DNA of 43,021 nt from Prevotella sp. Lineage in GTDB: Bacteria; Bacteroidota; Bacteroidia; Bacteroidales; Dysgonomonadaceae. Below are positions 1 to 43,021 of this stretch, piece after piece. The notes under the pieces are model-generated. The model searched no databases, was not told where the DNA came from, and was given only the letters and a program-made list of their open reading frames with translations. Position 1 is the stretch's first letter. The number at the start of each line of letters is the position of its first letter. The DNA is taken from the NCBI GenBank assembly GCA_031285625.1, contig JAITVV010000016.1, positions 1 through 43,021 of the forward strand. Reading direction: 5' to 3'. The position numbers and the translations under genes are program-made.

Positions 1-126
1 TATTGCTGACAGGTTGCTCCCCAGCAGTGCCTGTTTCCTCTTAACATCCTGACACAAAGATATAAAACTGAAATTAATTTAAAATAATCATCCAATTTAT
101 TTGGATTTTAACTGGAAAACATCCTT

Positions 127-837
127 ATGAACCATCCTAAGAAAGATATGGAATTCAATATCGTACAAACGCTCATCGACTTTTTCAACCAGTCGCAACA
201 ACTAGGTAAAGTAAAATGGTGGGGATCACTCACATCAGTAACAGTTATATCAACATTACTTTTACTGCCCCTGCCTTTTGTCATAACCTTTATTGATCTG
301 AAATTCTGGCTTATGATACCGCTTGCGATTGCATGGGTAATTGTAGTCGTATTTATTGTAATAAAAATATCAGACTATGCTTATAATTTGTCTTTCAACC
401 ATTTAGAGATTGAGAAAGGGAAGAGATTTGTGCGAATGCAAGAGTTACACAAGAGAAGATTTATTCTTTTTCATAACTTGCTGGATAAGTATTGTACCTC
501 TCACAAAAAGATCTTATCAGAAAGTCAACTGGATAAATATACCGATCTGGTAAAAGATGATTTAGATTTGAGCCCGAACAAAACTTATTCTATAGTGGGA
601 GTATCCATTGTTTTTGCTTTTAGCATAGCCCTATTTCCGGAAGTGATAAAATCACTTTTTCCTAATAATAGCTGGAATATCTATCTCTCTTTTTATATCT
701 TATTTATTATGGTAATACTATGGATTCTATGGTTATTCTCAATTTTCCGTAATAAATATATTGATTATCAAAATAGCCACAGAACAAAACTTATACATAT
801 ACTCAAATACCTCAGGGAAATAAAAGAAAATATATAG
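127..837 (+). CDS. Hypothetical integral membrane protein (about 4 TM segments in two pairs), AT-rich
   Basis: 236-aa ORF with two pairs of hydrophobic helices separated by a charged loop; no family recognised. Confidence 0.65.
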   Translation: MNHPKKDMEFNIVQTLIDFFNQSQQLGKVKWWGSLTSVTVISTLLLLPLPFVITFIDLKFWLMIPLAIAWVIVVVFIVIKISDYAYNLSFNHLEIEKGKRFVRMQELHKRRFILFHNLLDKYCTSHKKILSESQLDKYTDLVKDDLDLSPNKTYSIVGVSIVFAFSIALFPEVIKSLFPNNSWNIYLSFYILFIMVILWILWLFSIFRNKYIDYQNSHRTKLIHILKYLREIKENI

Positions 838-865
838 AGCCTGCGATACCCGAAAGTCATACGCT

Positions 866-1918
866 CTATACCGAATAGTAGATCTCGACCATAAACAGGC
901 TTCCTTTCCGCCATCTTACCCAGCCTAAAACCTCATTGGAAAGCGAATCTTCCAATTTAACCCAGTCGCCTTTCATCTCTACGGCGTGCAGGAATTCATC
1001 CCCTTCAGCCTCACTATCAACAGGGATTATTTCTGCATTATCATTCGGAGATTTGCGCGGGGGATTATCCTCGCGGTTAAAGTCTAAGATAGGTGCATTC
1101 AGTATATGCTCTTCCACTGTGCTGAATGTGATATTGAGATTCTTTTTCAGGTATTTCTCCAGTCCAAGCGCTTCATTGACAACAATCGTATAGCTGTCAC
1201 TATTTACCTTGGTGCATCTGACTACAAAGACACCAATGTCGGGATCAAATGCCCATGGGCTGAAATTATTCTTCCATTCCTGGTTATGACGAAAATAATC
1301 GATATAAAAAGACATCCATACAGACTTATCTCCGTTCAGTATTTGAGCCTTATCTTTAAGTCCGTCTTTCTCTCCGGGCTCGGGAAAAGTGATAAAGCCC
1401 ACTGTATTACCCATATCTTTCTTCAAAGACTTATAATCGTCTATAGGAGCAGGCGAAAAGCATTTTTTATCCTTATCGAACAGGTATAAAGATCCGTAAC
1501 TGTCGCCCGAATTAGGAATAAGCCGGAAATCCATAAGCCCGTCTTCGTTATAGTCCTTCTGAAGTATGTTTAACCCGCCTGTTTGCAGATCTGCCGGATA
1601 TCCCGAAAATTTAAGATCGCACGGGGATTCTTCACCATTTACATAAATCCGGAAATAACCTGTTTCCACATCCAAACTGATTTCTGTGTAATAATCAGGA
1701 GATACTATAAAGGTTCCGGAAAAGATATTCTTTGATTTATTATGAGAGAAAGGAACGATCTCCTTATTTTCATAATGTTTTAACACAAGGTTTACAGCTG
1801 CACTGTCCGGTTGTATTGTTACAACTGAATCTTCAGCCTCAGGGGTTTCATTGGTTGCTTTCGGATTGCAAGCCGCAGCAATAAAGATGAGCAAGACAAT
1901 AGGATATATGTATTTCAT
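866..1918 (-). CDS. Hypothetical lipoprotein with possible C-terminal SH3b-like segment
   Basis: Lipobox IAAAC; DYNEDGLMDF Ca-loop-like motif; C-terminal GDWVKL...GWVRW; starts 1 nt after the upstream stop. Confidence 0.75.
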   Translation of the reverse strand: MKYIYPIVLLIFIAAACNPKATNETPEAEDSVVTIQPDSAAVNLVLKHYENKEIVPFSHNKSKNIFSGTFIVSPDYYTEISLDVETGYFRIYVNGEESPCDLKFSGYPADLQTGGLNILQKDYNEDGLMDFRLIPNSGDSYGSLYLFDKDKKCFSPAPIDDYKSLKKDMGNTVGFITFPEPGEKDGLKDKAQILNGDKSVWMSFYIDYFRHNQEWKNNFSPWAFDPDIGVFVVRCTKVNSDSYTIVVNEALGLEKYLKKNLNITFSTVEEHILNAPILDFNREDNPPRKSPNDNAEIIPVDSEAEGDEFLHAVEMKGDWVKLEDSLSNEVLGWVRWRKGSLFMVEIYYSV

Positions 1919-1919
1919 T

Positions 1920-2618
1920 TTACTTTTTTAGTATGAGCTTATATTCTTTTTCGGATAAGGTTTCGAGCCGGAAATCATTATAATCTTCTATATACTTTGA
2001 CAGCATATCCAGTGATGCTTCTAATGGTAATTCATCCGAGAAATAAATCCCATCGAATTTTACAGATTCGATATATGCCGAAAAGCTATAATCGAGATCG
2101 GTTTCCCCGACATAGGCTAATGCTATTTTTCCTGTCCACTCTATATTATACGTACCATCCGGATTTCTTTGTTTGAATGTAATCCGATGATCGGCACAGG
2201 CATCATGCCCCAACAGATAAATATGGAAAGCCCTGTCTTCATAGTCTTCTTCCATATCGATAGGGGGAGTATCAGCCAATAAAGTGCGCCCCTGCAGGTT
2301 CTGTATATTTACCCTGTTATTCTCATCAGCAACTTTGATACCTCCATAATGCCACTTTGTAGATGACATAGTACAACTGTGAAAATTTCCCCATACGATC
2401 TTTGCCTTCCAGTCAGATTCCGGTTCAAAATCTTCGGGATCATCCTCGCCATCTTCTTCGTAGTAGTCTTCCGTTTTCAAGTGAAAATCAAAGTACAAAC
2501 CTTTTTCCTTATCTTCATCCTCTCCCGTTTCCAGACGGGCATTCCATACAAATTCTTTTATTCTGTGCCCTTTCGGATACGGATTATCATGAAAAAAGAT
2601 GCGGTTTGTCTTATCCAT
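1920..2618 (-). CDS. Acidic hypothetical protein
   Basis: 232-aa ORF; ATG overlaps the TPR gene stop (TAATG), suggesting translational coupling. Confidence 0.75.
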   Translation of the reverse strand: MDKTNRIFFHDNPYPKGHRIKEFVWNARLETGEDEDKEKGLYFDFHLKTEDYYEEDGEDDPEDFEPESDWKAKIVWGNFHSCTMSSTKWHYGGIKVADENNRVNIQNLQGRTLLADTPPIDMEEDYEDRAFHIYLLGHDACADHRITFKQRNPDGTYNIEWTGKIALAYVGETDLDYSFSAYIESVKFDGIYFSDELPLEASLDMLSKYIEDYNDFRLETLSEKEYKLILKK

Positions 2619-4666
2619 TACTCTGTCATTCGCTTGATGATACTGTATGCTTCTATTACCCCCATTTCGCCGGCTTTGCGCATATCATCGAGCGCACGGT
2701 CTTTATCCTTTATCTGGAAACGTGCCAGTCCGCGGTTGTAATATGCTTCTGCAAACTCAGGGTCGCGCCTGATGGCTTCGTTGTAGTCCAATATAGCTGC
2801 GCGGAAATCATTTTGCTTGTAGCGAATCTCAGCACGATTGTAATATGCATAGACAAATTCAGGATTCAATTCTATTACCTTACTGTAATTTTTCACAATG
2901 AGGTCATATTCCAGTTTGGACGGATCGAGCAACGTTGTTCCTGTAAGATTGGTTTCTTTCTTTATAGTATTGCCTGCAATAGCCAGTGCATCCGGTTGAT
3001 CGGATTTTTTGTCGTATTCCGGAACATTCTCTTTCAGGTCGAGCTGTTTGGTATATACCACTGCCAGATTGAAATAGGCAAGGGTAAATTTCGAGTCCTG
3101 TGCTATCGCTTTATTATAGTCCTCGATAGAACTTGCAAAGTCCTGTACAAGCATATAGTCCATAGCACGTGCAAAATATAATTCTGCATTTTTTGAGTTA
3201 TCTTCTATACGTTTCGACAGTTCATTTATCGACCAGAAATGATCTCCGATCTGAGGCTCGTTCAACGATCCTTCACTGTTGGTCAACCTCAGTTTTTTAG
3301 GCAGAACCGATTTTCGGTTAAGTGCATCTACAAGCTGGCTGTAATATACAAAACGCCTTATATCGTTTGGCTTCTCGTAATAGGTAACTACAAAGCGTGG
3401 CTCCAGGTCGAGCTTAACCTGCTTGTTCTGAATACGTCCACGAGTATTGCTTTCATACTTGCTCTTTTCTTCCTGTGTCTTATCAGCAACTACGAGCAGA
3501 TTAAATTTGTCGATATCCTTATCCGAGGTTTCCCTTGTTTTGGCTTCCTCTTCGGTGATGCCTTTTGCGGCCAATTCCCTGTTTTTGCGGCTCTCTTCGT
3601 TACGTGCATAGTTATAGTCACGTTCTGCACCTTTCAGGTCGTTCTGGCGACGCTTGATCTCTGAGCGGGCATAGAACCCGTGATAGAATTCAGGGTACTC
3701 AGCCAGCACTACATTGAGGTCTTCGAGCGCCCCGTTGTAGTCTCCGATATTGTTTTTGATCAGCGACCTGTTGAAATATGCAATATAGTTGTTCGGCTCG
3801 TATCTGATAACAACATCGAAGTCGCTGATAGCACGGTTATCATCCCCTACCTGTGAGCGTAACAATCCCCGGTTGAACCGGGCAATGATATTATTGGGAT
3901 CGAGATCTATCACCTTGTCATAGTCGGCCATTGCTCCGCGAAGGTCATTCTTTGAATAACGGATCAATCCCCTGTTTATATAGTTGCCTGCTTGCAGCGG
4001 CTCTATCTTGATAGCTTCGTCAAGGTCGGCAATCGCATTATCAAAGTCTTTCTTGTAGTAATATAACAGTCCACGCATCGAGTACGACTGCGAAAGGTAT
4101 TTATCCAGCTTTATAGCCTGATTGTAATTATCGAATGCCTGCACTGTATCCCCTTTTTCCTGATACATGGCTCCACGGGTAAGGTATCCCTGTGTATAGC
4201 TCGGATAGATGCGCAGAAGGTCGTTCAGATACTTCTCGGCTTCGTCGTAATTCTTTTTCTGAATATTTACGATACCTGTATTTACCAATGCAAATTTATC
4301 GTTCGGATAAACTTCCATCGTTGTCTTATAGTCTTCCAGGGCTCCGTCATAATTATTCTGATTCTGACGGGCATCCGCTCTGAGCTGGTATGCTTTGGTC
4401 ATAAACGGATTGCGCTCCAGCGCCAGTGTACAGTCTTCTTCTGTTCCCCTGTAATCATCCAGATAGTATTTTGCAATAGCCCTGTAAAAATATGGTTCAG
4501 CCAGATATGGTTTTGCCTTTATAGCCTGATTGAAATACTGGATAGCCAATACATAATCCTCATAGTAGAGTGAGTTGCGGCCGATAATAATCACCCTGTC
4601 AGTATTTATTTGGGCAGCAGTGAAGCTACTGATCAGTAGGAATATAGAGAATAGAAGTTTCTTCAC
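2618..4666 (-). CDS. Secreted tetratricopeptide-repeat protein
   Basis: Signal peptide plus many 34-aa TPR units (e.g. AYYNRG...A..DY..AI..DP); GTG start. Confidence 0.93.
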   Translation of the reverse strand: MKKLLFSIFLLISSFTAAQINTDRVIIIGRNSLYYEDYVLAIQYFNQAIKAKPYLAEPYFYRAIAKYYLDDYRGTEEDCTLALERNPFMTKAYQLRADARQNQNNYDGALEDYKTTMEVYPNDKFALVNTGIVNIQKKNYDEAEKYLNDLLRIYPSYTQGYLTRGAMYQEKGDTVQAFDNYNQAIKLDKYLSQSYSMRGLLYYYKKDFDNAIADLDEAIKIEPLQAGNYINRGLIRYSKNDLRGAMADYDKVIDLDPNNIIARFNRGLLRSQVGDDNRAISDFDVVIRYEPNNYIAYFNRSLIKNNIGDYNGALEDLNVVLAEYPEFYHGFYARSEIKRRQNDLKGAERDYNYARNEESRKNRELAAKGITEEEAKTRETSDKDIDKFNLLVVADKTQEEKSKYESNTRGRIQNKQVKLDLEPRFVVTYYEKPNDIRRFVYYSQLVDALNRKSVLPKKLRLTNSEGSLNEPQIGDHFWSINELSKRIEDNSKNAELYFARAMDYMLVQDFASSIEDYNKAIAQDSKFTLAYFNLAVVYTKQLDLKENVPEYDKKSDQPDALAIAGNTIKKETNLTGTTLLDPSKLEYDLIVKNYSKVIELNPEFVYAYYNRAEIRYKQNDFRAAILDYNEAIRRDPEFAEAYYNRGLARFQIKDKDRALDDMRKAGEMGVIEAYSIIKRMTE

Positions 4667-4712
4667 GATAAATCGTATTAAGGTCTAAGACCTATTTATA
4701 ACTTTGTTAAGT

Positions 4713-4828
4713 AAGAGGTATCAAAAGTCAAACTGCACGATCAAAATGTTATCCTCTTTGTCATTCTGAATGCAATGAAGAATCTCGATCCTCCGGATAT
4801 GAGATGTTTCACTTCGTTCAACATGACA
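4713..4828. repeat. Truncated MITE/REP-doublet composite (copy 1)
   Basis: Reverse complement of 17515-17662 over about 115 nt; has one GTATCAAAA end and the TGTCATTCTGAA...TTCAACATGACA inner palindrome; other end missing. Confidence 0.85.
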
Positions 4829-4876
4829 TTAATACTTAAACGTTGTGGCAAATATATAAATAATACATTAACAAAT

Positions 4877-4910
4877 AAGAAGAGAGACCTTTTAGGCCTC
4901 TCTTTTTTGT
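4877..4910 (-). terminator. Probable intrinsic terminator after wzc
   Basis: Imperfect AAGAGAG...CTCTCTT hairpin flanked by A/T runs. Confidence 0.55.
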
Positions 4911-4997
4911 ATTTTTTACATTTTTGTATTTAGAGTAATAGATTTTAAGTTTTAAGGGCAAAAACGGCAATTCATTACTCGATACTCAAAAACTTTA

Positions 4998-7394
4998 TCA
5001 GCTTTCGAAATAATCGTCATGATAATACGAATTCTTCTTCAGATAGTATGTCTTATCTCCGTAGTAACGCGATGTACCATAGTATCCTTCCCTACCCTTC
5101 ACATCATTGAACACCAAGGCTATATTTTCAACACCGTCGTAAGATAACTGCGAAATCACACTCTTGAAGAATGCCTTGTTCGTTTTAGCACGTCTGACAA
5201 CATACAACGTAGTATCTGCCATAGAAGACAATATATAGGCATCGGACACAAGTCCTACCGGACTACAGTCGATAATTACATAGTCATACTTTTCTTTCAG
5301 ATGCTCAAGTACCTGTTTGGTCTTGGCTGTCTTGATCAACTCACTCGGATTTGGAGGCAGTGTACCTGCAGGTATGATATCAAAACCATAATCAGGGTGG
5401 GATATTGTAATATCTTCGAGGCTAACCTGCCCGATGAGGTAATTGGAGATACCTTTTTGCGCCTCTATCTGCAAGGTTTTACCTACCGACGGACGGCGTA
5501 GGTCTAAGTCGACAATAACAACTTTTTTGCCCATCAACTGATAGACCGATGCGATATTAGTTGCAATAAATGTTTTACCATCAGCCGGTTCGGTAGATGT
5601 CACCAGCACCGTGATCTTATTCTCCCGCTGGGCCATATACTCTATGCGTACCCTCATGTTACGGAACGACTCTGCAAAACTCGACTTCGGATAGTTCTTG
5701 ACAAGGACTACTCCATTAGCCAGTTTTTTAGAGATATTTTCTATTGTACCAATAACCGGAAGTCCGGATATCTTTTCGCACTCTTCTTTCGACATAACAG
5801 CAAAATTGAGTACTTCTTCTTTTACAACAATAAAAATAAGCGGTATAACAAGTCCGATAAGAATAAAGTACATATAGTTCTTACTCTTTTCGGCCCCATT
5901 GATGGCACCGCCCATCATACGCGGATATTCCCAGATAAAGTTATCCGGAGTATTGGATGCTCTCTGAATCTGTGCTTCGTATAATCGCTGAGTAAGGAAC
6001 TGGTGATATGCTTCATTCATATTATAATCCCTCTGATATTTTATCAGATCGCGTTCCTGAGGAGGTAGATTATCCAGCTTAATATCGAGCATCTTGTATT
6101 TTTTTACCAGGGCATCTTTCTGATCCTGCAGGTTCACCTGAATAAGCTGTACTTCTTTCAGTATCTGAACCCTGAGTTCATTCAACTCATCAACTGTTTT
6201 TATATAAACAGGACTTTTAGCTCCCAGATTTTTCGCTCTTTGTAAAACTGCATTGTATTGTTGTACGTATGTGCTTAATAAAGGAACATTTAAGCCTATA
6301 CTGCTTGGATCAAGTAGTTCTGTACTGCCCATCACAGCTTCTTTTATTTTCTGAGTAGCTACCAATACAGCTTTTTCTCTTATCAAAAGTTCTTCTTTTT
6401 CTAAATCTGCAGCATCCATTTCTGTTCTGAGAGTCGTGGAAGCGACAGCATATACCCCTGTTTCCCGCTGAAATTTCTCCAGTTTCAGTCTGGATATATT
6501 CAATGAGTCATTGATAACTTTCAACTGTACATTTAAGAATTCGATAGTCAGGTCGGCCTGCTGGTTTTTCAATGCGAGGTTATAATTCTGAAATTCATCC
6601 AACAAGGCATTCATATAATCCATATCCTTTGCCGGATCGGTACCTGTCATACCAATAGTCAGAGCCGTAGAAGCCTCATCCTTCAAGGAGGTGCTAACAC
6701 GTCCGCTATACATTCCTATCAGTTGATACTTTGTGAAGAATCTAAACTTGAAAGGGATAAAATCTGGCTTAAATGTACTTGTTTTTCTGAATGTTCCTTT
6801 AAAGAACTGATTATCGATAGGTGAATCAAAAACTACATTAAATGATTTTTCTTCATCATTAGCAGGGTCATTATAGCTTATTCTGCATTGGTCCTGACTG
6901 ACGTATGTAACATCAAATACATAATTGTACGCGGCAGCCTTCACATCCAGTTCGAGACTATCGATATCTATACGGATAGGGGTGTCGGTGTAGAGGCTTA
7001 TGTATTTAAACTGGGTCTGGATAAAATAGTCGATGTACAACTTTTTATCCAGGTTTTGCACAGTACGGTCGGTAAGTCCATACGACTCGAGTACGATACG
7101 CTGGTTTTCGGTATTACGCAAAATGCTACCTAACGGAACGGCACCTGCCATAACGCTGGCGTTACCTCTGTCTTCGAGTATAATCATGGACTGAATACTA
7201 TAAAACGGCACCCACGATTTATTTTTTATATAAGCATATGCTGAGAATAGCAGCACAGAAATAACAAACAGGTACCAATATTTCAGTATTCTGTAAAACC
7301 ATAAAACAAAATCGAAAGACATCGTTGATTTGGCTTTTACTTCTTCAAAATACGGATCCGTATCGACAACTGGTTTCTTATAATTTATATCCAT
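4998..7394 (-). CDS. wzc: Polysaccharide co-polymerase / BY-kinase (Wzc family)
   Basis: Two TM helices flanking a coiled-coil domain; AESFRNMR; Walker A TSTEPADGKT; DLDLRRP; IIDCSP; Tyr-rich C-terminal tail. Confidence 0.93.
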   Translation of the reverse strand: MDINYKKPVVDTDPYFEEVKAKSTMSFDFVLWFYRILKYWYLFVISVLLFSAYAYIKNKSWVPFYSIQSMIILEDRGNASVMAGAVPLGSILRNTENQRIVLESYGLTDRTVQNLDKKLYIDYFIQTQFKYISLYTDTPIRIDIDSLELDVKAAAYNYVFDVTYVSQDQCRISYNDPANDEEKSFNVVFDSPIDNQFFKGTFRKTSTFKPDFIPFKFRFFTKYQLIGMYSGRVSTSLKDEASTALTIGMTGTDPAKDMDYMNALLDEFQNYNLALKNQQADLTIEFLNVQLKVINDSLNISRLKLEKFQRETGVYAVASTTLRTEMDAADLEKEELLIREKAVLVATQKIKEAVMGSTELLDPSSIGLNVPLLSTYVQQYNAVLQRAKNLGAKSPVYIKTVDELNELRVQILKEVQLIQVNLQDQKDALVKKYKMLDIKLDNLPPQERDLIKYQRDYNMNEAYHQFLTQRLYEAQIQRASNTPDNFIWEYPRMMGGAINGAEKSKNYMYFILIGLVIPLIFIVVKEEVLNFAVMSKEECEKISGLPVIGTIENISKKLANGVVLVKNYPKSSFAESFRNMRVRIEYMAQRENKITVLVTSTEPADGKTFIATNIASVYQLMGKKVVIVDLDLRRPSVGKTLQIEAQKGISNYLIGQVSLEDITISHPDYGFDIIPAGTLPPNPSELIKTAKTKQVLEHLKEKYDYVIIDCSPVGLVSDAYILSSMADTTLYVVRRAKTNKAFFKSVISQLSYDGVENIALVFNDVKGREGYYGTSRYYGDKTYYLKKNSYYHDDYFES

Positions 7395-7432
7395 CAGAAC
7401 AGGAGTTTTATCAGATTCTTAGAAAGTTTATT

Positions 7433-8176
7433 CTACCATCCATACATTACCGTATACACGAGGAATGTAAGAGGTATCATCATCGTAGCAGCAAACGAAC
7501 CTAAAGATTCAATATTAAAGAATGAGTTTTTATTTGTAGGGAAATAAATAAGATCGTTTGGTTTTATATAATAGAATTCAGACTGAATAACATCTTGTGT
7601 TCTCAGGTCGAATGTCTTTACCAACGAATTACCTTGCCCGTCTTTTCTTATTATACTTACTTTGGATAAGTCCATCGTCCCCGTTGTTTGTTCAGAGATA
7701 GCCAAAGCCTGATATATAGTCATATTATCTTTATAAACAGAATAAAATCCCTGCCTGTTGGAAGCCAGTATATAAAAATAATTACTGGATAAAGTTACCT
7801 TTACCTGAACATCTTTTATCGACTCCTGCATAAATTTCTGGATAATTTCCTCTGCTTCCTGTACTGTGTGACCGGCAACTTTTACTTTTCCGAAAAATGG
7901 TAGTATCACAGTACTGTCACTATAGATAGTATATGCTTTTACCGTACTTTGATTTACGCCTACAACGGTATTAAATGTTGTAACCATCTCTTCATCGCTC
8001 GTAGATATCGAACATGATATTTTGTCATCTACAGCTAACCTATATTCCTTATACGGTTCGAGAGGGTATTGAAGGTTGATTGTTTGTAAATAGTTAACCT
8101 CCTCACTTGAAATACAAGAAGAGAATATTCCCACAACAAAAACAATGGTTAATAGATAATATAGTGCAGACTTCAT
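7433..8176 (-). CDS. wza: Polysaccharide export lipoprotein (Wza/Poly_export), paralog 2
   Basis: Lipobox FSSC; ILPFFGKVKVAG; SLBB-like MTIYQALA; YYIKPNDLIY. ATG at 8176 preferred over the track start because it lies 1 nt past the upstream stop. Confidence 0.88.
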   Translation of the reverse strand: MKSALYYLLTIVFVVGIFSSCISSEEVNYLQTINLQYPLEPYKEYRLAVDDKISCSISTSDEEMVTTFNTVVGVNQSTVKAYTIYSDSTVILPFFGKVKVAGHTVQEAEEIIQKFMQESIKDVQVKVTLSSNYFYILASNRQGFYSVYKDNMTIYQALAISEQTTGTMDLSKVSIIRKDGQGNSLVKTFDLRTQDVIQSEFYYIKPNDLIYFPTNKNSFFNIESLGSFAATMMIPLTFLVYTVMYGW

Positions 8177-8177
8177 A

Positions 8178-8990
8178 TTAAAATACTCTAAGTGTAAATA
8201 CAATAACTCCGGCAACAGAGGTTAACAAACCGAACAATCCTGCAAACGATGTAGTAGTACCCAGGAACTTCTTTTTCAACTGAGGCATATACAGTACATC
8301 ATTTGGCTGAATATAGTAAAATTCGGTATCTATAATATCTTTACTCCTCAAATCAAAGGTTTTGACAACAGATCCGCTCTCAGTCTGACGTATAACACTG
8401 ACTTTCGACCTGTCGGCATAGGCACCGATAGTATTTGCAATGGATAAGGCTTGATAGATAGTCATTGTTGTACTTGGCATAGGTACCCTGCTGGCTCCGG
8501 CTTCACCCAATATGCTGAAATATCTGTTATATAATGAAACCTCGGCAGTGGTGCCATTCGAAAAGGCATCTAACTTTGATGAGATCATATTTCTAATTTC
8601 GAGCGCTGTCTGTCCCTGCACATAGACTTTTCCGATGTAAGGAAATGTGATGGTACCGTCTGCATAGACTGTTGTCGGTGGCACTCCGGAAGCATCGTCC
8701 AGGCTTCTGGCCTGAGCTCCGGCATCCATCCCCGTTCTGTCACCTATGCCCTGCCCCGAAAACCGGGGTCTATAACTCGAAAATAAGGCGGCAGTTTCGG
8801 GTTCCCAGGCATATACTACTATACTGAGCTGATCTCCGGGAATAATGCGGTATTCGTCGGGATTCATGACTGCCTCAGGGTAATTTAATTTTATATCTTG
8901 TAAGAAATCGGTATCCTTACTTGTTATGCAAGAGCTAAGACTGGAGATAATACATAAAAGTATTAAGATGACTTTTGCCACATTTTTCAT
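8178..8990 (-). CDS. wza: Polysaccharide export lipoprotein (Wza/Poly_export), paralog 1
   Basis: Lipobox LSSC; YRIIPGDQLSI; DGTITFPYIGKVYVQG; YYIQPNDVLY. Confidence 0.9.
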   Translation of the reverse strand: MKNVAKVILILLCIISSLSSCITSKDTDFLQDIKLNYPEAVMNPDEYRIIPGDQLSIVVYAWEPETAALFSSYRPRFSGQGIGDRTGMDAGAQARSLDDASGVPPTTVYADGTITFPYIGKVYVQGQTALEIRNMISSKLDAFSNGTTAEVSLYNRYFSILGEAGASRVPMPSTTMTIYQALSIANTIGAYADRSKVSVIRQTESGSVVKTFDLRSKDIIDTEFYYIQPNDVLYMPQLKKKFLGTTTSFAGLFGLLTSVAGVIVFTLRVF

Positions 8991-9002
8991 AATAACAGGT
9001 TC

Positions 9003-9566
9003 TCAGTTTTTTGATTGTACTGGTTTTACTTTATAATGACAATTGGTTTTTCCTTTTATCATATTGTTCAATTTTCCTTTCACCAGTTGTTTTCTTATTC
9101 CGGATATATGATCTACAAATAGTTTACCTTCGATATGATCATATTCATGCTGAATACAACGGGCAAAGAAATCATTATATACCTCATCATGAGAAACAAA
9201 ATTTTCATCAAAATATTGTATACGGATCTGTTCTTGCCTTTCTACAATCTCGTTGATACCGGGAATACTCAGGCAGCCTTCTTCCATTTTGACAAGTTCT
9301 CCTGTTTCTTCCACAATCTGCGGATTGATAAAGACTTTTTTGAATCCGGTATATTTAGGATTATCCTCGGCCAGAGGTTCCAGATCAATCACAAACAAGC
9401 GGATAGCCAAACCTATCTGAGGTGCAGCCAAGCCTATACCATCTGCATTGTACATGGTTTCAAACATATTGGTTATAAGTTCTTTCAGATTGGGATAGTC
9501 AGCGGAAATATCTTTTGCGACCTCTCTTAAGACCGGTTGTCCGTATAAATATATTGGTAATATCAT
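9003..9566 (-). CDS. def: Peptide deformylase
   Basis: [15 protein letters not shown] and QHEYDH motifs. Confidence 0.98.
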
Positions 9567-9569
9567 TAA

Positions 9570-9995
9570 TTATTTGTTTTGTAATCGTAAACTCTCCATA
9601 TAACTCTGCAAGATAATGGTTGCACTTACCTCATCAACAAGTGCTTTGTTTTGTCTGTCTGATTTTTTCAAACCTGCATCCAGTATAGTCTTTTGTGCTA
9701 AAGCTGAAGTAAAACGTTCATCGTAATATTCGATCCGGATATCCGGATAAACAGATTGCAGTTTTTTTACAAATGGGCGAATATGCTTCATGTTTTCAGA
9801 ATATTCGTTATTCATTTGTTTGGGTAAGCCTACAATAATGCATTCTACATTTTCTTTCTCCATATAGGCTTTCAGGTAATCCAGTAGAGTATGGGTAGGC
9901 ACAGTTGTAAGTCCGTTTGCAATAATCTTGAGTGTATCCGAAACGGCTATACCTGTACGCTTGGTTCCATAATCTAAAGCCAAAAGTCTTCCCAT
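9570..9995 (-). CDS. ruvX: YqgF/RuvX pre-16S rRNA nuclease
   Basis: LALDYGTKRTGIA, VGLP, DERFTS, VDEVSA motifs. Confidence 0.96.
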   Translation of the reverse strand: MGRLLALDYGTKRTGIAVSDTLKIIANGLTTVPTHTLLDYLKAYMEKENVECIIVGLPKQMNNEYSENMKHIRPFVKKLQSVYPDIRIEYYDERFTSALAQKTILDAGLKKSDRQNKALVDEVSATIILQSYMESLRLQNK

Positions 9996-10005
9996 ATTAT
10001 TTCGG

Positions 10006-10013
10006 CAAAGGTA
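10006..10013 (-). promoter_or_regulatory. Bacteroidetes sigma-A -7 box (TACCTTTG) for ruvX-def-wza-wza-wzc
   Basis: Matches TAnnTTTG; 10 nt from the ruvX ATG. Confidence 0.65.
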
Positions 10014-10148
10014 GATAAAAAATATTTATTTCCCCCTAATATAAGTAAATAGTATATGTATTTATCTATCCGCGCTACAAAAATAATATTCTTGGGACGA
10101 AAATATATCAATGCCGGAAGTTAAAATGCAGTTAAATGATTATAAAGC

Positions 10149-10179
10149 AAAAGGGAACCCGATGTCGGGCCCCCTTTTT
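10149..10179 (-). terminator. Intrinsic terminator after susD
   Basis: Minus strand GGGGGCCCGA-CA-TCGGGTTCCC followed by TTTT. Confidence 0.75.
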
Positions 10180-10236
10180 ATTTTGAAAAAATAATCTTTT
10201 TCCGGTCTAAAATACGGGCATTTATTATCCGCCGGA

Positions 10237-11847
10237 TTACCAGCCTTTGTTAGGGTTTTTGTCCCACCATAGTTTGGTACTGTAGTTGTCTGCTCCACCT
10301 AATAATTTCACAGCGTTTTCATAATTCTGTGCATTATTATTTTTCTCATCCGGTGCAAAAGGTATACGTGAAGCCAACCTTGTAGTCAGATTAGGATCAT
10401 CGCTAGCGTTAATCAGCACAGGGAAGAAGTGAGGATAGCCTGTACGACGTTGTTCACTCCATGCCTCTTGCCCCAGCGGGTACATAGCTATCCATTTTTG
10501 GGTGATCAGGCGTTCCAACTTAGTTTCGAACGGATCTGCATCATTCCACTTAATAGTAATTGTGCTTACTGCCTTTGCTGCCAGTTTGCTATCCGGATCA
10601 GCATAATCTCCAGGCTTGCTTGTTGCATCTTCAAGATATGTATCAGCTCCACTTGCCAGCCACTGAGAGAAAGATAATCTAACACCCTCTTCGTACAGGT
10701 CTTTCGCTGTTCCACCCATACTCCAGCCTCTAAGGGCACCTTCTGCTTTCAGGAATGCTATTTCAGAAGCAGCCATCCACAATGTAGGAGCAGTCTGGGA
10801 ATATGTTGTAGATGAATATCTATCCGCCCAGTCTTTTCCTGAAATTGTAATACCTGTTCTTAATCCCAGATATTCAGGGCCACCTTCCACCTGGCTCTTT
10901 GTAAAATATTGAGCCATACGAGGATCATCATAGCCTGCCATATAAGCTATAATATCGGCACACACACGTGAGTCTCCCCATGCTGTTGTCATTGTCCAGA
11001 TAGGGTTTTGAGGGAATGCATTCTGAGTATTATCATTATTGCTGACGATCACTCCTATCGGATGGCTTACAGCTTCCTCTGCTTTTTGCTTTGCCAATGC
11101 CGGATCAGCATATACTATGCGTAAAGCCATACGCAGCTTCAGTGAATTAGCATATTTTATCCATTTGGTAAAGTCACCGCTATATACTTTATCGAATTTA
11201 GCCATAGCATTATAGCTAGGATTCTCAGCAACAAATGTGGTGAGTTCTGCAATGGCTGCATCCAGGTCTGTAAACATATTTTTATAAACATCTTCCTGGC
11301 TGTCATAAGCTGAACCAAGGCTACCTGATCCTACCTGAGAATAAGGTATGGGCCCATACATGTCTGTTATCCGCTGCATAGCAGTTACACGAATGATTTG
11401 TGCCCAGGCAAAAAGTTGCCCTTCACCTCCTGTTTGTTCTTTTACTTGTGTCCATCCTCCATATACTTTCTCAAAAGCATCATTGAAAGGTGAATTGATC
11501 CACCCTGAAGGAGCATTGAATGTAGAAAAATTGGAAGACCATGTATTAGCTATAGACAGATAACGTCCGTATGGATCGCCTATCAGATTTTCTCCCATCT
11601 GATATGCATTTTCCTGTGCAGGATATGCATAATTCAACATCTGCGGAAAAAACGCACCCAGCTTATAGTAACCCTCCAGAATTTCATCATCGGTAGGCTC
11701 AGCCGGATTTCTATTCATGTCTTCAAAGTTATTGGTGCACGATACCAGAAACAGCGAGCATAACAATGTAGATGCCAATACTGTCTTTATATTTTTTAAT
11801 ATATTGTAATTCATAATTTTAGCTTTTAATATTGTTACAGTATTCAT
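10237..11847 (-). CDS. susD: SusD/RagB family lipoprotein (SusD-like_2 type)
   Basis: Lipobox LVSC then FEDMNRNP; TDMYGPIPYS; KWIKYANSLKLRMALR; ITQKWIA; WSEQRRTGYP; directly after susC. Start may be 11814. Confidence 0.95.
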   Translation of the reverse strand: MNTVTILKAKIMNYNILKNIKTVLASTLLCSLFLVSCTNNFEDMNRNPAEPTDDEILEGYYKLGAFFPQMLNYAYPAQENAYQMGENLIGDPYGRYLSIANTWSSNFSTFNAPSGWINSPFNDAFEKVYGGWTQVKEQTGGEGQLFAWAQIIRVTAMQRITDMYGPIPYSQVGSGSLGSAYDSQEDVYKNMFTDLDAAIAELTTFVAENPSYNAMAKFDKVYSGDFTKWIKYANSLKLRMALRIVYADPALAKQKAEEAVSHPIGVIVSNNDNTQNAFPQNPIWTMTTAWGDSRVCADIIAYMAGYDDPRMAQYFTKSQVEGGPEYLGLRTGITISGKDWADRYSSTTYSQTAPTLWMAASEIAFLKAEGALRGWSMGGTAKDLYEEGVRLSFSQWLASGADTYLEDATSKPGDYADPDSKLAAKAVSTITIKWNDADPFETKLERLITQKWIAMYPLGQEAWSEQRRTGYPHFFPVLINASDDPNLTTRLASRIPFAPDEKNNNAQNYENAVKLLGGADNYSTKLWWDKNPNKGW

Positions 11848-11848
11848 A

Positions 11849-14800
11849 TTAAAACTCTACTTTAACACTGAATCCCAGATTGCGAAGGCTTGGCTGCATA
11901 AAGTAGTCAATCCCCTGGAAGTATGTTCCTGTTGAAGCTGTTGCTTCCGGATCGAATGGAGCTTTGTTATAGATCATCCATAAGTTGCGGCCAACAAATG
12001 AAACATTTACTTTCATCACGTCATTAAACCATTTGCTTGGCAGATTATATCCTACTGTAAGCTCTTGTAAGCGAACATTAGTTGCTTTGTATACATAGTC
12101 AGACAATAATCCTTCTGTCTGGCCCACTGCTGTATAATATTGTTCTGCACCGATTGTTGTATTTCCTATAACAACTCCTCCGTTGTCGCGAGCATTAGCA
12201 GTTGCTTGAGTAACACCAAATCCATCCAGTATAGCTTGTGTAGGAGACATTACGATACCACCCAAACGAGCTGAGATAAGGAATCCTAAATTGAAGTCTT
12301 TCCATCTGAAATCATTTCTGAAACCAAGGTTCCATTTAGGAAGTACTGAACCTACTTTTTCCATAGTGTCTTCCAATACAGGCTGTCCGTTCTCGCCCAG
12401 AACTACAGATCCGTCTTCACCGTACTTCAGTTTCCTTTTTACCCAAAGGTCTCCCATAGTACCTCCGGACATCAAGCGGAACTCTGATGAGCCTATTCCT
12501 CCCTGAGAAATATATTCAAGATTTATCATCTCTCCTGTTATCGGATCGGCATATCTTCCCAGTTGCTTGATCGTATTTTTGTTATAACTTGCTGTAAATG
12601 TAGAATTCCAGTTAAAGTCACCCCATCTGTTATCTGCTCCTAATGTGATTTCCACACCCTGATTTTCTACATCTCCTGTTTGAATATACATGGATGAATA
12701 ACCTGTAGAGGCAGAAACAGGAACCTCAAGTGTTTGATTTTTTGTATTTGATTTGTACCATGTCAGATCCAGACTTAGTCTGTTATTCCAGAATTTAGTA
12801 CTCAAACCGGCTTCCCATGATCCGGTTCTTTCCGGTTTCAGGTCTTTGATAGGCATGTAAGTATTGGTTTTCCAGAAGCCGCCTTGCTCATCATATTCAT
12901 ATGTTGGTATAGAAAGGTTGCGCGGAATGGCAGAACCCACTGAAGAGTATGAACCACGTACCTTCATGTATGTAATAAAGCTTGGCATATTTACCATTTC
13001 GGATATAACGCCCGACACACCTACCGATGGATAGAAGAACGAGCTGTTACTTGTATTTGCAAGAGCAGAAGCCCAGTCGTTACGCCCTGTCAATGTCAGA
13101 TATAACATGCTTTTCCAACCTAATTCGAAATTGGCAAAAACCGATTGTGTTTGTTCATGCCAGCCACTTTGTATTAGCTTAGTTTTAGGAGCATCCTTAT
13201 CGATGTTTGTTATAGCAAAGAAATTAGGAATCTTTAAAGAAGCACCGTCAACACCAGATTCGTCAGAACGCATATCAGAGATACTTGTACCAATGTTAGC
13301 CGATAGTGAATAGTCTCCAAAGTACTTGTTGATATTCAATAACAAGTCAGCATATACTTGCTTGTAGTCTTCTTTGGTTGACTTGAAACGGCCTGTTTCC
13401 GAAGCAAAAAGCTGATTTGTTGTAGCATAATTCTTCTGAGCATAATTATTATGAGAGTTATCAAGGCGTGCACGTCCCATAACGTTCATCCAATCAAGGA
13501 TATCGTACTGCAGGTTTACATTCATCATATAACGGTCACGCTTGTTAGTCATACGGTTACGATTGATAACCCAGTATGGATTTTGCATTCCAAGTCCCTG
13601 GTCGCCGTATTTCCATTGTTGCTCGTTATATCCCATCGTTTCGTTATACACTTCATAATTTTTTGCATAACCGAAATCTTCTCCTCTCGGATAGGTATAT
13701 ACCGCAGTAAGAGGGTTGTAATATTGTCCCTGCGCCATCATGTTCTGGTCTTTTTGCTTAATGTAGCTGAAACCAAAATCGAGTGTCATCTTGTCATTCA
13801 GGAATTTAGTAGTATTCCTCAATGTTACATTATATTTAGAATATTCGTTTTCAGGAATTATACCATTGCTACTAGTAGAACCTAACGACATATATGTCTG
13901 GTTCTTATCGGTACCTACCGATAGTGTAGCAGATGTCTGAACTGTAGCACCTGTATCGAAGAAATCCATCGGGTCGTACGAATATTTATTTTGTATATCA
14001 CCCCAGCTTCTGTATTCTCCTGTCCTGTTTCCATACTTGCTCTGGAAGTCAGGCGATACAAACGGACGGGAGAATGTAGTCTGGTTAGAGATAGTTACTT
14101 TAGGTTTGCCTGTCGCACCTTTTTTAGTTGTGATAACGATAGCACCATTAGCAGCATTGGATCCGTAAAGGGCAGCTGCAGCAGGACCTGTCAGTACAGA
14201 CATACTTTCTATATCGTCCGGGTTAAGGTCGGCAATACCTTCACCTCTTGGCTGGTCAGCATATTCATTGTTTTGGTTCAAACCACCATTGCTTGCATTG
14301 AAAATAGGCACCCCGTCGATCACATATAACGCATTATTATCCTTTGTGATAGATTTGGAACCACGCATTACCACACGTGTTGCACCACCGATACCGGCAG
14401 AAGATGCGTTGATATTCACACCGGCTACTTTACCAGATAGTGAATTCATAAAATTAGGATCTTTAACACCTGTCAACTCTTCTCCTTTTATTTCCTGTAC
14501 ATTGTAACTCAAGGCTTTTTGTGCTCTCTTGATACCCAAAGCTGTTACAACTACTTCATCAAGGTTGACATCGCTTTCCTGCAAAATAACATTGAAAGAT
14601 GATTGGTTGCCGGTTAAGGTTTGAGTAACATAACCGATATAAGTAACCTCCAATGTTTTACCTTCGGGCACGCGGATAGAGAAATTACCATCGAGGTCTG
14701 TCATAGTACCTATAGTAGTTCCTTTTACGGCCACACTCACCCCGATCAGTGGTTCTCCGTTTTTATCTTTGATAGTTCCGGTAACCAGCCTGTCTTGCTG

Positions 14801-15193
14801 AGTTATATTTTGAGTAGAAGCTACTGCGCCTGTAGAAAGGATAATGTGAGAACCTTCCATGCTGTAATTGATATTTGTATTTTTCAATACCTGATCAAGT
14901 ACTTCGGATGTAGGTTTGTCCTTTACATTTACAGTTGTAGCCTGCTTCACCTCTACCTGGTTATTATAGATAAACAGATAGTTGGTCTGACTTTCTATTT
15001 CACTTAGCACCTTTGCTAACTGAACGTTTTTCAGGTTCATGGTGACTCTCGCATTCTGAGAGAAAGAGTCTGCAGCAAACATCATCTGAACGCTGCATAA
15101 AAGACATAAGACAAAGATTCTCATGATTCTGGTCAATTGTTTTAATTCTGGATATTTTTTCCAAAAAACACCCATCAAATCATTATTTTTCAT
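11849..15193 (-). CDS. susC: SusC/RagA TonB-dependent transporter with N-terminal STN signalling extension
   Basis: STN-like N-terminus, CarboxypepD_reg-like domain, plug motif DIESMSVLTGPAAAALYGSNAANGAIVITTK, terminal Phe. Confidence 0.97.
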   Translation of the reverse strand: MKNNDLMGVFWKKYPELKQLTRIMRIFVLCLLCSVQMMFAADSFSQNARVTMNLKNVQLAKVLSEIESQTNYLFIYNNQVEVKQATTVNVKDKPTSEVLDQVLKNTNINYSMEGSHIILSTGAVASTQNITQQDRLVTGTIKDKNGEPLIGVSVAVKGTTIGTMTDLDGNFSIRVPEGKTLEVTYIGYVTQTLTGNQSSFNVILQESDVNLDEVVVTALGIKRAQKALSYNVQEIKGEELTGVKDPNFMNSLSGKVAGVNINASSAGIGGATRVVMRGSKSITKDNNALYVIDGVPIFNASNGGLNQNNEYADQPRGEGIADLNPDDIESMSVLTGPAAAALYGSNAANGAIVITTKKGATGKPKVTISNQTTFSRPFVSPDFQSKYGNRTGEYRSWGDIQNKYSYDPMDFFDTGATVQTSATLSVGTDKNQTYMSLGSTSSNGIIPENEYSKYNVTLRNTTKFLNDKMTLDFGFSYIKQKDQNMMAQGQYYNPLTAVYTYPRGEDFGYAKNYEVYNETMGYNEQQWKYGDQGLGMQNPYWVINRNRMTNKRDRYMMNVNLQYDILDWMNVMGRARLDNSHNNYAQKNYATTNQLFASETGRFKSTKEDYKQVYADLLLNINKYFGDYSLSANIGTSISDMRSDESGVDGASLKIPNFFAITNIDKDAPKTKLIQSGWHEQTQSVFANFELGWKSMLYLTLTGRNDWASALANTSNSSFFYPSVGVSGVISEMVNMPSFITYMKVRGSYSSVGSAIPRNLSIPTYEYDEQGGFWKTNTYMPIKDLKPERTGSWEAGLSTKFWNNRLSLDLTWYKSNTKNQTLEVPVSASTGYSSMYIQTGDVENQGVEITLGADNRWGDFNWNSTFTASYNKNTIKQLGRYADPITGEMINLEYISQGGIGSSEFRLMSGGTMGDLWVKRKLKYGEDGSVVLGENGQPVLEDTMEKVGSVLPKWNLGFRNDFRWKDFNLGFLISARLGGIVMSPTQAILDGFGVTQATANARDNGGVVIGNTTIGAEQYYTAVGQTEGLLSDYVYKATNVRLQELTVGYNLPSKWFNDVMKVNVSFVGRNLWMIYNKAPFDPEATASTGTYFQGIDYFMQPSLRNLGFSVKVEF

Positions 15194-15204
15194 AGATTTG
15201 TTTT

Positions 15205-15290
15205 GTTAATGAGATTAGTACTCTTTAAAATGATAATGGTATTAATTTCCTGTGCCAAAAAATGTTGCCGCATTTTTTGGCACTCTTTTT
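15205..15290 (+). ncRNA. Candidate cis-antisense sRNA to the susC leader (DonS-type)
   Basis: Plus-strand TAGATTTG (15193-15200) overlapping the susC start codon; perfect 13-bp hairpin 15252-15283 followed by TCTTTTT. Ends approximate. Confidence 0.6.
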
Positions 15291-15328
15291 CTAGCGTTAT
15301 ATATCTGTCATAGGCTTAATTTAATTTT

Positions 15329-15380
15329 GTGTTTACTTGATACATGGTGTTTACTTAATACATGGTGTTTACTTAAAATA
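15329..15380. repeat. 18-bp tandem repeat, about 2.9 copies (GTGTTTACTTRATACATG)
   Basis: Units start at 15329, 15347 and 15365. Confidence 0.9.
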
Positions 15381-15385
15381 TAAAA

Positions 15386-16342
15386 TTACTTGATGTAAAT
15401 TATATGTTCTTCCGCATCTCTTTCGTATTTGAATTTGATATCTCTTTGCAGTACGCGTAAAGCATACTCGATACCATCTACAAATCTGAATTTTCCTGTG
15501 TATGTATATTTATTTACTCTTGTATTTTCTACTATAATATCTATTCCATAGATTCTCTTAAAGTCGCTCATTATTTCTTCAAACGACGCATTATTAAAAC
15601 AGATAAGCCCTTCTTTCCATCTGTAAACATCATAATCGGGGATTCTCGATACTTCCAGTTTTCCATTACTCAGATAAGCTTTGGTATCGGGGCTCAAAAC
15701 AACCGACTGTCCTGCACCGGAGTCTAATCCAACTTCCACGCTTCCCTCCATCAATGTGGTCTCATAGTTATCCCGATCGGAATATGCATCCACATCAAAC
15801 TTTGTACCCAGTACTCTTATCTTTCCTTTCGATGTTTCTACTACAAATGGAGAATCCTCGTTGTGCGCCACTTCAAAATACGCCTGTCCATCCAGTTTTA
15901 CTACACGTTCTTTCTTATTGAAAGAGACCGGATATTCGATCTTGGTGCGTGAGTTTAACCATATTTCCGTACCATCAGGCAACGACAGGTTTACATACTG
16001 TCCTGCAGGTACATTTATGGTCTGTGAACCAAGGTATTGGTCCGATTCTTTTATCTGCATATACAACAAACCACTCATAAGTAGTATGGCGATAACTGCA
16101 GCTACCTTCGCGAAGGTTCCAAACAAAACTTTCTTCTTATTCGGGGATGACTCCTCATCCACCGTATTACTATACATTTCTTCCGGTTCGGGGTGAAGTA
16201 GGATCATAGCATCGAACAGTTTGCGCTCCCTCATCAGGTGTTCCCTGTTTTGAGAAGATGCTTCTAACCATTCTCTGATCTTATGATTTTCCGCTTCTGT
16301 TGTCAACCCTTCAAAGAATTTATATAGTAGTTCTGAATCCAT
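15386..16342 (-). CDS. fecR: FecR family anti-sigma factor
   Basis: Single TM; LPDGTEIWLNSRTKIEYP; LDGQAYFEV; VLGTKFDV; WKEGLI. Confidence 0.95.
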   Translation of the reverse strand: MDSELLYKFFEGLTTEAENHKIREWLEASSQNREHLMRERKLFDAMILLHPEPEEMYSNTVDEESSPNKKKVLFGTFAKVAAVIAILLMSGLLYMQIKESDQYLGSQTINVPAGQYVNLSLPDGTEIWLNSRTKIEYPVSFNKKERVVKLDGQAYFEVAHNEDSPFVVETSKGKIRVLGTKFDVDAYSDRDNYETTLMEGSVEVGLDSGAGQSVVLSPDTKAYLSNGKLEVSRIPDYDVYRWKEGLICFNNASFEEIMSDFKRIYGIDIIVENTRVNKYTYTGKFRFVDGIEYALRVLQRDIKFKYERDAEEHIIYIK

Positions 16343-16400
16343 TCGTATCTTACGATTAATAATTTTAGCTTAGGTTTTATAATTTTTTAATCACGTATAT

Positions 16401-16433
16401 GTATAACAACCAGAAAAAGGCCATCCCCAGTAG
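16401..16433 (-). promoter_or_regulatory. Putative ECF-sigma-dependent promoter upstream of fecR
   Basis: Minus strand CTACTGGGGATGG...TTGTTATAC, resembling motifs I recall between Bacteroidales ECF and anti-sigma genes; not verified. Confidence 0.4.
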
Positions 16434-16467
16434 AAAAATTGTTAATAAATACTAAAATATTATTTGC

Positions 16468-17037
16468 TTATTTATTCAACAGGAAAAAGAGAGCTATCCA
16501 GGCAGACAGATAATCTTTCAGATTAAGACGTAATACGCTAAGTGCTTTTGAGATATGAAATTCTACGCCCTTGGTGGTGATGCCCAGTGTCTCTGCTATT
16601 TCTTTATGCGATTTATTTTTGTAGCGGCTCATCACAAAGATGTCTAAAGTACGTTGAGGTAGTTTTGCTATGGTGTCGTTTACTATTTTTTGTATTTCTG
16701 CAGAAAATATCTCTTCGGGTATACAGGCTTCCAATGTGCTGATACGCAGGTCCAGCTCCCATTGTGCATGATCGGTAATATTGCTTATAATCTCGGCTCG
16801 TCGTCCAACCTGCTTCAGATGATTCAGGCACTTATTTTTGATAATGGTGAGTATGTATGCTTCAATATTGGAATCAGGAGCCAGTTTTAGCCTGTTGTCC
16901 CAGTATATTATAAAAGCTTCTGTAGTAAAATCCTCCGCAATAGCAGTATCCCTCACATATGTGTTCGCAAAACGAACAAAGCGAGGGTAATATTGTGTAA
17001 AGAATTTATCGAACTTTAGATTTGCAGGGTCAACCAT
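16468..17037 (-). CDS. ECF RNA polymerase sigma-70 factor (Bacteroidetes PUL type)
   Basis: FTQYYPRFVRFA, KNKCLNHLK, region 4 SHKEIAETLGITTKGVEFHISKAL; start moved to ATG 17037 because a TATTTTTG box lies at 17070-17077. Confidence 0.93.
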   Translation of the reverse strand: MVDPANLKFDKFFTQYYPRFVRFANTYVRDTAIAEDFTTEAFIIYWDNRLKLAPDSNIEAYILTIIKNKCLNHLKQVGRRAEIISNITDHAQWELDLRISTLEACIPEEIFSAEIQKIVNDTIAKLPQRTLDIFVMSRYKNKSHKEIAETLGITTKGVEFHISKALSVLRLNLKDYLSAWIALFFLLNK

Positions 17038-17262
17038 TAAAATATATATTGTAATAGCATTGTTTATTACAAAAATAGAAACTATTTCTGATAATTGATA
17101 CAATCCTTAAGAAATATCATTCTGACATGGTTTAGGTAAAGAAAAGATGGAAAGGCCAGAAGGAGATATCATAATGTCAGAAAAGGAAATACTCAAAGAT
17201 TTCTTTTATCCGATTATTTTGATAACTTTGTTGCAAATGCAACCAAACTAAATCTAACCGTC

Positions 17263-17502
17263 ATGAAAGCCTTCACCTTAATCACACTATTCTTTGTATT
17301 ATCCTCTTTTGCCAGTAGCGGAAATTACAAGCCTGTAAAAGAAGCGGAAACGACCGTACTGATCTGTACCGGAAAATATTCTAAACGATATCATAATTCG
17401 CAATGCAGAGGAATGAAGTCCTGCAAAGGGGATAAGAAAAAAGTCAGTTTATCGGAGGCTAAAAAGATGGGATTAACGGCCTGTGGATATTGTTATAAAT
17501 AA
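17263..17502 (+). CDS. Small secreted Cys/His-rich protein (Ada metal-binding-like motif)
   Basis: Signal peptide; C...YH...C...C...EAKKMGLTACGYC; TAACTTTG box at 17223-17230. Confidence 0.75.
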   Translation: MKAFTLITLFFVLSSFASSGNYKPVKEAETTVLICTGKYSKRYHNSQCRGMKSCKGDKKKVSLSEAKKMGLTACGYCYK

Positions 17503-17514
17503 AAAGGGCATAAA

Positions 17515-17662
17515 AAGGTATATCAAAAGAAATTTTTACCATCTCTTTGTCATGTTGAACGGAGTGAAACATCTCGTGTCCGGAGGGTCGAGATTCTTCA
17601 TTACATTCAGAATGACAAAGAGAGTAACTTTAGATAGTGTAGCTTTATTTTTGATACACCTT
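17515..17662. mobile_element. 148-bp MITE-like element containing a GTC-tagged REP doublet (copy 2, complete)
   Basis: 14-bp terminal IRs AAGGTATATCAAAA / TTTTGATACACCTT (1 mismatch); inner IR CTCTTTGTCAT...ATGACAAAGAG; second copy at 4713-4828. Confidence 0.8.
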
Positions 17663-17688
17663 CCCTCAATCCATGTTCTTTTATATAC

Positions 17689-18801
17689 TTACTTATTTGA
17701 TACTTCTACCTTTTGTGTCGGAGCCATTTCAGCATTCCGTTTATCTACCGAAAGAATAAAATTATCTGCCAGATGGGCAAATGCCATACCTGTAATGGTA
17801 TTTTCATTCAGGGCAACAGGCACACCTTTGTCCCCACCCTCGCATATGCTTTGTACAATGGGTATTTGTCCCAACAGAGGCACATTCATTTCATCAGCCA
17901 GATTTTTACCTCCGTCTTTACCGAAGATGTAATATTTATTCTCAGGTAGTTCGGCAGGTGTAAACCATGCCATATTCTCTACCAGCCCCAGAATAGGCAC
18001 ATTTACCTTATCGTTGGTAAACATATTGATACCCTTGCGCGCATCTGCCAAAGCCACCTCTTGAGGTGTACTTACTACTACGGCACCGGTTATAGCCAGC
18101 GTTTGCACCAATGTAAGGTGTATATCGCTTGTACCCGGTGGGAAGTCGATAAGGAAATAGTCGAGTTCGCCCCAATTGGCATCTGCGATAAGTTGTTTCA
18201 GGGCATTTCCGGCCATGGCGCCACGCCATACTACTGCATCATCCTTGTTTACAAAGAAGCCGATAGACAGCATTTTCACGCCGTATTTTTCTACCGGAAT
18301 AATATATTCTTTTCCGTCGATTGGTTCCAGATAAGGGCGTGCTTCTTCCTCATCAAACATCTTAGGCAGGGATGGGCCGAATATATCGGCATCGAGCAAC
18401 CCAACCTTATATCCCTTATTGGCAAGGGCTACAGCCAGATTTACAGATACCGTACTTTTACCTACACCACCCTTGCCGGATGATATGGCAATAATATTTT
18501 TTACCTGAGGCAACAGCGTAGCCGGCTTGGGAGCAGCTACCTGCCGTGTGCGCACATCTATATTTCCCTTTATGTCGATATTAGGATCTGCATAGGTAAG
18601 TATAGCCGTTTCGGCAGCCTTAACCACCGACTTGATAAACGGATCGTTGGGTTTATCAAACAGCATCGAAAAGCTTACTTTCATGCCATCGATGTGGATA
18701 TCGTCGGAGACGAATCCCATTTCTACAATATCTTTCCCTGTACCGGGATAACGTACATTGCGAAGTGCGTCTAAAATTAATTTCGGATATATATTAGCCA
18801 T
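17689..18801 (-). CDS. mrp: Mrp/NBP35 (ApbC) Fe-S cluster carrier ATPase
   Basis: [32 protein letters not shown]; N-terminal FeS-assembly (DUF59-like) domain. Confidence 0.95.
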
Positions 18802-18826
18802 TTCTTAGTTGATTTATGAATTTTTT

Positions 18827-19408
18827 CTAATCTTCTTTATCCAATATTTCGTTTACCTTTTCTGAATATTGGGGTAATATTTCTAGTTTATCTTTTATCT
18901 TATTTTCCAGATCTTCATATGTAGCCTGCAAAGCCATTACCTTTGCCGAATATTCGTAAGGGTATATTGACAGAACAATGTTATCCTTATCATATTTCAG
19001 GGTCAGTGCCCTCATCGGAGATTCCGGTGTTTTATCTTTATATAATTCAAACCCGTATTTCTGAATCAGAAAATCGGAGAAGGCAATAGATAATGCCATC
19101 GTAACGGAATCATTGTCCAGCTTGAACCCGTTACAGTACATCTTGAAATTGATAAGCTGGTCGAAAGTCTGATCCATATTCAATGGATGATTGACAGGAC
19201 TTTCTACCACCCTGTTCAACTTAAAGTCGAGGAAAAAGCTTTCTATCAGTTTCAAGCTTCCATCAAGTACCTTATCGTAACTCCGTATATCTTCTTTGGT
19301 GTACCTGTTGTCAAAATACTCTTGTGTAAAAACCTCCACCTTATCCTTATCACTTTCGGTGTTTTCTTTTTTGTCTCCTTTAGAGAATAATTTCTTGAAA
19401 AAATTCAT
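18827..19408 (-). CDS. Hypothetical protein (possibly DUF3806-like C-terminus)
   Basis: 193-aa ORF between trmB and mrp; family guess is weak. Confidence 0.7.
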   Translation of the reverse strand: MNFFKKLFSKGDKKENTESDKDKVEVFTQEYFDNRYTKEDIRSYDKVLDGSLKLIESFFLDFKLNRVVESPVNHPLNMDQTFDQLINFKMYCNGFKLDNDSVTMALSIAFSDFLIQKYGFELYKDKTPESPMRALTLKYDKDNIVLSIYPYEYSAKVMALQATYEDLENKIKDKLEILPQYSEKVNEILDKED

Positions 19409-19419
19409 ATAGCTTGATT

Positions 19420-20169
19420 TTATTTCCCTGCTTGATTAAGCATATTACTCCGTCCAAAGCTACGGTAATCGTCTTTTTCTATTTCAATTTCCGGTTCTAT
19501 CCAGTTGTCCCGCTGTTGGCATTCAAATTTTATATACTTGATATTTAAACCCCGAGCCAGCCATTGTTGTTCATAATAGGTCTGTATTTTCAGTATATCG
19601 TCTACCAGTCCGGAGTGATACAGGTTATCAGTCTGAAATAGTACAGGCAGCGTATTTTCACTTACCATAGCACATGTATAAGTATACATAAAGTTGCTAT
19701 CCGTTTTCAGGTGAATGATGCCATCATCCGTCAATATCTCGCGATACAACTTCATAAAACGGGTAGACGTCATCCGTTTGTTTACCTTATTCATTTGCGG
19801 ATCGGGAAAAGTGATCCATATTTCGGAAACCTCTCCTTTGGCAAAGAAATGTGTTATCAGTTCGATGTGTGTACGCAGGAAAGCCACATTAGTCATTTCG
19901 AGAGACTGTTTTGCTCCTGTCCACATACGCGCCCCTTTTATATCGAGACCTATAAAGTTCTTGTTTGGATAAAGTTTTGCCAGCCCTACTGTATATTCAC
20001 CTTTACCACAGCCCAATTCCAGTACAATCGGATTGCCGTTTTTGAAAAACAGTTCGTTCCACTTGCCTTTCATATCGAACCCTTTTTCCTGCAATACGGC
20101 ATAAGGGTATTGGAATACATGGGGGTATTCCTCCATATTGGCAAATTTGGCGAGTTTATTTTTTCCCAT
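19420..20169 (-). CDS. trmB: tRNA (guanine-N7)-methyltransferase
   Basis: [28 protein letters not shown] motifs. Confidence 0.96.
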
Positions 20170-20241
20170 TAGTTGTTAGTTAGCAAATTTGAAAATTAGC
20201 AAATTAGCAAATGATTAATTCCATTTTACACTATTGGCATA

Positions 20242-22083
20242 TCAGAACTGCTGCATATCACATAACTTCCTGTAATAGCCATTCAGTTCAAACAGTTCGT
20301 CGTGGCGTCCGCGTTCAACGATTTCACCTTCGTGCATCACACATATTTCGTCCGCATTCTTTATTGTCGACAAGCGGTGAGCGATAACGAGCGTAGTGCG
20401 GTTCTGCATCAGTTTCTCTAATGCATCCTGCACCAGCCGTTCCGATTCGGTATCGAGCGCTGAGGTAGCCTCATCCAGTATCAGTATTTGCGGATTCTTC
20501 AATATAGCGCGTGCAATGCTGATACGCTGACGTTGTCCGCCTGACAGTTTACTTCCGCGGTCACCTATATTGGTATCATATCCTTCTTCGGTAGCGATGA
20601 TAAAATCATGAGCATTGGCCACTTTTGCTGCTTCAATCACTTTTTCAGGTGTAGCGTCTTCCACTCCAAAGGCAATGTTGTTATAGAATGTATCGTTGAA
20701 AAGGATAGCTTCCTGATTCACATTTCCCATCAGCGAGCGCAGGTCATGCACACTAGCATCTTTGATGTTGGTTTCGTCTATATAGATACCCCCTTCGTTC
20801 ACATCGTAGAAACGTGGAAGGAGATCGGCCATCGTGGATTTTCCTGATCCTGACTGGCCTACAAGAGCCACTGTTTTCCCTTTGGGTATGGTAAGGCTTA
20901 CGTCTTTTATTACCCAATGGTTTTCATTATACCTGAACATTACATTTCTGTAACTGATAGACTTTTCGAATGGTACAGGCTTAGGATCAGCCGGACTTTT
21001 TATATTATTTTCTGCTTTGAGTATCTTATCTATACGTTCTACCGATGCCATGCCTTTTTGTATGGCGTATACCGACTTCGACAGGTCTTTTGCCGGATTG
21101 ATGATAAGGTAAAAGATGGTCAGGTAATATATAAATTTGGATGCATCCATTGATCCCGAGCCATCCAGGATGAGTGTTCCCCCAAACCAAAGCACGCATA
21201 CTACTGCCACTGTTCCCAGCATTTCGCTCATGGGGTGCGCCATTTGTTGGCGGCGGGCAATCTTATTCGACATATTCCTGAAAATATTGTTGGCTCCGTC
21301 AAAACGTGTCCGCATTTTATCTTCAGCATTGAATGCTTTTACGATGCGCAATCCACCCAGCGTTTCTTCTATCTGCGATACTAATCCTCCCCATTGGTTC
21401 TGAGCTTCTACAGACTTACGTTTAAGACTTTTGCCTACCTTACCCATCACATATCCGGCTATGGGTAACAGTACAAGTACAAATATGGTGAGTTCCCAAC
21501 TGATAAAAATCATTGTTCCCAGATATACGAGTATCATAATGGGGTTTTTGGTGACCATGTCGAGCGAACTCATAACCGAGTTTTCGACTTCATTAACGTC
21601 ACCTGTCATACGTGCTATGATATCCCCTTTGCGTTCGCTGGAAAAGAAGCCTAATGGAAGAGCCAGTATTTTATCATTGATTTGTTTACGGATATCTCTT
21701 ACCACTCCGGTACGGACATCTACTATAAAGTAGCTGCTGAGGTAAGTAGCTCCTGTTTTCAATAATGTCATCGATACCAGCACCAACCCAAGCCCAAGCA
21801 ATACCATTCCTCCGGAATAGACGCCCATCATATCGGAGAGGTATGCATAGAAATTATTTTCGATAACTTTAAAGTCGAGCATGCTGCCAATACTGGATGT
21901 ATCATACGGCATATATTCGTAAACGGTCTGATCTACTTTGAAAAGCAAGCGTAGTATAGGTACTATCAATGCAAAAGAAAATACATTGAGGATAGCGCTG
22001 AGTATATTAAATATTAGGTTAAGTACGACCTGCCTTTTGTATGGCGACACAAAACGTTTGATCAGCGTGATAAAGTCTTTCAT
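20242..22083 (-). CDS. ABC transporter permease/ATPase, MsbA-like
   Basis: TMD-NBD fusion; GQSGSGKST, LSGGQRQR, ILDEATSALD, IAHRLSTI. Confidence 0.93.
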   Translation of the reverse strand: MKDFITLIKRFVSPYKRQVVLNLIFNILSAILNVFSFALIVPILRLLFKVDQTVYEYMPYDTSSIGSMLDFKVIENNFYAYLSDMMGVYSGGMVLLGLGLVLVSMTLLKTGATYLSSYFIVDVRTGVVRDIRKQINDKILALPLGFFSSERKGDIIARMTGDVNEVENSVMSSLDMVTKNPIMILVYLGTMIFISWELTIFVLVLLPIAGYVMGKVGKSLKRKSVEAQNQWGGLVSQIEETLGGLRIVKAFNAEDKMRTRFDGANNIFRNMSNKIARRQQMAHPMSEMLGTVAVVCVLWFGGTLILDGSGSMDASKFIYYLTIFYLIINPAKDLSKSVYAIQKGMASVERIDKILKAENNIKSPADPKPVPFEKSISYRNVMFRYNENHWVIKDVSLTIPKGKTVALVGQSGSGKSTMADLLPRFYDVNEGGIYIDETNIKDASVHDLRSLMGNVNQEAILFNDTFYNNIAFGVEDATPEKVIEAAKVANAHDFIIATEEGYDTNIGDRGSKLSGGQRQRISIARAILKNPQILILDEATSALDTESERLVQDALEKLMQNRTTLVIAHRLSTIKNADEICVMHEGEIVERGRHDELFELNGYYRKLCDMQQF

Positions 22084-22239
22084 CTGAAAGTTTTTGGGTG
22101 ATAAAATACCCCATATTTATCGATAGGGTGAAAACGGACGCAAGTTAGCTATAATTCTTTATTTTAAGAAAAGCTTCCTGCTATTTTGAATTTCGATAAG
22201 GGATATTTAAAGGAAACTAACAAATAAAAGGAGATAGTC

Positions 22240-22623
22240 TTATTGTAATCTTTTATAATCTATCCAACCCACATATTCATCCATCCATCCGTCATACCCA
22301 TCTACAGAAAGGGTATCGTTGTGCAGCTTATATAAATTCCGTGCAAACTCGGACATATCGTTGAAAAAGACAATTTCGGTTTTGGTGAGTTTATATTCTT
22401 CCCAATAACCTGCTCTATATGACTGAGTGTCTCTTTCGTATCTTTTGTAGGTTACAATACTATCTCCATAATTAACAATTATCGAATCATTCTGATAAAC
22501 CCGGTACCATTGCCCTCTGAGCGGGTTATAGTTAAGAAATTCAGTTTTTGGATCGTCGTCGTCACTTGAACAGCCGATGAGTATGGCTGCGAGCATTACA
22601 AGTATTATCTTTTTCATAATCAC
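22240..22623 (-). CDS. Hypothetical lipoprotein (lipocalin-like)
   Basis: Lipobox LIGC then SSDDDD; LRGQW motif; TATCTTTG box at 22640-22647; start may be ATG 22617. Confidence 0.75.
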   Translation of the reverse strand: MIMKKIILVMLAAILIGCSSDDDDPKTEFLNYNPLRGQWYRVYQNDSIIVNYGDSIVTYKRYERDTQSYRAGYWEEYKLTKTEIVFFNDMSEFARNLYKLHNDTLSVDGYDGWMDEYVGWIDYKRLQ

Positions 22624-22699
22624 GTTGTTTTAGGCATAACAAAGATATCAAAAAAAGAGCCTAACATGATAAGATTTGGAATATTTGTATATAAAATGA

Positions 22700-22740
22700 A
22701 GAGACAATCTCCAGAAATATATTCTCTAAAGATTGTCTCT
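22700..22740 (-). terminator. Hairpin terminator downstream of the 89-aa gene
   Basis: AGAGACAATCT...AGATTGTCTCT 11-bp inverted repeat. Confidence 0.6.
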
Positions 22741-22882
22741 ATAAAACTGTTATTATATCCATCCTTTTCAGCTATTCAATTAAACCATAATATGATAATC
22801 AATAACCACTAAGTTGGTAATACCTGACCGGATTAATAACAGTTTATTTAAACTTATTAAACCTAAAAAACGTCAAACATAT

Positions 22883-23152
22883 CTATTTTTTATCTTTTGA
22901 ATCTTTCGGCATGTCCCTGGTACTCTTTTGGTTGCCCGAGTGAGAAGACATTTTGCTCATTGTATCATTCTTAGATTCCATACGGCTATGAGAGCCTTTT
23001 GAGTCTTTTTCGGCGTGAGTTCCGCGACTGCCGCTGTTTGAAGGTTGGGACTTATCCTTATCATTATGTTCCGATGTAAATTTTCCATGAGAATCTCTTG
23101 ATTCATTTTGTGCATGTTCACTCTTTGAATCATGTGCATTGTTACTTTTCAT
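22883..23152 (-). CDS. Small hydrophilic, probably disordered protein (stress-protein-like)
   Basis: 89 aa rich in S/K/D/H; RDSHGKFTS motif; A-rich initiation region. Confidence 0.65.
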   Translation of the reverse strand: MKSNNAHDSKSEHAQNESRDSHGKFTSEHNDKDKSQPSNSGSRGTHAEKDSKGSHSRMESKNDTMSKMSSHSGNQKSTRDMPKDSKDKK

Positions 23153-23421
23153 GATCGTTAATTTTTTTAATTTATACTAATAATAATGATAGAATAACCG
23201 GGCCCAATCATTTTATCTTCCGCAAGCTATATTTTTATGAATAAAATATACCGCTTGTGATATAATATACTAACAAGCTCACAATCAATTAGTTCTTTAA
23301 CAATTAGAAATTGTAAGCTTTTTTAAGCTATTTTGGTAGAAAGAGGCTCATTAAAAGGATAACTTTACACTTTTTTTCTTAATTAACAGATTACCTGACA
23401 GATATAAACAACAATTATACC

Positions 23422-23514
23422 ATGATCAGATTTGATAAAAAATTCAGCTTTGATATTTCAGGATGGAACGACATTGATATCATTATACACCCGGCTGTAG
23501 ATCAGAATGTATGA
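23422..23514 (+). CDS. Candidate 30-aa sORF MIRFDKKFSFDISGWNDIDIIIHPAVDQNV
   Basis: Translated by hand; A-rich upstream with A at -3; ends 3 nt from the convergent stop. Confidence 0.3.
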   Translation: MIRFDKKFSFDISGWNDIDIIIHPAVDQNV

Positions 23515-23517
23515 AAT

Positions 23518-23925
23518 CTATAAGATTACTTTCAGTTCCTTTCCGGTAAGATCGAAATATAGATTTTGAAAATGATGTAAAAATTCTATCGGCATACTGC
23601 ATTTACCCTTCGATTCGCTGCTGAGATAGAACTTATCAGCTTCATGTAATAGATATATGTGTGGTATATCAGTATTATCTGTATCGAAGATAATACAACT
23701 GTCGGAATGTTTTGTACCTCCCGACCGGGATAATATGTCTGTAGATAAAGGAATGGGAGCTATCTCATTATATTTGTCAGTACCCATCGAGGTTTCCACA
23801 TATGCACTTCTCACCTCTGTGATCTCCGTATAAGGCAAAGTCGGGGTATGATAGCCTATTGGCAGATGTACAAGGCGTCTGACCACATTTCCCTTTCTTA
23901 ATTCTTTACTATCCATCATAATCAT
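23518..23925 (-). CDS. Hypothetical protein
   Basis: 135 aa; ELRKGN start, PIPLS..IL and HHFQNLYFDLTGKEL end resemble a family I associate with Bacteroidetes phages (unverified). Confidence 0.75.
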   Translation of the reverse strand: MIMMDSKELRKGNVVRRLVHLPIGYHTPTLPYTEITEVRSAYVETSMGTDKYNEIAPIPLSTDILSRSGGTKHSDSCIIFDTDNTDIPHIYLLHEADKFYLSSESKGKCSMPIEFLHHFQNLYFDLTGKELKVIL

Positions 23926-24091
23926 CTCTATTTACCTATATCAAACGCATAGCAAATCTTTTTTGTTTATGATATTTATATATATAATCTTAAGATTTCT
24001 TTATTAACATATTGTTAATAAACTTCTTACCATATTTTACTGTTCATTATTTACAGTCAACAGGATAATTCACTTCTAAAGATGAAACAAA

Positions 24092-24262
24092 ATGAATAAT
24101 GAAAAAGAAAAGCCGGATACCCCTAAGAAGGCTCCGGACGAAGTAGGAGAAAGAGGTGTAAAAGATGTACCTGAAATAACAGAACATGAATTACCCGATG
24201 AGCTTCATAAAGAAACAGACCCGGATAGAGGTACTGAAAAGATACAGGATTCAATAAAATGA
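24092..24262 (+). CDS. 56-aa acidic sORF below the ORF-track cutoff
   Basis: MNNEKEKPDTPKKAPDEVGERGVKDVPEITEHELPDELHKETDPDRGTEKIQDSIK; A-rich start context; coding-like composition within AT-rich flanks. Confidence 0.6.
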   Translation: MNNEKEKPDTPKKAPDEVGERGVKDVPEITEHELPDELHKETDPDRGTEKIQDSIK

Positions 24263-24395
24263 ATCCTGTTTTCATTATAATCTTTTACTATTGTAGTTTT
24301 TTAGTTATCATTAGCGAAGAAGAACAGAACGAAATAAATTTTGATTTATTCTCCTGAAATAATTAATTTGCAGTATTAATAATTAAAATACAGAT

Positions 24396-24851
24396 ATGGT
24401 ACATTTAGTATATTGTGACGACAAAGAAAAAGTGCTGGAAAAAATTCTCAACGGAGAAAAGACCATGATAGTAAGAGGAGCCGCAGGCCGGAAAATACCA
24501 CATAGCAGGGTATTCGAAGGTGAGGTGCTTTATTTCATGAAAAAGGGGTCTAAAAAGATAACGGCAAAAGCAGTGGTGTCTGATGTGCAAAATCCGGTGA
24601 AACTTACTGCAGAAGAAATAATACAAACTTTAGAGAAGAACCAATCCCGGCTAAACCTGTCGGATAAGCAGAAAGAACGCTGGCATAAGAAATGCCTTTG
24701 CCTAGTCGGATTTAAGGATGTGAAAGAAATCGAACCGCTCGATTTTGACCATCAGGGAAATATGGACGACTGGTTGATTATCGACAAAATAGAGGATGTA
24801 ATTGTTGGTACAAGCATACCATACAATTACGATAACAGCAGATTTAAATAA
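24396..24851 (+). CDS. ASCH/PUA-like domain protein
   Basis: ILNGEKTMIVR resembles the ASCH GxKxxExR motif, followed by GEVLYF. Confidence 0.75.
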   Translation: MVHLVYCDDKEKVLEKILNGEKTMIVRGAAGRKIPHSRVFEGEVLYFMKKGSKKITAKAVVSDVQNPVKLTAEEIIQTLEKNQSRLNLSDKQKERWHKKCLCLVGFKDVKEIEPLDFDHQGNMDDWLIIDKIEDVIVGTSIPYNYDNSRFK

Positions 24852-25449
24852 TGCCTATCAGTAGTTAAATTATATGTTCTATTTTTCTATGTATAACAAA
24901 TTTCTTCTTTTTGATTTTTTGTAGTAGTTCATTCTGCCGCGCCCTCCCGGGCTTGTCCTCCCTTTTGGCATTGCCCAAAAGGAAGCAAAAGTCTAGTGCT
25001 TCGTTCCCCGGCGACCTGTCAACGGCTTGTAGGCTGAAAGGGATAAACGGGCTGCGCCCCATCCCTTTCCACGCCGACTGTGCCGGACAGGGGCCCGCCT
25101 TGAGAACATATGCACGGAACCGCAATGCGATGACAAGACAGAGGCTTTCCTGTTATTCTTGTCGTGCTTTAGCCAGCGCCATTTACTTCAGGTACGGGGT
25201 ACCCGTACCGGCGTGAAACGAAAACGTGTTTGAGCTAAACAGAAGAATAAAGTCTATACACTTCCAGCGAGTTTTTTCGTTTAGTCGTTCCGGTACGTTA
25301 ACGGGTCGTACATTGAAGTGAGGCGCAAGAGCATTTTCGGTTCCTTTTGGGGCTTAGGCCAAAAGGGACACAAGCAATCTGCGATTGCGCGTAGTATAAT
25401 TTAATGGAACATATTAAATAACAGTTTCAAATACTGATTCGCATTAATA
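24849..25449. mobile_element. About 600-bp non-coding, highly structured repeat element (copy A)
   Basis: Imperfect 18-bp terminal IRs (15/18); mutually inverted hairpin arms 24951-24990 and 25334-25375; long internal stems; homologous to 39225-39533. Confidence 0.7.
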
Positions 25450-25504
25450 TATTAATCCTTATTTAAAAAGCGTCCAAAAACATACAATTAGTTCATAAAT
25501 TGTT

Positions 25505-25512
25505 TATTTTTG
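25505..25512 (+). promoter_or_regulatory. -7 box TATTTTTG for thrS
   Basis: TAnnTTTG match about 60 nt upstream of the ATG. Confidence 0.6.
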
Positions 25513-25571
25513 CAAGTTCTGAAAAGCAGCTTATTTGTAGGAGCTGCATAATTAAATAGATTTAAAAAATT

Positions 25572-27524
25572 ATGATTAAAATTACATTTCCGGATGGTTC
25601 CGTAAGAGAATTTGAAAAAGGAACCTCATCTATGCAGATTGCCGAGAGCATCAGTTCCCGTCTGGCGCAGGAAGTCCTTGCCGCCAAGGTAAACGGGGAG
25701 GTTTGGGACTTAACAAGACCAATAGATACCGATGCTACGATCGAGCTTCTCAAATGGGAAGATGAAGATGGTAAGCATGCCTACTGGCATTCATCAGCTC
25801 ACCTTATGGCAGAAGCTGTGCAGATACTCTATCCGCATGCTAAATTTGGGATAGGGCCGGCAATCGAAAATGGGTTTTATTATGATATAGATTTTGGCGA
25901 CACACCTGTCAAAGATGCTGACTTCCCTAAGATCGAAGCTAAAATGATGGAGCTGATTGCCAATAAGGAAGAAATAAAACGCCAGAGCATATCTAAAGCA
26001 GATGCCATCAAAATGTTTGATAACCGCGGAGAAGGTTATAAGGTAGAACTTATCAACGACCTTGCCGATGGCACTATCACTACATATACACAGGGAGTAT
26101 TTACCGACCTGTGCCGTGGTCCCCACTTGCCTAATACATCGTACATCAAGGCAGTGAAGATACTGAGCGCTGCGGGTGCTTACTGGCGCGGCGACGAAAA
26201 GCGCAAGCAGCTTACACGCCTCTACGGTATCACTTTCCCTAAAAAGAAAATGCTGGATGAGTATCTGGTAATGCTCGAAGAGGCTAAGAAACGCGATCAC
26301 CGCAAGATAGGTAAAGAACTGGAACTGTTTGCTTTCTCCGAAAATGTGGGTAAAGGGCTTCCGTTGTGGTTGCCACGTGGTACACAATTGCGTCTGAAAC
26401 TCGAAGACTTCCTGAAAAAGATACAGAAGAAATTTGAGTACCAACAGGTGATGACTCCGCATATAGGTAGTAAATTATTGTATGTGACTTCAGGTCACTA
26501 TGCCAAATACGGTCAGGATTCATTCCAGCCGATACATACTCCTGAAGAAGGAGAAGAGTTCCTGCTGAAACCGATGAACTGCCCTCACCACTGCGAAATA
26601 TACAAGGTGGTGCCGCGTTCATACAGGGATTTGCCTTTGCGTATGGCAGAGTTCGGTACAGTATACCGTTACGAGCAGAGCGGAGAGCTTCACGGGTTGA
26701 CACGTGTACGCGGGTTTACTCAGGATGATGCGCATATTTTCTGTACTCCGGAGCAGTTGAAAGAAGAATTCCTGAAAGTGATGGATATAGTGTTTATCAT
26801 CTTCAAGGCACTCGATTTCGAAAACTTCGAAGCTCAGATTTCATTGCGTGACCCTGAAAATAAAGAAAAATATATCGGTAGCGACGAAAACTGGGAAAAG
26901 GCAGAACGCGCCATTATAGAAGCCTGCGAAGAAAAGGGATTACCTGCCAAGGTAGAACTTGGCGAAGCGGCTTTCTACGGTCCTAAGCTCGACTTTATGG
27001 TAAAAGATGCTCTTGGACGCCGCTGGCAGTTAGGAACAATACAGGTAGATTATAACTTGCCTGAGCGTTTCGAACTGGAATATACAGGTGCTGATAATCA
27101 GAAACACCGTCCGGTGATGATTCACCGTGCGCCATTCGGTTCTATGGAACGTTTCATTGCTGTATTGATAGAGCATACAGCCGGAAAATTCCCGTTGTGG
27201 CTTGCCCCTGACCAGGTAGTTATACTCCCTATCAGCGAGAAGTTCAACGACTATGCTTACCGTGTATCGGGTTACTTTAAGCAGCAGGGTATCAGTTCGC
27301 AGGTGGACGATCGTAATGAAAAGATAGGGCGTAAGATTCGCGATAACGAGTTGAAGCGTATCCCTTATCTGCTTATCGTTGGCGAAAAAGAAGCCGAAAC
27401 CGGAGAAGTATCGGTGCGCAAACAAGGCGAAGGCGATAAAGGCTCTATGAAGTTTACCAATTTTGCTGCCCAGCTGAATGAAGAAATGGAAAAAATGATG
27501 AATGCCTGGGAGCACGAAGGATAA
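25572..27524 (+). CDS. thrS: Threonine--tRNA ligase
   Basis: TGS domain, [39 protein letters not shown]. Confidence 0.99.
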
Positions 27525-27733
27525 TAATTTTTTGAAAAAAATAACGTAACTCAAATTATTGTTTATAGATTTTGCAATTTATAAATAGTAGTTTGAGTTC
27601 GTTTATTTTACATATTTATGTGATTATTCACAGTACAGCTAAACCTTTTTCTCGAAAAGAAGTCAATACTATATATAAACTAGAAGTTATCATTAATTAT
27701 TTTTATTTTCAGACCATTATTAAATATCGTGTA

Positions 27734-27762
27734 TGTAGGGGCAGGCAAACCCTGCCCCTACA
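27734..27762. repeat. GTAG-tagged perfect palindrome (REP-like)
   Basis: TGTAGGGGCAGG-CAAAC-CCTGCCCCTACA, 12-bp GC-rich stem in AT-rich DNA. Confidence 0.65.
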
Positions 27763-27855
27763 GTACCCCAAAAAGTAATTCATTAAAAATCAATATTATA
27801 TTAATCTATTCTATATAAATCCTTTTGTGTATAAATTTTTAAAAATAACATCACT

Positions 27856-28425
27856 ATGAAAAAAAATGTATTAGTCACATTTGTTTTTTTACTTATTTCA
27901 TTATCGTCTTTTTCGCAACAATTTGCGTTAACTCCCGAAGGGCTGAGAGATGCAGCCGATACATCAAAAGATTTCTTGGTTATCCCCGTTGATGGGAAGT
28001 CAGCATCAGACCTTTATACTGTATCTAAACGGTATATAAATGAAAAAATGAAAAATCCAAAATTTGCCATCAAAGCTGATTCGGATGGAGAGTACCTGAG
28101 GTATAGTCTTTATGTTCCAACAATATTCAGTTTCACTAAAATGCTGGTTAGCCTTAAAGTAAATGCTAATTATCAAATAGAGATGAGATTTCGTGACGGA
28201 CGTATCAGGTATAATATCGCAGGCCTGGACTTAGCTTTCGAAGAAGGTGGTAACGAATTTTATATTGCTGCCAGCAAGATGAAAGGTTGGGCTATTTTCG
28301 ATAATAATGGTAAACTCCTGATGAAGAATGAAAAACAAAAACTTGAAGATTATTTCAATAATGAAGTGAAAATGTATGTTGACTTTATAAATTCGGATGG
28401 AGGAAATGTAAATGACAACTGGTAA
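27856..28425 (+). CDS. Secreted hypothetical protein (DUF4468-like)
   Basis: Signal peptide; GKSASDLY and FRDGRIRY motifs. Confidence 0.75.
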   Translation: MKKNVLVTFVFLLISLSSFSQQFALTPEGLRDAADTSKDFLVIPVDGKSASDLYTVSKRYINEKMKNPKFAIKADSDGEYLRYSLYVPTIFSFTKMLVSLKVNANYQIEMRFRDGRIRYNIAGLDLAFEEGGNEFYIAASKMKGWAIFDNNGKLLMKNEKQKLEDYFNNEVKMYVDFINSDGGNVNDNW

Positions 28426-28436
28426 ATAAAATAGGA

Positions 28437-28484
28437 GTTCCGTCCTAAAATAGGTTGACACAAAAACTTATTTCAGGGCGGGAC
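28437..28484. terminator. Hairpin between convergent genes
   Basis: GTTCCGTCCTAAAATAGG...CTTATTTCAGGGCGGGAC imperfect stem. Confidence 0.55.
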
Positions 28485-28514
28485 AACAATATAAAAGAAC
28501 CGGTTATATCTATT

Positions 28515-29261
28515 CTACACCCCCAACCGGAAATCAGCGACACTCTTACTATCCAGAGCAAGTTCTTCGAATGTGCTTACAGTTCCCTTCCCCACAGGGC
28601 ACTGGGTGCTGATGCCCAACCAAAGCTGCGTAGGGTAATTATTTTCATACAGGCGTACCATTTGCCAGTTTTTATTATCTAGCGAATAGTAGCTTGCAAT
28701 AGTCTGGGTATCTGACGAAATCTTCATATACACATATGGCTGTGTCACGATATCGTGATTGTTATCGTCAGATGTCTTGATAGTCCGCACTGACACAATC
28801 CGGTGTTTTTCGCGTTCATCCTGTTCATAACACAGCTTTTGGAAGAAGCTGTCATTCACATAGATATAAAGCACTCCCGCATTATAAACATCATTGCCTG
28901 AAAAATCAGGGGTAACCTTTGCCGTGAAGGTGAACGGTTTTGAATTATCCACCTGTGTTAACAAAATAGGTGCTGTAGTGTTTGATAACTTCCCATTTGG
29001 ATCGCTAAAATAATCTGTTTTCTCTCCGGCTTTGAATACGACCTTATTATTTTCAGCTATTTCTACCGAAGCAGCAGCATTATTGACCGATTTGGTGAAA
29101 TGTATCCCTCCGATGGTAAGGTCGCACGGGCTGCCACTGATGCGGGCAGTGTTTTCTGATACTTCTTTTGAAGCTGCTTCTTTAACAGTCTCTTTATTTC
29201 CACAATTACTAAATGAGAATGCCAGCATAACGGCGCAAACTACAAATACTACTTTTTTCAT
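28515..29261 (-). CDS. DUF1349-like (concanavalin A fold) lipoprotein
   Basis: Lipobox FSNC; KTDYF, APILL, YNAGVL, KLCYE, SVRT...SDD, WQMVRLY, QCPVG. Confidence 0.8.
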   Translation of the reverse strand: MKKVVFVVCAVMLAFSFSNCGNKETVKEAASKEVSENTARISGSPCDLTIGGIHFTKSVNNAAASVEIAENNKVVFKAGEKTDYFSDPNGKLSNTTAPILLTQVDNSKPFTFTAKVTPDFSGNDVYNAGVLYIYVNDSFFQKLCYEQDEREKHRIVSVRTIKTSDDNNHDIVTQPYVYMKISSDTQTIASYYSLDNKNWQMVRLYENNYPTQLWLGISTQCPVGKGTVSTFEELALDSKSVADFRLGV

Positions 29262-29433
29262 TCTAATTAATTTTTCAGATACAACATTGCCTCTAAAATA
29301 ATTGATTATAAATTAAATATAGAATAAATATCATTTTTTTCTTTTTTTCTTAAAATATTTTTCTTCCTCAGTAGTCTATATAAATAGAGAGCTCTTTATA
29401 AAAACAGATTATAAAATTAAAAACAAAAAAATT

Positions 29434-29736
29434 ATGATAACAAGAGATTTTGGAATGGGATTCTCCGGAAGAAACCCTTTCGACAAAGATGCAAGAAAAA
29501 ATTTTAAAGAAGAGTGGTCTAAAATGACCGATAGCGAAAAATTAGAATTCATGAACAAAAGGATGGAAGGTTTCGATAAGCATGAAGATCATTTTTCAGT
29601 AGAAGCAATGGATGCCCGTTGCGAAAAATGGATGCAAATGTCGAACGAAGAAAAACAGGCTTTTGTGGAAGAAAAGAAAAAAGCTTTCGAAAGCAGAATG
29701 CACGGAATGCATAGATTTTTTGGTTTCGGACACTAA
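29434..29736 (+). CDS. Small helical protein with two W-x-x-M-[ST]-x-x-EK-x-x-F repeats
   Basis: WSKMTDSEKLEF and WMQMSNEEKQAF; A-rich start context. Confidence 0.75.
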   Translation: MITRDFGMGFSGRNPFDKDARKNFKEEWSKMTDSEKLEFMNKRMEGFDKHEDHFSVEAMDARCEKWMQMSNEEKQAFVEEKKKAFESRMHGMHRFFGFGH

Positions 29737-29799
29737 TTACAACATAGCATCACATTGGTACTGGCTCATACATAAATAATAAGTAAGGGTAAGTTGAAA

Positions 29800-29833
29800 A
29801 TAAGCGGATATCAAATGAATGATATCCGCTTAT
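29800..29833. terminator. Bidirectional hairpin terminator
   Basis: ATAAGCGGATATCA...TGATATCCGCTTAT inverted repeat between convergent genes. Confidence 0.7.
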
Positions 29834-29868
29834 CCTTTCAGTAGATTGTTTTGCTTTTAGTATATGTA

Positions 29869-31509
29869 TTAACAATTAGCACAATTAATCGGCTTCAGCT
29901 GTTGGAAGAAGTCATTACCCTTATCATCTACAAGGATGAATGCAGGGAAATCAACTACTTCTATTTTCCAGATTGCTTCCATACCCAGTTCCGGATACTC
30001 AAGGCATTCTAGGCTTTTGATACTGTTCTGAGCCAGAATTGCAGCAGGTCCTCCGATACTTCCCAGATAGAACCCGCCATGTTTGTGGCAAGCGTCTGTT
30101 ACCTGCTGGCTACGGTTCCCTTTGGCAATCATAATCATACTACCGCCATTAGACTGGAATGAATCCACATACGAATCCATACGTCCGGCTGTAGTCGGCC
30201 CCATCGAACCGCTCGCATAACCCTTAGGAGTCTTTGCAGGGCCTGCATAGTAGATAGGGTGATCTTTAATATATTGAGGAAGCCCTTCTCCGTTATCGAT
30301 ACGTTCTTGCAACTTGGCATGGGCAATATCACGCCCCACGATGATTGTTCCTGTAAGCGACAAGCGTGTAGAAACAGGGTATTTGGTAAGTTCAGCCAAT
30401 ATTTCTTTCATCGGACGGTTCAGATCTATTTTCACACCACCTGCTTCACCTGCATTGCGGTATTCTTCAGGAATCAATCTTGCCGGATTGTCTTCCATTT
30501 TTTCCAACCATATACCATCTTTATTGATTTTCCCCTTGATATTTCTGTCTGCCGAACAAGACACTCCCATACCCACAGGACACGATGCGCCATGGCGTGG
30601 CAAACGGATCACGCGGATGTCATGCGCAAAGAATTTACCGCCAAACTGGGCACCCAGTCCAAGTTCCTGGGCAGCTTTCAATAATTTAGCTTCCATTTCA
30701 AGGTCGCGGAATGCCTGACCACCTTCATTACCCGAAGTAGGCAGGTTGTCATAATACTTGGTAGAAGCCATTTTTACTGTTTTCAGATTGGTTTCGGCCG
30801 ATGTACCCCCGATTGCAAATGCAATATGGTAAGGAGGACAAGCAGCTGTACCCAGCGACTTCATTTTTTCTATCAGGAATTTTTCCAGTTTTTCGGGAGT
30901 AAGCAACGCTTTTGTTTCCTGATACAGGTATGTTTTATTAGCAGAACCTCCGCCTTTAGCTACAAAAAGGAATTTATACTCGTTTCCGTTGATGGCATAC
31001 AGGTCTATCTGTGCAGGAAGGTTTGTACCAGTATTTACCTCTTTGTACATATCCAGCGGAGCATTTTGTGAATAACGAAGGTTATCTTCTGTGAAAGTGT
31101 TGTACACCCCTTTCGAAAGAGCCTCTTCATCATTGCCTCCAGTCCATACATTTTGGCCTTTTTTACCCATTATAATAGCTGTTCCCGTATCCTGGCAGAA
31201 AGGGAGTACTCCTTTAGCAGATATTTCGGAGTTGCGAAGGAATGTGAGTGCTACGAACTTGTCATTGTCGCTTGCCTGAGGATCAGACAGGATTTTAGCT
31301 ACCTGTTCCTGATGTTCGGGTCGAAGAAGGAATTCGACGTTGTGAAATGCATGCTGAGCCAGTAAAGTTAAAGCCTGAGGTTCGATTTTCAGGATTTCCT
31401 GTCCTTCAAAACTAGCTGTGGACACATAGTCTTTCGACAGAAGGTAATATTCTGTGGTGTCCTTACCTAAAGGAAAAGTTTCCTGATACTTAAAAGGAGG
31501 TGTTGCCAT
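29869..31509 (-). CDS. fumA: Class I (Fe-S) fumarate hydratase
   Basis: [38 protein letters not shown]; TACTTTTG box at 31551-31558. Confidence 0.96.
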
Positions 31510-31706
31510 GATTTAATTTTTATAGTTTTATAGTTGATTTATATTATATGCAAAAGTACGAAAATAAAGATATTGTTTCAAGAATAAGGCGGCGATAAAC
31601 ATTAAAAAGCTGCCATATTTATACTAAAAAATGTAAGAGCCATTATCATTCACGAAAAATCTTGTATATTTGCGGATTATATACTAACGCTGACGATTTA
31701 CAAACA

Positions 31707-32921
31707 ATGAATATAAGCAAATATATATTATTAATAAGCCTGATTTTACTTCCTGTTTTGGGTTTTGCTCAAAAAGTAGGCGGAAAATATATTGTGACTA
31801 CCGGGGATACAACGCAGATCGTAAATTCTGTATCTGGTCTCAGGAGTCCTGATGCTAAATTCCTTTTCAAAAAGAGCAATGCTGTTTCCGATTCTATCCT
31901 GGCTAACATGACATCCGATTACACTTCCCTCGAAGAAGCCCTTATGGATGTTAACGATCTGATATCTACAGTAGAAAGAGACCAGACCCAGCTAAAAACC
32001 GGGAATATTGGTTTAGGTTACCGTTTGTCAAAGATAAACGTTGATAATATGCTGAAAGAGAAACGGGCAAAAGCAATGGCTGACAGTATACTTCAGGTAC
32101 GCCACATGCAATCTGTTGCAGAAATGGCCCGCAAATATGAAGAATTTGGAAATAAACCGACATACTTTATAAACGGTACAAATGTAGAGCCTGAAATGAT
32201 AAATCAGCTGATGTCCGGCGATATTGTCGAACGTAACCTTAAAGTTCAGGATACGTCTTCAGGAAATCCTAACGGTGAAGTATGGTTTATTATTACCGAT
32301 AAGGCTGCTCAAAGACTAGGGCTTCAGGTTGCAAAATCTGCCTCTGTAAGCGATTATCCCGAACCGGTACGATCATCATCAGCAGCTCCTTCATACAAAG
32401 TAGAAAAAGAAAAAGGCAGTAATGTACGTACAGGATCAAAAACAAGTACTAAGAAGAGTCCTGCTGTAGATAATAAGAATAAGAAACAGGAAAAGGCTAA
32501 AAAGCCGAGACGTTCTGTAAGACAGATAAAAGCCGACCGTGAAGCAAGGGACAACAGGGATGAGGAAGACGATACACCTACATATCAACCGGCACCGGAA
32601 TCGGTCTATACACCTCAGCCGACTCCTAAATCTCAGCCGACTCCAGTGCCTCAACCAAGGCCTGCACGTAAGGCAGAAGAGCCAAAGGTGAATTCACAAC
32701 CTCAGACAACCCAGTCTCCTGTGTCTCAGCCTGTAGAAAATAAGCAGCCAGAAAAGAAAGCGGAGATACAACAGGCAACCCCGATAACAACGAATGAAGT
32801 TAAAACAGATAGTTCGGCACCTAAACAAGAACGAAAGACTTTTGTAAGGGCCAGAACAGTAAATAATGAAGAAGTAAAAGTAAGTGACCCGATTGACAAT
32901 GCGGAAGAGCCGCTTGATTAA
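31707..32921 (+). CDS. Secreted hypothetical protein with plug-like motif and long Lys/Pro/Gln-rich tail
   Basis: Signal peptide from ATG 31707; the track's TTG start overlaps a TATATTTG box at 31665-31672. Confidence 0.8.
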   Translation: MNISKYILLISLILLPVLGFAQKVGGKYIVTTGDTTQIVNSVSGLRSPDAKFLFKKSNAVSDSILANMTSDYTSLEEALMDVNDLISTVERDQTQLKTGNIGLGYRLSKINVDNMLKEKRAKAMADSILQVRHMQSVAEMARKYEEFGNKPTYFINGTNVEPEMINQLMSGDIVERNLKVQDTSSGNPNGEVWFIITDKAAQRLGLQVAKSASVSDYPEPVRSSSAAPSYKVEKEKGSNVRTGSKTSTKKSPAVDNKNKKQEKAKKPRRSVRQIKADREARDNRDEEDDTPTYQPAPESVYTPQPTPKSQPTPVPQPRPARKAEEPKVNSQPQTTQSPVSQPVENKQPEKKAEIQQATPITTNEVKTDSSAPKQERKTFVRARTVNNEEVKVSDPIDNAEEPLD

Positions 32922-32924
32922 GGA

Positions 32925-33491
32925 TTATTTACTCAAGATATTTTCTATAATTACCGGAAAGTGCATATACTCCAGTGTATGCACTTTTTTTGCGACATCC
33001 TCATACGTGTCGTCCTTATCTACAGTGCATTTTGCCTGAAATATAATAGTGCCCTCATCATAGTTTTCATTTACATAATGTATCGTTATACCCGATTCGG
33101 TTTCCCCTGCCTCTACCACAGCTTTATGTACATTGTCTCCATACATACCTTTACCGCCGAACTTAGGAAGAAGCGCAGGATGGATATTTACTATTTTATT
33201 AGGATAAGCCTTCAATATATTTTCCGGAACTTTGAGCAAAAAACCGGCGAGTACTATAAAGTCAATGCCGTTTTCCTTCAGACAGTCGAGAACCATATCT
33301 GTAGAGTCAAACTCACTCTTCGAGAAGGTTACAGACTTTATTCCCAGCCTTTTTGCACGTTCGTGTACATATGCATCCTTCTTGTTGGAAATGATAACAG
33401 GGAAAGAGGCTGCGTCTTTACCTTCGAAGTAATTTACTATGTTTTCAGCGTTAGATCCTGACCCAGAGGCAAAAATGGCAATTTTATTCAT
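32925..33491 (-). CDS. purN: Phosphoribosylglycinamide formyltransferase
   Basis: IFASGSGSNA, LAGFL, NIHPALLP, YDEG; start set at MNKIAIF. Confidence 0.97.
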   Translation of the reverse strand: MNKIAIFASGSGSNAENIVNYFEGKDAASFPVIISNKKDAYVHERAKRLGIKSVTFSKSEFDSTDMVLDCLKENGIDFIVLAGFLLKVPENILKAYPNKIVNIHPALLPKFGGKGMYGDNVHKAVVEAGETESGITIHYVNENYDEGTIIFQAKCTVDKDDTYEDVAKKVHTLEYMHFPVIIENILSK

Positions 33492-33645
33492 AAATATATT
33501 TTCACTAAGTCTGCACACAAACAAAAAAAATGTGCAATTTTAACTATTTTATAAGCAAAATATTTGTTTCATATGGATAAAAAACTGTTACTTTGCAGCG
33601 ACAAAATTAAAAATAAAAATTTATTATTAATCAAAACTCAAAATT

Positions 33646-33882
33646 ATGTCAGAAGTAGCATCAAAGGTGAAAGCCATTATTGTTGATAAGTTAGGCGTTG
33701 AAGAATCAGAAGTTACAGATACAGCTAGCTTTACAAACGATCTGGGAGCTGATTCACTTGATACAGTAGAATTAATCATGGAATTCGAAAAAGAATTTGG
33801 TATTTCTATTCCAGATGATCAAACTGAGAAAATCGCTACAGTAGGAGATGCAGTCTCTTACATTGAAGCAAATGCAAAATAA
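33646..33882 (+). CDS. acpP: Acyl carrier protein
   Basis: [12 protein letters not shown]. Confidence 0.99.
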
Positions 33883-33903
33883 TCTTTTTTCCAATAATTA
33901 CTT

Positions 33904-35166
33904 ATGGAATTAAAAAGAGTAGTAGTAACAGGTCTAGGTTCGGTAACCCCTATAGGCAACGACGTCGCTACCACATGGAGCAATGCGCTTAAAGGAGTGA
34001 GTGGGGCTGGACCTATTACTCATTTTGATGCGTCAAAATTCAAAACACAATTCGCTTGCGAGGTTAAAGATTATGACCCGTCCGTATATATGGACAGGAA
34101 AGAAATCCGCAAATGTGACAGATATACATTACTGGCTATAGGTGCGTCAGAAGAAGCCATAAAAGACTCTAAGCTGGACTTGGAGAAAGAAAACTGTGAC
34201 AGAATCGGTGTTATATTTTCAGCAGGTATAGGTGGTATCAAAACTTTTGAAGAAGAAGTGTCGTACTACTTTACACATGAAGATATGGGACCTAAGTTTA
34301 ATCCTTTCTTTATCCCTAAGATGATTTCGGATATAGCAGCAGGGTTAATCTCTATCCGTCATGGCCTTCGTGGTCCTAACTTCGGAACAGTATCTGCCTG
34401 CGCTTCATCTACACACAGCGCTATTACGGCTTTCGACCAGATCCGTCTGGGTAAAGCAGATGTAATGGTTGTAGGAGGTGCCGAGGCTGCTATTACCGCT
34501 TCGGGTGTTGGTGGTTTCAATGCTATGACCGCTTTGTCTACACGCAACGATTCTCCTCAGACAGCATCCCGTCCGTTCAGTCAGAGCCGCGATGGGTTTG
34601 TAATAGGAGAAGGTGCAGCCTGCCTTATTCTCGAAGAACTGGATCATGCATTAGCTCGTGGAGCTAATATATATGCAGAGATTGTAGGAGGAGGTATGTC
34701 TGCTGATGCTTATCACCTGACAGCTTCACATCCTGAAGGACTAGGTGCTAAGTTAGTAATGAGAAATGCTTTGGAGGATGCTCACATGAGTCCGTCAGAA
34801 CTTGATTATGTTAATGTACACGGCACATCAACCCCGGTTGGTGACCCGTCAGAAATTAAAGCAATCAAAGATGTATTCGGTGAACATGCTTATAACTTAA
34901 ATGTCAGCTCTACCAAATCGATGACTGGTCACCTGTTAGGTGCAGCCGGTGCATTGGAAGCAATGTTCTGTGTACTTTCTGTACAGAATGATATAGTTCC
35001 ACCAACCATCAATTTCACAGAAGGAGACGAAGATCCTGAGATTGATTATAAGTTGAACCTTACATTTAACAAGGCTCAGAAAAGAACAGTGAATGCAGCA
35101 CTTTCTAATACATTTGGTTTTGGAGGACATAATGCTTGCGTAATCGTTAAGAAGTTTAAGAAATAA
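33904..35166 (+). CDS. fabF: 3-oxoacyl-ACP synthase II
   Basis: RVVVTGLG, SACASS, HGTST, GHLLGAAG, NTFGFGGHN. Confidence 0.98.
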   Translation: MELKRVVVTGLGSVTPIGNDVATTWSNALKGVSGAGPITHFDASKFKTQFACEVKDYDPSVYMDRKEIRKCDRYTLLAIGASEEAIKDSKLDLEKENCDRIGVIFSAGIGGIKTFEEEVSYYFTHEDMGPKFNPFFIPKMISDIAAGLISIRHGLRGPNFGTVSACASSTHSAITAFDQIRLGKADVMVVGGAEAAITASGVGGFNAMTALSTRNDSPQTASRPFSQSRDGFVIGEGAACLILEELDHALARGANIYAEIVGGGMSADAYHLTASHPEGLGAKLVMRNALEDAHMSPSELDYVNVHGTSTPVGDPSEIKAIKDVFGEHAYNLNVSSTKSMTGHLLGAAGALEAMFCVLSVQNDIVPPTINFTEGDEDPEIDYKLNLTFNKAQKRTVNAALSNTFGFGGHNACVIVKKFKK

Positions 35167-35171
35167 GTCGC

Positions 35172-36011
35172 GTGCTTAAAAAGATATATCGTAATATAAG
35201 GCTTCTTCCTAAAAGAGGGAAGGAGCCTTATGTATCTTTTTACAAAATATTCGGCTTTTATCCCTACAATATAACATTGTACGAGCAAGCCCTTTTACAC
35301 AAGTCATCCTCAATAAAAATGAAGGACGGGCGGTGGATAAATAATGAGCGGCTCGAATTTCTGGGAGATGCAATATTAGATGCCATAGTAGCCGATATTG
35401 TATTCAAACAGTTTGAGTATAAAAAGGAAGGATTCCTGACTAATATGCGCTCTAAAATAGTACAGCGCGAAACCTTAAACAAGCTGGCACTCGAACTTGG
35501 CATAGACAAGTTGATAAAAACCTCGGCACGCAATACCACACCAAACACGCACATGTATGGGAATGCGCTTGAAGCGCTGATCGGTGCAATCTATCTCGAT
35601 CAGGGATACCGTGTGTCTAAAAGATTTATCTACGAAAGGCTGATACAGGAACACCTGAATATAGATACTGTAGCCGAACAGGAGGCCAATTATAAATCGA
35701 GGCTGATAGAATGGAGCCAGAAACAGAAAATATCAGTTAGCTTCGATCTCGTAGACAGTTTTGTTGACGAAAACAATACCCCTATCTTCAAAACGGCTGT
35801 TGTCATATTGGGAGAACAGGCGGGCCTGGGAACAGGCTATTCTAAAAAAGAGTCGCAACAAAAAGCGGCTAAAGAAGCATTCAACAAACTACAACGGAAC
35901 ACTGCATTCCGCAATCATATATTTGAGCTCAACGAGCAGCAGCAACAGTTGCATAACGAAACCTATACCAATTTGCAGCAGGAAAGGACTTCTACCGAAA
36001 CTGAAGCCTGA
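35172..36011 (+). CDS. rnc: Ribonuclease III
   Basis: NERLEFLGDA, EALIGAIYLD, C-terminal dsRBD; GTG start. Confidence 0.97.
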   Translation: MLKKIYRNIRLLPKRGKEPYVSFYKIFGFYPYNITLYEQALLHKSSSIKMKDGRWINNERLEFLGDAILDAIVADIVFKQFEYKKEGFLTNMRSKIVQRETLNKLALELGIDKLIKTSARNTTPNTHMYGNALEALIGAIYLDQGYRVSKRFIYERLIQEHLNIDTVAEQEANYKSRLIEWSQKQKISVSFDLVDSFVDENNTPIFKTAVVILGEQAGLGTGYSKKESQQKAAKEAFNKLQRNTAFRNHIFELNEQQQQLHNETYTNLQQERTSTETEA

Positions 36012-36159
36012 TATCCCGGTCACTCTCCATAATTTCTTCTATTGTATTTTACTATTCGTCGGATAGATATCCTCATTTGTCGATTTTGTTTGTCTTTTTT
36101 TCTTAAAGACTGTAATATTACGTTTCAAAGAATGACTTTATTACACAAAACTCTTTTAT

Positions 36160-38109
36160 ATGAAAACAAACAAATTCTTTATTGTATTTTTTATTGCATG
36201 CTTGTTTATGGTATCATGCGATAGTGACGACGATATTGTGAAAGATGATGAAGATGATGATTCGGAAGTAGTCATTGATGAGGATTTTACAACCAATACT
36301 AAAGATACTACCTTTGTAGATGCTGTTACCATTACGTTTTCAGATGATATAATAACAATTACAAATCCTTACGAAAGCGATGGTGTAAGCATTACCCAGA
36401 GTAATGGTAATGTTGTAGTTACCTCCACTAATACAACTACAGAGATTAATTATGTTTTATCCGGAGCCATCAAGAACGGATCATTTAAAATTTACAGCGA
36501 CTATAAGTTTGGTCTGGGGCTTAATGGTGTAAGCATAATCAGCACCGACGGACCTGCCCTGAATGTTCAGTCGGGTAAAAAAGTGACTGTAAGAACAGTG
36601 GGAGGCACATCGAACAGGCTGGTTGACAGCAACAATTATACAGCTTACGGCGATGAAGATATGAAAGCGGCTTTCTTTAGTGAAGGTCAATTGAATTTTG
36701 AAGGGAACGGAAACCTTCTGGTTGTCGGCAGGTATAAACATGCCATTTGCAGTGACGATTATATACGTATAAAAGGCGGTACAATAACTATTGCGGGAGC
36801 TGTAAGTGATGGTATTCACGCCAAAGATTACTTCAGAATGGATAATGGCACATTGGATATAAAGGCCTCGAGTGATGGTATTGATTGCGATGAAGGATAT
36901 ATCCAGATCAATGCCGGTAATATTACCATCAAGAGTGCTGATGATGGTGTCGTAACCTCTTATGAAGACTCTGATACTACAATCGACTCTTCGGTATCCA
37001 TAAATGGAGGGACACTGAATATCACAACCACAGGACAAAAGGCAATGGGGATAAAGAGTGATATAGGTGCCGTTACGGTAAAAGGCGGGACAATAAATAT
37101 TACTACAAAAGGAGAAGCATCCAAAGCCTTCAAAACAGGAGGAGATATGACCATAAGCGGCGGCGACCTTACATTGGTCACTTCGGGTGATGCATTTTAT
37201 GATACCGATGATCAGGATATCTCTTCGGCAGCAGGCATCAAGTGTGATGGAAATCTTATCATCGATAAAGGTACTATCACCATCACCAGTTCGGGAGCCG
37301 GAGGCAAAGGTATCAGTGTAGACGGCGACCTTACCATCAACGATGGAGATATTAATGTATCTACTACCGGAGACCAGTTCAAATACGGATCGGATGATAC
37401 AGCAGCCAAAGCTATAAAAAGTGATGGTAATCTCACCGTCAACGGTGGCAATATCGTAATAAAAACCACAAAAGAAGAAGCTGAAGGCCTGGAGAGTAAA
37501 AAAACGCTGATCATTAATGATGGAACAATAGAAATCGAAGCCTATGATGACTGCATCAATGCATCCGATCATATAGGAATTAACGGTGGAAATATATATT
37601 GCTATAGCGAAACAAATGACGGAATAGACTCTAACGGAACACTAACAGTTACAGGTGGTATTGTTATATCATCCGGAACAACATCTCCTGAAGAAGGTTT
37701 TGATTGTGACCAGAATACATTTAAGATCACAGGTGGTATCCTTATTGGCACAGGTGGAGCAACCAGTAATCCTACGTCCAGTGTAAGTACACAACGCTCT
37801 GTCGTTTATGGTACATCAGGTACAGCCAACCAGCTGCTACATATCGAATCTGCGGATGATACACCTATACTGACGTATAAAATACCCCGTACATATTCAC
37901 AAATGACACTGTTGTTTAGCAGTCCGGATATCAAGGCAAATACCAGTTATACAATATATAACGGAGGCAGCGTATCGGGAGGCAGCGATTTTCATGGATT
38001 GTACACAGGCTCTACATATATAAAAGGTACGTCAGCCACTACTTTCACTCCAAGTTCGATGGTAACTACTATCGGTACCTCTTCGGGAGGCCCTGGCGGA
38101 CGTCCGTAA
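36160..38109 (+). CDS. Carbohydrate-binding beta-helix lipoprotein (Cthe_2159/DUF4353-like)
   Basis: Lipobox MVSC with acidic tail; repeated I.I.GG.I.I...DGI units; HAICSDD, DGIDSNG. Confidence 0.85.
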
Positions 38110-38133
38110 CTTCATCTGACTGATTTGTATGAG

Positions 38134-38170
38134 AGACTATTTCTTAAAAAAAAGAAATAGTTTCTTTTTT
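38134..38170 (+). terminator. Intrinsic terminator
   Basis: ACTATTTCTT...AAGAAATAGT hairpin plus T run. Confidence 0.65.
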
Positions 38171-38264
38171 ATTTTAAAATAACGATAGCAATCTGTCGCA
38201 ATTATTGCCCAAATGATGAAAATATTGTAAATTGGCGGCTCTTACTTTTTCAATATGTTAATCT

Positions 38265-39224
38265 ATGAGCCGTATAAATGATGGACTGATAAAAGCTTTG
38301 AAAAGCAGAACACCAGGTAAAGGAAATACAGTCAATTTATTAATGGATATTCTCCCAATGGGCAAAGAAGCTGCATACCGAAGATTACGCGGCGAAATAC
38401 CATTTACATTAGAGGAGGCTGCAACCATTAGTGAGAAGTTTAACATATCATTGGATTCTTTATTTGAAAAACCGGGAAATGAGTCGTTTGATTTTAAGTT
38501 ACAAGCTCTTTTCTCGGAAGACCCGTTGCGCGAATATTATAAGATGCTAGATGATATTGTATCAGGTATAGAACTGATTGTGGCTAAAGATCCCAATACG
38601 GTATCCCACAGAGCATACAGATGTTTGCCTACCGAATTTATGTTCAGATACGATTCGCTGACAAAAATATATATTTACATATTGCATTATCAGCTATACT
38701 ATACTAATATGTCTAACAATCAGAAGGATCTGGACATACCTCAGGCAGTGTTTGCTGCACAGCGCAGGGCTGCCGAAGTATTACAGTCTGTAGATACTAT
38801 ATTAATTCTGGATAAACATATCTTTGGTGATTATATCGGGATTGTAAAGTATTTTCTGAATATGGGGCTGATTGACGAACAAGAGGTGATGCAGATCAAA
38901 AGTGAGCTGTTCTTAATGCTCGACGACATGGAGAAATGTGCCTCTTCCGGATATTCTATCCAGGGGAAACCCATGGATATGTACATTTCACAAATATCCT
39001 TCGATGCTACTTATTCGTATATGGAAGGAGCGGGTATAAGGTCTTGTTCAATTACATTATATTGTATCGATCATCTGTCATGCCTTAATCAGAAAGTTAC
39101 AGAAAATCACAGGCTCTGGGTCAAATCCTTAGTCCGGTTTTCTACCCAGATATCAGTTTCGGGCGAACTGCAAAGAAACACATACTTCTCCAAACAACGT
39201 CATCTGGTAGAAACAATGCTATAA
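38265..39224 (+). CDS. Putative transcriptional regulator with N-terminal HTH (Bacteroidales family)
   Basis: LMDILPMGKEAAYRRLRGEIPFTLEEA...ISLD Xre/BetR-like HTH. Confidence 0.8.
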   Translation: MSRINDGLIKALKSRTPGKGNTVNLLMDILPMGKEAAYRRLRGEIPFTLEEAATISEKFNISLDSLFEKPGNESFDFKLQALFSEDPLREYYKMLDDIVSGIELIVAKDPNTVSHRAYRCLPTEFMFRYDSLTKIYIYILHYQLYYTNMSNNQKDLDIPQAVFAAQRRAAEVLQSVDTILILDKHIFGDYIGIVKYFLNMGLIDEQEVMQIKSELFLMLDDMEKCASSGYSIQGKPMDMYISQISFDATYSYMEGAGIRSCSITLYCIDHLSCLNQKVTENHRLWVKSLVRFSTQISVSGELQRNTYFSKQRHLVETML

Positions 39225-39533
39225 TAAGTAGTAAGTTAGAATCATGTGCTCTATTTCTTTCAAAGCAAAAGAAGGGAACCAAAAATATTTTTAGTGCCTC
39301 ACTTCAATGTACGATAGGAATAACGGGAAAGCTGCGGCCTATAGAGGCTCTGCCCCTGCTGGCCTCTGTTTCGCAGGCGGGGTACCCAATCCGTATTTAT
39401 TTTGCTCAGCAGTAGCTGCGGTTTTTGGGTCGCCGAAAAACGAAGCATTGATTTTTGTCACTTTTTATCAAGAAAAAGTTGAAAGAAATAGAATGGATAG
39501 TTTGAACAAATTAAATACTGATTCGCATTAATA
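39225..39533. mobile_element. Degenerate, internally deleted inverted copy (B) of the 24849-25449 element
   Basis: 39296-39314 is the exact reverse complement of 25306-25324; 39428-39447 matches the reverse complement of 24997-25016 at 17/20; 39513-39533 is identical to 25429-25449. Left boundary approximate. Confidence 0.7.
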
Positions 39534-39559
39534 GGTAAATAGTATTTTTTACTTCTAAC

Positions 39560-40441
39560 TTACTTATATATCTCTTTCTTTCCGGCCAATAGTGTATTCC
39601 TCATCAATGATATTATTGTCATTGGTCCCACACCTCCGGGTACAGGAGTTATATATGAAGCCTTGGGAGCCACCTCATCAAAGGCAACATCGCCTTTCAG
39701 CCTGAATCCCGATTTAGTCTCTGCAGAGGGTACGCGCGTTGTGCCTACGTCTATTACCACGACACCGTCTTTTACCATATCCCCTTTCAGGAATTCGGGA
39801 ACACCCAATGCTGCAATGATAATATCAGCACTCAGACAAACCTCCTTTATATTTGGTGTACGGCTGTGGCAAACGGTAACTGTAGCATCGCCCGGATAAC
39901 CTTTTTGCATCATCAGGTTTGCCACTGGTTTGCCCACTATGTTGCTGCGTCCGAGTACTACGCAATGTTTTCCCTGAGTAGGGATATCATATCTTTTCAG
40001 CAGTTCGAGTATTCCGGCAGGAGTGGCCGAAACAAAGCATGGCAACCCTATCGACATTCGCCCGACATTGATCGGATGAAAACCATCCACATCTTTACGG
40101 TAGTCAATAGCTTCTATCACTTTCTGCTCAGATATATGCTTTGGCAAAGGCAACTGAACTATAAATCCATCTACATCGGCATCCTTATTCAATTTATCGA
40201 CACAGGCAAGCAGTTCCTCTTCACTTACATTCTCTTCGAACCGTATAAGCGAAGACTTGAATCCGACCTCTTCACAAGTGCGGACTTTGCTGGCAACATA
40301 AGTTTCGCTCCCTCCATCGTGACCAACCAGCACGGCGGCCAGATGTGGTGTTTTTCCTCCTGTGGCTTTTATTTGTGCGACCTCTTCTGCTATTTCTTTT
40401 TTCATTTGTGCCGATATGGCCTTTCCGTCGATTAAATGCAT
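39560..40441 (-). CDS. folD: Bifunctional methylene-THF dehydrogenase/cyclohydrolase
   Basis: [34 protein letters not shown]; ATG 40441 with TATCTTTG box at 40478-40485. Confidence 0.98.
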
Positions 40442-40541
40442 ATATACTGCTTTAGATAAGAAATTTATTAGATAGGGCAAAGATACGAAAATAGGTGTAA
40501 ATAATTAATTGAAAATTCGTATTTGGACTATCCTTATACAG

Positions 40542-40587
40542 AAAAAAAATGGTTTTAAGTAACCATTGTAGATTACTTAAAACCATT
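40542..40587 (-). terminator. Strong intrinsic terminator
   Basis: 15-bp perfect stem (40548-40562 / 40573-40587) running into a T tract on the minus strand. Confidence 0.75.
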
Positions 40588-40712
40588 AAAATGTATTTTG
40601 AATATTCTATTTTGCTGATTATCTATTCTAATCATTACATAATTTCCAGTACAGGCTGTGTAATAATTTCATAGTCATGCTTTGCTAATTGTTTACTCAA
40701 AGATAAGTAAAA

Positions 40713-40750
40713 ACAAAAAGACTGACTCCCTAAAAAGAAAATCAGTCTCA
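40713..40750 (-). terminator. Terminator after tRNA-Arg
   Basis: Minus strand AGACTGATTTTC...GGGAGTCAGTCT followed by T run. Confidence 0.7.
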
Positions 40751-40756
40751 AAATTG

Positions 40757-40828
40757 TGACCCTGGCGGGAATCGAACCCACAGCTAAGGAACCGGAATCC
40801 TTTATTTTATCCATTAAACTACAGGGCC
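40757..40828 (-). tRNA. tRNA-Arg (anticodon CCG), CCA not encoded
   Basis: Acceptor GGCCCTG/CAGGGTC; anticodon arm AAGGA-TTCCGGT-TCCTT; T-loop GTTCGATTC. Confidence 0.95.
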
Positions 40829-40967
40829 GTTAGGCGACACAAAAATATAAAATTATTCCCAGCTTTTATCTACAAACCCAAATTATCTTATAATCACTCA
40901 TTCTTAAAAGAAGAAGGAGGGATATCTCAGAAAACACCCTCCTTGTAATATTCTATTTATATTCAAC

Positions 40968-41882
40968 TTAATTTACTGTATAAAATGCCCTGATCTTTTT
41001 ATATATAGCTACAATGTTGACTTCAGCCATAAGCATGGCCAATAAGATTAATGTTCCACCGATTATTGTTCTGCCCGTAATTTCTTCGTTCAATAAAACA
41101 TAAGCAAATATGGTTGCAAAAATAGGTTCACACAAGTATGTGAGAGCTATTTTTTCCGCCTCGATATACCTCTGGGCTGCATTCTGGATGCAATACATGT
41201 AAGCAGTAGACAAAGCTCCTACAAATAACAATGCTTTCCAGACATCAGGAGACAGCGGCATAGAAATAGCACCGGCACCTTGTGTAGATATAGTCAGCAC
41301 CCCTGCCAAAACGGCGCAGATAAATAATTGAATAATTACAAACGGGATTGCATCCACCTTTGATTGCCGATCCGTACTTACTCTGCTTACATACAAAACA
41401 TAGGCAGAATAAAATAACGATCCCGTAAATACCATCAGGTCTCCTATCCTAAAGTTAGACAAACCGGACGCCATTGCAATAGTGTACAATCCTGCCAGAG
41501 CCAAAAGACAGGCAACCCACATTTTGGGCTGAATGGATTTTTTCAGGAACAGAAATGCAAATAAAGGAATTAATACAACCTCAATACCTGCAATAAATGA
41601 TGCATTGGACGAACTTGTATATTTAAGACCCACCGTTTGCCAGCATATACCCATAAACAGGAATATTCCGGCTATAGAACCTTTTTTTATTGTTTCATTA
41701 TTTATTTTAGGAACTTGCTTGTGAAATATTAAAGCCAGGATAAAAGCCGCTATCAAGAAACGGTAAAACATGAAAGTGTAAGGGTGGATAGAATCGAATG
41801 CATCTTTGGATAAAGGAAATGAAATTCCCCAAAATGCAGTTCCCAATACTAAGAGAGGCAGGTAAATTTTGCTTTTACTCAT
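40968..41882 (-). CDS. DMT/EamA family transporter
   Basis: About 10 TM in two repeats; FWGISF, YRFLIAA, GLKYTSSSNASFI, EPIFA. Confidence 0.92.
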   Translation of the reverse strand: MSKSKIYLPLLVLGTAFWGISFPLSKDAFDSIHPYTFMFYRFLIAAFILALIFHKQVPKINNETIKKGSIAGIFLFMGICWQTVGLKYTSSSNASFIAGIEVVLIPLFAFLFLKKSIQPKMWVACLLALAGLYTIAMASGLSNFRIGDLMVFTGSLFYSAYVLYVSRVSTDRQSKVDAIPFVIIQLFICAVLAGVLTISTQGAGAISMPLSPDVWKALLFVGALSTAYMYCIQNAAQRYIEAEKIALTYLCEPIFATIFAYVLLNEEITGRTIIGGTLILLAMLMAEVNIVAIYKKIRAFYTVN

Positions 41883-42046
41883 CAGTCAAATAATTTAAAA
41901 ATTAATATATCTAAATTATTAGGGTATGCAAAGAACGCTTTACAAAAGGATACTTACACTCCCTATTTTCTTCCCTAATGATGGAATGCAAGTAGCAAAA
42001 TCCTTATCTGAGGCGCAAAATTATATCTTTTTTACAAACTAACAAA
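41883..42046 (-). promoter_or_regulatory. Promoter and structured 5' leader of the EamA gene
   Basis: TTTG (42043-42046)-N19-TAATTTTG (42016-42023); about 125-nt leader with stem 41946-42005. Confidence 0.6.
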
Positions 42047-42135
42047 ATTGGTTGTGAAGAAAAGCTATATAATAGACGAACTCAATAACCTATAGATAGA
42101 TATTGAGCCATATTTTTGATGGAGTAAGTAAAAAA

Positions 42136-42170
42136 CAAAAAAGCAACCTGAATTTTCAGATTGCTTTTTG
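42136..42170 (-). terminator. Terminator after rplT
   Basis: AAAAAGCAATCTGA...TCAGGTTGCTTTTTT on the minus strand. Confidence 0.8.
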
Positions 42171-42188
42171 TCTGTATCTATAGATATT

Positions 42189-42533
42189 TTATTTTACTTT
42201 ATCTACGATTGCTTTGAACGCTTCCGGATGATTCATTGCAAGGTCTGCAAGAACCTTACGGTTGATCTCTACACCATTTTTGTGAAGAGCTCCCATCAGG
42301 CGAGAGTAAGACATTCCTTCAAGGCGTGCAGCTGCATTGATACGTTGTATCCAAAGTGCACGGAAGTTGCGTTTTTTAGCACGACGGTCACGGAAAGCAT
42401 AGGTAAGACCTTTTTCCCATGTGTTTTTGGCTACTGTCCACACATTTTTACGTGCTCCGTAGTAACCTCTTGTTAGTTTTAATACTTTTTTTCTGCGGTT
42501 GCGCGAAGCAACATGATTGACTGATCTTGGCAT
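42189..42533 (-). CDS. rplT: 50S ribosomal protein L20
   Basis: [32 protein letters not shown]. Confidence 0.99.
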
Positions 42534-42635
42534 ATTTTACATTGTTTTGAATGTTAGCGGTTTTCTGTTTCAAAAACTCTTTGTTGCATACATCCGGTTA
42601 ATAAATCTTTAAAACTTGCTTTAAACGAAATGCAA

Positions 42636-42833
42636 TTATTTCATTCCCAATAATTGTTTAACAGCTTTTTCGTCCACCTTATTCACTGTACCTGTGTGAG
42701 TAAGATTTCTTTTTTGCTTTTTCGTTTTCTTAGTCAGAATGTGACTTTTGAAAGCATGTTTTCTTTTGATTTTTCCTGATCCGGTAAGGCTAAACCTTTT
42801 TTTGGCACCGGAATTAGTCTTCATTTTTGGCAT
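42636..42833 (-). CDS. rpmI: 50S ribosomal protein L35
   Basis: [20 protein letters not shown]. Confidence 0.99.
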
Positions 42834-42902
42834 CTCTAAATTGTAATTTTAATTGTATATAATATAGCACACATAATGTGTTTACTGCTTGATGCGGAGA
42901 AA

Positions 42903-43021
42903 TTAATCTTCCGTTTCTACTTTCTCTTCTGTTTCCGTATCGGGTTTTTGCACTTGAGTTTTCTCGGGCTTCACCACTTTGGGTGTTGCGGCTCTCACAG
43001 GCTGTTTTTTTGGAGATAGCA
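42903..43021 (-). CDS. infC: 3' end of translation initiation factor IF-3 (partial, runs off the window)
   Basis: Frame reads ...LSPKKQPVRAATPKVVKPEK...ETED*; LSPKK typical of IF-3 end; position directly upstream of rpmI. Confidence 0.75.
   Translation of the reverse strand, partial: LSPKKQPVRAATPKVVKPEKTQVQKPDTETEEKVETED

Follow-up and report, generated by a model that had tools for sequence, protein, structure and literature searches.

What is the GC-rich, apparently non-coding island of about 600 bp found in the 3' region of one ORF and ~125 bp upstream of thrS, in a 43,021-nucleotide stretch (contig JAITVV010000016.1; hereafter the window) of a Dysgonomonadaceae genome deposited as Prevotella sp.? 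A sequence-only reading had suggested a non-autonomous element moved in trans, REPIN- or MITE-like and possibly passing through single-stranded DNA, or else a large structured RNA, had assigned it to no named family, and had pointed to copy number, empty sites, target duplication, Rfam matches and covariation as informative. Our analyses indicate that positions 24851–25444 (594 bp, with termini set by comparison with other copies) are very likely an old, immobile copy of a Dysgonomonas-wide MITE family. This family was undescribed before, and is unusual mainly for an interior hairpin-forming unit that is conserved across several Bacteroidales families.

The composition and coding capacity of the island are as first described, and most of the features proposed for it were found in place or within 2–5 bases. 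Its GC content is 0.46–0.66 at 24900–25150 vs 0.22–0.32 in the flanks, and the 101-aa ORF of the window retains an open frame over its span in just two of 53 related copies, so that the island is non-coding. No transposase domain was detected among the 33 window ORFs of at least 110 aa (Pfam, E ≤ 1e-5), as had been noted. One label did not survive: the upstream ORF (24396–24851), which had been called an ASCH gene, has no ASCH match even at E ≤ 1. At gathering thresholds no family of Rfam release 15 matches the element, while at E ≤ 10 three far sub-threshold matches touch only its edges or flanks and none falls in the core. The element as a whole can still be assigned to no named family, although its ends resemble those of IS4 (see below). 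A scan for tRNA and tmRNA was negative, promoter and terminator scans gave counts no better than in shuffles, and neither a plasmid collection (distant-mode search) nor viral contigs (searched with the core motif) yielded a match.

The element is small and multi-copy and has no conserved ORF, as is expected of a MITE. A 601-bp query found matches in 15 of 24 other Dysgonomonas genomes, vs one weak match in 16 genomes from other families, and the complete, single-contig genome G003 holds at least 48 matches (40 of 69 candidates scored). A pattern for the terminal inverted repeat (TIR), allowing up to three mismatches in 19 positions, matched 82 times in G005, 49 in G024, 35 in G003, eight in G004 and four in G008, whereas the reversed pattern, used as a control, matched 0–1 times. 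Paired TIRs are spaced by ~400, ~560 or ~595 bp, and the youngest copies seen are 91–97% alike. The window itself carries a second, shorter member of the same superfamily between a BetR-domain ORF and folD, with a TIR at 39510–39528 and a unit resembling the interior one at 39359–39450 (Table 1).

The imperfect inverted repeats that were said to bracket the island are present, and the comparison with other copies moves their outer limits to true termini at 24851 and 25444. Across the family the TIRs are 19 bp long (range ~19–21), with ATGCSAATCAGTAGTTGA-like ends and a consensus derived from 45–53 copies. Both TIRs are recognisable in all 16 of the younger copies, and in these a 5-bp target duplication, judged by eye, is perfect in 10, matches at four of five positions in five and at three of five in one; more perfect 5-bp duplications occur among other copies outside this set. 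Targets are AT-rich (often TAATA, TATTA or AAATA) and often lie directly after a stop codon; in the window the left duplication shares bases with the 3' end of the upstream ORF (stop TAA at 24849–24851). The G003 copy at C1:3346597–3347197 has no counterpart in two related species, G005 and G017, at orthologous sites with flanks of 89–92% identity. The filled site in G003 reads AAATA, element, AAATAATTAA, and the empty site in G017 reads AAATAATTAAC, leaving a single copy of the target. Many copies, TIRs, a 5-bp duplication and empty sites in two species thus bear out the proposal of a non-autonomous element moved in trans.

Table 1. Features of the element at 24851–25444 and of its shorter relative in the window.
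Feature	Position	Strand	Details
Left target-site duplication AAATA	24846..24850	no strand	5-bp length taken from other copies and empty sites
Terminal inverted repeats as first measured	24849-24869 / 25426-25446		21 nt; 81% complementary
Left TIR ATGCCTATCAGTAGTTAAA	24851..24869	+	3 mismatches vs consensus ATGCGAATCAGTAGTTGAA
Left subterminal repeat ..ATATGTTCTATT	24864..24883	+	inverted partner 25403-25422; in family consensus
Core start	24934..24952	+	24934-24940 pairs with 25389-25394 (core closure); small hairpin 24941-24952; helices 1-2
Inner hairpin arms CCTTTTGG/CCAAAAGG	24952-24991 and 25340-25369		each a hairpin; mutually inverted copies
Hairpin H1 (CCTTTTGG..CCAAAAGG), left subterminal palindrome	24958..24985	+	
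Unit U, irregular ~125-nt long hairpin	24994..25117	+	31 model pairs; R1 125.7 bits
Central variable hairpin, GACAAGA 25132-25138 / TCTTGTC 25157-25163	25125..25169	+	
Right domain, diverged inverted unit U	25176..25326	-	larger apical insert
Hairpin H1', inverted counterpart of H1	25340..25369	-	helix 23: 7/11 pairs changed on both sides
Small hairpin GCAATC..GATTGC 25374-25388, then core-closing 3' side	25374..25394	+	end of conserved core; helix 24
Right TIR (TTCAAATACTGATTCGCAT on + strand)	25426..25444	-	1 mismatch vs consensus
Right target-site duplication TAATA	25445..25449	no strand	4/5 identical to left copy
Shorter relative (~260 bp), same superfamily	39270..39528	-	R1 E 2.9e-6

Several observations nonetheless count against a simple MITE reading. 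Among the 53 full copies only 15 retain both TIRs in recognisable form, and 19 retain neither, yet the core stays well conserved, a pattern that may reflect post-insertion selection on the core or a different route of spreading. Modules are also met in other repeat contexts, namely alternative 'B' ends and, in G011, R-only units flanked by unrelated direct repeats. Finally, the duplication around the window's own copy is imperfect.

From end to end the interior runs TIR, H1, unit U, variable centre, inverted U, inverted H1 and TIR, and so amounts to one large imperfect palindrome. The two inner arms had been described both as hairpins and as inverted copies of each other, and they are both. 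H1 occurs among copies in compensatory variants (CCTTTTGG/CCAAAAGG and ACTTTTGG/CCAAAAGT; pair counts in this helix, helix 3, are AU30/CG20 and UA28/CG14/GC5), and helix 24 behaves alike (CG40/GC6/UA4 and CG37/UA11). Unit U, which contains the predicted GAAAGGGAT/ATCCCTTTC stem with its GC tip (GGGC..GCCC), is the best-conserved module and stands alone in other genomes. The central hairpin, closed by 25125–25128/25166–25169, varies in sequence between copies and is not conserved. What had been seen as an interrupted stem of ~150 nt, with the motifs GCGCC/GGCGC, ACTTCA/TGAAGT and AAACGAAAA/TTTTCGTTT, is the right domain, that is, the inverted copy of U; on the opposite strand, a covariance model of unit U (R1) recognises this domain in seven of eight full copies, although the window's own copy scores weakly (25181–25310, minus strand, 9.4 bits, E = 0.032), and the covariation of the domain resides in helices 15–22. 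Beyond the genus, R1 finds multi-copy relatives in five of 150 other Bacteroidales genomes, which represent five separate families. When these distant relatives of unit U were compared with Rfam they matched no family, the sole match, a sub-threshold one to Acido-Lenti-1, lying elsewhere in L245.

The fold is far better than chance on either strand. As RNA it has a z-score of −4.8 on the plus and −5.5 on the minus strand, and as DNA of −6.6, with none of 100 shuffles folding as well in any case. Among 53 non-redundant copies, 94.8% of the cells in 117 predicted pairs are paired (89.0 ± 0.2 in 500 shuffles; 38–47% in slid controls) and 47 of the 117 pairs have changed on both sides (26.5 ± 2.3 in shuffles), values which none of the shuffles reaches. 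Compensatory substitutions thus preserve the helices of H1 and U, which are purely Watson–Crick. However, the identical 117 pairs are predicted on the plus and minus strands, and G·U pairs (101 across the element) are no commoner than A·C mismatches (126), so that the fold is not strand-specific; for unit U and its distant relatives, the 801 cells comprise 747 Watson–Crick, seven G·U, 14 A·C and 33 other combinations. Nor is there a clear orientation bias of copies relative to neighbouring ORFs ((-,+) 11, (-,-) 9, (+,+) 8, (+,-) 5, the remainder undetermined), as far as crude ORF calls go. Of the suggested large structured RNA, then, the strongly covarying helices stand, while the equal folding of both strands, the intolerance of G·U, the make-up of the two halves as inverted copies of one unit and the lack of orientation bias speak against it. 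A one-strand RNA gene is unlikely, and the constraint on structure appears to act on DNA or equally on both strands.

At the thrS locus, none of 22 other Dysgonomonas genomes has a full element upstream of the gene; part of one is present there in G011. The nearest relative, G006, becomes homologous to the window precisely at 25445, directly past the element, and at this place that genome has, at a contig end, a transposase fragment that we take to be IS630-like from the DDE_3 motif in its translation. Upstream synteny is not conserved in these 22 congeners, and none of them offers an empty-site counterpart for the window's copy. Evidence on transcription comes from Logan contigs, which show neither RNA strand nor ends and which may include DNA contaminating RNA libraries. 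Contigs from two RNA-seq runs of one study cover the upstream ORF and the element core, and one of them (run X5) spans 24558–25386, from the upstream ORF into the core, a weak hint that the two may be co-transcribed. Depth is near zero at 25412–25579; we do not count this as evidence, and no transcript end can be inferred because the thrS contig of run X5 carries a different upstream sequence. An apparent joint in run X3, from 24879 to 25406 on opposite strands, is best taken as an assembly fold-back at the inverted repeats.

How else might these data be read? We consider it unlikely that the core (24934–25394), or unit U, is a functional structured nucleic acid that rides MITE shells and is kept by selection after insertion, whether as RNA (a regulatory, processing or stabilising element of flanking transcripts) or as a folded single-stranded DNA signal. 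This idea draws on the strong covariation, which includes long-range helices 60–150 nt apart, on the far better conservation of the core than of the termini, on a unit structure kept in five other Bacteroidales families while its sequence diverged, and on a single orthologous pair (G003/G005, n = 1) in which the core is 95.4% identical, like the flanking coding sequence (95–96%) and above the outer arm (87.5%); the X5 contig adds its weak hint. Set against it are the alike folding of the two strands with G·U no commoner than A·C, the presence of the unit in both orientations within one element, the copies without clear orientation bias, the lack of any matching Rfam family and the limits of the contigs just described. 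Moreover, compensatory changes in palindromes can also arise, without folding, from symmetric protein-binding ends or template switching.

Much less probable still is that an HUH tyrosine transposase recognised the hairpins and moved the element as a single strand of DNA, in the manner of REPIN/RAYT-like or IS200/IS605-type (PATE) elements. Subterminal hairpins at both ends and a Watson–Crick-only structure would suit recognition of folded single strands, and 15 of 35 Dysgonomonas genomes have Y1_Tnp genes. However, these genes do not track the element across the 35 genomes, being undetected in element-bearing G000, G007, G008, G010 and G023 and present in G018, G019 and G022, all of which lack an element match, and the units measure 125–600 nt vs 20–40 nt for REPs. 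The copies have TIRs and a true 5-bp target duplication with empty sites, while HUH elements, to our knowledge, make neither terminal inverted repeats nor target duplications; the single-stranded route proposed by the sequence-only reading is already largely refuted by the duplication. That the island might be a mere remnant or by-product (chance palindromes, an assembly artefact or a decayed gene) could be entertained since the genome of the window otherwise has mainly fragmentary copies, located at contig ends, but we give this reading next to no credence: the 600-bp architecture recurs dozens of times in one complete genome assembled as a single contig, and again in many species, the element is seen at this locus in independent sequencing runs (run X2), and the folding z-scores and covariation lie far beyond controls.

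A mobile element of the MITE type is thus the reading we favour, and its ends point towards a class of enzyme. They share 12–13 of 14 bases with the ends of E. coli IS4 (TAATGCCAGTCAGT../TAATGCCGATCAGT.. in NC_000913.3), an element moved by the DDE transposase InsG: the family consensus end TAATGCGAATCAGT agrees at 12 of 14 positions and, with two flanking bases, the left end in the window (TAATGCCTATCAGT) at 13 of 14, TAATGCC[A/G][G/A]TCAGT in IS4 corresponding to TAATGC[G/C][A/T]ATCAGT in the element. In contrast, the IS4 duplication, as read in E. coli, is 12 bp long and lies directly outside TAATG, whereas that of the element is 5 bp and the element starts at ATG. Duplications in the IS4 family are typically 7–13 bp. 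Searched with InsG at E ≤ 1e-5, none of 35 Dysgonomonas genomes yielded a match. Hence, although the ends are of IS4 type, membership of the IS4 family is not established because of the 5-bp duplication and the lack of an InsG relative.

Our searches for an autonomous partner with matching ends found none. Matches to DDE_Tnp_1 (PF01609) occur only in G005 and G024, those checked have unrelated ends, and one insertion sequence of this set makes a 9-bp duplication. No TIR pair 1–3 kb apart appears among the matches listed for five genomes; apparent extra TIRs and double right ends in G005 adjoin scaffold N-gaps, and every TIR-like match in the genome of the window traces back to a MITE piece or an ordinary gene. 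Many MITE families have no known partner, and the absent partner lowers certainty about the enzyme rather than about the MITE class. By analogy with its ends, movement of the element in trans would have relied on a DDE-type transposase able to bind the IS4-like termini and to make 5-bp staggered cuts. Such an enzyme would be encoded outside the window, and since none of the genomes searched yielded it, the family may by now have died out. The most likely role of the interior structure would be symmetric recognition, or folded hairpins formed during transposition; alternatively, it might serve to fold harmlessly in transcripts of either orientation.

Within the Bacteroidales, the closest described systems are the Porphyromonas gingivalis MITEs BrickBuilt, MITE239, MITE464/PgRS and MITE700 (Klein et al., 2015; PMC4596501). 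Both groups are non-coding and intergenic, occur in tens of copies per genome, have TIRs and short target duplications, differ in presence between strains or species, are modular with predicted long stem-loops, match no Rfam family and include many copies with degenerate ends. The P. gingivalis elements are reported to carry tandem repeats of 23 or 41 nt and to end in IS5-type sequences (GAGACC.., ACGTCAGTTCGA) shared with resident ISPg elements. The Dysgonomonas family, by comparison, has IS4-like ends, a uniform 5-bp duplication and an interior of two inverted copies of a structured unit with covariation, and neither tandem repeats nor a resident partner was found.

Other palindromic repeats offer looser parallels. 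ERIC/IRU, Correia (NEMIS) and Rickettsia palindromic elements are imperfect palindromic intergenic repeats of ~100–150 bp as whole elements, which occur in both orientations, are co-transcribed with their neighbours, form long hairpins and have longer forms with inserts at fixed internal points. The Dysgonomonas unit of 125 nt is instead nested twice, inverted, in a TIR-bounded 600-bp element, and is common to families of one order. REPINs, which depend on a RAYT (Y1) gene, are likewise multi-copy, intergenic doublets of inverted structured units that form a larger hairpin. We know of no TIRs of this kind and no target duplication in REPINs, whereas the Dysgonomonas element has such a duplication.

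We also raise, tentatively and as something we think less likely than not, the idea that unit U and H1 form a distinct, order-wide module of structured DNA (or bidirectional RNA) that is read in its folded form by a mobilising or host protein. Such a module would explain Watson–Crick compensation across at least six families, an interior that outlives its ends and the occurrence of the unit in unrelated shells. If this were true, the Dysgonomonas MITE would be one vehicle of a REP/ERIC-like system undescribed for the phylum.

For Dysgonomonas genomics, the family accounts for some of the fragmentation seen in draft assemblies, many of its copies being located at contig ends, and annotators gain a repeat that is defined by its consensus ends and 5-bp duplication and has a covariance model of its core unit. 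By landing at gene ends and in promoter regions, these elements can alter transcription or mark rearrangement breakpoints; in the window, the break in synteny with the nearest relative falls exactly at the element end. Unit U, for its part, offers a concrete example, open to testing, of a mobile element in which selection acts on secondary structure at the level of DNA or of both strands, and may lead to the transposase or host factor that reads it.

Alignment of 45 copies gave the consensus termini ATGCGAATCAGTAGTTGAA...TTCAACTACTGATTCGCAT, and matching these to the window placed both ends of its own copy, hence a length of 594 bp. This terminal inverted repeat (TIR) pattern was found (≤ 3 mismatches) 82, 49, 35, 8 and 4 times in the Dysgonomonas genomes G005, G024, G003, G004 and G008, respectively, against 0–1 times for the reversed pattern. 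All 16 younger copies taken from G005 and G024 (396–594 bp, 91–97% alike within a subfamily) have both ends, and their 5-bp flanking direct repeats (e.g. TAATA, TATTA, TACTT, ATATT, AAATA, AATTG) are perfect in 10, agree at four of five bases in five and at three in one; the window copy lies between AAATA and TAATA. Further, one G003 copy (AAATA, the element, then AAATAATTAA) is missing at orthologous sites in G005 and G017, where the flanks are 89–92% identical and the empty G017 site reads AAATAATTAAC. TIRs, a 5-bp target duplication and an empty site are what defines MITEs (miniature inverted-repeat transposable elements), and this class is well supported for the element. The sequence-only reading, which had named empty sites and target duplications as things to look for, was thus right to propose a non-autonomous mobile element. 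Its REPIN-like, single-stranded DNA route is not supported: HUH-type mobilization does not fit the target duplication, and genes with the HUH-type Y1_Tnp domain do not follow the element's distribution across Dysgonomonas.

Features of the window that bear on the element
Feature	Position	Strand	Remarks
151-aa ORF	24396–24851	+	Directly upstream of the element
Element-bearing stretch	24849–25449		Between the 151-aa ORF and thrS
Left terminus	24851–24869		Matched to family consensus ends
Right terminus	25426–25444		Matched to family consensus ends
thrS	25572–27524	+	Pfam tRNA-synt_2b, TGS, HGTP_anticodon
Short relative (~260 bp) of the MITE superfamily	about 39270–39528	-	Same end sequence, U-like unit

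The family is a dispersed repeat and was matched in 15 of 24 other Dysgonomonas genomes, several of which contain dozens of near full-length copies each (70–76% identity); in G003, a complete genome, 48 matches were counted (40 of 69 candidates scored). The genome to which the window belongs comprises 96 contigs; its sole full copy is that in the window, accompanied by one diverged copy (C52:266024–266488) and about ten further pieces, mostly at contig ends. Of 16 genomes from beyond Dysgonomonas, one matched, once and weakly. When named genomes were scanned for an exact motif, the family was found in D. gadei, D. hofstadii, D. termitidis and several other Dysgonomonas species, as well as in one 'Bacteroidia bacterium' record and two labelled Prevotella sp. 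Several repeat families cluster together at one locus (L003): immediately left of another partial copy, at G000:C81:187900–187990, is a different short repeat containing CTCTTGTCATTCTGACCGCAGGGAAGAATCTCGTC, of a kind often seen between genes in Bacteroidetes.

As to the mobilizing enzyme, a DDE transposase with cuts staggered by 5 bp would account for the family; none of 33 window ORFs of at least 110 aa has a Pfam transposase domain (E ≤ 1e-5). The E. coli IS4 ends, TAATGCCAGTCAGT and TAATGCCGATCAGT in the annotated K-12 record, are identical at 12–13 of 14 positions to the family consensus TAATGCGAATCAGT and the window's left end TAATGCCTATCAGT (each with its two flanking bases), but IS4 duplicates 12 bp rather than 5, and its transposase InsG found no match in 35 Dysgonomonas genomes. 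The DDE_Tnp_1 elements checked in G005 and G024 have ends unrelated to the family TIRs (one has TIR CACTAGTGTTGCG and a 9-bp duplication). No TIR pairs at insertion-sequence size were seen among the matches listed for five genomes, and the MITE family may be extinct.

The strong base-pairing first noticed in the window sequence holds up. A repeat search recovered every repeat then listed, GC fraction is 0.46–0.66 within the element versus 0.22–0.32 in AT-rich spacers, and folding z-scores are -4.8 (+ strand) and -5.5 (- strand) as RNA and -6.6 as DNA, with 0 of 100 shuffles as good. Rfam 15 matched nothing in the element at gathering thresholds, and ARAGORN found neither tRNA nor tmRNA. The ORFs within it are not conserved: in only two of 53 related copies does a reading frame stay open where the window has its 101-aa ORF. 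The ASCH label given to the upstream ORF lacks Pfam backing (no family with E ≤ 1e-5, and nothing but Ku, 13.5 bits, when E ≤ 1 is allowed).

The covariation analysis suggested earlier bore on an alignment of 53 non-redundant full copies, for which RNAalifold predicted about 140 pairs on each strand, 117 of them common to both. These shared pairs are paired in 94.8% of cells (89.0 ± 0.2 in shuffles), 47 have changes on both sides (26.5 ± 2.3 shuffled), and 394 cells carry two-sided changes (125 shuffled), values reached by 0 of 500 shuffles; sliding the partners lowers pairing to 38–47%. One helix occurs as CCTGTC/GACAGG, CCCACA/TGTGGG and CCCAAA/TTTGGG, another as GGGA/TCCC or CAAA/TTTG. Because the copies are related, independent events are fewer than covarying cells, and some of the compensatory changes could stem from template switching, which palindromes may undergo. 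Wobble is not tolerated, G·U being no more frequent than A·C (101 versus 126 of 6201 cells, gapped cells included). The left unit, U, was built into a covariance model (R1; 125 positions, 31 pairs), which in seven of eight full copies also hits the right domain, on the other strand, though weakly in the window's own (9.4 bits, E 0.032). The whole element thus forms one large, imperfect palindrome, laid out as TIR, hairpin H1, U, variable centre, inverted U' and H1', TIR.

The interior structure is real and maintained. A one-strand RNA gene, however, fits less well, as the structure is symmetric between strands, the unit is duplicated in inverted orientation and the copies show no clear orientation bias relative to their neighbours. 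These same properties fit constraint at the DNA level, where symmetric ends or folded hairpins would be read during transposition; alternatively, the unit may have to fold whichever way round it is transcribed, and each of these two accounts for the data better than a one-strand gene. The unit may also have a host-level or independent role, since the core outlasts the termini (both TIRs in 15 of 53 copies, none in 19) and, in one orthologous pair (n = 1), core and coding flanks are equally well conserved.

The thrS loci obtained from 22 other Dysgonomonas genomes all lack a complete element upstream of the gene; that of G011 has a short piece. From 25445 on, exactly the first base past the element, the window shares 99% identity with its nearest relative, G006 (thrS 95% identical). 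Upstream of this, G006 has the end of an insertion sequence, which abuts the point where the window's element ends, and there the contig stops (C82, L169). Its translation contains DNAPIH..LPPYSPELN, which we take to be an IS630/DDE_3 motif. The site looks like a hotspot where insertion or rearrangement recurs. The upstream ORF was not found in the three closest genomes searched (G006, G022, G019), and neither it nor the element matched elsewhere in them; a close strain in an independent sequencing run (X2) has the element at the same locus. Contigs of RNA-seq libraries from one study cross from the upstream ORF to the element core, a weak hint of read-through transcription. Separately, the ~75–105 nt directly upstream of thrS (25497–25571) are 77–88% identical in other Dysgonomonas species and include a hairpin, GCAGCT-TATTTGTAGG-AGCTGC (about 25521–25542), without Rfam matches at threshold, whose loop contains UUUGUAG; this is reminiscent of the anticodon loop of tRNA-Thr(UGU), a likeness that the thrS operator of E. 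coli shares. The L20 gene (42189–42533) lies ~15 kb away from thrS and on the other strand, and thrS is followed by an ORF (27856–28425) for a DUF4468 protein instead of infC, a departure from the usual thrS-infC-rpmI-rplT order.

Variant forms include U-U' palindromes in G007, forms with a different middle in G016 and copies with an alternative end sequence. In a ~558-bp G005 subfamily (L204–L213), the interior lies either way round with respect to the two end sequences, which differ slightly from each other; this suggests inversion or recombination between inverted repeats. The window's own short relative sits between a BetR-domain ORF (38265–39224) and folD (39560–40480). In G011 (L019, L230–L241), the right-domain unit occurs alone (~280 nt) at least 13 times, each time with the ~20-nt motif CTGTTACTTTTGTCACCTTTT directly repeated on its two sides, along with other repeats that contain the palindrome CTAGCATGCTAG, perhaps a second vehicle or array context.

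Full-text searches on Dysgonomonas repeats and MITEs, and on Bacteroidetes and Bacteroidales MITEs, turned up nothing on this family, which we file as a new family within a known class. P. gingivalis MITEs, as described in PMC4596501, have tandem repeats and IS5-type rather than IS4-like ends. Unit U reaches further: R1 gave multi-copy matches in five of 150 other Bacteroidales genomes (one genome per genus), each in a different family. These relatives, unmatched in Rfam, are much diverged in sequence, with H1 followed by U still recognizable. When they are included, 94.1% of cells are paired (74.3% shuffled) and 23 of 31 pairs show two-sided changes (13.7 shuffled), in an alignment that, being fitted to R1, is biased towards the structure. 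Here too, nearly all pairing is of the Watson-Crick type (747 Watson-Crick, 7 G·U, 14 A·C and 33 other cells). An order-wide, Watson-Crick-only structured unit is the unusual, and testable, feature of this family.
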